Shown: positions 1 to 43,817 of the stretch, piece after piece
How positions within the stretch are numbered: position 1 is the stretch's first letter
Layout: the number at the start of each line of letters is the position of its first letter
Virus record (IMG/VR): IMGVR_UViG_2558860161_000008
Coordinates: 1 to 43,817 of that record
Direction: 5' to 3' (one strand)
Origin: a virus
Taxonomy: Duplodnaviria > Heunggongvirae > Uroviricota > Caudoviricetes
Length of the DNA: 43,817 nt
The notes under the pieces: model-generated
Databases searched by the model: none
The model's input: only the letters and a program-made list of their open reading frames with translations
What the model was told of the DNA's origin: nothing
Position numbers and translations under genes: made by a program

Positions 1-8056: not shown

Positions 8057-9201
8057 ACAGTTTAACGGCAAATAACCGTTGGTCGCAACAGCAGGTGGTC
8101 AGCGTGGCTGAACACCTGTTGTTACGGCATGAATGCAGATTATCAAATCACCTGGCTGTAAGTAACCACAGAGAACTTTACCTGACTGTGGGGGGCGAGT
8201 TGTGCAGGAACTTAACCGCTGGTTTCGTGACGGAAGAGGACTTTATGTTCATGTTATTCGTTGGGAGCCAGAAACACAGCGCGTTATCTATCTTCGCAAA
8301 GACTACCCGCATGAGTGCTTTAGTCCTTTGTGGAAATTCAGGCGTGATTTTGTTGAGTGTGAAGGACCACCAGCACATTGATTCTGCCATTCCGGGACGT
8401 TACACTGTTCAGGCACCTTATAAAGCGGGTGCCGGGATTGGCGTCCTGGAAATGTTATCGGCGATATATGACGCGCCAGCGTCTTTTTTATCGTCTGCGT
8501 CTGTGCACACCCAAATTATGGTGGGCTGGACGGGGGCACCGAAAGGTGCGCCGGTTTCCGATAACGCCGGTTACGCCAACCCCGTTCAGTTCACCACCAG
8601 CGAAATTGGCGTTTCCGGTGGTGAAGGTAATTCACTGTTATCGGAGACTGCCATCATGGCTACGATCCCAACCCTCACTCAACCTGAAATTGCCATCGTT
8701 GATGGTCAGGCTGTTACTTCATCCCTGGCTGTTGCCAACTTCTTCTCCAAACGTCATGACGATGTACTGAAAAAGATCCGCACGCTTGAATGTTCCGCAT
8801 CATTCACTGCCCGCAATTTTTCGGTGAGTGATTACACCGATTGCACAGGCCGCAAACTACCTTGCTATCAAATAACCCGCGACGGCTTTGCGTTTCTTGC
8901 TATGGGTTTCACGGGTAAACGTGCTGCCCAGTTCAAAGAGGCATACATCAATGCCTTTAACCAGATGGAGAAACAGCTTTCAAAGCCCGCTGTACCGAGC
9001 GACGTTGCACATAACGCCAGCGTTCTCTATTCCTACATTTCATCAATTCATCAGGTCTGGTTGCAGCAGCTTTATCCCATGCTGGAAAAAGCTGAATCAC
9101 CTCTGGCTGTAAGTCTGTATGACCGAATTAACGATGCGGCATTTCTTGCCCGTCTTATTCATTCGTCGCTGAACTCTTCAGAGGTAAGGGGGCGCAAATG
9201 A
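8053..9201 (+). CDS. Rha-family phage regulatory protein with an N-terminal extension
   Basis: C-terminal half matches the Rha domain pattern; internal ATG at 8656 with GGAGA RBS could start a Rha-only product. Confidence 0.55.
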   Translation: MNSLTANNRWSQQQVVSVAEHLLLRHECRLSNHLAVSNHRELYLTVGGELCRNLTAGFVTEEDFMFMLFVGSQKHSALSIFAKTTRMSALVLCGNSGVILLSVKDHQHIDSAIPGRYTVQAPYKAGAGIGVLEMLSAIYDAPASFLSSASVHTQIMVGWTGAPKGAPVSDNAGYANPVQFTTSEIGVSGGEGNSLLSETAIMATIPTLTQPEIAIVDGQAVTSSLAVANFFSKRHDDVLKKIRTLECSASFTARNFSVSDYTDCTGRKLPCYQITRDGFAFLAMGFTGKRAAQFKEAYINAFNQMEKQLSKPAVPSDVAHNASVLYSYISSIHQVWLQQLYPMLEKAESPLAVSLYDRINDAAFLARLIHSSLNSSEVRGRK

Positions 9202-9422
9202 TCCGGAATATTTTCAAACGATTTACCAATCAGACTTTCCGTTGTCCTCGCCCCGGTCAGTGGTACACCACGCCTGCAGGGCATGTTCTACGTGTTAGCC
9301 TGGTTGACCGTGAATGTCAGAAGGTGATTTGTGAACCGCTGGGCCGTAATTACCGCGTCAGTATGCCGCTTATAGCCTTTCGCTCCGGAAAAAACATGAA
9401 GCATCTCGGAGGTGCGGCATGA
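9198..9422 (+). CDS. Small hypothetical protein (74 aa)
   Basis: ORF coupled by overlapping stop/start to both flanking genes. Confidence 0.4.
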   Translation: MIRNIFKRFTNQTFRCPRPGQWYTTPAGHVLRVSLVDRECQKVICEPLGRNYRVSMPLIAFRSGKNMKHLGGAA

Positions 9423-10411
9423 GCCTGTTAATGACATCCCAGCCCATTGTGATAAATCGTGATCTTGCATGCCGTATTGGTCTGAATGAGGCAATTGTGT
9501 TGCAGCAGCTTCATTACTGGCTGAATGAAACGAATTCAGGCACTGAGCATGGCGGAATTCGCTGGGTTTATAACACGACAGAACAGTGGCTGGAGCAGTT
9601 TCCGTTCTGGTCAGAGTCCACTCTGAAACGCACATTTGCAAGCCTGAAATCACTTGGGGTTTTGCGTCGCGAGCAACTCAATAAATCGAAGCGTGACATG
9701 ACCAACTTCTACACGATCAACTATGAAAGTGAGCTTTTAGAAGAGGTCAAAGTGAACGAATCCATCAGGTCAAAATGCACTTCTCCATCGGGTCAAAGTG
9801 ACCTGATGGATGGGCGCAAAATGACACGATCCATTGGTTCAAAACGACACGCTGTCATCGGGTCAAAATGGCCCAATGATCTTACAGAGAATACAACAGA
9901 GATTACTACAGAGAATAAAACCTCTTCTCGTCCGGACGCTTCGCAACCGGACACGCAAACGGCTGAACAGGAGTTTTTAACTCGCCATCCTGATGCGGTT
10001 GTATTCAGCCCTAAAAAGCGCCAGTGGGGAACGCAGGATGATTTGACCTGCGCACAGTGGCTCTGGAAAAAAATCATCGCCCTGTACGAGCAGGCCGCCG
10101 AATGTGACGGCGAGGTGGTTCGTCCCAAAGAACCGAACTGGACAGCCTGGGCAAACGAAATTCGCCTGATGTGTGTGCAGGATGGTCGTACTCACAAACA
10201 AATCTGCGAGATGTACAGCCGCGTCAGCCGCGATCCGTTCTGGTGCCGTAACGTGCTCAGCCCGTCGAAGCTGCGGGAAAAATGGGATGAGCTTTCCCTG
10301 CGCTTATCGCCGTCCGTAAGTACGTACACCGAAAAACGCGAAGACCCGTACTTCAAATCCAGTTACGACAACGTGGACTACAGCCAGATCCCGGCAGGAT
10401 TCAGGGGGTGA
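9419..10411 (+). CDS. Replication initiator (lambda O-like N-terminal domain, DnaT-like C-terminal domain)
   Basis: 330 aa; iteron repeats embedded in the central linker-coding region as in lambda O; position after cro/cII-like genes. Confidence 0.6.
   Translation: MSLLMTSQPIVINRDLACRIGLNEAIVLQQLHYWLNETNSGTEHGGIRWVYNTTEQWLEQFPFWSESTLKRTFASLKSLGVLRREQLNKSKRDMTNFYTINYESELLEEVKVNESIRSKCTSPSGQSDLMDGRKMTRSIGSKRHAVIGSKWPNDLTENTTEITTENKTSSRPDASQPDTQTAEQEFLTRHPDAVVFSPKKRQWGTQDDLTCAQWLWKKIIALYEQAAECDGEVVRPKEPNWTAWANEIRLMCVQDGRTHKQICEMYSRVSRDPFWCRNVLSPSKLREKWDELSLRLSPSVSTYTEKREDPYFKSSYDNVDYSQIPAGFRG
9745..9930. repeat. Candidate replication origin: five RGGTCAAARTG iterons plus ACAGAGA repeats
   Basis: Iterons at 9745-9754, 9768-9777, 9791-9800, 9836-9846 (degenerate), 9861-9870; 11-bp inverted repeat 9762-9772 / 9799-9809; three ACAGAGA repeats in 9883-9925. 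Confidence 0.55.
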
Positions 10412-10413
10412 TC

Positions 10414-10902
10414 ATGAGTCTTTTGAATGAAGTTCAGAAATTCATTGAAGCCCATCCGGGGTGTACTTCCGGAGACATTGCGGATGCTTTTGCAGGTTAC
10501 TCACGGCAGCGCGTTCTGCAGTCAGCAAGCAAGTTACGTCAGAGTGGGCGTGTGGCTCACCGTTGTGAAGGAGATACACGCAGACATTTCTCGCGCCTGA
10601 CTGAGAGAGCGCAGGAGCCGGAACCACAACCAGTTTGTGAAACCAGACCTGTGCGCAAGTTCTATGTCGGCACTAACGCCCCCCGGGTGATTTTGTGCCT
10701 GACCCGCCAGGCTGAAGAACTGGAGTCGAGGGGCTTATACCGTCGTGCTGCAACGGTGTGGATGGAGGCATTCCGTGAAAGCCACTCCCAGCCAGAACGA
10801 AACAATTTTCTGGCGCGTCGTGAACGGTGTTTACGGAAAAGCAGCAAGCGCGCTGCATCGGGTGAAGAGTGGTATCTGTCAGGGAATTACGTGGGGGCTT
10901 AA
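10414..10902 (+). CDS. Hypothetical regulator (possible PerC/ANR-like C-terminal region)
   Basis: ATG at 10414 with AGGGGG RBS; C-terminal LESRGLYRRAATVWMEAF motif reminiscent of PerC/ANR regulators; low certainty. Confidence 0.4.
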   Translation: MSLLNEVQKFIEAHPGCTSGDIADAFAGYSRQRVLQSASKLRQSGRVAHRCEGDTRRHFSRLTERAQEPEPQPVCETRPVRKFYVGTNAPRVILCLTRQAEELESRGLYRRAATVWMEAFRESHSQPERNNFLARRERCLRKSSKRAASGEEWYLSGNYVGA

Positions 10903-11228
10903 TGACTACGTTAACTCAATGCCAGCAGCAGGTGCTGGATATGCTGATTTCTTATCAGAAAGAACGTGGCTTCCCGCCAACCAATCAGGAGGTGGCAACC
11001 ATGCTGGGATACCGTTCAGTGAATGCAGCGGTGGAGCATCTTCGCGCACTGGAGAAAAAAGGCGTCATCACGATAAAGCGTGGCGTGGCCCGGGGGATCA
11101 CGCTTCATACCGCAGTGAAGGACGACGACAGCGAAGCGGTCGGTATCATCCGCGCACTGCTTGCCGGTGAGGAGAACGCCAGGTTGCGTGCAGCCCACTG
11201 GTTACATGAGAGGGGCTTGAAAGTATGA
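10902..11228 (+). CDS. Orphan LexA-type N-terminal DNA-binding domain protein (no peptidase domain)
   Basis: 108 aa; closely resembles the LexA winged-helix DNA-binding domain (LTQRQQEVF...[36 protein letters not shown]); TAATG coupling to the upstream gene. Confidence 0.55.
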   Translation: MTTLTQCQQQVLDMLISYQKERGFPPTNQEVATMLGYRSVNAAVEHLRALEKKGVITIKRGVARGITLHTAVKDDDSEAVGIIRALLAGEENARLRAAHWLHERGLKV

Positions 11229-11614
11229 AGTTGATCCTTCCTTTCCCGCCCAGTGTGAACACGTACTGGCGACACCCCAACAAAGGGGCATTTGCTGGTA
11301 AGAGCCTGATAAGCGAGGCGGGGCGAAAATTTCAGAGCGCGGCGTGTGCCGCCATCATTGAGCAGTTACGTCGTCTGCCGAAACCAACGTCGGCACCTGC
11401 TTCAGTGGAGATCGTGTTGTTTCCTCCGGATAACCGGATCCGCGATCTGGACAACTATAACAAGGCGCTGTTTGACGCCCTGACCCACGCGGGTGTGTGG
11501 GAAGACGACAGACAGGTGAAAAGAATGCTGGTGGAGTGGGGACCGGTTATCCCGAAAGGGAAGGTCGAGATCACTATCAGTAAGTATGAGAAACCGGCGG
11601 GTGCAGCCGCCTGA
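11225..11614 (+). CDS. rusA: RusA Holliday-junction resolvase
   Basis: 129 aa; N-terminal LPFPPSVNTYWR and conserved acidic residues typical of RusA. Confidence 0.8.
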   Translation: MKLILPFPPSVNTYWRHPNKGAFAGKSLISEAGRKFQSAACAAIIEQLRRLPKPTSAPASVEIVLFPPDNRIRDLDNYNKALFDALTHAGVWEDDRQVKRMLVEWGPVIPKGKVEITISKYEKPAGAAA

Positions 11615-11633
11615 TTAAGAGGAGAAACGAAGT

Positions 11634-12443
11634 ATGAATAATCTGATGGTCATTGATGGTATTGAAGTTCGTCGTGATGCTTATGGGCGTTACAGCCTGA
11701 ACGATCTGCATCGCGCAGCAGTAGCATCTGGTGCAAATGCCAGAACTAAGGAGCCAGGAAAGTTTCTTTCCAGCCAACAAACTGTTGAGCTTGTTCATGA
11801 ATTGACCAATACCCAGAATTTGGGTGTTGACCCGGTGAGTGTGATTCATGGGGGAAATGAACGGGGAACGTATGTCTGCAAGGAACTGGTGTATGCCTAT
11901 GCAATGTGGATCAGCCCGTCATTCCATCTGAAGGTGATCCGTACTTTCGATATGGTAACCAGCGCACCGGAAAAATTATCCGGGCAGGCTGCTGACAAGA
12001 TGCAGGCTGGCGTGATCCTGCTGGACTTTATGCGCCGGGAGTTAAACCTGTCTAACTCTTCAGTGCTTGGTGCCTGTCAGAAACTCCAGGAGGCTGTTGG
12101 CTTACCGAATCTGGCACCGCGCTATGCCATTGATGCTCCTGCTGACGCGCCTGATGGCTCAAGCCGCCCCACGCTGTCACTGAGTGCACTGCTCAAGCAG
12201 TATGGTATCCGCCTGACAGCTAATCAGGCATATCACCAGATGGTGAAGCTGGGGATCGTCGAGCAGCGCGAACGATACAGCCGTACCGGGATTAACAACA
12301 TCAAAAAATTCTGGTCGCTGACGGCGAAAGGCTGCATGTTCGGCAAGAACATCACCAGTCCCGCAAATCCGCGCGAGACGCAGCCGCATTTCTTCGAATC
12401 CCGATTCCCTGAGCTGTTAAAGCTGCTCGATACCGTTCATTGA
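11634..12443 (+). CDS. KilA-N domain protein (antirepressor-like)
   Basis: 269 aa; N-terminal KilA-N-like region. Confidence 0.5.
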   Translation: MNNLMVIDGIEVRRDAYGRYSLNDLHRAAVASGANARTKEPGKFLSSQQTVELVHELTNTQNLGVDPVSVIHGGNERGTYVCKELVYAYAMWISPSFHLKVIRTFDMVTSAPEKLSGQAADKMQAGVILLDFMRRELNLSNSSVLGACQKLQEAVGLPNLAPRYAIDAPADAPDGSSRPTLSLSALLKQYGIRLTANQAYHQMVKLGIVEQRERYSRTGINNIKKFWSLTAKGCMFGKNITSPANPRETQPHFFESRFPELLKLLDTVH

Positions 12444-12444
12444 G

Positions 12445-13440
12445 GTGACCGTGAGAGCACTACTGACCCCTGAAATTGCCCCGCGTATGGGGATCGTATT
12501 GTTCAGACCCGGTTCAGAGCTGATGCCCCTGTTTATGCAGGGGCGTGTCCTGCTGGAGCCTGAGCCAGAACGTTATTCATCTTTTGCCAGTGGTGCCGTT
12601 CCGGCGGCATCACAACCGCTGGCGGATGATCCTGCTGTTCGGGCCGTGTTCCGCAATGAGGCAGTGATCCGTCGTGCTGGTGGCGTGGAATGTCTTGAAA
12701 GCTGGTTACTTCGTGAAAAAGGCTGCCAGTGGCCTCATTCCGACTGGCACAGCGAGAACATGACAACAATGCGTCACGCGCCGGGCGCAATCCGTCTGTG
12801 CTGGCACTGCGATAACCAGCTGCGCGATCAGTTCACGGAACGGCTGGAATCAATGGCAACGGATAACTGTGCCCGCTGGGTGTTGTCTGTCGTGCGTCGG
12901 GATCTCGGTTTTGATGATAGTCACGTTGTGACAATGCCGGAACTGTGCTGGTGGCTGGTTCGTAATGATCTGGCGGATGCCTTACCTGAAAGTGCAGCCC
13001 GTAAGGCACTGAGATTACCGAAGCCTGTTGTGCCGTCTGTCACCCGGGAGAGTGACCTTGTTCCTTCGGTTCCGGCCACCAGCATCATCCAGAATAAAGC
13101 GAAAAAGGTGCTGGCGCTGAAAGTGGATCCGGAGTCGCCGGAGTCTTTTATGTTACGCCCAAAACGTCGCCGCTGGGTTAACGAAAAGTACACGCGCTGG
13201 GTTAAGACGCAGCCGTGTGCATGTTGTGGAAAGCCTGCTGATGATCCCCACCACCTGATAGGCCACGGTCAGGGGGGAATGGGTACAAAAGCGCATGACC
13301 TCTTTGTGTTGCCTTTGTGCAGAAAGCATCACGACGAGCTGCATGCGGATACCGTGGCATTTGAAGAGAAGTATGGCTCCCAGCTGGAGCTGATATTTCG
13401 TTTTATCGATCGTGCGCTGGCAATAGGCGTACTGGCGTAA
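12445..13440 (+). CDS. DUF968 (YdfU-like) protein
   Basis: 331 aa; C-terminal CxxC...HH...C..HH zinc/HNH-like motif typical of DUF968; GTG start assumed. Confidence 0.6.
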   Translation: MTVRALLTPEIAPRMGIVLFRPGSELMPLFMQGRVLLEPEPERYSSFASGAVPAASQPLADDPAVRAVFRNEAVIRRAGGVECLESWLLREKGCQWPHSDWHSENMTTMRHAPGAIRLCWHCDNQLRDQFTERLESMATDNCARWVLSVVRRDLGFDDSHVVTMPELCWWLVRNDLADALPESAARKALRLPKPVVPSVTRESDLVPSVPATSIIQNKAKKVLALKVDPESPESFMLRPKRRRWVNEKYTRWVKTQPCACCGKPADDPHHLIGHGQGGMGTKAHDLFVLPLCRKHHDELHADTVAFEEKYGSQLELIFRFIDRALAIGVLA

Positions 13441-13453
13441 GTGGAGAATGAGC

Positions 13454-14206
13454 ATGAACCTTGAAGCCTTACCAAAATATTACTCCCCAAAATCTCCAAA
13501 ACTGAGCGATGACGCACCGGCGACAGGCTCTGGTGGTTTAACGATTACGGATGTGATGGCTGCGCAGGGGATGGTGCAGTCGAAAGCACCACTGGGTTTT
13601 GCCTTATTCCTGGCAAAAGTTGGTGTTCAGGATCCTCAGTTTGCGATTGAAGGTCTGCTCAATTACGCGATGGCACTGGATAACCCGACATTGAATAAAT
13701 TGAGTGAAGAAATCCGGTTACAGATCATCCCTTACCTTGTGAATTTTGCCTTTGCTGATTATTCCAGGTCTGCGGCAAGTAAGGCTCGCTGTGAGCATTG
13801 TGCAGGTACTGGATTTCATAATGTATTGCGCGAAGTGGTGAAACACTCCAGAAGCGGTGAATCTGTTATCAAGGAGGAGTGGGTGAAGGAACTATGTCAG
13901 CATTGTCATGGTAAGGGAGAAGTCAGCACAGCGTGCAGAGGGTGTAAGGGTAAAGGTATTGTCCTGGATGAAAAAAGGACCCGGCTTCATGGCACGCCTG
14001 TTTATAAGATTTGTGGGCGTTGCAATGGAAACCGGTTTAGCCGTTTACCAACCACACTGGCGCGGCATCATGTCCAGAAGCTGGTACCAGACCTGACGGA
14101 TTATCAGTGGTACAAAGGATATGCAGATGTCATTGATAAACTGGTTACAAAGTGCTGGCAGGAAGAAGCATATGCAGAGATACAATTGAGAAAGGTGACA
14201 AGATAA
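13454..14206 (+). CDS. Late-gene antitermination protein Q
   Basis: Cys-rich zinc-binding motifs (CEHCAGTG, CQHCHGKG, CRGCKGKG, CGRCNG); followed by a pR'-like promoter and tR' hairpin. Confidence 0.65.
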   Translation: MNLEALPKYYSPKSPKLSDDAPATGSGGLTITDVMAAQGMVQSKAPLGFALFLAKVGVQDPQFAIEGLLNYAMALDNPTLNKLSEEIRLQIIPYLVNFAFADYSRSAASKARCEHCAGTGFHNVLREVVKHSRSGESVIKEEWVKELCQHCHGKGEVSTACRGCKGKGIVLDEKRTRLHGTPVYKICGRCNGNRFSRLPTTLARHHVQKLVPDLTDYQWYKGYADVIDKLVTKCWQEEAYAEIQLRKVTR

Positions 14207-14241
14207 ATGGTTTTCGCCGAAGATGACGACATGATGCTTGC

Positions 14242-14272
14242 ATTTTTCAAAAAATATGGATAAGATTTTTCC
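14242..14272 (+). promoter_or_regulatory. Candidate late promoter pR'
   Basis: TTGCAT - 17 nt - TAAGAT immediately downstream of the Q gene. Confidence 0.4.
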
Positions 14273-14315
14273 AACGATGGGCTTTGTATGTCTACCGTTG
14301 ATAAGATTTAGGAAC

Positions 14316-14340
14316 CCGCCACTGAGCGGGTTTTTTGTAC
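14316..14340 (+). terminator. tR'-like rho-independent terminator
   Basis: CCCGCC-actga-GCGGG hairpin followed by TTTTTTGT. Confidence 0.5.
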
Positions 14341-14434
14341 CTGTAAACTTGGTGCAGTACAGTAAACACGCTGGTGGTCGTGAATACTGACTTTTTATCT
14401 TGCTGGATTTTTAGACAAGAGTTATTGGTATGTC

Positions 14435-14662
14435 ATGTTAACCAGAAGGGAAAAAGACATGCTAAAACAGCAAGATATTACAGAAACCGCCGCCGCAGTC
14501 CTTCATTTCTTACCTGCTGACAAGTGGGTAACGCCATGCATGATGACGAGAACTACCGGAGTAAGCGAAGCCCGGTGCCAGTTAATACTGACTCAGTTAG
14601 TTCTGGCGGGTCTGGCGAAGGATAACGGCGGGTACGGGAATAAATTCAGACGCTGCCAGTAA
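14435..14662 (+). CDS. Small hypothetical protein (possible winged-helix)
   Basis: 75-aa ORF; start may be an internal Met at 14459. Confidence 0.4.
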   Translation: MLTRREKDMLKQQDITETAAAVLHFLPADKWVTPCMMTRTTGVSEARCQLILTQLVLAGLAKDNGGYGNKFRRCQ

Positions 14663-14812
14663 TGGCGGTTTCCTGCTGTGAAAATGGGCGGCTGGTGGGT
14701 GTTGTAGCACCCAACCAGCCATTAGCTCATGCTTTCAGGTCACAAGCTAACCAAGGCCCACTGCTTTAGCGCAAAAGCATAGTGAGCCTATCAGAGTTAC
14801 GCTTACGGATCT

Positions 14813-15865
14813 ATGAAAAATACTGTAAATATAAACAGTGTTGAGCTTATCAACGCTGACTGCCTGCAATACCTCGCAACCCTCCCAGATAACACCATCG
14901 ACCTTATTGTTACGGATCCGCCTTATTTTAAGGTGAAGCCGAACGGCTGGGATAATCAGTGGAACGGTGACGCCGACTATCTTCGCTGGCTTGATATGTG
15001 TCTTGCCCAGTTCTGGCGAGTGCTTAAGCCTGCCGGCAGCCTGTATTTGTTTTCAGGTCACCGACTTGCATCCGATATTGAGATCATGATGCGTGAACGC
15101 TTCAACGTCATGAACCACATTATCTGGGCGAAGCCATCAGGGCGTTGGAACGGTTGTAATAAAGAAAGCCTGCGCTCTTACTTCCCCGCGACGGAACGCA
15201 TCCTTTTCGCTGAGCATTATCAGGGGCCATATAAGCCGAAAAGCGACGGATTTGCTGAGAAAAGCAACGAGGTCAAACAGCACGTCATGGCTCCGTTAAT
15301 CACCTACTTTCGTGATGCACGAGCCGAACTGGGGGTCACGTCCAGGCAAATAGCTGACGCTACCGGAAAGAAAAATATGGCGTCTCATTGGTTCGGTACC
15401 AGTCAGTGGCAACTACCAAACGAGCAGGATTACGAAAAGCTGCAGGAATTGTTCACTCAGATCGCCATTGAGAAGCACCGCGCCTCTGAACTCAAAGCAC
15501 CGCATCACCAGCTGGTGGCCACATGGCATTCGTTGAACCGGAAATACCTTGATCTGCTGGAAGAGTACAAATCTCTTCGGCGGCATTTCTCTGTGACAGT
15601 AGCCGTGCCCTATACAGACGTCTGGACACATAAACCCGTCCAGTTCTATCCAGGCAAACACCCGTGCGAAAAGCCCGCTGATATGTTGCGGCAAATCATC
15701 AACGCCAGCAGCAGGCCCGGCGATGTGGTAGCTGATTTCTTTATGGGCTCGGGATCAACTGTTAAAGCAGCCATTGAACTGGGCCGCCAGGCTATCGGCG
15801 TAGAACTGGAAGAGGAACGTTTCAACCAGACGGTAAGTGAGGTAAGGCAGCTGGCATGGGAATAA
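14813..15865 (+). CDS. Orphan DNA methyltransferase (N6-adenine/N4-cytosine type, DPPY motif)
   Basis: 350 aa; N-terminal DPPY catalytic motif and C-terminal FMGSGST AdoMet-binding motif. Confidence 0.8.
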   Translation: MKNTVNINSVELINADCLQYLATLPDNTIDLIVTDPPYFKVKPNGWDNQWNGDADYLRWLDMCLAQFWRVLKPAGSLYLFSGHRLASDIEIMMRERFNVMNHIIWAKPSGRWNGCNKESLRSYFPATERILFAEHYQGPYKPKSDGFAEKSNEVKQHVMAPLITYFRDARAELGVTSRQIADATGKKNMASHWFGTSQWQLPNEQDYEKLQELFTQIAIEKHRASELKAPHHQLVATWHSLNRKYLDLLEEYKSLRRHFSVTVAVPYTDVWTHKPVQFYPGKHPCEKPADMLRQIINASSRPGDVVADFFMGSGSTVKAAIELGRQAIGVELEEERFNQTVSEVRQLAWE

Positions 15866-15871
15866 AAGCTT

Positions 15872-15897
15872 GGGTCGCTATCGCGGCCCTTTTTATT
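15872..15897 (+). terminator. Hairpin plus T-run downstream of the methyltransferase gene
   Basis: GGGTCGC...GCGGCCC stem followed by TTTTTATT. Confidence 0.4.
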
Positions 15898-15935
15898 ACC
15901 TCAACTGGACACCCGCAACGTAGCGAGGTGAGAGC

Positions 15936-16151
15936 ATGTATCGAATGGAAAAAATCACGACGGGTATTGCATACGGCGCATCGGGAGGGGGGGCCGGATA
16001 CTGGTTGCTCCAGCTCCTAGATAAAGTCTCCCCATCTCAATGGGCGGCCATTGGTGTGCTCGGTAGCCTCATGTTTGGTTTGCTGACGTGGTTAACGAGT
16101 CTGTACTTCCAAATCAAAGCGGATCGCCGCAAAGCTGCGCGGGGTGAATGA
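15936..16151 (+). CDS. Holin, S21-type pinholin
   Basis: 71 aa; near-identical pattern to the phage 21 pinholin (TGIAYG...[14 protein letters not shown]...DRRKAARGE). Confidence 0.8.
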
Positions 16152-16687
16152 TGTCGAACAAAGCAAAGCTCAGCGCAGCAGTGCTGGCGCTAATCGCGTC
16201 AGGGGCATCTGCTCCACTCATTTTCGACCAATTCATCAGCGAGAAAGAAGGCAATGCGCTGTTGGCCGTTGTTGATCCGGGTGGGGTCTGGTCTTTATGT
16301 CACGGCGTGACCGTTATCGATGGCAGGCGTGTTGTTAAGGGCATGACGGCCACTGAGGAACAATGCCGGAAGGTTAACGCTATTGAACGCGATAAGGCAT
16401 TAGCCTGGGTTGATCGCAATATCAAAGTGCCTCTGACAGAGCCACAGAAGGTGGGTATCGCATCCTTCTGCCCGTATAACATCGGCCCCGGTAAATGCTT
16501 CCCATCGACCTTCTATAAGCGCATCAACGCAGGTGACCGCATCGGTGCATGCGAGGCAATCCGCTGGTGGATTAAAGACGGTGGCCGTGATTGCCGTCTA
16601 ACCAAAGGCCAGAAGAATGGCTGCTATGGTCAGGTTGAGAGACGGGACCAGGAAAGCGCGCTGGCGTGCTGGGGGTTAGACCAATGA
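16148..16687 (+). CDS. SAR endolysin (lysozyme)
   Basis: 179 aa; Gly/Ala-rich N-terminal signal-anchor-release segment and lysozyme-like core; overlaps the holin stop. Confidence 0.8.
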
Positions 16688-17205
16688 AAATTAATCCGGG
16701 TCTTATAGGCGTTGTTGTTATTGCTGTCCTTTCGGTCGCTCTCGCTAAGAGTTGCTCCAACGCCAGTCGCCTTCAGAGCGATAACGACGTTCTGCGAAGT
16801 GACAACTCTATGCAGGGGCAGGTGATCGCCACCCAGGCATTCAACTTCAATCGGTTCAATCAGGTTGCAGAACATGCCAACAGGCTAAACTCCCTGATCG
16901 ACACCAGCACCGAAGAAACTGTAATCGAATACCGGGAGATTCTCCGCCGTGAAAAAACCTGTGATCTGCCTGTTCCTGCTGATGTCGCTGGTGGGCTGCT
17001 CGAATACGCGCACCGTTTACGTGCCAGCGCAATGCACGCCGATACCGACGGACCTAACGCAGCCGATGATAGTACCGCTGCCGCCGGCTCAATAACGTAC
17101 TGCCAGGCTGTGCTCTGGATTAAGCCGCTACTGGCAACGATAGAAAAGGGTAATAACAATTTTTCCGGTATACGGGAGATTGAGAATAACCGCGCAATGC
17201 GATAA
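16684..17205 (+). CDS. Spanin, Rz-like inner-membrane subunit
   Basis: N-terminal TM segment (LIGVVVIAVLSVALA) then coiled-coil periplasmic region; ATGA coupling to the endolysin gene. Confidence 0.55.
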   Translation: MKINPGLIGVVVIAVLSVALAKSCSNASRLQSDNDVLRSDNSMQGQVIATQAFNFNRFNQVAEHANRLNSLIDTSTEETVIEYREILRREKTCDLPVPADVAGGLLEYAHRLRASAMHADTDGPNAADDSTAAAGSITYCQAVLWIKPLLATIEKGNNNFSGIREIENNRAMR

Positions 17206-17289
17206 CTATCACAGTTTCACTCGGTGGTTAGCTTGATAAGGATAAAAAGGACTCCATGATGTAGATTCTGATGCTAATAAGGATAAAAA

Positions 17290-17589
17290 ATGATTTTTCC
17301 CATTGTGAAGTCTGTCTACATCAACAGCAAAACTGATAGTCGTTTAATACGTTATGATGTTATTCGTACTGACCCCGATACCTACCTCGTCAAAGTTTTC
17401 GATAATCAACAGCGTGGAATTTCGGTACCAGGCCTGATTAGTCAAATTTCCGAGTTCGAAATAACTCGTGCTGCCTATAATGAAAAATATCAGGTGGGTA
17501 ATCGCGTAGTCGTGAAAATGAATGCGGACCCCGGATTTGAAAACACCATTGATGGTGAGTTGCAAGCACATCGAGATAGTTTGTCGTGA
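17290..17589 (+). CDS. Hypothetical protein (99 aa), AT-rich moron
   Basis: ORF preceded by a duplicated ATAAGGATAAAAA element and followed by a terminator. Confidence 0.45.
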   Translation: MIFPIVKSVYINSKTDSRLIRYDVIRTDPDTYLVKVFDNQQRGISVPGLISQISEFEITRAAYNEKYQVGNRVVVKMNADPGFENTIDGELQAHRDSLS

Positions 17590-17616
17590 AAACAACCGCC
17601 TCCGGGCGGTTTTTTG
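17590..17616 (+). terminator. Rho-independent terminator
   Basis: CCGCC-tccg-GGCGG hairpin followed by TTTTTTGTTT. Confidence 0.5.
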
Positions 17617-17637
17617 TTTCTGCATGGGGAAGAAATT

Positions 17638-18276
17638 ATGGCTGCTCTTAAGAACCTTATTCAGCAGTTGAATCAAATGCAAAAGCAAATTCCATTTGCG
17701 ACAGCTCAGGCTATGACCAAAGTTGTACGCCAGATAGAGACGGCACAGAAAACAGCGTTTGAACGTCATCTGGAGAGCCCTACACCGTTTACTGTTAAAT
17801 CAGTTGGTTCGGTTGCTGCGAGAAAGAACAACCTGACCGCAAAGGTTTTTGTCCGTGATACTGCGGCTGGCTATCTGGAACCATTCGAGTTTGGTGGAGA
17901 GCACAAGCTCAATAGCCAGGCTCTTTTGAACCCCAAGAACGTCAAACTGAACAAATACGGCAACATGCCGCGCAATAAGCTCTCACAGCTTAAAGCAAAG
18001 GAAAATGTATTCGTAGGTGAGGTGGATGGCATTAACGCTGTCTGGCAGCGTAAGAAGCCGATGAAAGCTAAGAAGCGACGGGCCAAGCGCTCCGCTAATG
18101 GGACGCGAAGGCCGAAACGTAAACAGCGTTCTCCAAAGCTTTTGATCCGGTTTGGTGATGCGCTACCTGTGACTCCAGTGCTGGGGTATATGGATAGGGC
18201 CCGTACCATGGCGAACGCACTGCTACCGTCTGCTTTAAATCAGGCGATAGCAGAAGCCATCAGGACGGCAAAATAA
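17638..18276 (+). CDS. Hypothetical phage protein with a basic K/R-rich segment
   Basis: ATG at 17638 with GGGGAAG RBS; 212 aa; KKPMKAKKRRAKRSANGTRRPKRKQR stretch suggests nucleic-acid binding. Confidence 0.5.
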   Translation: MAALKNLIQQLNQMQKQIPFATAQAMTKVVRQIETAQKTAFERHLESPTPFTVKSVGSVAARKNNLTAKVFVRDTAAGYLEPFEFGGEHKLNSQALLNPKNVKLNKYGNMPRNKLSQLKAKENVFVGEVDGINAVWQRKKPMKAKKRRAKRSANGTRRPKRKQRSPKLLIRFGDALPVTPVLGYMDRARTMANALLPSALNQAIAEAIRTAK

Positions 18277-18286
18277 AAGCAGTAAC

Positions 18287-18790
18287 TTATAAGTTAATTT
18301 CGCAAGCTTTTATGAAGCTGTTTACTGCAGTTGTCGATCCAGAAACATTGGCTGACATGGAATGCTGGTTTCCGCCATCCTTTGTTTGCACACCAACTAA
18401 CACTTTGGATTTCGCCCCCTGAAGCTGCTTAAGCACTGTTTTTAGTTGGTCCGCGTCATCCGATTGAATCTGGAGGCTCTGAACATTACGTCTTGAAAGG
18501 GTAGCATCGAGCTTCACTGCGGTATTCCCGTCGACCTTCATTATCAGGTCCATTGGTACCTCTGATAGTGATTCGGTGCTTTTATCCATTTCAACGTATG
18601 CCGCCGATAGCTTTTCTTTAGTGCAGTCAAACACAATGGCGCCATTGTCGGATGAAACTTCGCCAAGCATCATTGCTTTCTTACCACCAGAGAAAAGGTC
18701 ATCTTCAGTATTAGTCACCCACTGGGCATGAGCAATTGGTGATGCCAGCACTGCGGCTACGAAAGTTATTTTGATTATATTGTTACCCAT
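18287..18790 (-). CDS. Secreted/periplasmic hypothetical protein (signal peptide), reverse-oriented moron
   Basis: ATG at 18788-18790 with AAGGAG RBS; N-terminal MGNNIIKITFVAAVLASPIAHA signal peptide; occupies the lambda bor-like position between lysis and packaging genes. Confidence 0.55.
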   Translation of the reverse strand: MGNNIIKITFVAAVLASPIAHAQWVTNTEDDLFSGGKKAMMLGEVSSDNGAIVFDCTKEKLSAAYVEMDKSTESLSEVPMDLIMKVDGNTAVKLDATLSRRNVQSLQIQSDDADQLKTVLKQLQGAKSKVLVGVQTKDGGNQHSMSANVSGSTTAVNSFIKACEINL

Positions 18791-18933
18791 TACATTCTCC
18801 TTGTATTGAATAGGAATAATCATAGTCGGAGCGAATGGTCGAAGCCATTAAAAAAATGGGTCCTTCCTGAGACTTTTGTAAGGTACGGGCATTGCGCGCC
18901 GCGGTGTTTTCCTAGCTACAACTTTCAGATTTG

Positions 18934-19081
18934 TGTCCCATGTCCCACCTCTGGCGATCATTACGGACACCTCGCCAGCTCTGGCTATTCCAGTTTATTC
19001 CAGTGGGACATTCTGGTGGGACATGGCAAAAATGTCCCAGGCGAATGTCCCACCCCAGAAAATGTCCCAGGTGATGTCCCA
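18934..19081. repeat. Array of 8 TGTCCCA/TGGGACA heptamer repeats (candidate terminase-binding cosB-like site)
   Basis: Copies at 18934, 18941, 19004 (rev), 19017 (rev), 19033, 19045, 19063, 19075; the last overlaps the small terminase start codon. Confidence 0.6.
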
Positions 19082-19650
19082 TGACCACGATGAACCAGAG
19101 TCAGTACGCACAACATTCAGGTGTGGATCGCAAAACAATTGGTCGGTGGATTAAAGCCGGGCGCTTCATTGTGATGGACGGAGACCTGATTGACGTAGAG
19201 GCCAGCGATGCGGCATTGAAGAAAAACCGCGATGGCAAAGACCCGCGCGCCTCGAACGCGAAGAAAAAGAAAACTCCCGTCGTTAGCGATAACGATGATG
19301 ACGGTGATGAAATCAATAAAACTGTCCGCCAGATAATGCTCACTGAAGGGGCAGATCTTTCGAGAGAGGAAGCGGGACGTATCCGCGAGAATTACATGGC
19401 CCTGCAGGCAAAGCTGCAGTATGAAAAAGACAGCGGCCAGCTTATTGAGCTGACAGCAGCCGAGGAGGTTTTATTCAACGCCTTTCGCCAACAGCGTGAT
19501 GCCTGGCTTAACTGGCCGTCCAGGGTGGCGCCGCTAATGGCTGCTGATCTGGATGTACCGGCGGACAGGATGACAGAGGTGCTGATTGAACATGTCCACA
19601 AACACATCTCAGTCCTCGGAGAGCCAGAGTTTAACCCGGCAGAAGATTGA
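19081..19650 (+). CDS. Terminase small subunit (Nu1-like)
   Basis: 189 aa; N-terminal HTH-like segment, acidic middle, position before the large terminase with overlapping ends. Confidence 0.7.
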   Translation: MTTMNQSQYAQHSGVDRKTIGRWIKAGRFIVMDGDLIDVEASDAALKKNRDGKDPRASNAKKKKTPVVSDNDDDGDEINKTVRQIMLTEGADLSREEAGRIRENYMALQAKLQYEKDSGQLIELTAAEEVLFNAFRQQRDAWLNWPSRVAPLMAADLDVPADRMTEVLIEHVHKHISVLGEPEFNPAED

Positions 19651-21715
19651 GCGTCTTGAATTAAGCGTCCGCAAAGGCTGGACACCCCCGCCGCGTATCA
19701 GTGTGCCGCAGTGGGCAGATGACTATCGTAAGCTGGCAAAAGAGGCTGGGAGCACTTCGGGAAACTGGGAAACATCGACGGTAGAAATTGCCCGCGGACC
19801 GATGCTTGCCGCGACGGAGTCCGGGGTTCATATCATCACTGTAATGTGCTGTACCCAGTTGATGAAGACAGCACTGCTGGAAAACCTTTTTGGCTATTTT
19901 GCCCACCTCGATCCTTGTCCGATACTGCTGCTGCAGCCGAAAGAAGAAGCCGCTGAACAGTTTTCGAAAGAGCGTATTAGCCCGCTGGTAAGGGTGACGC
20001 CGGTACTGCGTAAAATCATCGGTGATTCGAAACAGAAAAGCTCGAAAGAAACCATTCTTTACAAGGCGTTCACTGGCGGATTTCTGGCGCTGGCGGGTGC
20101 TGGTAGCCCTGATAACCTTGCGCGTCGTCCGATTCGTGTCCTGCTGGCGGATGAAGTGGACAAGTACCCGATAACCCGCGAAGGCGATCCAATTGCGCTG
20201 GCCGAAGAGCGTACAGCGACATTTGGCCTGACCTGGCTGTCTGTACGCGCCTGTTCGCCGACGGTGGAGGATGAGAGCCGCATTGCTGACAGCTACGCCG
20301 ACTCCGATCAGCGCCGGGCATCTGTGGTTTGCCCGCACTGTGGCCACCGCCAGTTCCCCGACTTTTTCAAACACGTTCAGTGGCCGAAAGAGGGAGATAA
20401 ACACCTGACTAAATCGGCGATGCTCTATTGCGAATGCTGTGGTAGTGGCTGGTCCGAAGGACAGCGCCTCAGAGCTCTGCAAACTATTCGATGGCATCAG
20501 ACGCGCCCATTTGAGTGCTGCGGGGAGCGGCACTCACCGCTGATGGATTATGACCTTGCCTGGCGGGCGGCAGACGAGGGCAGCGTTGAAAAGGTCTGGC
20601 AATGGTCAGAGTCGGAACGGCATGCGGTCTATCGCGCAATCTGCCCCTCCTGTGGAAAGGAGGCAGTCGATAACCACCACGCGGGGTACCAGGCATCCAA
20701 GCTTTTCAGCCCCTGGCAAAAAGATAAGCCGTCGGATATTGCGAAAAAATATATCGATGCGAAGGGCGATCCGGATAAGGAACAGGCGTGGTGGAATACC
20801 CAGATGGGGCTTCCGCACCGACCTAATCATGGGAAACAGCTCCCTGTTGATGTTCTGCTGGCGCGCCGGGAAATATTTCCGGCCGTCGTTCCGGACGGGG
20901 TGGCATTGTTAACAGCTGGAGTTGATACCCAGGACGATCGCTTCGAAATTACGATCACCGGCTGGGGGAGAGATGAAGAATCGTGGTCGGTCGCGCATGA
21001 CGTTATTTATGGTGACCTTGAGACGGAAGAACCCTGGAAGCGACTGGATGCATACCTGAAACAGATCTGGCGACGTGGTGACGGGCGCGGCCTGAATATC
21101 ATGGCAACGTGCATGGACTCCGGTGGCCACCATACGCAGAAGGTATACGAATTCGCCAAAGAGCGTCTTGGCCGTCGTGTCTGGGCAATTAAGGGGGAGT
21201 CTGCACAGGGAGGTAAACGCAATCCTGTCTGGCCGACCAAACGACCATCATCGAAAAGCAAAGCCAGTTTCCGCCCTGTCATTCTGGGGGTTAACTCAGC
21301 GAAAGACGTGATACGCGGTCGCCTGCATCTTGAGCCACCCAAACCTGGCGCCGCCGCTGCGGGTTATATGCATTTTCCTGACGATCGCGATCTCGGGTAC
21401 TTCAATCAGCTGCTGGCGGAGCGACTGGTTTACAAAGTCATTTCCGGGCAGCGGTACAGTATCTGGGAAGCAATACCAGGACGAGCTAACGAAGCGCTTG
21501 ACTGCCTCGTTTACAGCTATGCCGCGCTGTGCGGTCTCAAACATATGGGGTTAAAACTCAACGTCCGGGCCGCCAACCTCGAAGCCGATCCGGATAAGTT
21601 CCTGCCAGCGCCAGTTGGACAGGAAGAAAAAATCAATTACGAGCTGCCGGGTGCGGTTATTGAAGAACCAGCGCCGGTCAAACGTAAGCGAATATCGCAA
21701 CTCCTGCCGAAATAA
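19586..21715 (+). CDS. Terminase large subunit (lambda gpA-like)
   Basis: 709-aa ORF with lambda-A-like layout; overlaps the 3' end of the small subunit gene. Confidence 0.85.
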   Translation: MNMSTNTSQSSESQSLTRQKIERLELSVRKGWTPPPRISVPQWADDYRKLAKEAGSTSGNWETSTVEIARGPMLAATESGVHIITVMCCTQLMKTALLENLFGYFAHLDPCPILLLQPKEEAAEQFSKERISPLVRVTPVLRKIIGDSKQKSSKETILYKAFTGGFLALAGAGSPDNLARRPIRVLLADEVDKYPITREGDPIALAEERTATFGLTWLSVRACSPTVEDESRIADSYADSDQRRASVVCPHCGHRQFPDFFKHVQWPKEGDKHLTKSAMLYCECCGSGWSEGQRLRALQTIRWHQTRPFECCGERHSPLMDYDLAWRAADEGSVEKVWQWSESERHAVYRAICPSCGKEAVDNHHAGYQASKLFSPWQKDKPSDIAKKYIDAKGDPDKEQAWWNTQMGLPHRPNHGKQLPVDVLLARREIFPAVVPDGVALLTAGVDTQDDRFEITITGWGRDEESWSVAHDVIYGDLETEEPWKRLDAYLKQIWRRGDGRGLNIMATCMDSGGHHTQKVYEFAKERLGRRVWAIKGESAQGGKRNPVWPTKRPSSKSKASFRPVILGVNSAKDVIRGRLHLEPPKPGAAAAGYMHFPDDRDLGYFNQLLAERLVYKVISGQRYSIWEAIPGRANEALDCLVYSYAALCGLKHMGLKLNVRAANLEADPDKFLPAPVGQEEKINYELPGAVIEEPAPVKRKRISQLLPK

Positions 21716-21723
21716 GGAAAATC

Positions 21724-21987
21724 ATGTTCAACCGGAACACCAGCCTGCTTGCCGGCGCAATGACTGACGATCAGCTCAGGGATGCGCTTGCGAAAGCTCA
21801 GCAGGCGTACATTGATTTAGCAACCGGGAGCCACGGTGTTTCGTTTTCCTATACGCAGGGAGACGGGACGCGATCAGTGTCCTATCAGCAAAGCACCCTG
21901 GCTGATCTGCTGGCCCTGATTCAACTTCTGCAGGCGCAACTGGGGATTATCTCTCGTCCCCGGAAACCAGCGAGGTTTAGATTCTGA
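21724..21987 (+). CDS. Head-tail joining protein (gpW-like)
   Basis: 87-aa ORF between terminase and portal genes; resembles gpW family. Confidence 0.6.
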   Translation: MFNRNTSLLAGAMTDDQLRDALAKAQQAYIDLATGSHGVSFSYTQGDGTRSVSYQQSTLADLLALIQLLQAQLGIISRPRKPARFRF

Positions 21988-23624
21988 TGAATAAAGTACA
22001 GATACTGGGCTCTGATGGGCAGCCGTTGCGACAGCAGCGTCCCTCTATGCTGGTGGGGGGGAGCCGCGTACCTTATGACGCAGCTGACTCTTTCAGCGAT
22101 CAACTGGCGAACTGGCAACCCGCGCTGTGGTCCCCGGACAATGAAATTAACATTTACCGGGATCGCATCGTGTCCCGCGCACGCGATCTGGTCCGTAATG
22201 ACGGCTGGGCAAACGGTGCGGTCACACGTCTGCTGGATAATGCGGTTGGTGCCAACTTCCGCCCCATCATGAAACCCGATTACCGTGTTCTCAGAATGAT
22301 CACCGGAAACAAGGCGTTTGATGCGTCCTGGGCGGAAGAGTACGGAAAAGCACTGGACGGGCACTGGCGGACCTGGAGTAACGATCCTGGCCGGTATTGT
22401 GATGTTGAACGAAAACTCACCGTGTCGCAGATGTTACGCCTGGGATTTCGTCACAAGCTTATTGACGGGGATGCTCTGGCCATTCTCCAGTACAGAACTG
22501 ACAGGCTTGGTCCCGGAAGAGGGCGTTACGCCACCACGGTACAGATTGTCGATCCTGACCGCCTCAGTAATCCTCAGCAGAATTTCGATATGCCAAATGT
22601 CCGTGGTGGCGTTGAAATTGATGCGGACGGTGCGCCGGTTGCTTACCACATCAGGGAGGCCCATATCGGTGACTGGTGGAGCGGGGCTAAAACCATGACG
22701 TGGCAGCGTATCCCGCGTGAAACTGACTGGGGCCGCCCGCATGTGGTTCACGATTTTGATCATGAGCGTGGCGCGCAGCACCGTGGTAACGGCATCCTGA
22801 CTCCGGTTATTCAGCGTCTGAAAATGCTGGTGAAGTATGACCAGAGTGAGCTTGAGGCAGCAATTCTTAATGCCATATTTGCCGCTTACATTGAGTCACC
22901 CTATGACCCTGCGATGGTTCAGTCTGCCCTGGGCGAGACCTATGACGAGTCGGAGTTAGGCACTTATCAGGACGGGCGTGTTGAGTTCCATAACGATCGG
23001 CGTCTGACACTTCAGAATGGTGCCCGAATGCCCATTCTTTATCCTGGTGAGAAAATCACGACGGTTAACGCGGCGCGGCCCTACAGCAATTTTGAAGTCT
23101 TCGAATCTGCTGTTCTCCGTAATTTTTCTTCAGGAACAGGGTTGTCCCCACAGCAGGTCACCCAGGACTGGTCTGACGTTAACTACAGTTCTGCACGCTC
23201 CTCGTTGCTGGAGGCATGGAAAACACTGACTCGCCGCCGGGACGATTTTTCTACCGGCTTCGCTCAGCCCATTCTCACCGCCTTTGTTGAAGAAGTTCAC
23301 GACAATGAGGATTTACCCCTGCCCGCAGGCGCACCTGATTTTGTTGACGCCAGAGCCGCGTATTCTCGCGCGCGCTGGATGGGGCCAGGGCGCGGCTGGG
23401 TGGATCCGGTTGCAGAGAAAAAAGGCGCCATTCTTGGTCTGGATGCCGGACTTTCCACCCTCGAGATTGAGGTGGGTGAAAACGTCGGTGAAGACTGGGA
23501 AGAAGTGCTTGATCAGCGCCAGAGAGAAATTGAGTCATGTCTTAAACGCGGATTACCGCTTCCGAGCTGGGCACAGGCTGACCAGTTTGCGAGCCAGACC
23601 ATTACCGATCCGGAGGAAAAGTGA
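21987..23624 (+). CDS. Portal protein (lambda gpB-like)
   Basis: 545-aa ORF, ATGA-coupled to the W-like gene. Confidence 0.8.
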   Translation: MNKVQILGSDGQPLRQQRPSMLVGGSRVPYDAADSFSDQLANWQPALWSPDNEINIYRDRIVSRARDLVRNDGWANGAVTRLLDNAVGANFRPIMKPDYRVLRMITGNKAFDASWAEEYGKALDGHWRTWSNDPGRYCDVERKLTVSQMLRLGFRHKLIDGDALAILQYRTDRLGPGRGRYATTVQIVDPDRLSNPQQNFDMPNVRGGVEIDADGAPVAYHIREAHIGDWWSGAKTMTWQRIPRETDWGRPHVVHDFDHERGAQHRGNGILTPVIQRLKMLVKYDQSELEAAILNAIFAAYIESPYDPAMVQSALGETYDESELGTYQDGRVEFHNDRRLTLQNGARMPILYPGEKITTVNAARPYSNFEVFESAVLRNFSSGTGLSPQQVTQDWSDVNYSSARSSLLEAWKTLTRRRDDFSTGFAQPILTAFVEEVHDNEDLPLPAGAPDFVDARAAYSRARWMGPGRGWVDPVAEKKGAILGLDAGLSTLEIEVGENVGEDWEEVLDQRQREIESCLKRGLPLPSWAQADQFASQTITDPEEK

Positions 23625-24487
23625 ATCTACCCCATCTGGCCCAGCGATTATTTAACACCCCGCTGGCGCTGCACCCGAGTAAAGCCGAAGTCATCATGGC
23701 ATCCGTAATGGACCGATTTGGTATCAGTAAAATCGAATCTTCTCTTGCCATGGAGGATGACTGGTACGGATATGACGATAACCGGGGACGTGAATCCCGT
23801 AGTGATCCGGGTTATGACAATGTGCTGGGTGTCGCCGTCATCCCGATATGCGGAACGCTGGTGCAAAAACTGGGCAGTCTGCGTCCGTACAGTGGAATGA
23901 CAGGGTATGACGGCATTCGTCAGGCGTTTCTTACTGCGATGGAAGATCCCGACATTTCGGGCATTTGCCTGGATATCGACTCACCCGGCGGCGAGGTCGC
24001 TGGATGCTTCGATCTGGTTGATGTCATTTACGGCTCCCGGGGGAAAAAGCCTATCCATGCCATTCTGACGGAAAGCGCTTATTCCGCTGCGTATGCCATT
24101 GCCAGTGCAGCGGACCGGATTTCTGTTCCGCGCACCGGCGGAGTGGGTTCTGTGGGTGTGATCACCATGCACCTTGACTGGACGCAGCGGATTAAAGATG
24201 ACGGTCTTAAAGTTACGATCATCACCTATGGATCCCGCAAGGCTGAAGGTTCGCCGCTGAGAGAGTTGTCAGATGAAGCTCTGGCCGCCATCCAGCAGGA
24301 CATTAACACCATGGGCGAATTGTTTGTGAACACTGTTGCCAGAAACCGGGGGATTAGCGCAAAGGTTATAAAAAGTACCCAGGCCGCCTGTTTTATGGCT
24401 GCTGATGGCGTTGAAATTGGACTGGCTGATGAGGTGTGTCCTCCTGACGCTGCGTTCAAAAACTTACTTGAAAAAACAGGAGCCTGA
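23621..24487 (+). CDS. Head maturation protease (S49/ClpP-like, lambda gpC-like)
   Basis: 288 aa; GTG start with GGAGG RBS; S49 peptidase-like core. Confidence 0.75.
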   Translation: MNLPHLAQRLFNTPLALHPSKAEVIMASVMDRFGISKIESSLAMEDDWYGYDDNRGRESRSDPGYDNVLGVAVIPICGTLVQKLGSLRPYSGMTGYDGIRQAFLTAMEDPDISGICLDIDSPGGEVAGCFDLVDVIYGSRGKKPIHAILTESAYSAAYAIASAADRISVPRTGGVGSVGVITMHLDWTQRIKDDGLKVTIITYGSRKAEGSPLRELSDEALAAIQQDINTMGELFVNTVARNRGISAKVIKSTQAACFMAADGVEIGLADEVCPPDAAFKNLLEKTGA

Positions 24488-24488
24488 A

Positions 24489-25079
24489 ATGGCAAAGAAA
24501 AAGACGTTTAGTTTTGCTCACCTCATTGGTCTTGGCCCTTCCGCTTCTGAGGAAGAAGAGGATAAAAAAGCCAAAAAAGCGAAAGCCCGTCGCGCGGAAG
24601 AGGACGAGCGCGAAGATGATGCCGATGATGATGAGCGCGACGACGACGCGGAAGAAGACGAACGCGACGATGATGCTGAAGATGACTGCGATGATCCGGA
24701 TGCGTCAGAAGATGATGATTCTGAAGACGACGGCGACGACGATCGCAAAGAGAGTAAGGCGGTAAAAAATGCACGCGCTGCTGAGCGTAAACGCTGCGCC
24801 CGTATTTTCGGCAGTAAGCATGCAGCTGCGAATCCTTCACTGGCCGCGTCACTGGCTTTCAATACCGGGATGAGTTCTGCGGCAGCAATTAATGTCCTAG
24901 CCTCTTCGGCTCCGGCCGCAGCCGCATCTCAGCCATCCCGTAAACGCTCTCTCGATCAGCGTATGCAGGAAAGCCACCAGGTCCGGCTTAATCCGGATAG
25001 CGGACAGAAAGAGACCGGAAAGTCTGCGCTGGTAAGTAAAATGACCGGCCTCTACAACTCCACAAGAGGAGAGAAATAA
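24489..25079 (+). CDS. Scaffold-like protein with a long acidic D/E-rich low-complexity tract (Nu3 position)
   Basis: ATG at 24489 after protease stop; 196 aa; between protease and decoration genes. Confidence 0.5.
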   Translation: MAKKKTFSFAHLIGLGPSASEEEEDKKAKKAKARRAEEDEREDDADDDERDDDAEEDERDDDAEDDCDDPDASEDDDSEDDGDDDRKESKAVKNARAAERKRCARIFGSKHAAANPSLAASLAFNTGMSSAAAINVLASSAPAAAASQPSRKRSLDQRMQESHQVRLNPDSGQKETGKSALVSKMTGLYNSTRGEK

Positions 25080-25483
25080 TGGATCAGTTTGGTCAGAATG
25101 CGTTTGCGCCTGGCATGAAGAGCGCGCTGTTTGTTCCGGATCAGCTTGTCGCTGGCACGCTCCAGCTGGTGACTGACACCGGGATCATTACGGGCGGTGC
25201 CTTTAAGCGTGGTACTGTCCTGGGCCTGGTGGCTGCCAGCGGGAAATACACGCAATGTGTGAAAACGGCTGAAGATGGCAGTCAGTTACCCGTTGCTATT
25301 CTGGTTGATGATGTTGATGCATCGTCTTTCGATCAGAACGGCGGCCTGTATCTGATGGGGGAATTCAACCAGCACCGAATTATTTTTGATAACTCCTGGA
25401 CGACCGCTGACCTGAAAAAAGCGCTCCGACCGCTGGCTATCTTCCTGAAAGACAGTGACCAGGCACCTGTAACCACCTCCTGA
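25079..25483 (+). CDS. Head decoration protein (gpD-like)
   Basis: 134-aa ORF directly upstream of the major capsid gene. Confidence 0.6.
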   Translation: MDQFGQNAFAPGMKSALFVPDQLVAGTLQLVTDTGIITGGAFKRGTVLGLVAASGKYTQCVKTAEDGSQLPVAILVDDVDASSFDQNGGLYLMGEFNQHRIIFDNSWTTADLKKALRPLAIFLKDSDQAPVTTS

Positions 25484-25580
25484 TTTCCCCCACGGCTCTC
25501 CTGACGAATGCTTTAACCGGCAGGGGCTGGCTCGTTTAAATTTTTTGCCAGCTGCGGCTGGCACTATCAAGAGACTGAAT

Positions 25581-26630
25581 ATGGAAAATATTTTTGATAC
25601 CAGCGTGCTGGTGCAGGTTGTTCCTAACCTGAAAACCAGTCAGAACTGGCTGCTCGATCGCTTCTTCCCGAATGTCGTAACTTACGAGACTGAAGAAGTG
25701 GCGATTGATGTTGATGTCGGCCTGCGTCGTATGGCGCCGTTCGTCTCCCCGCTGGTGGAAGGTAAGCTGGTCGAATCCCGTAAATACCAGACCAATACCT
25801 TCAAACCGGCATACATCAAAGATAAGCGCGCGCCGGACCTGCGCAAACCTATCCGCCGCCAGATTGGTGAGCGTATTGGCGGGGAATATACCGCTGCCGA
25901 GCGCGAAATGCTGAACCTTCAGTTTGAAATGACTGACCAGATTGACATGATCAACCGTCGTCTGGAATGGATGGCGGCGAGTGCGCTGGTGTCTGGGACC
26001 GTAACCGTCGCCGGGGAGGGCTATGAAACTCAGGTGGTGGATTTCGGGCGTGCTTCGGATCTGACCATCACTCTTAGCGGCTCGGATAAATGGCCACTGA
26101 CCGTTGCAGCTGGCGCTACCAATACCCAGCCATCAGATGACATTGAAATCTGGCAGACTACTTTCCTGAAAGAGTCCGGCTCTGTCGCCACGGATCTGGT
26201 CTTTACGAATAAGTCATGGCGTGCATTCCGACTGGATACCACCATCAAGGATAACGCCATTACATTCCCGGCGCTGAGCCCGTTTGGTAACCAGATTAAC
26301 GCCGGCCCACAGGTAATGAAGGGCGCAATTTATAAAGGGCGCTGGGGTAACTTTGACCTCTGGTTATATAACGACTGGTTTATTGACCCGCTGGATAACG
26401 TCGAGAAGCCTATGATCCCCGATGGCGCTGTCATTATGAGTGGTGCCGATCTGATGGGTACCCGCGCCTTTGGCGTTATCCTGGACCCGGCTTTCAACTA
26501 CGGTCCGCTGGCTTATGCGCCAAAATCCTGGGTGAAAGAAGATCCAGCCCAGCGTCTTATCCTGATGCAATCCTCCCCGCTGGTTATTCCGAGCCGGGTA
26601 AATGCATCCCTCTGCGCAACGGTGGTCTGA
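25581..26630 (+). CDS. Major capsid protein (lambda gpE-like)
   Basis: 349 aa from internal ATG at 25581; gene order C-Nu3-D-E. Confidence 0.8.
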   Translation: MENIFDTSVLVQVVPNLKTSQNWLLDRFFPNVVTYETEEVAIDVDVGLRRMAPFVSPLVEGKLVESRKYQTNTFKPAYIKDKRAPDLRKPIRRQIGERIGGEYTAAEREMLNLQFEMTDQIDMINRRLEWMAASALVSGTVTVAGEGYETQVVDFGRASDLTITLSGSDKWPLTVAAGATNTQPSDDIEIWQTTFLKESGSVATDLVFTNKSWRAFRLDTTIKDNAITFPALSPFGNQINAGPQVMKGAIYKGRWGNFDLWLYNDWFIDPLDNVEKPMIPDGAVIMSGADLMGTRAFGVILDPAFNYGPLAYAPKSWVKEDPAQRLILMQSSPLVIPSRVNASLCATVV

Positions 26631-26631
26631 T

Positions 26632-27012
26632 ATGGCAAAACAACCTAATACCGGGCTGGCTGATGATCTGAATGCAGAAGGATCTGCCAAAGACGGCCTG
26701 AGCGTTGACGACCTGAATGCTGGCGATAACACCCAGGAAAAACAGCCTTTGAGCAAAACAGATGATGCCGAATTGTCTGTTGATGACGATGGTGGTGACG
26801 AAAAATCCGGAGACACTGAATCGCAGGAGTATGTGGTGTTGAAAGGGAATTGCATTCGTCATGACGGGGAGATGTACCGCGAAAATATGCGCATCCCTGT
26901 AACCGGCAAAGATGCTGAGCGTCTTCTGCAGTCCGGCGTTATTGCTGATGTTGATGTGCTTCGTAAGCGAGTTCTTGCTTCTCAGCCATCAGTTTCAGTT
27001 ACGACAGGGTAA
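26632..27012 (+). CDS. Hypothetical head-associated protein, acidic N-terminal half
   Basis: ATG at 26632 directly after capsid stop; 126 aa. Confidence 0.5.
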   Translation: MAKQPNTGLADDLNAEGSAKDGLSVDDLNAGDNTQEKQPLSKTDDAELSVDDDGGDEKSGDTESQEYVVLKGNCIRHDGEMYRENMRIPVTGKDAERLLQSGVIADVDVLRKRVLASQPSVSVTTG

Positions 27013-27016
27013 TGAC

Positions 27017-36188: not shown

Positions 36189-37331
36189 ATGCCGTTTAAA
36201 CGACCGACGCTGAGCGAACTCCGCGACGGAAACCGGAAATTTATGCAGGCGGAGCTTGAGGATGTTGGTGCGCTACTGCGCTTCGCGAACCTGAAGGTAC
36301 TGGCTGACATGGATGCGGGGATGGGGCATCTGCATTACGCCTACCTTGACTATATTGCCCTGCAGACAAACCCGTTTACCTCTACCGATGAGTATCTCGC
36401 CGGGTGGATGGCCCTTAAGCAGGTATTCAGAAAACCAGCTGCAGCGGCGAAGTCGCCTGCGGTACAGGCTAGTGGCAGTGTTGACTGTATTATCCCTGTT
36501 GGCTCGATCATTAACCGCGGGGACGGATACCAGTACCGGACGGATGCAGATCTTAAAATTCAGGCAGATGGATTTGGTATCGTCGCGGTGACGGCCATAC
36601 TGCCGGATATTACCAGTGATGTAACGGGTGGAGGCGCGCGCGGTAACGCTGATGCCGGGACCATAATGACCCTGGACGCGAATATTGCTGGCGTGGATCC
36701 ACAGGTAACGTTACTGTCCGCTGCGACCGGCGGAGCCGATATTGAAACGGAAGAGGATTTTCGCAGTCGTGGCTTGCTGGCATGGCAGAATCCGCCTCAG
36801 GGTGGAAGCGACGCCGATTATAAAAAATGGGCGCTTGAGGTTTCGGGCGTCACCCGCGCGTGGGTAAAGCGGCGTCTGAACGGGGCCGGGACCGTTGGCG
36901 TGTATATCATGTGTGATCGGAATGACAATGGTGGGTTTCCGGTCGGTACCGACGGAATATCCCAACTTGAGGACTGGGGGGCTGTTAAAGCCACCGGAGA
37001 CCAGCTCGCTGTCGCCGACCACATCTATCCGCAGCAGACAGACACTGCCATTGTTTTCGTATGTTCCCCGATCAAGAAAGTCATCAATATTGAAATCTCT
37101 GGGATCAAAAATGCCGACAGCACCACAGTTCAGGGGATAAAAGACGCGCTGACGGCGCTGTTTTTTGATGAAGCTAACCCTGATGGTTCCGGGAAAGTTT
37201 ACCTCTCTGATATTAACGGGAGTATCGGCGGTGTTAGCGGCACGACGGGCTATATTCTTAACTCTCCGACGGCCAATATCACCTTTGCTGTTGGCGAAAT
37301 TCCGGTGCTTGGCGGGGTGAATTTTGTATGA
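36189..37331 (+). CDS. Baseplate J-like protein (Mu gp47-like)
   Basis: ATG at 36189 right after the upstream stop; 380 aa. Confidence 0.7.
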   Translation: MPFKRPTLSELRDGNRKFMQAELEDVGALLRFANLKVLADMDAGMGHLHYAYLDYIALQTNPFTSTDEYLAGWMALKQVFRKPAAAAKSPAVQASGSVDCIIPVGSIINRGDGYQYRTDADLKIQADGFGIVAVTAILPDITSDVTGGGARGNADAGTIMTLDANIAGVDPQVTLLSAATGGADIETEEDFRSRGLLAWQNPPQGGSDADYKKWALEVSGVTRAWVKRRLNGAGTVGVYIMCDRNDNGGFPVGTDGISQLEDWGAVKATGDQLAVADHIYPQQTDTAIVFVCSPIKKVINIEISGIKNADSTTVQGIKDALTALFFDEANPDGSGKVYLSDINGSIGGVSGTTGYILNSPTANITFAVGEIPVLGGVNFV

Positions 37332-37921
37332 GCCTCTTTTCAAAAAATGATTATGCCGGTGCGCTTGGTGCGCTGCTACCGACGGGCAGGGCGTGGCCCC
37401 GGTCGCAAAGAACGGTACAGGCTGCGGTATTACGGGCACTGGGCAGCGCGTTTCAGCGTTCTGACAACGATGCGCAAAGCCTGATTACTGGTGCTTTTCC
37501 CCCTACAGCGACGGTAATGTTGTCAGAATGGGAAAGCTCTCTGGGGTTACCAGATGATTGTGCGATTGGTGAATCCGGTGGCGTCAGCGATCGCCAGCGC
37601 GCCGTGGTGGCAAAGTTAATCAGCACCGGCGGCCTGAACCGCGATTATTACATCCGGGTGGCTGCAGCTCTTGGTTATACCATCACTATCACACAGTTCC
37701 GGCCCGCTATGAGTGGCATGTCAGTATGCGGTGATGCGCTTAACGGTGACGAGTGGCCATTTACCTGGCGGATAAATGCGCCACAAACAACGATCAAGTA
37801 TTCGCTTGCTGGCGCGTCCTACTGCGGAGATCCGCTCGCATCGTGGGGCAATAAACAACTGGAGTGTTCAATCAACAAAATTGCCCCATCCCATCTGAAC
37901 ATCATTTTCAATTATTCATAA
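37328..37921 (+). CDS. Tail protein (DUF2313, e14 YmfQ-like)
   Basis: 197-aa ORF, ATGA-coupled to the baseplate J gene. Confidence 0.6.
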   Translation: MSLFSKNDYAGALGALLPTGRAWPRSQRTVQAAVLRALGSAFQRSDNDAQSLITGAFPPTATVMLSEWESSLGLPDDCAIGESGGVSDRQRAVVAKLISTGGLNRDYYIRVAAALGYTITITQFRPAMSGMSVCGDALNGDEWPFTWRINAPQTTIKYSLAGASYCGDPLASWGNKQLECSINKIAPSHLNIIFNYS

Positions 37922-37972
37922 CTGATATTTCCCCCTCTGATTTTATCGCTTAACACTAAGTGAGGATTAACT

Positions 37973-38704
37973 ATGCTCCGAATCGGGCAAGTCGAAGCCA
38001 CTGCAACGCAGGATGGCAAATATACTGATGGAAGTGTTGCTGGTGGTATTGCCGCAACGAGGCTGCGGGCAGCAGCGTTTAATGCCATGCAGGAAGAGTT
38101 AGCGCATATCGTAGAGTCAGCAGGATTGGCGCTCGACATTAACGATATGACTCAGGTTTTAAAAGCCATTCAAAAACTCACACTGAGCCGTGCAAACCCA
38201 TTTGCCGATATCAAATCAGATGGTGCAGCGGCGATTTCTACGGCTCTCACAAACCTTGGATTAACCAACGCGATAATTGGTGATACCTGTAAAGAAGCAG
38301 GGTTCTACTCAGGAAGTGCCCTTGCCCCTTATCTTATGCATGAGGACACTCACACACCCATCCGCCTGGTAACGCTGGATAGCGTTCATCGAGTAACAAC
38401 CACTACTTACACTATTAATTATTATGCGAATGGCTTAATTCATATTTTAGGTATGACCCCAAAAGTCAGCTCTTTGACTCCCAAGACCATGACATTCCCA
38501 GTGGCGTTCCCAAATGCTTGTATTCGGTTTGCATTGCACAACCAAGAAAGTGGCGTCCCATCCTACAATATGGCGATGTATTCTAATTTAAGCAGAACGG
38601 GCGCGAAGATATGGGGAGTGGCAAACATTCTTGGGAACAGTGGAAGCCCGACGCTAGGCGCGCTACCGGACGCTGAAATCTCTTATGAAGCATGGGGTTA
38701 CTGA
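37973..38704 (+). CDS. Tail fibre protein: constant N-terminal part fused to the currently expressed variable C-terminus
   Basis: 243 aa; spans the left inversion crossover site near 38244-38269. Confidence 0.6.
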   Translation: MLRIGQVEATATQDGKYTDGSVAGGIAATRLRAAAFNAMQEELAHIVESAGLALDINDMTQVLKAIQKLTLSRANPFADIKSDGAAAISTALTNLGLTNAIIGDTCKEAGFYSGSALAPYLMHEDTHTPIRLVTLDSVHRVTTTTYTINYYANGLIHILGMTPKVSSLTPKTMTFPVAFPNACIRFALHNQESGVPSYNMAMYSNLSRTGAKIWGVANILGNSGSPTLGALPDAEISYEAWGY

Positions 38705-38705
38705 T

Positions 38706-39143
38706 ATGACATTTTTCTACAGCGCAGCACATAATATTTTTGTTTCAGATATTAACAAAACGAGCTATGAGGATGCTGGCTCGTGGCCAGAAGATGCAAA
38801 AGAAGTTTCAGATGAATTATTTTATCAATATTCGCAAAATCCACCGAAAGGCAAAATTCGATCCCATGCAGATGGCCTGCCCATCTGGGAAGATGTCCCA
38901 CCTATGACTGAAGCAGAACTTATTCTGAAAAATAAGAATGAAAAACAACTTCGTATCGATGAAGCCAATAATTATATGAACGGTAAGCAATGGCCAGGTA
39001 AAGCGGCTATTGGTCGTCTGAAAGGTGAGGAACTGGCGCAATATAATTTGTGGCTGGATTATCTGGACGCACTGGAACTGGTTGATACCTCCAGTGCTCC
39101 AGATATTGAATGGCCTACGCATCCGGCAGTTCAGGCCAGATGA
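38706..39143 (+). CDS. Tail fibre assembly protein (Tfa), current orientation
   Basis: 145 aa; C-terminal LWLDYLDALELVDTSSAPDIEWP typical of Tfa chaperones. Confidence 0.55.
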   Translation: MTFFYSAAHNIFVSDINKTSYEDAGSWPEDAKEVSDELFYQYSQNPPKGKIRSHADGLPIWEDVPPMTEAELILKNKNEKQLRIDEANNYMNGKQWPGKAAIGRLKGEELAQYNLWLDYLDALELVDTSSAPDIEWPTHPAVQAR

Positions 39144-39717
39144 CATCCGGCGCGGTGCTGGTATCTGTTGCCGCCACCGCATCAATGTAATCCAGCACAG
39201 CGTTAAGCCGGGTTGTTTCTGCCTGCGTCAGTTTACGTCCGGCCCGTAATTTCAGCTGAATCAGACTAATGGAAGCCATTGCAGCATCAATCAGTGACTG
39301 GCGTTGGATTTCTGCCGCGTCCACTGCGGCGCTATATTGTGCCTCAGTATCCGTCACCCATTTCTCACCATCCCATTTATCATATGGTGTTAACGGGGTG
39401 ATAGTGGTTATATTTTCAGGGTAATCACCCAGAGCTGTGATTTCTTTGGCGTCTCCCGTTTCGGTGTTATAGACAATTTCACCGCGATGGTCTGGTACAT
39501 ATTCCCATGAGTTAAAATCTGCAGAACGGCAGATTGCATAACCAGCTTTATGTGTAACTGGTGCATCTAAACAAGAACATGCCGGGATACCGACGCCAAC
39601 GGCAAGATATTCTGTTGATGATGAAATGTATTCCCGTGTCGTGTTGTCATAGTTATAGACGGTAATATCACCCGCTACTGTGGCAATAAATTCACTGTTT
39701 AATTTTGCCTGTGTCAT
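39115..39717 (-). CDS. Tail fibre assembly protein (Tfa), alternative orientation
   Basis: 200 aa; C-terminal LNAVLDYIDAVAATDTSTAPDVIWPELP Tfa signature; convergent with the plus-strand tfa. Confidence 0.55.
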   Translation of the reverse strand: MTQAKLNSEFIATVAGDITVYNYDNTTREYISSSTEYLAVGVGIPACSCLDAPVTHKAGYAICRSADFNSWEYVPDHRGEIVYNTETGDAKEITALGDYPENITTITPLTPYDKWDGEKWVTDTEAQYSAAVDAAEIQRQSLIDAAMASISLIQLKLRAGRKLTQAETTRLNAVLDYIDAVAATDTSTAPDVIWPELPDA

Positions 39718-40148
39718 TATGCAGCCCTCACAATGTAGTTAAATGCAATGTTGCGGGGGCGCGTTTCATTTCCGTCGGTGTCGCCGGTATCTCTGCCTGC
39801 ATTACCGGAATAGTCGTATACAGCGCCAGTCCCTCCCCCTGTGGCATAGCCTCTAAAAAACGTAAATGCGTGGTGGTGCGCTTTAAATAAATCGGACTGC
39901 GCCGAGAGAAGCGCGCGCCCCGCGTCAATACCGCGCCCGTCATCCCAGCCACGAATAAACTCACCACGTAAATCTGGCAATTCATTTGTCGGATAAACTT
40001 TTGCCAGTTCCGGATACTCTTCGGCAGAAAAAGGCGCACCATTGCATTTCAGCCAGCCTGTTGGCGGAGTGGCTGAAGGCCACGGAACAGGTACACCAAC
40101 GGGTAACGCTGAGCCTTCTCCCAAACCAACCTTTTTTATAACCATCAA
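39717..40148 (-). CDS. Alternative tail-fibre variable C-terminal segment (silent until inversion)
   Basis: 143-aa ORF with tail-fibre/collar-like motifs (GWLKCNGAPF); 5' end lies in the right crossover site. Confidence 0.55.
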   Translation of the reverse strand: MMVIKKVGLGEGSALPVGVPVPWPSATPPTGWLKCNGAPFSAEEYPELAKVYPTNELPDLRGEFIRGWDDGRGIDAGRALLSAQSDLFKAHHHAFTFFRGYATGGGTGAVYDYSGNAGRDTGDTDGNETRPRNIAFNYIVRAA

Positions 40149-40200
40149 AAATCTGGTGATGCTTCGCCGTTTCTCCTGTTTTCATAACAGGAGAAATCCC

Positions 40201-40764
40201 ATGATTTACGGTTATGCCCGAGTATCAACAAACCACCAGGACACTGAATTGCAACTAACGGCGCTCAAGTCAGCGGGTTGTGAGAAAATTTTTGAAGAGC
40301 ATGCCAGCGGGAGGAAATCGAATCGGCCGGTTCTAAAACGGCTGATCGCCACTATGCAGCCGGGGGATGAACTGGTGGTCTGGAAGCTGGACAGGATAGG
40401 CCGCAACGTTCTGCATGCGCTGTTGATGTTCCAGCAGTTACAGGAAAAGGGTATCAACTTCCGCAGTATTACAGATGGCGTAGACCTGAAAACAGCAAGT
40501 GGTCGCTATAATTTCCGTAATATTCTTTCTGCTGCGCAGTATGAATCTGATTTGAATAGCGAGCGAACTTTAGCTGGTTTGGCTATTGCCAGATCCAAAG
40601 GCCGGATTGGTGGGCGTAGACCGAAGTTTAGCGACGAGCAGTGGCAACAGATGGGAGCGCTCATAGCGGCAGGGAAATCACGGCGTTATGTTGCACGTAT
40701 CTATAACGTTGGGCTATCAACCCTATATAAACGATTTCCTGTTACTGGCATTCAAACGAAATAA
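40201..40764 (+). CDS. Serine DNA invertase (Pin/Gin/Hin family)
   Basis: 187 aa; N-terminal GYARVSTNHQ catalytic serine motif and C-terminal HTH; AGGAGA RBS sequestered in a 10-bp perfect hairpin (40170-40195). Confidence 0.85.
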   Translation: MIYGYARVSTNHQDTELQLTALKSAGCEKIFEEHASGRKSNRPVLKRLIATMQPGDELVVWKLDRIGRNVLHALLMFQQLQEKGINFRSITDGVDLKTASGRYNFRNILSAAQYESDLNSERTLAGLAIARSKGRIGGRRPKFSDEQWQQMGALIAAGKSRRYVARIYNVGLSTLYKRFPVTGIQTK

Positions 40765-40811
40765 TTTAAAAGCAATTTAAAGAGTTATTTGTCTAATGTT
40801 GGAAGCCGCAG

Positions 40812-40847
40812 CCACGTCGTATGCAAGAACGTGCTGCGGCTGGCTGG
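40812..40847. terminator. Bidirectional hairpin between the convergent invertase and DinI-like genes
   Basis: GCCGCAGCCACGT...ACGTGCTGCGGC inverted repeat. Confidence 0.45.
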
Positions 40848-40907
40848 CGAACTTTCGATAGTGCGAGTATTGAATGATTTCCAGCCGTTACCGATTTTAC
40901 GTGTTAA

Positions 40908-41156
40908 TTAGTGAACAAACCACTCGTCAGCAGATTCCCAGGTATCTTTCAGAGTCTCCTGAACAAAAGTTTTTGCAGAATCCTTATCTGCGGTGCGTGT
41001 AACAGAAAGGCCATCGTTGCTGGTGGCTTTTACGATCACCTCTACATCGTCATAACGTTTACTGATGCGTCGGGTTAATTCTTCCTTTAACGCATCCACA
41101 GCACCGGTTGGCATTTTAGTCATTTTTTCTTTGGCTATGCAGATTTCAATACGCAT
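40908..41156 (-). CDS. DinI-like DNA-damage-inducible protein
   Basis: 82 aa; closely matches the DinI pattern (MRIE...AK...[11 protein letters not shown]). Confidence 0.75.
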
Positions 41157-41169
41157 AAAAGTCCCTCTA

Positions 41170-41214
41170 TACTGTGTTTGTATACAGTATTATTTTTAAC
41201 TGTATGGATAAACA
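41170..41214. promoter_or_regulatory. Two LexA (SOS) boxes upstream of the DinI-like gene
   Basis: TACTGTgtttgtatACAGTA (41170-41189) and CTGTatggataaACAG (41199-41214), both CTGT-N8-ACAG. Confidence 0.6.
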
Positions 41215-41217
41215 GTG

Positions 41218-42315
41218 TCAAGAGATCTTATTTCTGCTCCTTTGGAGCTCTTCAAAACGATTATGTAAAGATTTTGGATACAGTTCGGTATATACCTGCC
41301 ATAGCACGTTTAATGAACGATGCCCTGTAACCTGGGCTACTTCCTCAATACTAAAACCAGCCTCAAATAAGCGACTTGCCCCTTCTCTACGCAAATCATG
41401 GTATCGCAGATCCTTAATACCTAATTTGCTTCTTACCCTCTGAAATCCCGCAGTAACAGAAGTGCTGTTATATGGAAAAATGAATTCCGATTTTTGGGGC
41501 TGTCGTTGGACGATATCCCAGGCTTCCCCAAGCAAGGCTACTTTCATGTGGTTGCCTTCCTTTTTGCGTGGATCTTTCCTGTCTCTTACGAGTATAGATT
41601 TTTGTTCCTGGTCGAGATCTTCCCATCGTAACCGGCATACTTCTCCGATTCGCATACAGGACCACACAGAAAATTTGAGGATATCAACGAACGGAATTTT
41701 TGAGCATTTATGAGTAGATCGTTGTTGAAGGCCTTCAATGAGCATGTCCAGTTCATCAGATGCTGGTCTACGATTACGACGGTTTGATTTACCAATTAAA
41801 CCAAGTTTAAGTAGATATGGACGAGCGGCTTTTGCTGGGTTTGATGTGTAATTAATTCCATATACAGGTTTGGCAGCATCCAGAACACTGCCAAGATAAC
41901 TAACATCGTGGCTAACTGTAGCTGGACCTGCACCAGCGTTGTTTCTTAGCCTGCAATGTTCAATTACGTCATTTTCTGTCAGTTCAGATAGTTTGATCGC
42001 GGAGATGTCACTATCCATAAGCAGTTCCAGCACATATCTTTTAGTACGGCCTGCTTTACCTCCGGCATTTGGGTCATTTAAATATTTGTGTAGTAAGTCA
42101 CGGACTGTAAGTCCGTCAACTGCATTTGATGATGGAATGCCATATAGATCTAATTCCATCACTTTCTGTGTGCCCCATGTTTTGGCATGAGCATGTTTAG
42201 GGAATGTTTTGCTTTCCCTGTAAGTGATAACACCTTTTTCTTTGATAATCACATTACAGCGATAGCGTGGTGTGCCATCGGATTTTAGTCGTTTCTCTAT
42301 GTTATAGTACGCCAT
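41218..42315 (-). CDS. Tyrosine integrase (dusA-associated type)
   Basis: 365 aa; C-terminal catalytic region with R...HDLRR...Y motifs; adjacent to and divergent from dusA. Confidence 0.85.
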   Translation of the reverse strand: MAYYNIEKRLKSDGTPRYRCNVIIKEKGVITYRESKTFPKHAHAKTWGTQKVMELDLYGIPSSNAVDGLTVRDLLHKYLNDPNAGGKAGRTKRYVLELLMDSDISAIKLSELTENDVIEHCRLRNNAGAGPATVSHDVSYLGSVLDAAKPVYGINYTSNPAKAARPYLLKLGLIGKSNRRNRRPASDELDMLIEGLQQRSTHKCSKIPFVDILKFSVWSCMRIGEVCRLRWEDLDQEQKSILVRDRKDPRKKEGNHMKVALLGEAWDIVQRQPQKSEFIFPYNSTSVTAGFQRVRSKLGIKDLRYHDLRREGASRLFEAGFSIEEVAQVTGHRSLNVLWQVYTELYPKSLHNRFEELQRSRNKIS

Positions 42316-42403
42316 TACACGACCTCGTTATTTCGGGTTCCCATAAAACGTGGGAACCTGTGCGGGAACCTAACGCGAGAAAAATAGCCTGAAATGTTCA
42401 AAA

Positions 42404-43441
42404 ATGCACGATAATCATGAAACACAAAAAATTAATCAAACCAGCGTGATGCCTGAAAAAACTGGTGTTTACTGGAATTCTCGGTTTAGCATTGCTCCTA
42501 TGCTCGACTGGACGGACAGACATTGCCGCTATTTCTTGCGTCTGCTTTCCCGCAATACGTTGCTGTATACCGAAATGGTGACCACAGGGGCGATTATTCA
42601 CGGTAAAGGTGATTACCTGGCGTACAGTGAAGAAGAACATCCGGTAGCGTTGCAACTCGGCGGTAGCGATCCGGCGGCGCTGGCACAGTGTGCGAAGCTG
42701 GCAGAAGCGCGTGGATATGATGAGATCAACCTGAATGTCGGCTGCCCGTCTGACCGGGTGCAGAACGGCATGTTTGGTGCGTGTCTGATGGGTAATGCGC
42801 AGCTGGTTGCCGACTGCGTGAAAGCGATGCGCGATGTGGTGTCGATTCCGGTGACGGTGAAAACGCGTATTGGCATCGACGACCAGGACAGCTATGAATT
42901 TCTCTGCGATTTCATCAACACCGTTTCCGGCAAAGGCGAGTGTGAGATGTTCATCATCCATGCACGTAAAGCCTGGCTTTCGGGGTTAAGTCCGAAAGAA
43001 AACCGTGAGATCCCGCCGCTCGATTATCCGCGTGTGTATCAACTGAAGCGTGACTTTCCGCATCTGACAATGTCGATTAACGGTGGTATCAAGTCGCTGG
43101 AAGAGGCCAAAGCACACCTGCAACATATGGATGGCGTGATGGTCGGGCGCGAGGCGTATCAGAATCCGGGTATTCTGGCGGCGGTAGACCGGGAGATCTT
43201 TGGTTCCTCGGATATCGATGCCGATCCGGTGGCGGTAGTGCGCGCCATGTATCCGTACATTGAGCGTGAACTCAGCCAGGGGACGTATCTCGGTCATATT
43301 ACCCGGCATATGTTGGGCTTGTTCCAGGGTATTCCTGGCGCGCGGCAGTGGCGGCGTTATTTAAGTGAAAATGCCCATAAAGCGGGTGCAGACATTAATG
43401 TGCTGGAACACGCGCTCAAACTGGTGGCGGATAAGCGTTAA
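42404..43441 (+). CDS. dusA: tRNA-dihydrouridine synthase A; 5' end likely supplied by the prophage
   Basis: 345 aa; near-full-length match to remembered E. coli DusA; integrase immediately upstream. Confidence 0.85.
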
Positions 43442-43470
43442 CTTTTCACCAAAAAATAGTCAAATTCACC

Positions 43471-43503
43471 ACGCCCTGCGCACCGTCGCGGGGCGTTTTG
43501 CTG
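43471..43503 (+). terminator. Rho-independent terminator after dusA
   Basis: ACGCCC...GGGGCGT hairpin followed by TTTTG. Confidence 0.45.
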
Positions 43504-43505
43504 TT

Positions 43506-43540
43506 AAATCAATAGATTATTTTTGGCATGATTCTTGTAA
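43506..43540 (+). promoter_or_regulatory. Candidate sigma-54 promoter with IHF site for pspG
   Basis: IHF-like AATCAATAGATTA (43507-43519); TGGCAT-N5-TTGT -24/-12-like element (43524-43537); -12 deviates from TTGC. Confidence 0.35.
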
Positions 43541-43574
43541 TGCCAGCAAGAGATTTCATATTTGGGAGTGCATC

Positions 43575-43817
43575 ATGCTGGAACTACTTTTTGTGATTGG
43601 CTTTTTTGTCATGCTGATGGTCACCGGCGTTTCGTTGCTGGGCATTATCGCCGCGCTGGTTGTGGCGACGGCCATTATGTTCCTCGGCGGTATGCTGGCA
43701 TTGATGATTAAGTTGCTGCCGTGGTTACTACTGGCGATTGCGGTGGTGTGGGTTATTAAGGCGATTAAAGCACCAAAAGTGCCGAAATATCAGCGTTATG
43801 ACCGCTGGCGTTACTAA
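43575..43817 (+). CDS. pspG: Phage shock protein G
   Basis: 80-aa hydrophobic protein matching remembered PspG; the track ORF extends artificially upstream. Confidence 0.8.
   Translation: MLELLFVIGFFVMLMVTGVSLLGIIAALVVATAIMFLGGMLALMIKLLPWLLLAIAVVWVIKAIKAPKVPKYQRYDRWRY

What the first reader, a model, noticed from the sequence alone, without database searches (positions are those of the whole stretch)
10414..11228. Orphan LexA-type DNA-binding domain protein with no peptidase domain, coupled to an upstream putative regulator
The 108-aa product of 10902..11228 closely resembles the LexA N-terminal DNA-binding domain but lacks the S24 autocleavage domain. It could be an uncleavable LexA mimic that binds SOS boxes, for example the two upstream of the DinI-like gene in this prophage. 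The upstream ORF has a PerC/ANR-like C-terminus.
Basis: partly seen in the sequence, partly recalled or inferred. Interest (0 to 1): 0.5.

Follow-up and report, generated by a model that had tools for sequence, protein, structure and literature searches.

The report
Prophage LexA-like DNA-binding protein
A small prophage protein copies only the DNA-binding half of the bacterial SOS repressor LexA and adds a short helical tail; it is real, very common in E. coli prophages and already annotated but untested, and its constant neighbour is a recombination gene (RusA), not the PerC-like regulator next to it here.

Summary
ORF 10902-11228 encodes 108 aa with a LexA winged-helix DNA-binding domain (Pfam E 2.9e-19; 51% identical to E. 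coli LexA residues 1-70; model rmsd 1.2-1.5 A). It has no S24 peptidase domain. Residues 75-102 form a conserved two-helix tail. ORF 10414-10902 is YfdN, a winged-helix domain plus a PerC/ANR-like three-helix domain.

The pair is not an orphan. The region is in 2687 of 5426 complete E. coli genomes and in SfV, SfII, SfIV, mEp460 and Stx2c phages, annotated "LexA family transcriptional regulator".

The coupling to YfdN is local. Most relatives carry a dam gene between the two genes, and it is cleanly absent here. The conserved neighbour is RusA immediately downstream, then DUF968 and Q.

Three of LexA's five DNA-contact residues are near-invariant across the family. Position 44 is never Glu and position 45 varies, although all hosts share one SOS box. 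In Klebsiella, Cedecea and Salmonella relatives the gene lies behind an SOS-box promoter, often with a DinI-like gene.

Best reading: a RecA-insensitive LexA-derived operator-binding protein made after induction, probably acting on SOS-type boxes (about 0.4). The closest precedent, GIL01 gp6, binds a different palindrome, and that remains a serious rival. New variant of a known kind; moderate interest.

The parts
10902..11228 (+). LexA-like gene: 108-aa protein with a LexA winged-helix DNA-binding domain plus a C-terminal helical hairpin and no S24 peptidase domain
   Evidence: Pfam LexA_DNA_bind E 2.9e-19. PHROG 362 E 1.6e-59. PDB LexA hits at about 1e-15. Model and fold match. NCBIfam LexA score below cut-off.
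10902..11105 (+). Residues 1-68: three helices plus a beta-hairpin wing, equivalent to the LexA N-terminal domain
   Evidence: DSSP of the model gives H6-22, H28-35, H40-52, E56-59 and E65-68. Rmsd 1.2-1.5 A to 1lea and 3jso.
11016..11057 (+). Recognition-helix region, residues 39-52 (SVNAAVEHLRALEK). LexA has [14 protein letters not shown].
   Evidence: Alignment to LexA. Contact residues S39, N41, A42, E44 and E45 are listed in PMC3091678. Family counts: S39 136/136, N41 136/136, A42 133/136, position 44 never E, position 45 E in 70/136.
11124..11207 (+). Residues 75-102: conserved helix-loop-helix tail, inferred to be a dimerisation or interaction module
   Evidence: Model helices 75-87 and 93-102 with pLDDT about 82. 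The tail is conserved down to about 40% identity, with A97 and L101 invariant. dN/dS 0.19 for this part in the Enterobacter clade.
10414..10902 (+). yfdN: N-terminal winged helix, disordered linker, then a PerC/ANR-like three-helix domain
   Evidence: Pfam PerC E 2.5e-9. PHROG 1324 E 4.7e-77. ANR_neg_reg sub-threshold. Model with a winged helix at residues 3-59 and helices at 90-146. RefSeq names the gene yfdN.
10900..10904 (+). TAATG overlap of the yfdN stop and the LexA-like start. In most relatives a dam gene sits at this junction.
   Evidence: Sequence. Junction alignment with UTI89. UTI89 and SfV annotation. Gap counts.
11225..11614 (+). RusA Holliday-junction resolvase gene. Its start overlaps the LexA-like stop (ATGA). 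This is the conserved downstream neighbour.
   Evidence: Pfam RusA E 7.1e-15. RusA lies immediately downstream for 101 of 136 distinct family sequences and within 1.5 kb for 16 more. Independent loci agree.
9419..10411 (+). O-like/DnaD-like replication initiator, upstream gene of the same operon
   Evidence: PHROG 391 E 1e-101.
11634..12443 (+). KilA-N domain protein, a variable slot between RusA and DUF968
   Evidence: Pfam KilA-N E 2.4e-22. Some relatives have an SOS box in front of this gene.
12445..13440 (+). DUF968/HNH-like protein, conserved downstream member of the block
   Evidence: Pfam DUF968 E 1.5e-81. Detected as 254 ORF hits across the loci searched with this profile, and it is retained where RusA is missing.
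13448..14206 (+). Q-type antiterminator, end of the early operon
   Evidence: RefSeq annotation of the 99.5%-identical region in strain G5. Antiterm Pfam hits in related loci.
7186..7215 (+). pR-like promoter candidate (TTGACA-18-TACATT) that would drive the operon containing the gene
   Evidence: Consensus scan, 10 of 12 matches. Genes from 7247 to 14206 have overlapping or abutting ends. This is a consensus match only.
6498..7151 (-). cI-type repressor (HTH + S24). It makes induction RecA-dependent, so the LexA-like gene is expressed after induction.
   Evidence: ORF translation shows an HTH N-terminus and an S24-type C-terminus. The related G5 prophage has an XRE-family repressor gene at the equivalent position. 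The domain call is by inspection, not an HMM.
41170..41217 (.). Two canonical SOS boxes (TACTGTGTTTGTATACAGTA and AACTGTATGGATAAACAGTG), candidate targets
   Evidence: Exact CTGT-N8-ACAG cores. They match the 20-mer consensus at 17/20 and 15/20 positions.
40908..41156 (-). DinI-like gene downstream of the two boxes
   Evidence: Pfam DinI E 1.1e-19. ORF.
14821..14840 (.). Third strong SOS box (TACTGTAAATATAAACAGTG), overlapping codons 4-9 of the methyltransferase ORF 14813-15865. Candidate target.
   Evidence: The same box sits at the same place in SfV, mEp460 and a Salmonella relative.

Best explanation
The gene encodes a LexA-derived, RecA-insensitive operator-binding protein of the lambdoid 'nin' region.

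Shown:
- It has the LexA winged-helix domain but lacks the S24 domain, so it has neither the protease nor LexA's dimerisation domain.
- It carries a conserved C-terminal two-helix tail.
- It lies inside the early rightward operon, between the replication gene and Q, translationally coupled to RusA.
- The prophage repressor is a cleavable cI type.

Inferred:
- After SOS induction destroys cI and host LexA, the protein is made from pR.
- It dimerises through the helical tail and occupies palindromic operators built from CTGT-like half-sites, most likely SOS-type boxes.
- It thereby re-imposes repression that RecA* cannot relieve. Possible targets are the phage's own dinI-like promoter and the box at the methylase start, host SOS genes, and LexA-controlled rivals such as other prophages' antirepressors or colicins.
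- In relatives where the gene itself sits behind an SOS-box promoter with DinI, it would act as a feedback brake on the SOS response.
For: Identity and fold are given. Absence of the protease domain is shown.

Four of the five LexA DNA-contact residues are kept in the window protein. S39, N41 and A42 are kept in 136, 136 and 133 of 136 distinct family sequences. Wing residues K53, R64 and G65 are also invariant.

Both halves are under purifying selection, with dN/dS about 0.2. The tail is conserved down to 40% identity.

The operon position and overlapping stop and start codons are shown. The cleavable cI is shown.

CTGT-N8-ACAG is the only enriched palindrome spacing in the window, 5 observed against 0.54 expected. 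Three of the five are strong boxes.

In the Klebsiella, Cedecea and Salmonella clades a terminator, a sigma-70 promoter and a canonical SOS box lie upstream of [DinI-like] - small ORF - LexA-like - (RusA) - DUF968. Some loci add an SOS-boxed ORF with a UmuD-like GFPSPAKDY motif; that ORF has no Pfam hit. This places the gene among SOS-related functions.

From established knowledge (own): the isolated LexA N-terminal fragment still binds operators and dimerises on DNA (Hurstel 1986; Kim and Little 1992). The cell removes the fragment with ClpXP after cleavage (Neher 2003). A stable N-terminal look-alike is therefore expected to repress.

Precedent for a nin-region protein that mimics a host DNA-binding domain is lambda NinH, a Fis mimic (PMC7166090).
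Against: Position 44 (Glu in LexA, a contact residue) is never Glu in 136 family sequences. Position 45 is E in 70, D in 35, A in 19 and L in 10, although every identified host is an Enterobacteriaceae genus with the same SOS box. A pure LexA mimic should conserve these residues. R28 of LexA is also never kept.

The SOS boxes upstream of the gene in other clades stay canonical while the recognition helix changes (AE, AL, FI). They are therefore best read as host-LexA sites.

Phages with the gene carry 0-3 strong SOS boxes. Enterobacter and Cronobacter clade loci carry none within 6 kb.

The only characterised phage LexA-domain protein, GIL01 gp6, binds a non-SOS palindrome and activates transcription (PMC6182141).

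Dimerisation through the tail is inferred only. No DNA-binding data exist.
Confidence: 0.4

Rival explanations
1. gp6-like regulator with its own specificity. The captured LexA domain has drifted to recognise a phage-specific palindrome rather than the SOS box. It then activates or represses a phage promoter to time lytic development.
For: GIL01 gp6 is a truncated LexA homologue, 44% identical to its host's LexA N-terminal domain. It binds GaCACAn nTGTGaC at promoter P3 and activates it. The specificity positions 44 and 45 differ between clades (AE, VE, TD, VA, AL, FI) as in immunity-type regulators. The number of the phage's own SOS boxes is inconsistent among carriers.
Against: No palindrome other than the SOS box is over-represented in the window. 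The best others occur 3 times and have no biological context. Lambdoid late expression is handled by Q, which lies four genes downstream (11 kb coordinates 13448-14206). S39, N41 and A42 are invariant, which argues that part of the CTGT reading head is retained.
Confidence: 0.3
2. DNA-binding accessory of the recombination block. The protein works with RusA and/or the DUF968 HNH-like protein, for example by positioning or restraining junction cleavage. This is analogous to the small Fis-like NinH encoded next to the lambda Rap resolvase gene.
For: RusA lies immediately downstream with overlapping stop and start codons for 101 of 136 distinct sequences, and within 1.5 kb for 16 more. The adjacency holds for two very different RusA subtypes. 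DUF968 is retained even where RusA is absent. The upstream neighbours vary: YfdN, Dam, MT-A70 or C5 methylases, a replication protein, or a small ORF.
Against: Eighteen distinct sequences have no RusA yet keep the same C-terminal tail, so the tail is not a RusA-specific interface. RusA works alone in vitro (own knowledge). Synteny in mosaic lambdoid nin regions can persist without functional coupling.
Confidence: 0.15
3. Two-component regulator with YfdN. The PerC/ANR-like protein and the LexA-like protein act as a pair.
For: The stop and start codons overlap in the window. A PerC-family gene lies upstream in the same operon in most E. coli, Enterobacter and Cronobacter loci. ANR and PerC proteins act through protein-protein contacts (PMC11773190).
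Against: Direct adjacency is seen in only 27 of 80 E. coli-clade loci and about 1 of 190 elsewhere. A methylase gene normally intervenes, and the window junction is a clean absence of dam between two ATGA motifs. PerC is absent from nearly all Klebsiella/Cedecea loci (31 of 34 with room), from the Salmonella locus and from 9 of 12 P0150 loci. YfdN is tied to the replication gene, not to the LexA-like gene.
Confidence: 0.05
4. Decaying remnant of a captured host lexA 5' end with no function.
For: Residual similarity extends to the LexA hinge, and an Ala88-Gly89-Glu motif aligns with the LexA cleavage site A84-G85-E86.
Against: dN/dS is about 0.2 in both halves. Length and architecture are conserved at 40% identity across six genera. 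The gene is present in 2687 complete E. coli genomes. The AG motif is not conserved in the family (position 88 is S, A, E or N).
Confidence: 0.02

Closest known systems
GIL01 gp6 (Bacillus thuringiensis tectivirus), a 'truncated LexA homologue' (Fornelos et al. 2018, PMC6182141)
   Same: Both are phage-encoded small proteins consisting essentially of the LexA winged-helix DNA-binding domain without the S24 domain. Both hit Pfam LexA_DNA_bind (gp6 E 7.9e-14; window E 2.9e-19). Each is about 44-51% identical to its own host's LexA N-terminal domain. Both are early genes in an SOS-linked phage.
   Different: There is no detectable pairwise similarity by BLASTP, so these are independent captures from Gram-positive and gammaproteobacterial LexA. 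gp6 is 66 aa with no tail, while this protein adds a conserved helix-loop-helix of about 35 aa. gp6 is in a tectivirus whose lysogeny is held by host LexA. This gene is in a lambdoid prophage with its own cleavable cI and a Q antiterminator. gp6's target and activator role are experimentally shown; nothing is shown here.
E. coli LexA N-terminal domain (residues 1-84, the autocleavage product)
   Same: Same fold (rmsd 1.2-1.5 A) and 51% identity. S39, N41, A42, E45, K53, R64 and G65 are conserved.
   Different: E44 is V and R28 is N. There is no S24 domain, so no RecA*-stimulated cleavage and no LexA-type dimer interface. The helical tail replaces them. There is no C-terminal VAA-like ClpX signal (own knowledge of Neher 2003). 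The score is below the NCBIfam LexA cut-off.
Lambda NinH, the Fis mimic of the nin region (Chakraborti et al. 2020, PMC7166090)
   Same: Both are small dimeric-type HTH proteins encoded in the nin region of a lambdoid phage, next to a Holliday-junction resolvase gene. Each copies the DNA-binding part of a host global regulator.
   Different: The fold and the host model differ (Fis versus LexA). NinH follows Rap, whereas this gene precedes RusA. NinH binding and bending are demonstrated.
PerC/Pch and ANR families (for the upstream ORF, YfdN)
   Same: The C-terminal three-helix domain matches Pfam PerC above threshold and resembles ANR. K-12 YfdN is called the K-12 PerC homologue (PMC5931665).
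   Different: YfdN has an extra N-terminal winged helix and a disordered linker. PchD and PchE had little or no effect on ler. A PICI PerC-like protein repressed LEE. The family name therefore does not predict activity.

Membership tests
LexA repressor (TIGR00498 equivalog) | N-terminal LexA winged-helix DNA-binding domain | tested here: met
   Pfam PF01726 E 2.9e-19 over the full model length. Fold rmsd 1.2-1.5 A to 1lea and 3jso.
LexA repressor (TIGR00498 equivalog) | C-terminal S24 peptidase/dimerisation domain with the Ser119-Lys156 dyad | tested here: not met
   The protein ends at residue 108. There is no Peptidase_S24 hit, and only model positions 1-91 of 203 are matched.
LexA repressor (TIGR00498 equivalog) | Whole-protein score above the curated cut-off | tested here: not met
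   70.5 bits against a cut-off of 110.95.
LexA repressor (TIGR00498 equivalog) | Conserved Ala-Gly autocleavage site | tested here: inconclusive
   A88-G89-E90 aligns with LexA A84-G85-E86 in the window protein. In the family, position 88 is S in 61, A in 27 and E in 19 sequences, and there is no protease to use the site.
LexA repressor (TIGR00498 equivalog) | DNA-contact residues S39, N41, A42, E44, E45 (PMC3091678) | tested here: inconclusive
   The window protein keeps 4 of 5 (E44 is V). In the family, S39, N41 and A42 are near-invariant, position 44 is never E, and position 45 is E in 70 of 136.
LexA repressor (TIGR00498 equivalog) | Binds CTGT-N8-ACAG SOS boxes and represses | not testable with these tools
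   Candidate boxes exist at 14823, 41172 and 41200. There are no binding data.
Phage truncated LexA homologues (GIL01 gp6 kind) | [quoted passage not shown] | tested here: met
   The protein has an extra helical tail of about 35 aa that gp6 lacks.
Phage truncated LexA homologues (GIL01 gp6 kind) | Sequence relatedness to gp6 itself | tested here: not met
   BLASTP finds no alignment. The two proteins share only the Pfam domain.
Phage truncated LexA homologues (GIL01 gp6 kind) | Binds a phage promoter palindrome distinct from the SOS box and activates late transcription | not testable with these tools
   No non-SOS palindrome is enriched in the window. Function is unknown.
PerC family (upstream ORF, YfdN) | PerC domain above the Pfam gathering score | tested here: met
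   37.7 bits against 22.6, residues 98-149. The model shows a three-helix domain at 90-146 with pLDDT above 90.
ANR family (upstream ORF) | NCBIfam NF033650 above its cut-off | tested here: not met
   25 bits against 32.
RusA (downstream ORF) | RusA domain above the Pfam gathering score | tested here: met
   56.2 bits against 22.8.

The most novel reading that the evidence does not exclude
A prophage gene present in about half of E. coli strains, and in relatives across Enterobacteriaceae, encodes a RecA-proof LexA surrogate. Once expressed, it re-closes SOS boxes while the host LexA pool is destroyed. This would shorten or blunt the SOS response (mutagenesis, SOS toxins, colicin release) and silence rival LexA-controlled prophages. 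In Klebsiella-type phages it would form, with DinI, an SOS-induced negative-feedback module.
Probability: 0.3. Interest if true: 0.7.

Novelty: new variant of a known kind. Interest (0 to 1): 0.4.

Why it matters
If the protein binds SOS boxes, a very common prophage gene would alter how long and how strongly E. coli, Klebsiella, Salmonella and Cronobacter run the SOS response. That would affect antibiotic-induced mutagenesis, Stx-phage and other prophage induction, and competition between co-resident prophages.

If instead it has its own operator, it would be a second, independent case after GIL01 gp6 of phages borrowing the LexA reading head for their own circuitry. It would also give a function to one of the uncharacterised nin-region genes of SfV-, Stx2c- and mEp460-type phages.

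Either way the test is cheap: one small protein, a few operators and one reporter strain.

Tried and rejected
1. I looked for a published function with all 10 searches (yfdN, LexA-like, PF01726, truncated or phage-encoded LexA and others). Nothing on this protein turned up. The searches did yield GIL01 gp6 and NinH as precedents.
2. The UTI89 filamentation fragment that includes yfdN2 (PMC6206680) does not include the LexA-like gene, so the phenotype cannot be assigned to it.
3. The genome-contig scan with a family alignment used the pattern around EHLRALEKKG and returned only genuine LexA genes from Halomonas and others.
4. The first family alignment was too diverse for the search for related loci.
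5. A search for any other enriched palindrome in the window (5-mer arms, spacers 0-14) found only the SOS box to be meaningful.
6. I tested whether the SOS box at the methylase start co-occurs with the gene in phage records. Only 6 records matched, too few to judge.
7. I considered the Ala-Gly motif as a trans-cleavage site and rejected it because it is not conserved.
8. PADLOC gave no defence-system link.
9. I could not retrieve the LexA-DNA structure paper. The contact residues are taken from PMC3091678 instead.
10. Homodimer or DNA-complex prediction was not possible with the single-chain predictor.
Full report
WHAT IS THERE

The window is an SfV/e14/lambdoid-type E. coli prophage. The early rightward operon runs from a pR-like promoter (7186-7215) through these genes:
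- cro-like ORF (7247)
- ymfL-like ORF (7472-8056)
- Ash+Rha fusion ORF (8053-9201)
- 74-aa ORF (9198-9422)
- O-like replication protein (9419-10411; PHROG 391, E 1e-101)
- yfdN (10414-10902)
- the LexA-like ORF (10902-11228)
- RusA (11225-11614)
- KilA-N protein (11634-12443)
- DUF968 (12445-13440)
- Q (13448-14206)

Almost every junction is an overlapping or abutting stop and start. The repressor at 6498-7151 (minus strand) is an HTH plus S24 cI type by inspection.

The LexA-like ORF is 108 aa. Pfam LexA_DNA_bind covers residues 1-65 (E 2.9e-19). PDB LexA chains hit at about 1e-15 with 51% identity over residues 2-70. An AlphaFold model (pLDDT 75) superposes on 1lea and 3jso at 1.2-1.5 A. There is no S24 domain. 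The NCBIfam LexA equivalog scores 70.5 bits against a cut-off of 110.95 and covers only model positions 1-91 of 203. Residues 75-102 form two helices.

YfdN is a confident N-terminal winged helix (residues 3-59), a disordered linker, and a confident three-helix domain (90-146). That C-terminal domain is the Pfam PerC match (E 2.5e-9) and is ANR-like below threshold.

HOW COMMON, AND WHAT IT IS CALLED

The 1.1-kb region is found at 90% identity or more in all but one of 2696 records, belonging to 2687 of 5426 complete E. coli genomes. It is also found in 50 phage records, including SfV (orf40-dam-orf42-orf43), SfII, SfIV, mEp460 and Stx2c-converting phages. RefSeq names the genes 'PerC family transcriptional regulator' (yfdN) and 'LexA family transcriptional regulator/protein'. 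PHROG 362 calls the protein a 'transcriptional repressor'. These names are homology labels. I found no paper that tests the protein.

THE FAMILY

An exhaustive profile search found full-length relatives down to about 40% identity. All share the same architecture: the LexA domain, a short linker and a helix-loop-helix with invariant A97 and L101. They come from prophages of Escherichia, Citrobacter, Salmonella, Hafnia, Cronobacter, Enterobacter, Cedecea and Klebsiella. In the Enterobacter clade dN/dS is about 0.20 for the winged helix and 0.19 for the tail. Both parts are therefore functional.

NEIGHBOURS

I collected 269 loci from IMG/VR and assemblies, giving 136 distinct family sequences with room downstream.
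- RusA lies immediately downstream, usually with overlapping codons, for 101 of the 136.
- RusA lies within 1.5 kb for 16 more.
- 18 lack RusA but keep a 67-aa ORF and DUF968.

Two very different RusA subtypes occur in this position. Upstream neighbours vary: YfdN, Dam, an MT-A70-type methylase, C5/D12 methylases, a replication protein, or a small conserved ORF.

In the E. coli clade, 47 of 80 loci have a 600-700-nt dam gene between yfdN and the LexA-like gene, 27 are dam-less like the window, and 4 have no PerC gene upstream. Elsewhere direct adjacency is essentially absent. The window junction equals the UTI89 yfdN/dam junction up to ...GGGGGCTTAATGA and the dam/LexA-like junction from ATGAC onward. 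Dam is therefore cleanly absent between two ATGA motifs. The 'coupling to an upstream regulator' is thus a local accident of module content. YfdN belongs with the replication gene, and the LexA-like gene belongs with RusA and DUF968.

THE READING HEAD

LexA's DNA-contacting residues are S39, N41, A42, E44 and E45 (PMC3091678). The window protein has S, N, A, V and E at these positions. Counts across the 136 sequences:
- S39: 136
- N41: 136
- A42: 133
- Position 44: A 68, T 34, V 33, F 1, never E
- Position 45: E 70, D 35, A 19, L 10, T 1, I 1
- R28 is never kept
- K53, R64 and G65 are invariant

All identified hosts are Enterobacteriaceae, whose LexA boxes are the same. Part of the CTGT-reading surface is therefore frozen, but the two acidic positions are free to vary. 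That is not what strict mimicry of host LexA predicts. It resembles what happened to GIL01 gp6.

SOS CONTEXT

In the window, CTGT-N8-ACAG occurs 5 times against 0.54 expected, and no other spacing is enriched. Three of the boxes are strong: 41172, 41200 and 14823. No other palindrome stands out.

Carriers differ in box content. SfV has one strong box (at the methylase start). mEp460 has three. PhiR49_1 has one, between RusA and KilA-N. Kati has none.

The more telling result comes from the distant clades. In the Klebsiella, Cedecea/Enterobacter and Salmonella loci a terminator is followed by a sigma-70-like promoter and a canonical SOS box. Examples are TTGCAA-N16/17-TAATAAT then ACCTGTACATTCATACAGTA in L005, and TACTGTTTATATATACAGTG in L008. 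These lie upstream of a small conserved ORF and then the LexA-like gene. In Klebsiella-type loci a Pfam DinI gene (E 1e-23) comes first. A second SOS box precedes an ORF with a UmuD-like 'GFPSPAKDY' N-terminus, which has no Pfam hit.

In those phages the LexA-like gene is therefore itself an SOS-controlled gene, sitting among RecA/SOS modulators. The boxes stay canonical while the phage protein's helix varies (AE, AL, FI), so host LexA is their obvious ligand. Whether the phage protein also binds them is open.

MECHANISM

Shown: the fold, the absence of the protease and dimer domain, the conserved tail, the operon position, the cleavable cI, and the SOS-linked context in relatives.

Inferred: the protein appears after induction, or after SOS derepression in the distant clades. 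It dimerises through the tail and binds palindromes with CTGT-like half-sites. Because it cannot be cleaved, it acts as a RecA-proof repressor.

From general knowledge, the isolated LexA N-terminal fragment still binds operators, and the cell removes it with ClpXP. A stable look-alike should therefore have an effect.

My estimates are about 0.4 for action on SOS-type boxes, about 0.3 for a private operator (gp6-like), about 0.15 for a role with RusA and DUF968 (NinH-like), and little for a YfdN partnership or a dead remnant.

COMPARISON WITH THE KNOWN

The nearest characterised thing is GIL01 gp6, a 66-aa 'truncated LexA homologue' that binds GaCACAn nTGTGaC and activates the late promoter (PMC6182141). 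gp6 and the window protein share the Pfam domain but show no pairwise similarity. The window protein is much closer to E. coli LexA. This indicates an independent capture with an added tail, in a different kind of phage.

The protein is not a LexA. It fails the protease-domain and score criteria.

Lambda NinH, a Fis mimic in the nin region, is a conceptual parallel (PMC7166090).

VERDICT

This is a real, widespread, already-annotated but functionally untested family. The 'orphan' label and the 'coupled regulator' framing do not hold, and strict SOS-box mimicry is uncertain. I rate it a new variant of a known kind, with interest 0.4.

Noticed in passing
window 14821-14840 (methyltransferase ORF 14813-15865): A near-consensus SOS box (TACTGTAAATATAAACAGTG, 17/20) overlaps codons 4-9 of the 350-aa DNA methyltransferase downstream of Q and tR'. 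The same box sits at the same place in SfV orf48 (34172), mEp460 (39702) and a Salmonella prophage (L008, about 6740). Because it is encoded by conserved T-V-x-I-N-S codons, I cannot separate selection on the site from selection on the protein.
   Followed up: partly
window, whole: CTGT-N8-ACAG occurs 5 times (8156, 14823, 17312, 41172, 41200) against 0.54 expected, and only spacing 8 is enriched. The boxes at 8156 and 17312 are weak (11/20 and 13/20). The one at 17312 lies 22 nt into ORF 17290-17589.
   Followed up: partly
L113 1839-3327; L005 3505-4408; L008 3476-4357: In Klebsiella, Cedecea and Salmonella prophages a terminator, then a promoter and a canonical SOS box, lie upstream of [DinI-like] - conserved small ORF - LexA-like. 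L113 also has a perfect-consensus box in front of a 109-aa ORF that starts MGFPSPAKDY (UmuD-like motif, no Pfam hit).
   Followed up: partly
L005 3713-3961; L008 3724-3951; L113 2589-2894 and 3324-3527: Two small protein families have no Pfam match. One carries the motif GY..RC.D..VVA..SFP...YR.G..VSF.PL and lies just upstream of the LexA-like gene. The other is a 67-aa ORF just downstream. They flank the LexA-like gene in 35 and 34 loci of these clades and are absent from the window.
   Followed up: partly
L136, L168, L172, L183 and others, about 94-113; L160 and L186 3765; PhiR49_1 (L356) 9939: Some E. coli relatives carry a strong SOS box inside the minus-strand cI-type repressor gene. Others carry one in the RusA/KilA-N intergenic region, which suggests a LexA-controlled KilA-N (antirepressor-like) gene. 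The window has neither.
   Followed up: no
window 10900-10904 versus L271 (UTI89) 3840 and 4490: dam shows a clean presence/absence polymorphism between two ATGA motifs. In 80 E. coli-clade viral contigs, 27 are dam-less and 47 contain dam.
   Followed up: yes
L271 (UTI89 4,997,073-4,999,597): A published fragment that causes filamentation when overexpressed covers part of Rha, a 74-aa ORF, the O-like gene, yfdN2 and the start of dam. It does not cover the LexA-like gene. The responsible gene was not identified in that paper.
   Followed up: partly
proteins P0135, P0136, P0129, P0141: Some single polypeptides contain two tandem LexA DNA-binding domains and no S24 domain. They may be single-chain 'dimers' of the LexA reading head. 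Their origin and context were not examined.
   Followed up: no
window 14435-14662 (+): A 75-aa ORF lies between tR' and the methylase. By eye it looks like a small winged-helix protein (…TGVSEARCQLILTQLVLAGLAKD…). I did not run it against any library.
   Followed up: no
L001 (E. coli G5) 4602-5210 versus prophage from about 9156: In strain G5 the 99.5%-identical prophage is integrated at a truncated tRNA-dihydrouridine synthase gene about 4 kb from the host lexA-dinF operon. This is probably a coincidence of the att site.
   Followed up: no
window 8053-9201 (+): A single 382-aa ORF combines Pfam Phage_ASH (residues 117-212) and Phage_pRha (residues 222-307). It contains the weak CTGT-N8-ACAG core at 8156, which is conserved in SfV (27346).
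   Followed up: no
L011 2091-2780; L006 2826-4004; L008 1446-3467; L009 236-2065: A DNA methyltransferase gene of varying type (Dam, MT-A70-like, C5, C5+D12 fusion) lies upstream of the LexA-like gene in most clades, usually directly, although the methylase families are unrelated.
   Followed up: partly

Follow-up and report, generated by a model that had tools for sequence, protein, structure and literature searches.

Does the DNA that separates this prophage's lysis genes from its packaging genes form a single accessory island, or do its genes belong to separate units? Phage lambda carries bor between its lysis and packaging genes, and the concept of the moron (Hendrix, Juhala) belongs to the lambdoid phages, with HK97 gp15, lambda bor and lambda lom as examples. 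We analysed a window of 43,817 nucleotides from IMG/VR record IMGVR_UViG_2558860161_000008. A sequence-only reading had suggested that three genes at this locus, here called ORF99, ORF212 and ORF167, are all morons, candidates for lysogenic conversion or exclusion, and that a duplicated ribosome-binding element with a start-stop mini-ORF precedes them. The anatomy it described is present: a pair of 13-mers, an ATG-ATG-TAG element, a 99-aa ORF with a terminator, a 212-aa ORF rich in K and R, and a 167-aa ORF on the opposite strand (Table 1). The three ORFs are real genes with homologues in 27 (ORF99), more than 990 (ORF212) and 33 (ORF167) protein clusters. The Pfam scan gave no assignment for any of them, and megablast of the island against deposited phages matched at the Rz end only. 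Structure and homology searches, which the same reading had proposed, led from ORF212 to a relative of gpZ and from ORF167 to an IalB-like fold, and from ORF99 to phrog_31348 only.

Table 1. Positions of features at the phage genome's right end, numbered from the first nucleotide of the window
Feature	Position	Strand	Description
Putative sigma-70-like promoter of ORF99	17233..17260	+	-35 TTGATA, 16-nt spacer, -10 CATGAT
13-mer copy 1	17236..17248	+	ATAAGGATAAAAA; overlaps last 3 nt of the -35 and the promoter spacer
Mini-ORF ATG ATG TAG	17256..17264	+	overlaps the -10 element
13-mer copy 2	17277..17289	+	ATAAGGATAAAAA; Shine-Dalgarno region (AAGGA) of ORF99
ORF99	17290..17589	+	99 aa, small cytoplasmic protein; phrog_31348, PHROG E 6.5e-56
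Intrinsic terminator	17594..17621	+	hairpin 17594-17611, 7-bp GC-rich stem, then T-run TTTTTGTTT
ORF212	17638..18276	+	212 aa; phrog_1924 E 6e-61, phrog_27 E 0.0018; probable gpZ-like tail-completion protein
K/R-rich tract of ORF212	18049..18138	+	about aa 138-167; RKKPMKAKKRRAKRSANGTRRPKRKQRSPK
ORF167 cassette	18277..18856		580-bp insertion relative to 'empty' relatives
ORF167	18287..18790	-	phrog_19473; Sec signal peptide, predicted periplasmic, two invariant Cys, modelled IalB-like fold
cosN	18889..18900	+	12-nt cohesive end GCATTGCGCGCC; unique exact match to BZS1 end
(A/G)TGTCCCA repeat cluster	18933..19081		both orientations; putative terS binding array (cosB-like)
Terminase small subunit (terS)	19081..19650	+	phrog_57 E 4.6e-36; first gene right of cos

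The gene neighbourhood contains holin, lysozyme and Rz/Rz1 genes and terS, and downstream of terS a gpA-type terL, gpW and a portal gene, together with gpC-, gpD- and gpE-like head genes. The sheath protein is 37% identical to gpL of Mu. The phage is temperate and cos-packaged, an E. coli prophage whose regulation and lysis are lambdoid; its head is of lambda type, and its contractile tail is of Mu type. The cohesive end of Serratia phage BZS1 was determined experimentally (PMC7556043), and the sequence flanking cosN matches the right terminus of BZS1. The region is probably the right end of the phage genome and made up of three separate units rather than one island. We favour a joint reading in which ORF99 would be an autonomous moron, ORF212 a conserved late gene of gpZ type, and ORF167 a second moron. 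The lysis-to-packaging stretch is ordinary, neatly organised phage DNA, in which the swappable ORF99 and ORF167 stand on either side of ORF212. Two true moron slots with exchangeable cargo are thereby delimited, one from Rz to ORF212 and the other from ORF212 to cosN.

The three-moron claim stood for ORF99, which is mobile, AT-rich, followed by a terminator and found beside unrelated terminases, and for ORF167, a cassette that is either present or absent. It did not stand for ORF212, which is a conserved anchor. terS lies directly downstream of ORF212 in 74 of 80 viral contigs. The ORF212 homologues of phages phiNP, BZS1 and phiAP1 are directly upstream of terS/terL, and in F10 and RcCronus the homologue is the final gene of the linear genome; these cos phages range from Escherichia to Rhodobacter and include Pseudomonas. 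Among E. coli prophages, the segment from ORF212 to terL stays 94-96% identical while the upstream lysis cassettes and small genes vary. The proposal that ORF212 is accessory is largely refuted by this synteny. Together with the gpZ relationship described below, it places the homologues among conserved structural or packaging components, the very finding that the sequence-only reading had named as speaking against it.

Lambda gpZ has functional analogues in SPP1 gp16.1, HK97 gp10, 80alpha gp51, Mu gpG and P2 gpS. The ORF212 family (phrog_1924) comprises 1191 clusters at 50% identity, and lambda gpZ matches it reciprocally with an E-value of 1.9e-4. Eight of 114 diverse family members matched Pfam Minor_tail_Z (PF06763), one of them over the gathering score (31.2 vs 23.9 bits). 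Alignment of the family with gpZ by hhalign ran from end to end with an E-value of 5e-4 and an HHalign probability of only 30%. Direct BLASTP of ORF212 against lambda gpZ found nothing, and hhalign with a small ORF212 alignment was not significant against gpZ or gp10. When lambda gpZ was used as the query, near-identical lambda copies only were returned, which were useless for a profile. PDB profile searches with ORF212 alignments gave no meaningful hits, and the NCBIfam and PADLOC scans gave nothing for ORF212. The HK97 gp10 family (PF04883) and the Mu gpG family (phrog_26) were rejected as relatives of ORF212 because hhalign yielded no significant alignment; HK97 gp10 and Mu gpG fall in phrog_5 and phrog_26, respectively. 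These data support the view that the ORF212 family is a distant sister of the gpZ family (phrog_27) rather than a member of PF06763. ORF212 is thus probably a distant tail-completion protein of gpZ type, encoded by a conserved virion gene.

We compared ORF212 with lambda gpZ. The two share profile homology, a similar length and an N-terminal motif (…L..L….IPfAtA.A.t..a…). A basic tract is common to both, RRRRRKK in gpZ and a long K/R insert in ORF212. Like gpZ, ORF212 is one of the late morphogenesis genes in a cos phage of lambda type. Unlike gpZ, it is encoded by the last gene before cos, on the other side, and thus lacks the position that separates head-closure from tail-terminator genes; it also stays below the Pfam threshold and would serve a contractile, Mu-type tail. 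A gpZ-type fold was defined as a long N-terminal helix, a beta-hairpin or loop region and a C-terminal helix. The order of secondary structure in ORF212 (helix-helix, strands, helices) is compatible with this fold, but the prediction is unreliable, with a pLDDT of 43 in the AF2 model. This low confidence is due to the underlying alignment of 25 sequences, which are all at least 79% identical.

Tail-completion proteins are essential, present in low copy and located within the lumen of the tail at the DNA end; those of gpZ type, which are also of low copy, were missed in structures and have been proposed to bind a DNA end (PMC11661146, PMC11099176). A few copies of ORF212 would likewise work within the tail at its neck end, touching the tape measure and the DNA end. 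The Q-dependent late transcript would be its source, provided that this transcript reads through the terminator and, on DNA that is circular or concatemeric, across cos. Such a gene usually has the head-closure gene on one side and the tail-terminator or tube genes on the other, which does not hold for ORF212; it sits about 9 kb before the head-closure gene (26912-27376), upstream of cos/terS. The canonical position has also been lost in Mu and P2 (PMC11661146, PMC11099176). No other tail-completion gene was recognisable between the head-closure and sheath genes, and none is annotated in F10 or RcCronus. The inventory of neck genes is incomplete, since the 181-aa gene that precedes the sheath gene showed no similarity to Mu gp37.

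Alternatively, ORF212 could be an accessory protein of packaging or ejection, associated with cos or the DNA end, and its basic tract would bind DNA, hence its gene beside cos. We give this explanation a minor but real chance. ORF212 invariably adjoins cos/terS across very distant phages, and its relation to gpZ is weak. Mass spectrometry of excised gel bands of BZS1 virions identified 13 proteins and not the ORF212 homologue p72 (PMC7556043), a method that is insensitive at 1-6 copies. The 12 structural proteins listed from cryo-EM of R4C, a method also insensitive at 1-6 copies, apparently do not include an ORF212 homologue either. The K/R-rich tract, which plausibly contacts DNA, also fits a packaging accessory, but many members of the family are without it: it is found in enterobacterial members and is shorter or absent in those of Rhodobacter, Pseudomonas and Yersinia. 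The reciprocal profile links to the gpZ family, several of them full-length, and the otherwise complete want of a recognisable tail-completion gene in this phage argue for tail completion instead. The two explanations overlap, because gpZ-type proteins are themselves low-copy, missed in structures and proposed to bind a DNA end.

If ORF212 is a tail-completion protein, an annotation trap is corrected: what occupies the 'bor slot' is not cargo but probably a virion gene that the phage cannot do without. All E. coli genomes checked call it hypothetical. Deleting or engineering such 'accessory' regions in prophages of this kind would then inactivate the phage. The position of a gpZ-like gene beside cos, from Escherichia to Rhodobacter, went unmentioned in the publications consulted, and it could help to locate tail-completion genes in other genomes.

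Judged by its sequence features, the ORF99 cassette is a textbook, autonomous moron, whose cargo is flanked by a putative promoter and a terminator. The GC content of ORF99 is 38-42%, compared with 52-55% in the flanks. An alignment of 19 sequences from its 27 homologue clusters shows 16 invariant residues. Homologues of 41-99% identity always stand between lysis genes and terS, and the packaging genes beside them are of gpA type, Terminase_2 with Terminase_6N, Terminase_2 with Terminase_3, Terminase_3, or unassigned. ORF99 is carried by 3 of 5426 E. coli genomes (3 of the 61 matching genomes) and by 1 of 80 ORF212-bearing viral contigs. A hairpin identical to that of the window follows the ORF99 homologue in relative L012, and an equivalent one is found in L014; in L021 and L022, terminators also directly precede the cassette. 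Similarity to E. coli prophages with other cargo starts at the ORF99 terminator. A downstream terminator, presence or absence in unrelated backgrounds and deviant composition, three marks of a moron, were found. Like the lambdoid morons, ORF99 is an extra gene with a promoter-like element, a terminator and atypical composition, patchily distributed among similar phages. Neither ORF99 nor ORF167 has sequence or family kinship to Bor, Lom or gp15. Phage records gave no tblastn match to ORF99, and the NCBIfam and PADLOC scans returned nothing for it. A titin FN3-like motif from the PDB profile search (E 0.0035) was weak and is regarded as unproven; there were no meaningful PDB hits otherwise.

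The leader of ORF99 contains the two 13-mers. Both copies are exact, as had been claimed, and no third exact copy occurs within the window. Exact 13-mer direct repeats spaced by 60 nt or less number two in the whole window, the ATAAGGATAAAAA pair being one, and first-order Markov simulations produced on average 0.06 such repeats per window. For the AT-rich 400 nt around the pair the figure was about 6e-4, so the duplication is commoner than chance. Copy 1 is conserved at 12 of 13 positions in L012 only and is missing from the other five related leaders. By this comparison, the exact duplication is recent and lineage-specific, confined to the window and its closest relative.

In the seven homologous leaders, TTGA and CCATGATG are invariant. 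The -35-like TTGA(T/A)A and the CCATGATG block are held apart by a constant spacer of 16 nt whose sequence diverges. We infer that TTGATA-N16-CCATGATG is a conserved, sigma-70-like putative promoter. The consensus scan called this candidate with 9 of 12 matches; it is conservation that makes the case for the promoter, since the scan found 3 promoter-like sites against 3.6 expected in shuffled sequence. The putative -10 (CATGAT) is imperfect. The ATG ATG TAG element is likely to be mainly the -10 region of this promoter; comparison of homologous leaders thus favours a promoter over the start-stop uORF that the window alone seems to show. The RNA of the leader showed no significant structure on folding (z +0.84), and the leader had no match in Rfam.

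Start-stop and other minimal upstream ORFs occur in bacterial 5' leaders, as retapamulin Ribo-seq studies have shown. The ATG-ATG-TAG might accordingly be a translated uORF for which the duplicated 13-mer supplies the Shine-Dalgarno sequence, and which would adjust how strongly ORF99 is translated, perhaps by retaining ribosomes on late transcripts that read through. As in minimal uORFs, the start codon in the window is at once followed by a stop and a gene lies downstream, and AAGGA precedes the two ATGs at suitable distances, 4 nt and 7 nt, respectively. The 13-mer duplication beyond chance, the unchanged CCATGATG in 7/7 leaders and the immediate stop in five of them also agree with a uORF. 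Nevertheless, the comparison of leaders makes it unlikely. The third codon is TAG in four leaders, TAA in one, TAT in one and AAG in one; the immediate stop is thus kept in five, once by a TAG-to-TAA substitution, and lost in two. A Shine-Dalgarno sequence ahead of the mini-ORF belongs to this lineage only and is absent in 5/7 leaders, whereas the purine-rich one of ORF99 itself is at the same place in all of them. Unlike minimal uORFs, then, ORF99 leaders conserve neither stop nor Shine-Dalgarno sequence, and the element coincides with a conserved promoter-like -10. The TTGA(T/A)A block at its fixed distance of 16 nt upstream fits a promoter, whereas a uORF would have no use for it, and if the promoter is real its transcripts begin downstream of the mini-ORF. 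The element is wholly missing in three more distant homologues. The duplicated ribosome-binding element and the mini-ORF of the sequence-only reading are thus present in the window, but their meaning is weakened, as the conserved features are promoter-like. A role of the mini-ORF on read-through transcripts is conceivable, because the conserved block CCATGATG-(N3)-(A/G)TTC exceeds a -10 hexamer in length and five of the seven leaders retain the stop.

The reverse ORF was listed at 18287-18823, and an ATG at 18790 that is preceded by AAGGAG gives the 167-aa product. Its gene occupies a discrete insertion. Blastn against L127, L146 and L012 showed that homology ends at the ORF212 stop and resumes at 18857, with about 17 nt at the empty site. 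Among 74 contigs, the slot between ORF212 and terS was empty (about 134-250 nt) in 25, held ORF167 in 27 and other cargo in 22. ORF167 was found in 30 of 80 ORF212-bearing contigs, and phiNP, BZS1 and L012 do not carry it. With this presence/absence polymorphism, ORF167 is best taken as a second moron, antisense between ORF212 and cosN. More distant homologues are in forward orientation in another slot, between the tape-measure and gpN-like genes; HK97 gp15 is likewise beside a tape-measure gene.

The comparison with bor proved right for position and orientation: like lambda bor, ORF167 is antisense, targeted to the envelope and between the lysis genes and cos. It proved wrong for sequence and type. 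The signal peptide, MGNNIIKITFVAAVLASPIAHA followed by QW, ends in AHA without a lipobox Cys, and there was no Pfam Bor match, so ORF167 was rejected as a Bor homologue. Unlike Bor, it is predicted to be soluble in the periplasm and neither a lipoprotein nor a membrane protein. The invariant cysteines are C56 and C163, and the confident model of ORF167 resembles IalB at the level of fold (PDB 3DTD, 13% identity). No sequence-profile signal to IalB appeared in the Pfam scan or the PDB profile search. Foldseek against PDB gave TM-scores of at most 0.33, and the BFVD matches, at TM-scores of about 0.5, were all to phage proteins that are themselves uncharacterised. Unlike ORF167, IalB is encoded on the chromosome, in alphaproteobacteria, and it has no known molecular mechanism. 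Because of the low identity, the missing profile signal and the unknown mechanism of IalB, the resemblance gives no function. Two sub-threshold matches of ORF167, to NCBIfam SigF (E 0.015) and to a PADLOC Type I specificity model (E 0.007), were regarded as chance.

The ORF167 product would be an exported, disulfide-containing periplasmic protein with an IalB-like fold, and its most likely target is the lysogen's cell envelope, in superinfection exclusion or host interaction. A function in the phage cycle, as a lysis or entry helper that acts in the periplasm rather than a conversion gene expressed in the lysogen, seems clearly improbable. It would agree with the forward homologues inside the tail operon, between tape-measure and gpN-like genes, and with the lack of a clear independent promoter in the window (no consensus promoter on the minus strand of 18791-18960 and no terminator past the stop, beside a strong Shine-Dalgarno AAGGAG). 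However, ORF167 is dispensable: about 60% of related contigs do not have it, and phiNP and BZS1 are viable phages without it. In the window it runs antisense to late transcription, and tail proteins, which are assembled in the cytoplasm, would not be expected to carry a Sec signal peptide.

Bolder proposals can be made for ORF212 and for ORF167, and we consider them unlikely. ORF212 and phrog_1924 would form a distinct, cos-linked class of tail-completion proteins. Throughout the Proteobacteria the gene would stay last before the cohesive end on account of the protein's recognition of the last-packaged (right) DNA end, which it would pass on to the tail. As a smaller second possibility, ORF167 would be a new periplasmic superinfection-exclusion factor of IalB fold that moves between cos-proximal and tape-measure-proximal moron slots. 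If true, the cos-linked class would offer a tractable way into an old debate, in which gpZ was proposed to bind one specific end of the DNA.

That all three genes make up a single accessory island of lysogenic-conversion or exclusion morons is highly improbable: the stretch has the position of lambda bor, lacks Pfam assignments throughout and is lower in GC than its flanks, but ORF212 belongs to a gpZ-related family and is kept with the packaging module while its surroundings are swapped, and ORF99 and ORF167 are distributed independently (1/80 vs 30/80 contigs).

The exact cassette boundaries should help in mining lysogenic-conversion and exclusion genes. To the right of cosN, the repeat cluster is probably a terS binding array resembling cosB. 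Seven of the eight exact copies of ATGTCCCA in the window fall within it, and the second close exact 13-mer repeat of the window is inside the same cluster.

The window represents a temperate phage of Enterobacteriaceae with a contractile tail, its sheath being 37% identical to Mu gpL. Each element listed in the sequence-only reading (the repeat, the mini-ORF, three ORFs and a terminator) was found in the window where it had been placed. The region consists of two morons (swappable cargo genes) flanking a conserved, probably structural late gene, all of kinds already known. The proposed reading as morons is supported for ORF99 and ORF167 and not for the gene between these two, ORF212. An N6/N4 DNA methylase gene (14813-15865) lies directly upstream of the holin gene in the late region, and Citrobacter phage phiNP has the matching order, with dam before hol.

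Features of the region between the lysis and packaging genes, and of its surroundings
Feature	Position	Remarks
P21-type holin	15936-16151	
Lysozyme	16148-16687	
Rz	16684-17205	
Rz1	16949-17095	embedded in Rz
13-mer ATAAGGATAAAAA	17236-17248 and 17277-17289	
Mini-ORF ATG ATG TAG	17256-17264	
ORF99	17290-17589	99-aa protein; phrog_31348, family annotated unknown function
Terminator hairpin	17594-17611	followed by a T-run
ORF212	17638-18276	212-aa protein with a K/R-rich tract
ORF167	start 18790	reverse strand; AAGGAG before the start; 167-aa protein with signal peptide
terS	19081-19650	downstream of the studied region
terL, gpA-type		downstream, in packaging/head block with terS
gpW; portal gene; gpC-, gpD- and gpE-like head genes		downstream
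Head-closure gene	26912-27376	

The point of greatest interest is why phages so far apart have all kept a gpZ-like gene adjoining cos. A Pfam match is lacking for ORF212 itself; it matches phrog_1924 ("minor tail protein") with E 6e-61 and, weakly, phrog_27 ("tail completion or Neck1") with E 0.0018. Its family is large (1191 clusters at 50% identity). Members match phrog_27 over their full length (best 6e-8), and 8 of 114 diverse members match Pfam Minor_tail_Z, one of them (P0275) with 31.2 bits, above the gathering score of 23.9. Lambda gpZ is a member of phrog_27 and matches phrog_1924 at 1.9e-4. Alignment of the ORF212 family with gpZ by hhalign was end-to-end with E 5e-4, although the probability was only 30%. 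HK97 gp10 and Mu gpG showed no link to the family.

The position of the gene is also conserved. Homologues adjoin terS/terL on the upstream side in Citrobacter phiNP, Serratia BZS1 and Acetobacter phiAP1, and in Pseudomonas F10 and Rhodobacter RcCronus, whose genomes are linear, the homologue is the final gene. In viral contigs, terS came next on the same strand in 74/80. Among E. coli genomes the ORF212-to-terL block is 94-96% conserved, whereas the lysis cassettes and small upstream genes differ. No other tail-completion gene was recognisable from the head-closure gene to the sheath gene, and none is annotated at the canonical place in F10 and RcCronus. Tail-completion proteins are essential, of low copy and often invisible in reconstructions; that of 80alpha lies within the tail at its neck end, in contact with the tape measure and with the end of the DNA, and in Mu and P2 the gene is no longer at its canonical position (PMC11661146, PMC11099176). 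Three results count against a virion role or a gpZ relationship: the AF2 model of ORF212 failed, Pfam gave no match for ORF212 itself, and the homologue is not among the proteins of the BZS1 virion mass spectrometry or the R4C structural inventory. ORF212 is conserved and gpZ-like, and is predicted to be a late structural gene. The 181-aa gene immediately before the sheath gene (27373-27918) belongs to phrog_6774, annotated unknown function; its similarity to Mu gp37 is undetectable, and it presumably encodes a tail terminator or sheath-completion protein.

Just two 13-mers recur exactly at close spacing in the whole window: the upstream pair of ATAAGGATAAAAA, and AAAATGTCCCAGG at 19029 and 19059. 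Because Markov simulations give 0.06 such repeats per window, the ATAAGGATAAAAA repeat is not due to chance. The sequence-only reading described a duplicated RBS element with a start-stop mini-ORF; most likely, this arrangement is a promoter overlapping a lineage-specific repeat. Seven homologous ORF99 leaders could be aligned. Invariant among them are TTGA (inside cTTGA(T/A)A) and CCATGATG, and the distance from TTGATA to CATGAT is constant at 16 nt while the spacer sequence diverges. A consensus promoter scan independently reported TTGATA-16-CATGAT at 17233-17260. Neither translational signal is conserved: ATGATG is followed by TAG in four leaders and by TAA, TAT and AAG in one each, and a Shine-Dalgarno before the mini-ORF occurs in the window lineage only. 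The 13-mer duplication is confined to the window and one homologous locus (L012, 12/13 matches). The whole element is absent from three more distant ORF99 homologues, and at two loci terminators stand immediately upstream of the ORF99 cassette. Folding of the leader RNA gave no unusual structure, and Rfam gave no match. For the leader, a promoter thus appears to be a better reading than a uORF, the mini-ORF overlapping the -10 region of this putative promoter. The mini-ORF might conceivably keep a residual role on late read-through transcripts.

ORF99 is a real protein, because 16 residues are invariant in a 19-sequence alignment. Its 27 homologue clusters are all from Enterobacterales, and no match was found in Pfam, NCBIfam, PADLOC or PDB. 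Residues ~17-50 carry the motif RLIRYDVI..D.DTY.VKV.D.QQ.GIS.PS, which may weakly resemble the fibronectin type III/Ig E-F strand signature (titin, PDB profile E 0.0035). At ten loci with homologues the gene always follows the lysis genes and shortly precedes the small terminase gene, beside packaging modules of gpA-type, Terminase_2+Terminase_6N, Terminase_2+Terminase_3, Terminase_3 or unassigned type. It is rare in the window's own lineage (3/5426 complete E. coli genomes; 1/80 viral contigs bearing the ORF212 gene), and its GC content is 38-42% vs 52-55% in the flanks. We conclude that ORF99 is a moron, an autonomous cassette of putative promoter, gene and terminator. In related prophages the small genes of the Rz-to-ORF212 slot, downstream of the spanin genes, differ (L001-L003, L004, L005): they are KilA-N, DUF1883, a DNA polymerase III theta-like gene and, in phiNP, an annotated sialyltransferase; the terminator at 17594 is common to cassettes with different cargo. 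In one prophage that carries an ORF99 homologue, the lysis-to-packaging region also contains a gene for a periplasmic lysozyme inhibitor of the Ivy family (L019, 1253-1666).

ORF167 is the second moron. Relative to "empty" relatives the window has a 580-bp insertion (18277-18856) that ends 33 nt from cosN, the cohesive-end site, at 18889-18900, where the 12-nt GCATTGCGCGCC and the sequence to its left match the 5' cohesive end that was determined by experiment for Serratia phage BZS1. In 74 contigs the ORF212-to-terS interval was empty (~134-250 nt) in 25, held ORF167 in 27, antisense in all, and held other cargo in 22. Such alternative cargo lies ~170-460 nt after the ORF212 homologue at L105, L133, L145 and L149, and occurs also at L123, L156 and L167-L169; several contigs have a reverse ORF of ~95 aa there, whereas the ORFs in others are forward and 117, 139 and 237 aa long. 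Between cosN and the terS start codon, at 18933-19081, there are seven exact copies of ATGTCCCA and one GTGTCCCA, in both orientations, with only one exact ATGTCCCA elsewhere in the window. This cluster is probably a cosB-like terS binding array.

ORF167 has only 33 homologue clusters; its product carries a site for signal peptidase I, and two of its cysteines are invariant. It was placed in the slot of lambda bor, but it is not Bor, lacking a lipobox and a Bor family match. Its AF2 model is confident (pLDDT 85), and Foldseek against PDB returned nothing significant; a link to IalB had no support at the sequence level. No promoter for ORF167 was identified. The two homologues most distant from it are in forward orientation, flanked by the tape-measure and gpN-like genes of Mu-type tail clusters; therefore, the gene moves between slots. 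In the window, the corresponding slot, a gap of 340 nt that separates the tape-measure gene from the gpN-like one (DNA_circ_N), contains a 48-aa ORF (32477-32623) with a hydrophobic N-terminal segment, which recalls HK97 gp15 and may be another small moron.

Follow-up and report, generated by a model that had tools for sequence, protein, structure and literature searches.

A TGTCCCA heptamer array beside a prophage small-terminase gene as the probable cosB-type recognition site of a lambda-like cos region

The DNA analysed here (hereafter the window, a stretch of 43,817 nucleotides) is an Escherichia coli prophage with a lambda-like head module, whose near-identical counterpart in E. coli MLI104K1 has a contractile tail. 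The terminase small-subunit gene terS is directly preceded by an array of short exact repeats, and the array by sequences that resemble the cos region of phage lambda. The features of this region are as follows, with coordinates of the window and, where preceded by a plus sign, distances counted from the start of the predicted cohesive end:

18858-18864, plus strand: cosQ-like heptamer GGGTCCT, a candidate packaging-termination signal, the same as the lambda heptamer
18889-18900, plus strand: predicted cosN cohesive end GCATTGCGCGCC, a 12-nt 5' overhang equal to that of phage BZS1
18901-18933, plus strand: conserved cosN-to-array block CGCGGTGTTTTCCTAGCTACAACTTTCAGATTTG, with the pattern CTAGCTAnnAAnTTTTnAnnTTTG kept
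18934-18947, plus strand: abutting heptamer doublet TGTCCCATGTCCCA, R3-equivalent, +46 to +59
18948-19003, no strand: 56-bp spacer of variable sequence, located where lambda has I1, with the ATTCCAGT pair and a GATC inside
19004-19023, minus strand: two inverted heptamers 13 bp apart, R2-equivalent, +116 to +135
19033-19052, plus strand: two direct heptamers 13 bp apart, R1-equivalent, +145 to +164
19063-19081, plus strand: two further direct heptamers 12 bp apart, flanking AGGTGA (Shine-Dalgarno-like), the last overlapping the terS ATG
19081-19650, plus strand: terS, 189 aa (phrog_57 'terminase small subunit', E 4.6e-36)
19586-21715, plus strand: terL, 709 aa, lambda gpA-type (Pfam GpA_ATPase 2.2e-64, GpA_nuclease 2.1e-78)

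The terS product is labelled a hypothetical protein in RefSeq and is without a Pfam family at E-values up to 0.01, the Pfam Nu1 models included. The terS ORF overlaps terL, which is followed by gpW (identified with Pfam) and then by an ORF in the portal position (545 aa, 21987-23624), whose counterpart in E. coli MLI104K1 is a phage portal protein according to RefSeq.

An exact-match scan of the window places TGTCCCA on the plus strand at 18934, 18941, 19033, 19046, 19063 and 19075 and on the minus strand at 19004 and 19017, in agreement with the eight copies (six direct, two inverted) of the original prediction, and only two copies lie outside the array, at 28878 (minus strand) and 38894 (plus strand). 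Shuffling predicts 5.82 copies in the window and hence 0.0197 in 148 bp, the Poisson probability of at least eight copies in 148 bp is 5e-19, and the array is the densest 7-mer cluster of the window. Its start-to-start distances are 7, 63, 13, 16, 13, 17 and 12; the spacing of 7-18 bp claimed earlier thus holds within the sub-clusters but not overall, as the 56-bp spacer parts the doublet from the other six copies. The overlap of the final copy (19075-19081) with the terS ATG, also noted before, amounts to one base, as the ATG starts at 19081.

Related loci were collected by a one-genome-per-species scan, which gave 31, and by two IMG/VR pattern scans, which gave ~120 each, for a total of >250. 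They carry one of two heptamers, TGTCCCA as in the window or GGTAACA, which have positions 2, 3, 6 and 7 in common (nGTnnCA), along with a purine at -1. Among 120 copies from relatives, the TGTCCCA core extends to the 8-mer (A/G)TGTCCCA. Hosts of the TGTCCCA class include Escherichia, Kluyvera, Citrobacter, Raoultella, Salmonella, Ewingella, Rahnella, Yersinia and Hafnia; TerS identity in these loci is 65-100%. A copy 4 to 9 nt ahead of the ATG is common to most relatives in both classes.

The heptamers are conserved above their surroundings. In an alignment of six E. coli variants, which are ~84% identical across the region, substitutions by column amount to 1.4% in the heptamers vs 29.8% in the spacers of the array (Fisher P = 2e-6 for invariant and variable columns), with values of 9.2% for the cosQ-to-array block and 13.9% for the first 59 nt of terS. 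The orientation string seen most often in 82 distinct IMG/VR arrays is ++--++++. The doublet is unchanged in all TGTCCCA-class loci save for one point mutation, most GGTAACA-class loci have an equivalent abutting doublet after a TTTG block, and the inverted copies of GGTAACA arrays occupy the same position as the minus-strand pair of the window.

The 56-bp spacer is AT-rich in Xenorhabdus and Providencia relatives and contains a 16-bp palindrome in other relatives; in the window it holds one GATC (18956-18959), which is locally conserved. A P1-type pac site was considered and rejected, as the heptamers themselves are without GATC, the spacer has this single one, and the relatives have defined cohesive ends. 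The pair of ATTCCAGT repeats predicted within the array is present (18987-18994 and 18997-19004), though not as a separate motif: ATTCCAGT is the flank of the 13-bp unit ATTCYRGTGGGAC, and its first copy resembles what is left of another, third inverted unit, three inverted copies being found in two relatives (L014 and L018). As the flank of the 13-bp inverted unit, and absent in the Yersinia, Hafnia and Ewingella variants, the pair was rejected as the site of a second protein.

The direct pair at 19033-19052 and the inverted pair with its flanks (19003-19024) together form a 22-nt imperfect palindrome, and the inverted copies might accordingly act through structure, as an RNA or DNA hairpin at 19003-19053 (for instance an attenuator, a cruciform or an element of translational control), and not as protein sites. 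The RNA fold of 18925-19095 has a z-score of -2.5, and 56% of the spacer positions in 34 arrays are pairable. However, the 13-bp unit with its conserved flanks would give an excess of pairing anyway, a hairpin has no need of the direct copies, which make up six of the eight, the simple sites of the BZS1 type are without inverted copies, and an Rfam scan gave one chance-level miRNA match only, with no terminator-like site. A hairpin is therefore a highly improbable explanation.

Upstream of the array, GGGTCCT is found in nearly all related loci, and the homology shared by mosaic prophages starts exactly there; the same heptamer in lambda is presumably the element termed 'cosQ'. In lambda, GGGTCCT is followed after 23 nt by the cohesive end GGGCGGCGACCT and then by CGCGGGTTTTCGC, whereas in the window 24 nt separate it from the 12-mer, the sequence there running on as CGCGGTGTTTTCC, which places the BZS1-type overhang 1 nt further from cosQ than the lambda spacing predicts. 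The 12-mer is, letter for letter, the mapped overhang of BZS1 (feature cosL, 1-12, in the BZS1 record). This 12-nt 5' overhang of Serratia phage vB_SspM_BZS1 was assigned by PhageTerm on virion reads together with PCR and sequence comparison (PMC7556043). The 12-mer is kept in the E. coli variants, in the genome loci and in 98 of 113 IMG/VR loci, and several IMG/VR contigs or stored pieces terminate within a few nt of it, some contigs inside it. The pattern in the block between the 12-mer and the array is conserved in different genera and in either heptamer class; the block is probably a fixed spacer or belongs to the region nicked by TerL. Homology with another set of E. coli genomes stops at ~18932, one base before the first heptamer.

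The layout downstream of the cohesive end likewise follows lambda, in which R3 lies at ~50-65, the inverted R2 at 106-120, R1 at 155-169 and the Nu1 ATG at 191 (PMC9026076). The signature of a complex cosB is the order R3(+), I1, R2(-), R1(+) (PMC4669245, PMC9026076). In the window, the plus-strand doublet begins at +46, the minus-strand pair at +116 and the further plus-strand copies at +145, with the terS ATG at +193 (vs +191 for lambda Nu1) and the middle element inverted as in a complex cosB; the orientation of plus, spacer, minus, plus is shared with lambda and with the complex cosB sites of 21, phi80, Gifsy-1 and Monarch. The likeness to lambda cos also includes the cosQ heptamer, a near-equal distance to the nick site, the 12-nt 5' overhang (here predicted), a gpA-type TerL, and a cosB that would fill the ~190 bp from cosN to the terS ATG. 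On these sequence comparisons, the array is very probably the cosB-type small-terminase recognition site of a lambda-like cos at 18858-19081, in which cosQ would correspond to 18858-18864, cosN to 18889-18900 and cosB to 18934-19081. The cosB-like packaging site proposed in the original prediction is supported by its lambda-type position between cosQ/cosN and terS, by the lambda-like layout, by the conservation of the heptamers, and by their co-variation with the TerS N-terminal domain, which is described below.

The array is nevertheless filed here as working like lambda cosB without being a plain member of that type. The R positions are taken by pairs of 7-8-bp repeats, eight sites in all, vs three ~16-bp elements in lambda cosB; an extra pair lies over the ribosome-binding site and ATG; the spacer, unlike lambda I1, has no IHF consensus; TerS, unlike gpNu1, falls outside the Pfam Nu1 models and has marginal pairwise similarity to Nu1; and the overhang is offset by 1 nt, all of which set the array apart. 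The search for the IHF consensus WATCAANNNNTTR, with up to 1 mismatch, gave no match in 18800-19100, as a test of the consensus only, non-consensus sites or intrinsic bending apart. In addition, the motif is unrelated to the lambda R sites; the remark in the original prediction that the two do not match is borne out by a comparison with the lambda sequence.

Short repeats in both orientations could also be the iterons of a replication origin. The lambdoid iteron set of the prophage is, however, located elsewhere (five copies of GGTCAAA(A/G)TG at ~9740-9870, inside an O-like ORF), no replication gene lies beside the array, and in every relative the array goes together with cosN and terS, leaving iterons with almost no credence.

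The heptamer class co-varies with the DNA-binding segment of TerS. In TGTCCCA loci, all helix-turn-helices that could be identified (in 113 of 114 IMG/VR loci and in 16 genome loci) are of the form V[D/N]RKT..RW.K.G, and in GGTAACA loci all those identified (in 108 of 111 IMG/VR loci) are of the form VSRKT..W-K.RGW. No locus combining one heptamer class with the helix-turn-helix type of the other was found among the >250 loci, and the association spans Enterobacterales, Pseudomonas and Burkholderiales loci. In Paraburkholderia, a doublet of GGTAAAA together with a VSPKT helix is a candidate for a further code.

Mosaic loci further separate the N-terminal domain of TerS from the rest of the terminase. 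The TerS alignment includes homologues that join a BZS1-like N-terminus to a window-like C-terminus. For example, two loci (L019 and L020) resemble the window in TerL (92-94% identical) and in the C-terminal part of TerS (82%), but their N-terminal domain is only 52% identical, and their array, built as in the window, has 6-8 copies of GGTAACA. The BZS1-type loci have the same N-terminal domain and heptamer as these two, with the first 400 residues of TerL only ~37% identical to those of the window. In the sequences compared, the heptamer thus tracks the N-terminal domain of TerS and not its C-terminal domain or TerL. The sharpest exchange is found in E. coli 20KM2222 (L283), which is 98.7% identical to the window over 17953-18932 and 86% identical from 19435 on, the block replaced being exactly 18933-19434, that is, the array and TerS residues 1-118, and no other gene. 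This exchange parallels in nature the lambda/21 and lambda/N15 hybrids made in the laboratory, which defined cosB/TerS specificity, and as in the lambda/21 hybrids, specificity would reside in an exchangeable module of cosB and the TerS N-terminus. The argument from co-variation rests on the replacement of all 7-8 copies within a conserved architecture.

Since adjacent sequences are unavoidably linked, it might be argued that the repeats bind a host nucleoid protein or another phage factor, and that their co-variation with TerS reflects physical linkage only. This is very unlikely: the block exchanged in L283 codes only for TerS residues 1-118, the presence of two mutually exclusive heptamer codes in one species, E. 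coli, is not explicable by a host factor, and the association of heptamer and TerS is without exception across the Enterobacterales, Pseudomonas and Burkholderiales loci.

The GGTAACA class occurs in two forms. The 'complex' form, with 6-9 copies (for example in L019-L023, L281 and L283), has the layout of the window, with the doublet, relative to the ATG, at about -147/-140, the inverted one at about -70/-58 and another three or four copies in direct orientation up to the ATG, while the 'simple' form, found in BZS1, Citrobacter phage phiNP and many others, consists of a doublet and one copy beside the ATG. A single specificity with both forms is known from the 'simple' cosB of N15 and the 'complex' cosB of Monarch (PMC4669245), to which the short and the long tripartite forms of the GGTAACA class are comparable; N15 differs in the repeat unit and its sequence, and in having the accessory rR2 inside terS. 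BZS1 and phiNP, both of the GGTAACA class, are the closest sequenced phages, with a TerL only 48% identical. They share with the window the identical 12-nt cohesive end, cosQ, the CTAGCTA...TTTG block, the abutting heptamer doublet, the copy next to the terS ATG, and a homologous TerS (~30% identical overall, ~50% in the N-terminal domain), and differ in the GGTAACA heptamer, the 'simple' three-copy site, the position of the ATG at +75, and another TerS C-terminal domain.

The TerS structure predicted with AlphaFold2 comprises a winged helix-turn-helix (residues ~1-50), a disordered linker (~52-75) and subsequent long helices, a C-terminal part that is predicted to serve in oligomerisation and TerL binding. 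The N-terminal domain has the order strand-helix-helix-wing-helix at a pLDDT of ~80, from an alignment of 21 sequences. A Foldseek comparison of this domain with the PDB placed mycobacteriophage Xis and BldC at the top (4j2n, 6ama), with all E-values at least 0.49 and not significant; the DNA-binding domain of lambda gpNu1 (1j9i) ranked fourth, with a target-normalised TM score of 0.50 and an E-value of 1.0, and below it came weak matches to chain 6hn7, from a study of PICI packaging, and to RacA. A PDB sequence search with TerS gave only spurious low-complexity matches, such as RecA fusion constructs. In BLASTP, TerS residues 4-34 align with Nu1 residues 3-33 over 31 residues at a marginal E-value of 0.043. 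The residues of Nu1 that discriminate between lambda and 21 are 20 and 24 (PMC4669245), and by this alignment may correspond to G21 and K25 of the window TerS. In the alignment of TerS homologues, G21 and K25 lie in the segment that separates the two heptamer classes.

On arrays of short direct repeats, Xis/BldC-type proteins bind as multimers in a cooperative, head-to-tail manner. By analogy, such binding would suit the heptamers that are 12-13 bp apart, although Xis and BldC, MerR-like winged-helix proteins to which the TerS N-terminal domain comes closest in structure, at non-significant E-values, differ from TerS in acting in recombination or transcription and in not being tethered to a terminase oligomer.

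Transcription regulators are frequent among the Xis-, BldC- and MerR-like winged-helix proteins, and the last copies flank AGGTGA and overlap the ATG, so that the heptamers could instead be an operator at which terS and the late operon are controlled by TerS or a different regulator. An autoregulatory operator was the alternative offered in the original prediction, and is very unlikely. Neither a sigma-70-like promoter, on either strand, nor an intrinsic terminator was found in 18200-19300, the array follows the lysis genes within a late transcription unit of lambdoid type, and its conserved distance is to cosN and not to a promoter. Furthermore, an island next to thiM in E. coli 2015C-4136CT1 has at its end cosQ, a cosN-like sequence and a TGTCCCA array (seven exact TGTCCCA and two CGTCCCA variants), and encodes primase, Icd-like, SSB, ProQ and PerC proteins, but is without terS, terL, a plausible ORF after the array or an rpp-like ORF after cos. 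The occurrence of cos and array in the absence of terS argues against a terS operator, as a packaging signal can live without terS and an operator should not.

The 2015C-4136CT1 island is a candidate satellite with the same packaging signal as the prophage. Gram-negative PICIs have cosQ and cosN without terminase genes (PMC9026076), and the island, with a cos and no terminase genes, looks analogous. Described PICIs are without the R repeats of the helper and redirect TerS through Rpp (PMC9026076), whereas the island has helper-type TGTCCCA repeats and no rpp-like ORF after cos.

In the proposed mechanism for a cosB-type site, each (A/G)TGTCCCA would be recognised by the winged helix-turn-helix of the TerS N-terminus, and several TerS DNA-binding domains would fill three groups of sites, consisting of the doublet (R3-equivalent), the inverted pair (R2-equivalent) and the direct copies (the R1-equivalent and the extra pair). 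The variable 56-bp spacer would be bent or looped, bringing together the plus- and minus-strand sites. The bound TerS may then anchor the gpA-type TerL, which would make staggered nicks at cosN, ~45 bp upstream, to give the 12-nt 5' ends GCATTGCGCGCC. The terminase would stay on the end that bears cosB, dock on the portal, and package rightwards through terS and terL to the next cosQ/cosN. The binding of TerS, its stoichiometry, the bending, and the exact nick positions in the prophage are presumed here. Two helix-turn-helix domains bound to the same face of the DNA would not easily fit the doublet, whose abutting heptamers start only 7 bp apart.

A more far-reaching proposal, put forward tentatively and rather doubtful as a whole, is that packaging here departs from the lambda dimer-plus-IHF hairpin, with an oligomeric TerS occupying up to eight short sites without IHF and wrapping or looping cosB. 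The 7-bp code might be re-specified at positions 1, 4 and 5 (TGTCCCA vs GGTAACA) by a few residues of the recognition helix, and the resulting orthogonal packaging identities might be exchanged as a 500-bp cassette, and copied by satellites that hijack helpers without an Rpp-like adaptor.

TGTCCCA would constitute a previously undescribed packaging specificity, with GGTAACA as its sister code. A megablast search of 18800-19700 against 50,697 phage records returned no match at all, and a distant blastn search of phage records matched only the cosQ-cosN part of phiNP; the search for the motif in related phages that had been suggested earlier was thus successful in genome and IMG/VR loci, but gave the TGTCCCA array in no deposited phage record. 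The repeats are unannotated in the GenBank records of BZS1 and phiNP, and the term cosB is absent from the text of the BZS1 paper (PMC7556043). A full-text search with the doublets and the 12-mer found no earlier description of the repeats, returning only the BZS1 paper and irrelevant primer matches.

How a small terminase chooses viral DNA has been worked out at the molecular level in very few phages. In this lineage the choice is unusually legible, through a short exact repeat with two exclusive codes in a conserved cos/terminase background, natural chimeras that bound the specificity module to ~500 bp, and complex and simple architectures for one code, which together make the rules of TerS-DNA recognition, the stoichiometry of the sites and the independence of IHF directly testable. 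Furthermore, the 189-aa 'hypothetical protein' of a widespread group of Enterobacterales prophages is flagged as TerS, and the virion ends are predicted. Related cos regions are present in 63 of 5,426 complete E. coli genomes, and the group is also represented in >119 IMG/VR contigs.

A natural counterpart to the window's packaging region was found in the prophage of another E. coli strain, which has its upstream genes, cosQ (GGGTCCT) and cosN in common with the window:

NZ_CP151050.1, 2861797-2863690; E. coli 20KM2222, locus L283 (listed together with L281); prophage near-isogenic to the window

In this prophage, window positions 18933-19434 are replaced by an array of the sister heptamer GGTAACA (7 copies) and a VSRKT-type TerS N-terminus. 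Judged from sequence comparison, the difference amounts to a natural swap of the packaging-specificity cassette inside one species. Window positions 17637-38259, which start with the gene directly preceding cos and take in the head and tail genes, are about 99% identical to the prophage of E. coli MLI104K1. Only this part matches so closely, and the early and lysis regions (1-17636) differ from those of the MLI104K1 prophage; on this alignment, the window is a mosaic.

In L026, a Paraburkholderia fungorum locus, the heptamer doublet is GGTAAAAGGTAAAA, about 30 nt upstream of terS, and the TerS helix is VSPKT in place of VSRKT; this single locus may represent a third pairing of heptamer with helix. 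In L195 (IMG/VR UViG_2563366756_000003), the 49 nt preceding a GGTAACA doublet hold a different end sequence, GGGGCGGGAGCG..., located at the contig end and closer to that of lambda than is GCATTGCGCGCC. Apparently, different cosN sequences can combine with one cosB code.

Two elements were noted in the spacer that follows the doublet. The 16-bp palindrome GTGCATATTTATGCAC is conserved directly 3' of the doublet in the Ewingella, Rahnella, Yersinia and Hafnia variants (L014, L016, L017 and L018), and is absent from the E. coli group. It occupies the first part of the spacer, near the place of the IHF site I1 in lambda, and may bind a different bending or accessory protein. A Dam site (GATC, window 18956-18959) is invariant in the E. 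coli, Kluyvera, Raoultella and Salmonella variants despite the fast evolution of the spacer, and is lacking in the Yersinia-type variants.

On the other side of the cohesive end, two ORFs precede cosQ:

17614-18276, + strand; 220-aa ORF, phrog_1924, labelled 'minor tail protein'
18287-18823, - strand; 178-aa ORF, phrog_19473, with a hydrophobic N-terminus, between the 220-aa ORF and cosQ

The 220-aa ORF is kept just upstream of cosQ in phages BZS1 (p72) and phiNP (029) and in many other loci, which makes it the final gene when the genome is linear. The 178-aa ORF is found in some variants only and looks like a moron, its position matching that of bor in lambda. In five IMG/VR loci (L193, L220, L044, L115 and L059), some derived from contigs of about 44-45 kb, viral contigs or stored pieces have their first or last base no more than a few nt from the predicted 12-nt cohesive end. 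This softly supports the idea that assemblies break at physical cos ends; the pieces are perhaps not all at true contig ends.

An island that adjoins thiM and spans 14 kb or more also ends in a cos-like site:

NZ_CP027550.1, about 1657800-1658120 (L284, 14001-14300); E. coli 2015C-4136CT1; GGGTCCT, cosN-like GCATTGCGCGAG and a TGTCCCA array

The array comprises seven exact TGTCCCA copies and two CGTCCCA variants, and the island encodes a primase, an Icd-like protein, SSB, ProQ/FinO and PerC. No terS, terL or rpp-like ORF was present downstream of the array. The island may be a phage satellite carrying a direct copy of the helper cosB, or else a prophage remnant. Hits H88 and H89 belong to the same observation.

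Elsewhere in the window, another repeat array was observed:

9740-9870; five GGTCAAA(A/G)TG-like repeats, one degenerate (GGTTCAAAACG), inside a 330-aa ORF (9419-10411)

The arrangement appears to be a lambdoid replication origin whose iterons lie within an O-like initiator gene.

Follow-up and report, generated by a model that had tools for sequence, protein, structure and literature searches.

The Gin/G, Cin/C and Hin/H systems of phage Mu, phage P1 and Salmonella each consist of a small serine invertase acting on 26-bp quasi-palindromic sites with a 2-bp core, and in Mu and P1 the fibre C-terminus is swapped together with the tail-fibre assembly gene tfa. The same elements are found in the prophage sequence described here (IMG/VR record IMGVR_UViG_2558860161_000008, 43,817 nucleotides; the whole stretch analysed is referred to below as the window), to whose enzyme the classical Din invertases are about 53% identical. 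In gene order the window is identical to the P segment of the cryptic prophage e14 of Escherichia coli K-12, inverted by PinE (stfP-tfaP / tfaE-stfE-pinE). Common to both are a YmfQ-type baseplate gene, the fibre N-terminus, two convergent cassettes that each comprise a fibre C-terminus and a tfa gene, and an invertase gene outside the right crossover site. The invertible segments measure 1874 bp in the window and 1797 bp in e14, the inner half and core of the right site (CCTTCTCCCAAACCAA) are identical, and the DNA of the second assembly gene and second C-terminus (tfa'/C-terminus B) is 87% identical. However, the invertases share only 57% identity, and the leader of the e14 gene lacks a strong hairpin (Shine-Dalgarno (SD) sequence 0.17 unpaired, z = -0.25). 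The integration sites also differ, with e14 residing in icd and the window prophage, which carries an integrase and dinI, beside dusA.

The invertases of phi80, mEp237, HK225 and SKA5 are 88–90% identical to that of the window (88.5% for phi80 pinL, 90% for SKA5). All four have the same leader with the same hairpin; in phi80 the base of the stem is of the C-G variant. The right site, too, is conserved in its outer half. In the record of phi80, a lambdoid phage, only an internal tail-collar pseudogene fragment is annotated between the fibre gene and pinL. This GenBank record (NC_021190) marks the arms of the hairpin as repeat 'IR3' and gives no function for it.

A parallel to this leader outside the Din family is provided by tnpA of IS200, for which control by sequestration of the SD sequence is experimentally supported (PMC4513863). 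Like tnpA, the invertase gene of the window codes for a recombinase and appears to combine a weak promoter, an upstream hairpin directed against impinging transcription and a near-consensus SD sequence within a stem-loop (PMC4513863). Neither the sequence nor the enzyme is related to that of IS200, whose stem is long (nt 69–138) and whose control also involves an antisense small RNA and Hfq. The likeness is functional and does not imply membership in one family.

Organization and natural inversion of the tail-fibre segment

The invertible segment comprises 1,874 bp (38256–40129), with a 26-bp Pin-type crossover site at either end. The two sites are inverted relative to each other and have imperfect 12-bp halves around a 2-bp core, the AA core of the right site being the reverse complement of the TT core of the left one. 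The right site (40116–40141) reads TTCTCCCAAACC-AA-CCTTTTTTATAA, with its core at 40128–40129; its inner half and core, taken as positions 40114–40129, are identical at 16 of 16 nucleotides to the published repeat of the e14 P segment (PMC12529663). The left site (38244–38269) reads CTCTCACAAACC-TT-GGATTAACCAAC, with its core at 38256–38257. Its outer half is good and its inner half (GGATTAACCAAC) degenerate, whereas both inner halves are good in e14; the two orientations of the window segment are therefore of unequal site quality, and an orientation bias is possible. After a flip, the left site would be a perfect palindrome, leaving two poor halves at the right site. A pattern for good half-sites, YTCTCNCAAACCWW, matches only at the left and right sites within the 43.8-kb window, a count of two that is partly circular since the pattern was built from these sites themselves. 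A generic inverted-repeat search of positions 37900–40300 did not recover the pair, because the repeat shared by the two sites is too short, and comparative genomics was therefore needed.

The constant N-terminal part of the tail-fibre gene (37973–38255, plus strand; ORF 37973–38704) lies outside the segment. Within it, the plus strand carries the variable fibre C-terminus A, the currently expressed one (38258–38704; Pfam Gp53-like_C, E = 8.9e-9), followed by the corresponding assembly gene tfa (38706–39143; Pfam Caudo_TAP, E = 3.2e-28). The minus strand carries a silent alternative C-terminus B, which has neither a promoter nor a start of its own (39717–40127; Pfam Collar, E = 6.4e-15), and its TfaE-like assembly gene tfa' (39115–39717; Pfam Caudo_TAP, E = 4.2e-31). 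Inversion in silico fuses C-terminus B in frame to the constant part, yielding a 231-aa ORF that reads ...TNLGLGEGS... and is directly followed by tfa'; in strain 1368KP the annotated fibre is this very fusion. Both orientations produce an intact fibre ORF accompanied by its own tfa gene, of 243 aa with the Gp53-like C-terminus or of 231 aa with the Collar domain. With a constant N-terminus outside and in-frame alternatives inside, the segment is a tail-fibre inversion cassette, as are the Mu G, P1 C, e14 P and p15B Min segments.

The same prophage, located at yciI/tonB with identical accessions of the flanking proteins, is present in E. coli strains 2022CK-00450 and 1368KP with the segment in opposite orientations and the breakpoints exactly on the site cores. 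Inverted in silico at both cores, locus L002 differs from L004 by 16 mismatches in 3500 nt, compared with 1389 in the uninverted alignment. The breakpoint between these two loci marks the left site, as does the limit of cassette homology in L001. Junction A was found in 1 and junction B in 15 of 5,426 complete E. coli genomes. The constant part is matched at 99% or more by about 30 E. coli genomes up to window positions 38262-3 (query position 157–158), where they diverge at the crossover site. In a P2-like prophage the cassette is 99.8% identical, with the limits of homology inside the two sites, and across 80 relatives the tfa pairs occur in either orientation relative to the invertase gene.

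These comparisons show that the segment inverts with exchange at the core dinucleotide, the evidence being a comparison between two strains and not a population assay of this lysogen. They confirm, at the level of sequence, that the region is an ordinary Pin/Gin-type (Din-family) inversion switch swapping the tip of the prophage tail fibre, and homology suggests that a change in host range would follow from the swap. The first-pass annotation had proposed such a switch, and the opposite orientations in two E. coli strains, with exchange at the 2-bp cores of the proposed sites, bear it out. It had assigned the right site to the Gin/Hin/Pin family, with a sequence that proved exact and is backed by the e14 match. 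The left site had been flagged as less certain, at around 38244–38269, and turned out to be correctly placed, given natural breakpoints exactly at 38256-7 and 40128-9. The alternative C-terminus and second tfa gene that it had placed inside, on the opposite strand, are confirmed by the ORFs, the Pfam matches and the in-silico inversion.

The PinL-type invertase and its leader

The invertase gene (40201–40764, plus strand) codes for a PinL-type serine DNA invertase of 187 aa with Resolvase (Pfam, E = 3e-38) and HTH_7 (E = 7e-12) domains; NCBIfam yielded no specific invertase equivalog. The protein aligns with the Mu Gin structure 3uj3 over residues 1–181 (E = 1e-58), S9 and GRIGGR included, and the nucleophilic serine in the YxRVST motif of the catalytic domain, a GR arm and an HTH identify it as a Gin-like small serine recombinase of the Din family. 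Its helix E contains R106 and Y114, in place of H106 and M114 of Gin; hyperactive Gin, Cin and Hin mutants that do not depend on Fis map to these positions. The Fis enhancer of Din systems consists of two Fis sites, usually in the 5' part of the invertase gene. In a crude motif scan, Mu and P1 each had a pair of Fis-like G...C 15-mers, at +53 and +101 and hence separated by 48 bp, whereas the window keeps the signature at +101 only. The +53 position is variable within the PinL subfamily, and synonymous diversity has no clear dip; neither approach confirmed a Fis enhancer within the gene.

Immediately upstream of the gene, on the plus strand, lies the SD-sequestering hairpin (40169–40197), consisting of a 5' arm GTTTCTCCTGTT, a loop TTCAT and a 3' arm AACAGGAGAAAT. 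A perfect 10-bp repeat had been reported at 40170–40195 in the first-pass annotation. The repeat is real, with arms at 40171–40180 and 40186–40195, but its start had been set one base early, and the pairing actually extends to 11 perfect pairs (40170–40196) plus G40169-U40197. The SD sequence AGGAG (40189–40193) of the invertase, whose ATG is at 40201, is located in the 3' arm and is paired with the anti-SD-like CUCCU of the 5' arm. Folded in isolation, the hairpin has a free energy of -16.0 kcal/mol (z = -6.7), with 0 of 200 shuffled sequences being as stable; the palindrome occurs once in the window and never in its shuffles.

The calculated probability of the SD sequence being unpaired is 0.00, compared with 0.29 when the upstream sequence is shuffled (0/200 shuffles as low). 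It depends on the start of the transcript, amounting to about 0.001 for starts at or before 40169, 0.005 at 40171, 0.30 at 40174 and 0.46 at 40177. The rise from 0.005 to 0.30 on moving the start from 40171 to 40174 means that the invertase's own mRNA could escape the hairpin. The cost of opening positions 40186–40215 is calculated at about 20 kcal/mol; established work on structures that occlude the SD sequence puts the limit for initiation far lower. Sequestration of the invertase SD, as claimed in the first-pass annotation, is thus supported by folding (about 0.1% unpaired for starts up to 40171) and by very strong conservation of the non-coding 5' arm. In the predicted fold a stable stem encloses the SD sequence, which pairs with an anti-SD-like stretch upstream of it as in repressor hairpins of the IS200/IS10 type, and the hairpin would probably repress translation of the invertase, keeping the enzyme scarce.

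Several other readings of this stretch were rejected. The large hairpin does not qualify as an intrinsic terminator, having no U tract (it is followed by AUCCCAUG on the plus strand and by ACGGCGAAG on the minus strand) and being absent from the terminator scan. An in-frame upstream ATG at 40159 was dismissed as the invertase start, since it is not conserved, relatives having GATATT, GATCTC or similar. Neither is the start of a 67-aa minus-strand ORF that begins in the hairpin loop (40185), where the sequence is CAT, CAC or TAC.

A PWM scan predicts a candidate weak sigma-70 promoter for the invertase at 40135–40163 (plus strand). Its -35 element TTTATA (40135–40140) falls within the right crossover site, in the outer half, and is separated by 17 bp from a -10 element GATGCT (40158–40163). 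In 11 of the 13 leaders scored, this pair occupies the same position and takes one of the top two ranks; a stricter promoter scan does not list it. Transcription is predicted to start at about 40169–40171, with an uncertainty of about 3 nt. A small hairpin further upstream, GGTGA-TGCT-TCGCC (40155–40168, or 40154–40169 by a slightly wider delimitation, plus strand), precedes a U-rich stretch and is suggested by a weak terminator-like hit and a predicted fold. Its middle pair varies among the leaders, 12 having C-G, six U-G and one U-A. On the plus strand from tfa to the invertase gene no strong terminator was found, only weak terminator-like hits. No antisense RNA is evident, the minus strand having a non-significant promoter-like match at 40228–40201. 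A motif TGGCAT-N7-GCTTTT is conserved upstream of pin/gin-type genes, and its GG-N10-GC spacing in e14 and Mu fits a sigma-54 promoter (-24/-12). This interpretation was rejected, as an extended -10 element (TGnCATCAT) is the simpler one and members of the PinL subfamily either lack the motif or have it in a shifted position.

Conservation of the hairpin and its possible roles

The hairpin is kept in all 79 relatives with a readable leader (81–100% amino acid identity). Mean column identity is 0.98 in its 5' arm, compared with 0.67 in the adjacent spacer, and 97–98% of the alignment cells are paired, a share that falls to 45–65% when the partners are slid. In the 66% identical relative L308 the arms are kept around a 6-nt loop, and two decayed copies (L311 and L274, with an invertase frame of only 35 codons) have a mismatch in the 5' arm. 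In the viral contigs examined, 80 of 80 occurrences of the palindrome lie 5–6 nt before the start of an invertase beginning with MIYGY.RVST; no Rfam family covers the hairpin. At base pair 11, 14 leaders have U-A, four C-G and one U-G. The pairing is conserved among the relatives, and what little variation there is agrees with it; support from covariation alone is thin, as 8 of the 12 stem pairs never vary and the changes seen amount to about two evolutionary events. Being the SD sequence, the 3' arm would be constrained regardless, and a U-A to C-G change would preserve a DNA palindrome too.

When 36 leaders were compared with shuffles for SD occlusion, most of the approximately 30 other Din leaders were indistinguishable from their own shuffles. 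The SD sequence of Mu gin is predicted to be open (0.67 unpaired), whereas that of the window is buried. Occlusion as a trait of the Din family was therefore rejected, being strong only in the PinL subfamily and sporadic elsewhere (P1, L007, L014, L017 and L023).

A Din inversion switch whose invertase is limited by an SD-burying leader hairpin is the best explanation of the locus, with a probability of about 0.7. The host element is a prophage with a Mu/e14-like baseplate. The invertase would pair both 26-bp sites, exchange strands at the 2-bp cores and flip positions 38256–40129, joining the constant N-terminus (37973–38255) either to the Gp53-like C-terminus with tfa, the present state, or to the Collar C-terminus with tfa'. 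The change of join would alter the receptor-binding tip of the fibre. The frequency of flipping would be limited by scarcity of the invertase, the gene of which appears to have a weak candidate promoter only. The leader hairpin (11–12 bp, -16 kcal/mol) would hold the SD sequence AGGAG paired with CUCCU, so that 30S subunits would bind only rarely, and the small terminator-like hairpin upstream may damp read-through from the late fibre operon. A further proposal, that PinL-type genes possess a two-tier leader resembling that of IS200, in which a terminator-like hairpin overlapping the promoter precedes a 5'-terminal SD-occluding hairpin and inversion frequency is set after transcription, is tentative and on present evidence unlikely.

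The hairpin could instead act only as an insulator against read-through, by fold-back inhibition in the style of IS10. In that case the invertase's own transcripts would begin inside the 5' arm or beyond it, and their translation would be unimpaired. The anti-SD arm would be present, and would block translation, only in long transcripts of the late fibre operon that run through the invertible segment, preventing a lytic burst of invertase. Such a role would agree with the sharp dependence of SD accessibility on the 5' end and with a plus-strand gap between tfa and the invertase gene that has no strong terminator, and the extended -10-like element TGnCAT(C/G)AT conserved in e14 and Mu would put the start downstream of the SD-pairing pyrimidine stretch. 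It is nevertheless doubtful, since the best conserved promoter candidate starts at the stem base (40169–40171), a weak prediction accurate to about 3 nt, and this start would include the whole hairpin in the invertase's own mRNA.

That the palindrome TTCTCCTGTT-N5-AACAGGAGAA operates at the DNA level, as an operator bound by a dimeric protein, possibly the invertase, and repressing transcription around +1, as happens at a resolvase accessory site or with Hin at hixL, is improbable. The dyad is perfect, it is situated at the predicted transcription start, its outer hexamers TTCTCC/GGAGAA equal those of the good crossover half-site TTCTCCCAAACC, and the U-A to C-G change leaves it intact. However, the arms span 25 bp rather than 26, and G/C occupies the position 6 bp from the centre of the dyad, where Hin-hix studies indicate that Din invertases need A/T for minor-groove contact. 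The 6-nt loop of L308 and the U-G pair at its stem base suit an RNA and break a DNA dyad, and about half of the leaders contain a U-G pair in the neighbouring hairpin. Moreover, Pin- and Gin-type genes using the same half-sites lack such a palindrome, and GGAGAA is simply explained as an SD sequence. A 5'-terminal stabilizer of the mRNA, of the ompA type and protecting against 5'-end-dependent decay, or a functionless structure, in either case with little effect on translation, is very improbable. A start at about 40169 would indeed make the hairpin exactly 5'-terminal, but stabilization does not necessitate inclusion of the SD sequence, and the opening cost lies far above the tolerance of initiation. 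Lack of function is contradicted by the near-invariance of the 5' arm (0.98) beside a variable spacer (0.67) and by the 80/80 link to a PinL-type gene.

Implications for the control of fibre switching

Invertible fibre cassettes are textbook systems, and the switch itself adds little beyond a clean natural example. It also shows how an entire cassette can pass from one phage to an unrelated one through exchange at its crossover sites. The novelty is modest and regulatory, consisting in a near-invariant hairpin at the ribosome-binding site of a widespread lineage (phi80, mEp237, SKA5 and many E. coli prophages) that is absent from Mu gin. If the two-tier leader proposed for PinL-type genes were real, inversion frequency, and with it the ratio of fibre types in a lysogen population, would be set post-transcriptionally, and this frequency could be raised by anything that opens the stem. 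The throttle might then go together with the unusual helix E, which could point to an invertase that depends less on an enhancer and is intrinsically more dangerous.

Very low levels of invertase lie behind slow stochastic switching and their control has been little studied; the hairpin, which is easily mutated, offers a simple way to approach it. A recent study connected inversion of the e14 P segment with resistance to phage T2 (PMC12529663), so that the control of how much invertase is made may be relevant to defence of the host and not only to the host range of the phage.

Gene layout and crossover sites of the invertible tail-fibre segment

The right end of the window is a prophage arm in which Mu-like baseplate genes, the last of Gp48/YmfQ type (37328–37921), are followed by a short tail-fibre gene (37973–38704, + strand), whose expressed tip carries Pfam domain Gp53-like_C, and by the chaperone gene tfa (38706–39143, +; Caudo_TAP). 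A second chaperone gene, tfa' (39115–39717, −; Caudo_TAP), is convergent with tfa and adjoins a fibre C-terminus without a start, the silent tip (39717–40148, −; Collar). Reading frames and Pfam assignments confirm the first-pass annotation, which had placed an alternative fibre C-terminus and a second tfa on the opposite strand within the segment (38256–40129). The arm continues with a serine recombinase gene, the invertase (40201–40764, +; Resolvase and HTH_7), a dinI-like gene (40908–41156, −), a tyrosine integrase (41218–42315, −) and bacterial dusA (42404–43441). The dinI-like gene and integrase share 98% identity with their counterparts in mEp460 and several Stx phages and directly abut the dusA 5' end; 40908–43441 is a dusA-associated integration module in a mosaic phage with a myovirus-type tail. 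The invertase and dinI-like genes are convergent and have between them a long imperfect stem-loop (40808–40846), GCCGCAGCCACGT...ACGTGCTGCGGC, without a T run 3' of it, which may be a bidirectional terminator and overlaps a sub-threshold Rfam match to CssrB (22 bits; gathering score 76).

The crossover sites are TTCTCCCAAACC-AA-CCTTTTTTATAA on the right (40116–40141) and CTCTCACAAACC-TT-GGATTAACCAAC on the left (38244–38269); since their cores are reverse complements, the two sites are mutually inverted. The proposed membership of the right site in the Gin/Hin/Pin family holds, the repeat of the e14 P segment, CCTTCTCCCAAACCAA (PMC12529663), matching 40114–40129 exactly. This check is independent of the good half-site pattern, which occurs at two places in 43.8 kb, both of them the crossover sites, a count that is partly circular because the pattern was taken from these sites. 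A blind inverted-repeat search missed the pair, which explains the earlier uncertainty about the left site. A second AACC-AA-CG motif, 11 bp inside the left site (38263–38272), has its core oriented as in the right site and resembles the right site of e14 (AAACC-AA-CGTTT); it is probably a chance occurrence.

Inversion and exchange of the segment in Escherichia coli genomes

Of the megablast matches in 5,426 complete E. coli genomes, three were informative. In strain 2022CK-00450 the entire region is collinear with the window, while strains KMi029 and 1368KP match only the inter-site interval, over 38245–40134 and 38256–40129, respectively. Strains 2022CK-00450 and 1368KP carry one prophage, located at yciI/tonB and with identical accessions for YmfQ, baseplate J, GP46 and the recombinase, and in 1368KP the orientation of the flanks is reversed with respect to the segment. 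After in silico inversion at the two core dinucleotides, the 2022CK-00450 sequence differs from that of 1368KP by 16 mismatches in 3500 nt, against 1389 when uninverted, and the junctions are exact reciprocal recombinants. Comparative genomics therefore bears out the proposed invertible tail-fibre switch: both orientations exist among E. coli strains, with breakpoints at the cores, and the left site, initially called less certain, is secured by its half-site pattern together with the breakpoint at its core. Among 80 viral-contig relatives, too, both orientations of the tfa pair with respect to the invertase occur, and in about 30 E. coli genomes the match to the constant fibre N-terminus breaks off no more than a few bases from the core. 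The window inverted in silico encodes a 231-aa fibre (...TNLGLGEGS...) with a Collar domain and tfa' directly 3'.

Among complete E. coli genomes, the junction found in the window was present in one and the flipped one in 15. The half-sites are asymmetric, each site in the window orientation combining one good and one poor half. Inversion turns the left site into a near-perfect palindrome, CTCTCACAAACC-TT-GGTTTGGGAGAA, and leaves a degenerate inner half beside the unchanged outer half of the right site, GTTGGTTAATCC-AA-CCTTTTTTATAA. Together with the junction counts, this asymmetry could reflect an orientation bias.

In KMi029 the cassette (L001 3001–4890) is 99.8% identical to the window but lies in a P2-like prophage whose fibre N-terminus is unrelated and whose Pin-like invertase differs from that of the window, the homology stopping inside the crossover sites. 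Whole cassettes have thus been swapped between unrelated phages at these sites.

The invertase and its leader hairpin

Residues 1–181 of the invertase, including catalytic Ser9 and the GRIGGR arm, align with Mu Gin (PDB 3uj3; E = 1e-58). Amino acid identity is 90% to SKA5, 88–89% to phi80 pinL, mEp237 and HK225, 57% to e14 Pin and about 53% to Gin and Cin, which places the enzyme in the PinL type of the Din family. Helix E (residues 100–125) is nearly invariant in the PinL subfamily (SGRYNFRNILSAAQYESDLNSERT; 38 distinct genes) and far from that of Gin (GRFFFHVMGALAEVERELIIERT); PinL has R106 and Y114, at the positions to which Fis-independent Gin, Cin and Hin mutants map. Mu and P1 have Fis-like 15-mers at +53 and +101, 48 bp apart, whereas the G...C signature occurs in the window at +101 only, and synonymous diversity across the invertase gene, followed in search of a Fis enhancer, had no clear trough. 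The match to 2022CK-00450, the closest E. coli relative, ends within this gene, at 40645. The leader is 100% identical but the first 440 nt of the gene only 91%, and to the right of the break the two sequences differ, the C-terminal HTH part included, the window leading on to dinI, integrase and dusA and 2022CK-00450 to yciI/tonB. This indicates a mosaic joint inside the gene.

The leader contains a hairpin with a 5' arm at 40169–40180, a TTCAT loop (40181–40185) and a 3' arm (40186–40197) holding the Shine-Dalgarno (SD) sequence AGGAG (40189–40193), upstream of the invertase ATG at 40201. The first-pass annotation had described a perfect 10-bp repeat sequestering the SD; the SD is indeed predicted to be paired, and the repeat is longer, with 11 perfect pairs and a basal G-U. 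Predicted folding energies are −16.0 kcal/mol (z = −6.7) for the isolated hairpin and −27.8 kcal/mol (z = −4.7) for the 89-nt leader. The SD is about 0.1% unpaired in any transcript whose 5' end lies no further downstream than 40169 (mean 0.29 when the upstream part is shuffled), and opening 40186–40215 has a calculated cost of about 20 kcal/mol. No Rfam family matches the hairpin, and its reading as an intrinsic terminator was rejected, a U tract being absent 3' of it.

The hairpin occurs in all 79 viral-contig relatives whose leader could be read (81–100% amino acid identity), an 80th locus, L163, being left out of this count, and also in Shimwellia (invertase 86%). All 80 copies of the palindrome TTCTCCTGTT-N5-AACAGGAGAA in the viral contigs examined sit 5–6 nt 5' of a PinL-type invertase. 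In 21 distinct leaders each arm has a mean column identity of 0.98, versus 0.67 for the spacer that separates the crossover site from the hairpin region; 98% of cells pair, against 45–65% with partners slid. At pair 11, 14 leaders have U-A, four (the phi80 group) C-G and one (L308; invertase only 66% identical, 6-nt loop) U-G. One hairpin variant has a single C-A mismatch, and L311 and L274, with invertase frames of only 35 codons, carry an A-C stem mismatch. Stem variation, though small, runs in the direction expected of pairing; as eight of 12 pairs are invariant, the case for selection rests mainly on conservation of the non-coding 5' arm rather than on covariation.

Proposed regulatory role of the leader

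A conserved candidate for a weak promoter has its −35 (TTTATA, 40135–40140) in the outer half of the right site and its −10 (GATGCT) at 40158–40163, so that the predicted start, about 40169–40171, coincides with the stem base; a stricter promoter scan did not list it. The hairpin may instead block read-through transcripts only, as SD accessibility rises steeply when the start lies just 3–5 nt further downstream. The palindrome could also act as duplex DNA, an operator, since its outer hexamers equal those of the crossover half-site; this reading is disfavoured by the 25-bp spacing of the arms, by a variant combining a 6-nt loop with a U-G pair, and by the U-G pairs of the neighbouring hairpin. 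The latter, a weakly terminator-like hairpin of 5–6 bp (40155–40168) with a U-rich stretch 3', stays paired through C-G, U-G and U-A states, and its U-G state fits a + strand RNA. Translational throttling of the invertase by the leader hairpin is a plausible and specific idea, of moderate rather than high surprise. The layout, a small upstream hairpin and then one predicted to bury the SD, resembles the IS200 tnpA leader, where a terminator against impinging transcription and a stem-loop sequestering the SD were shown experimentally (PMC4513863). A promoter-like match (TTGATA-16-AATCAT, 9/12; 40228–40201, −), leftward from the first invertase codons, would yield antisense RNA over the hairpin, as in IS200 and IS10; promoter-like matches in the region (seven against 6.3 expected) are in no excess over chance.

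SD masking as a general Din-family trait was rejected, most other leaders equalling their shuffles. Unlike in the window, the SD of Mu gin is predicted to be open and that of e14 pin only weakly paired. In mEpX1 and L017, whose invertases are more distant (75% and 53% identical, respectively), another long-range pairing, TTCACC...GGGTGAA, also covers the SD (0.01 unpaired in L017, p = 0.015), so that masking may have more than one origin among these genes. Pin/Gin-type genes share TGGCAT(C/G)AT...GC(T/C)TTT about 20–40 nt 5' of the start codon (e14, L003 ~5650–5670; Mu, L165 ~3447–3465; L007, L008, L010, L012, L015 and L021), which reads as an extended −10 (TGnCATCAT), with a GG-N10-GC spacing that also fits a sigma-54 −24/−12 element; it is missing or shifted in the PinL-type leader of the window.

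The switch is of a well-known kind, with the e14 P segment as its closest relative and phi80 pinL as the counterpart of its enzyme. The hairpin arms are already marked as repeat 'IR3' in the phi80 GenBank record, function not stated, and the searchable open-access literature yielded no account of a Din invertase being throttled translationally by a hairpin of this kind. A hairpin throttle on invertase translation is an easily testable regulatory idea.

Follow-up and report, generated by a model that had tools for sequence, protein, structure and literature searches.

The right end of the DNA analysed here raises two questions: how an integrase gene came to stand next to a divergently oriented dusA, and what the GGGAACC repeats in the short region shared by the two genes are for. 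The whole stretch, called the window below, is 43,817 nucleotides long (IMG/VR record IMGVR_UViG_2558860161_000008). The starts of the two genes are separated by 88 bp (42316-42403, by direct reading), and the initial annotation had taken this divergent pair for a prophage junction; both the coordinates, read directly, and the matches to sequenced genomes confirm it. By sequence comparison, the segment 42316-42507 is the attR site of an mEp460-like prophage of about 42.7 kb, which a dusA-specific tyrosine integrase inserted into dusA at codon 33. The main parts of the junction are the following.

41218-42315, minus strand: tyrosine integrase of the dusA-specific family, 365 aa (ORF; Pfam Phage_integrase PF00589, 7.5e-21)
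42404-42499, plus strand: phage-supplied replacement dusA 5' end, codons 1-32 (81% identical to K-12)
42500-42507, no strand: att identity block ATGCTCGA, present once in the window (four-way comparison of attL, attB, attR and attP)
42508-43441, plus strand: rest of dusA, host-derived (98.8% identical to K-12; annotated as dusA in all genomes)

The dusA reading frame (42404-43441, plus strand) encodes 345 aa, according to direct reading and the ORF list. When the window is aligned to the empty dusA locus of E. coli K-12, homology starts just 5' of the dusA ATG. Up to 42499, 18 of the 96 nucleotides differ, with 9 amino acid changes within the first 30 residues; from 42500 to 42507 there are zero mismatches; downstream of this block only 11 of 934 nucleotides differ. 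The alignment places the core of attR at 42500-42507. It also upholds two points of the initial annotation, that the N-terminus of DusA departs from the E. coli sequence and that the element supplies a replacement 5' end: the 5' region of dusA is not that of prophage-free strains, and the att site does not map elsewhere. In the attP of free phage mEp460, the replacement dusA segment runs contiguous with int. All of the DNA to the left of ATGCTCGA comes from the phage, a similar copy of dusA codons 1-32 among it, and since the phage brings these codons along, the gene stays intact after insertion.

The four attachment sites were aligned, the attP being that of free phage mEp460_4F5, which matches the reconstructed attP exactly; the mEp460 record itself carries no attP annotation.

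attB: ...GTTGCACCA ATGCTCGA CTGGACGG...
attL: ...GTTGCACCA ATGCTCGA TAGGATGT...
attR: ...ATTGCTCCT ATGCTCGA CTGGACGG...
attP: ...ATTGCTCCT ATGCTTGA TAGGATGT...

Only the 8-bp block ATGCTCGA is common to all four, and strand exchange is therefore placed within 42500-42507. Inverted half-sites around a short overlap are the usual core anatomy of tyrosine recombinases, and the attP core has TCCTA (42496-42500) and TAGGA around the 7-bp TGCTCGA (42501-42507), which is the probable overlap. The right half-site of attR, CTGGA (42508-42512), comes from the host. Besides the exact ATGCTCGA, attL and attR are alike at about 15 of the 21 positions around it. The same core is present in Yersinia phage YeP2, Salinivibrio SMHB1 and a Vibrio element, and ATGATGGA is found in Ralstonia and Pseudomonas.

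A repeat search and a search with the core pattern, allowing 3 mismatches, returned only the attR copy within the window, so that attL must be outside it, as had been expected, beyond the left edge. Strain 1332KP, 99.7% identical over the window's left 6 kb, has a dusA' pseudogene of K-12-type sequence, truncated to 105 bp, which ends about 254 bp before the equivalent of window position 1. By this match attL lies about 254 bp to the left of the window and holds the displaced native dusA 5' end. Its phage-side arm reads tgtGGGAGCCtattGGGAACCtg, and the far-arm fragment with repeats includes TGTGGGAGCCTATTGGGAACCTG. For prophages of this class, the core ATGCTCGA and an attP reaching from about -165 to +70 make precise calling of attL and attR possible.

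Elements of this kind have been described. The dusA-specific integrases (DAI) insert at the 5' end of dusA, the ORF is restored by a 5' end supplied by the element, and the att sites are semiconserved repeats of about 21 bp, centred on the region coding for ...PMLDW; the cargo is diverse, and E. coli examples were already noted (Farrugia 2015, NAR 43:4547, PMC4482086). The element described here has the same integrase, adjoining and divergent from dusA, and the same replacement, and differs from DAI elements in nothing essential; its cargo is a lambdoid phage with a myovirus tail. In addition to that report, the region of exchange is here narrowed to 8 bp, and arm sites and an extended -10 embedded in int are proposed; the term arm-type site is absent from Farrugia 2015, where -10/-35 boxes are only predicted, in the supplement (PMC4482086). 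The island IMEVchUSA3 supplies E. coli dusA with a new promoter and a 35-residue N-terminus, and its integration into K-12 dusA was demonstrated (Durand 2021, PLoS Genet, PMC8409611). In the same study, excision of dusA-specific elements was shown to depend on RdfN, a PrtN-like protein whose gene lies across attP from int. IMEVchUSA3 resembles the present element in having int and a PrtN-like directionality factor on opposite sides of attP and an N-terminus of identical length; it is, however, an SGI1-like mobilisable island under AcaCD, while the present element is a phage with lambdoid regulation (PMC8409611). A gene of the same family was found at the left end of the window.

1250-1531, minus strand: PrtN-family gene, probable recombination directionality factor RdfN (ORF 1250-1531/1558; Pfam PyocinActivator PF11112, 4.2e-23; RefSeq annotation in 1332KP)

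It stands at the end of the prophage opposite to int, and in the circular form is thus placed across attP from it. Between attL and rdfN, the segment 1-989 contains a gene with a Panacea (SocA-like antitoxin) domain and a small ORF, transcribed away from attL; they are moron-like cargo at the end of the prophage, and could form a toxin-antitoxin or defence module.

In its int-dinI-attP module the prophage shows 97-99% identity to mEp460/mEp460_4F5 (JQ182728, LR595868), Lys8385Vzw, Stx phage 1720a-02 and SKA5. The early region is 94-98% identical to mEp460-type phages over 55-68% of its length, but no deposited phage covers 80% or more of either half of the window, the genomes being mosaic. From these matches the prophage is described as intact-looking and lambdoid, with a recombination module like that of mEp460 and with early and late regions that are mosaic. 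Targeting of dusA, replacement of its 5' end and excision by a PrtN-like factor have all been published, and there is nothing new in the junction itself: it is an ordinary one, of a type already described, in a common E. coli prophage. What the sequence adds concerns its finer anatomy.

The initial annotation had pointed out GGTTCCC-N9-GGGAACC and a further GGGAACC upstream of dusA, and its positions are exact: GGTTCCC at 42336-42342 is followed, after 9 nt, by GGGAACC at 42352-42358, and a second GGGAACC lies at 42364-42370. Slightly extended, the three copies and the A-rich DNA next to them are the following.

42334-42344, minus strand: candidate arm-type Int site, inverted, ATGGGAACCCG on the minus strand; left half of the 'hairpin'; -164 from the core, as in YeP2
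42350-42360, plus strand: candidate arm-type Int site, direct copy 1, GTGGGAACCTG; -148 from the core, as in YeP2
42362-42372, plus strand: candidate arm-type Int site, direct copy 2, GCGGGAACCTA; 12 bp from copy 1, -136 from the core
42380-42403, plus strand: run of A-tracts with a period of about 10-11 bp, separating the arm sites from the dusA' start codon (read from the sequence)

In the complete attP, five copies of GGGA(A/G)CC are present, at -164 (inverted), -148, -136, +51 and +62, and they are unlike the core half-sites TCCTA/TAGGA. In all, the window has 9 copies of the 7-mer GGGAACC. By chance, three copies of just this word would fall within 40 bp about 5e-5 times per window (0 of 400 Markov simulations), whereas a triple of this sort formed by any 7-mer was seen in 29% of the simulated windows (mean 0.34 per window). 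Such triples being common, the cluster is significant only by virtue of the gap having been specified beforehand (about 7e-4) and of the comparative evidence.

The latter begins with YeP2, whose Int is 68% identical and whose sites lie at -164, -148, -136, +50 and +61, with the word GGGGTGCT instead of GGGAACC. The same layout is filled by other words in Salinivibrio SMHB1 (GGGAGAC) and Shewanella M16-3 (GGGGC-type), and by TGTAGCAA in Ralstonia YL4 and Pseudomonas F1Pa, with an Int only about 35% identical. In Klebsiella phage Kp4886-1 (loci L007/L008; Int 52% identical), GGGGTGCTG occurs twice near int and GGGGTTCT and GGGGTCCT are found on the far arm; the dusA' segment, the ATGCTCGA core and the extended -10 are all missing, and by its sequence this phage is a relative with a different target site.

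A set of 79 genomic loci was gathered, with an alignment of their integrases. A direct pair of motifs 11-12 bp apart, with a score of at least 8/9, was found in 61 of the 79 loci, where shuffled sequences give about 1 in 79, and an upstream inverted copy is present in about one third of them (some 23-27 of 66). At least eight motif classes were read by eye (GGGAACC, GGGGTGCT, GGTGTAC, GGTGTCC, GGGATCC, GGGATAC, GGGGCAC/G and GGGGTAC), automatic clustering at distance 0 having merged distinct G-rich motifs. The relation between motif and integrase was evaluated by a partial Mantel test, which ignores phylogeny: motif distance follows the distance over Int residues 1-60 when the rest of the protein is controlled for (partial r 0.47, permutation p 5e-4), but not the distance over the rest when residues 1-60 are controlled for (r -0.09). 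Likewise, when alignment columns are ranked by their mutual information with motif class, again irrespective of phylogeny, 11 of the top 25 fall within Int residues 1-60, where 4 are expected; by eye, the informative N-domain columns cluster at residues 21-35 or so. In one locus, from Escherichia sp. MOD1-EC7003 (L015; Int 99% identical), the equivalents of 42336-42358 show an A-to-G change shared by the inverted and the first direct site (GGGTCCCC ... GGGGACC), which could reflect a tolerated motif position, gene conversion between the sites or selection on a stem.

The integrase itself has a complete catalytic signature (R222, H306-x-x-R309, H332, Y342). It is 99.7% identical to the Int of Stx phage 1720a-02 and 98.9% identical to that of mEp460_4F5; integrases of Pseudomonas, Burkholderia, Ralstonia and Acinetobacter phages show 31-36% identity over more than 90% of the length, and two of these distant phages also bear a dusA' segment and the core. 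The AF2 model of the protein (pLDDT 85) gives fold matches to the Tn1549 and lambda integrases. Its N-terminal part consists of three strands (2-10, 16-26 and 29-38) and a helix (41-58), with a pLDDT of 84-94, and residues 1-60 are predicted to form an arm-binding domain made of a three-stranded sheet and a helix. Structural alignments extend over 359-372 columns with full-length lambda Int chains, against 290-299 with lambda Int(75-356). A single-sequence AF2 model of residues 1-65 alone had a pLDDT of 51 and was discarded. A search for sequence homology of the N-domain, by Pfam at E<=10 and by a 39-sequence profile against the PDB, gave only noise.

A motif on both arms, in a fixed layout and covarying with the N-domain, would be the signature of arm-type sites read by the N-terminal domain, as in lambda. 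The GGGAACC copies are most likely arm-type sites of Int, rather than a hairpin or a promoter, with a specificity that would be set by the Int N-domain, on correlative evidence. Of the two functions that had been suggested for the repeats, arm sites for the integrase thus have comparative support, while that of a dusA promoter is not supported, the gap containing no sigma-70 consensus. No description of arm sites in the dusA-specific family was found in the searchable literature. The combination of a rigid layout with a 7-9-bp motif that has diversified along with an N-domain of about 60 residues makes the family a natural data set for learning, and re-engineering, the arm specificity of tyrosine integrases.

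In the inverted pair GGTTCCC-N9-GGGAACC one may also see a nucleic-acid hairpin, either as RNA, where a stem-loop in the 5' UTR of dusA' or in the leader of int would act on stability, translation or attenuation, or as a DNA cruciform. The plus-strand RNA folds to -17.7 kcal/mol (z -3.1), only 1 of 200 shuffles being as good, and, if the extended -10 described below is real, the stem would lie about 20-45 nt into the dusA' transcript; the int-sense fold, on the other hand, is unremarkable (-12.6 kcal/mol, z -1.2), and neither a T-run nor a terminator follows. The MOD1-EC7003 locus alters both halves together, but covariation between halves is equally expected of inverted protein sites. Moreover, an inverted copy scoring at least 8/9 is present in only 23 of 66 related loci, although the direct pair is nearly universal, and a hairpin leaves unexplained the third copy, 12 bp off, as well as the two copies on the far arm. 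Such a function is improbable for these repeats.

The repeats could also be bound by a phage protein other than Int, such as the PrtN-like RdfN, acting as an excisionase, a repressor of both int and dusA', or some further factor evolving together with Int. Direct repeats on one of the att arms are the typical targets of excisionases; RdfN, whose gene lies across attP, has to act at att; and regions between divergent genes, such as the one holding these sites, often contain operators. We consider this unlikely, since the motif is found on both arms with a lambda-like asymmetry, its identity tracks the N-terminal domain of Int specifically, and the beta-sheet N-domain predicted for Int has no other obvious role. 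A third possibility is that the repeats drive dusA' as promoter or UP-type elements: a promoter has to come from the element (Durand 2021), and upstream of dusA' only the gap is non-coding. A consensus scan of 42150-42560 nevertheless found neither a pair of sigma-70-like hexamers nor a terminator; the motif varies freely between lineages, as promoter hexamers do not, its far-arm copies are irrelevant to dusA, and a conserved extended -10 is located elsewhere. A promoter role of the repeats is therefore very improbable.

The best candidate for the promoter of dusA is an element located inside the integrase gene.

42298-42308, plus strand: candidate extended -10, TATGtTATAGT = TATGTTATAGT, directed toward dusA; antisense of int codons 3-6

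TATGTTATAGT is of the TRTGnTATAAT type. Among 39 integrases of the MAYY type, 34 have TAT for Tyr4, 34 use the rare ATA for Ile6, and 33 have a C in the third position of codon 5; the end of TGnTATA(G/A)T is invariably 7 nt before the ATG complement. Within the enterobacterial clade, 24 of 27 loci adjacent to dusA have the extended -10, against 6 of 15 non-adjacent ones (Fisher p 0.0014, not corrected for phylogeny). It is likely, from this codon usage, that the dusA promoter is the extended -10 at 42298-42308, held by constraint on synonymous sites; in part, the element could also stem from a bias toward A/T-rich codons close to the start of the gene. Transcription of dusA' is inferred to start at about 42315, in which case the whole 88-bp gap, arm sites included, would be the dusA' 5' UTR. 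The same -10 element lies upstream of dusA in K-12 and ST1193 (TATGGTATAGT, TATGCTATAGT). In the marine clade, unlike in the present element, the integrases lack the embedded extended -10, although dusA adjoins. The six non-adjacent exceptions are Xenorhabdus elements, with a decayed dusA'-like leader beside other genes. In Xenorhabdus spp. (loci L040 and L046-L051), the first 330 bp or so upstream of int contain GGGGTGCT arm repeats, the extended -10 and a leader ATGCACGAAAAT... with stop codons; they appear to be retargeted elements that kept an outward-facing promoter.

For int, sigma-70 consensus scans of the junction and of the mEp460 attP identified no promoter. The 'promoter' feature in the mEp460 GenBank record was rejected, as it belongs to dinI. 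No published description of an extended -10 embedded in int was found in the searchable literature. Integrase codons that overlap the probable promoter of the rescued host gene would show how an element can keep its target expressed within an 88-bp gap.

Taken together, an attR junction in which the GGGAACC copies are Int arm-type sites, RdfN directs excision and the extended -10 serves dusA' is a very probable reading of this locus, based on sequence comparison. Int would contact the arm sites through its N-terminal beta-sheet domain and the core through its C-terminal domains, and by bridging them would bend attP into a lambda-like intasome; the PrtN-like RdfN would direct excision. The 'hairpin' would be a by-product of two protein sites in opposite orientation. 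The phased A-tracts may replace an IHF site by an intrinsic bend, or be a site for an accessory factor or an UP-like element; 10-bp periodic repeats or A-tracts are found at the same place in the related loci L026, L029, L030, L079, L084 and L088.

Lambda Int shares with this system a three-domain architecture (predicted here), candidate arm sites of 10-11 bp that are repeated on both arms and distinct from the core, a 7-bp overlap with inverted half-sites and a separate excision factor. The arms are asymmetric in both, about -165/+70 here, those of lambda attP being roughly -150 and +90. The two differ in that the N-domains have no detectable sequence homology and the site sequences are unrelated; in that the directionality factor is here of the PrtN type and encoded across att, not beside int; and in that the long arm here includes dusA', a gene fragment that is functional, and probably also the promoter and 5' UTR of dusA'. 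Phased A-tracts are present here, sites for IHF or other bending factors not having been identified. The added anatomy (arm architecture, co-evolving specificity, promoter in the int start) is plausible, and would be an elaboration of lambda-type biology, not new in kind.

A further possibility, rather doubtful at present, is that the att site doubles as a regulatory node, at which Int bound to the P-arm would throttle dusA' and int at once, by roadblock or transcriptional interference. The arm sites would lie within the first 55 nt or so of the dusA' transcript and directly upstream of int. If true, the state of the prophage intasome would be coupled to dihydrouridylation of host tRNA.

The distribution of the junction was evaluated by comparing a 401-bp probe with 5,426 complete E. 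coli genomes, all of which matched. In 742 of them (14%), at least 80% of the probe is covered and int is annotated beside dusA. Strains of O157:H7 also have the junction, at 98.8% identity. Most of the remaining genomes, K-12 included, match only from about 42401, with around 92% identity, and correspond to an empty attB of K-12 type; in a third class, exemplified by an ST1193 strain, the match begins only at about 42491.

Two distinct 'empty' alleles of the dusA 5' end are seen in E. coli (K-12, locus L001 1141-1600; ST1193, locus L002 2800-3000). Their mutual homology begins exactly at ATGCTCGA, and on the 5' side of this block all codons show synonymous differences. Between zur and dusA, K-12 has a DUF2713 pseudogene region; it also contains the int-start-like string TATGGTATAGTACcCC, and its N-terminus has 35 residues, the same length as the versions supplied by elements. 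The 'native' 5' end and promoter of K-12 dusA may be the fossil of an older element of the dusA-integrating family. A tblastn search for a decayed integrase upstream of K-12 dusA gave nothing significant, a 13-nt match to the int start being all that is present, and no ST1193-type dusA' fragment, as a relic of attL, was found next to zur.

Other repeats and switches were observed elsewhere in the window. Between 19004 and 19082, six copies of TGGGACAT are present, as direct GTGGGACAT at 19004 and 19017 and as inverted ATGTCCCA at 19032, 19045, 19062 and 19074, immediately upstream of an ORF (19081-19650) and of a large terminase of the lambda gpA type (19586-21715); they look like binding sites for the terminase small subunit (cosB-like). 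Inside a replication-initiator-like ORF (9419-10411), the segment 9786-9915 contains CATCGGGTCAAARTGRCC twice, 70 bp apart, followed by three copies of ACAGAGA at 12-bp spacing, which are probably origin iterons. At 39115-40764, a serine invertase of the Pin/Gin type (Resolvase and HTH_7 domains) lies beside oppositely oriented pairs of tail-fibre and tail-fibre-assembly genes; by its gene content, this segment is a host-range inversion switch, unrelated to the att junction.
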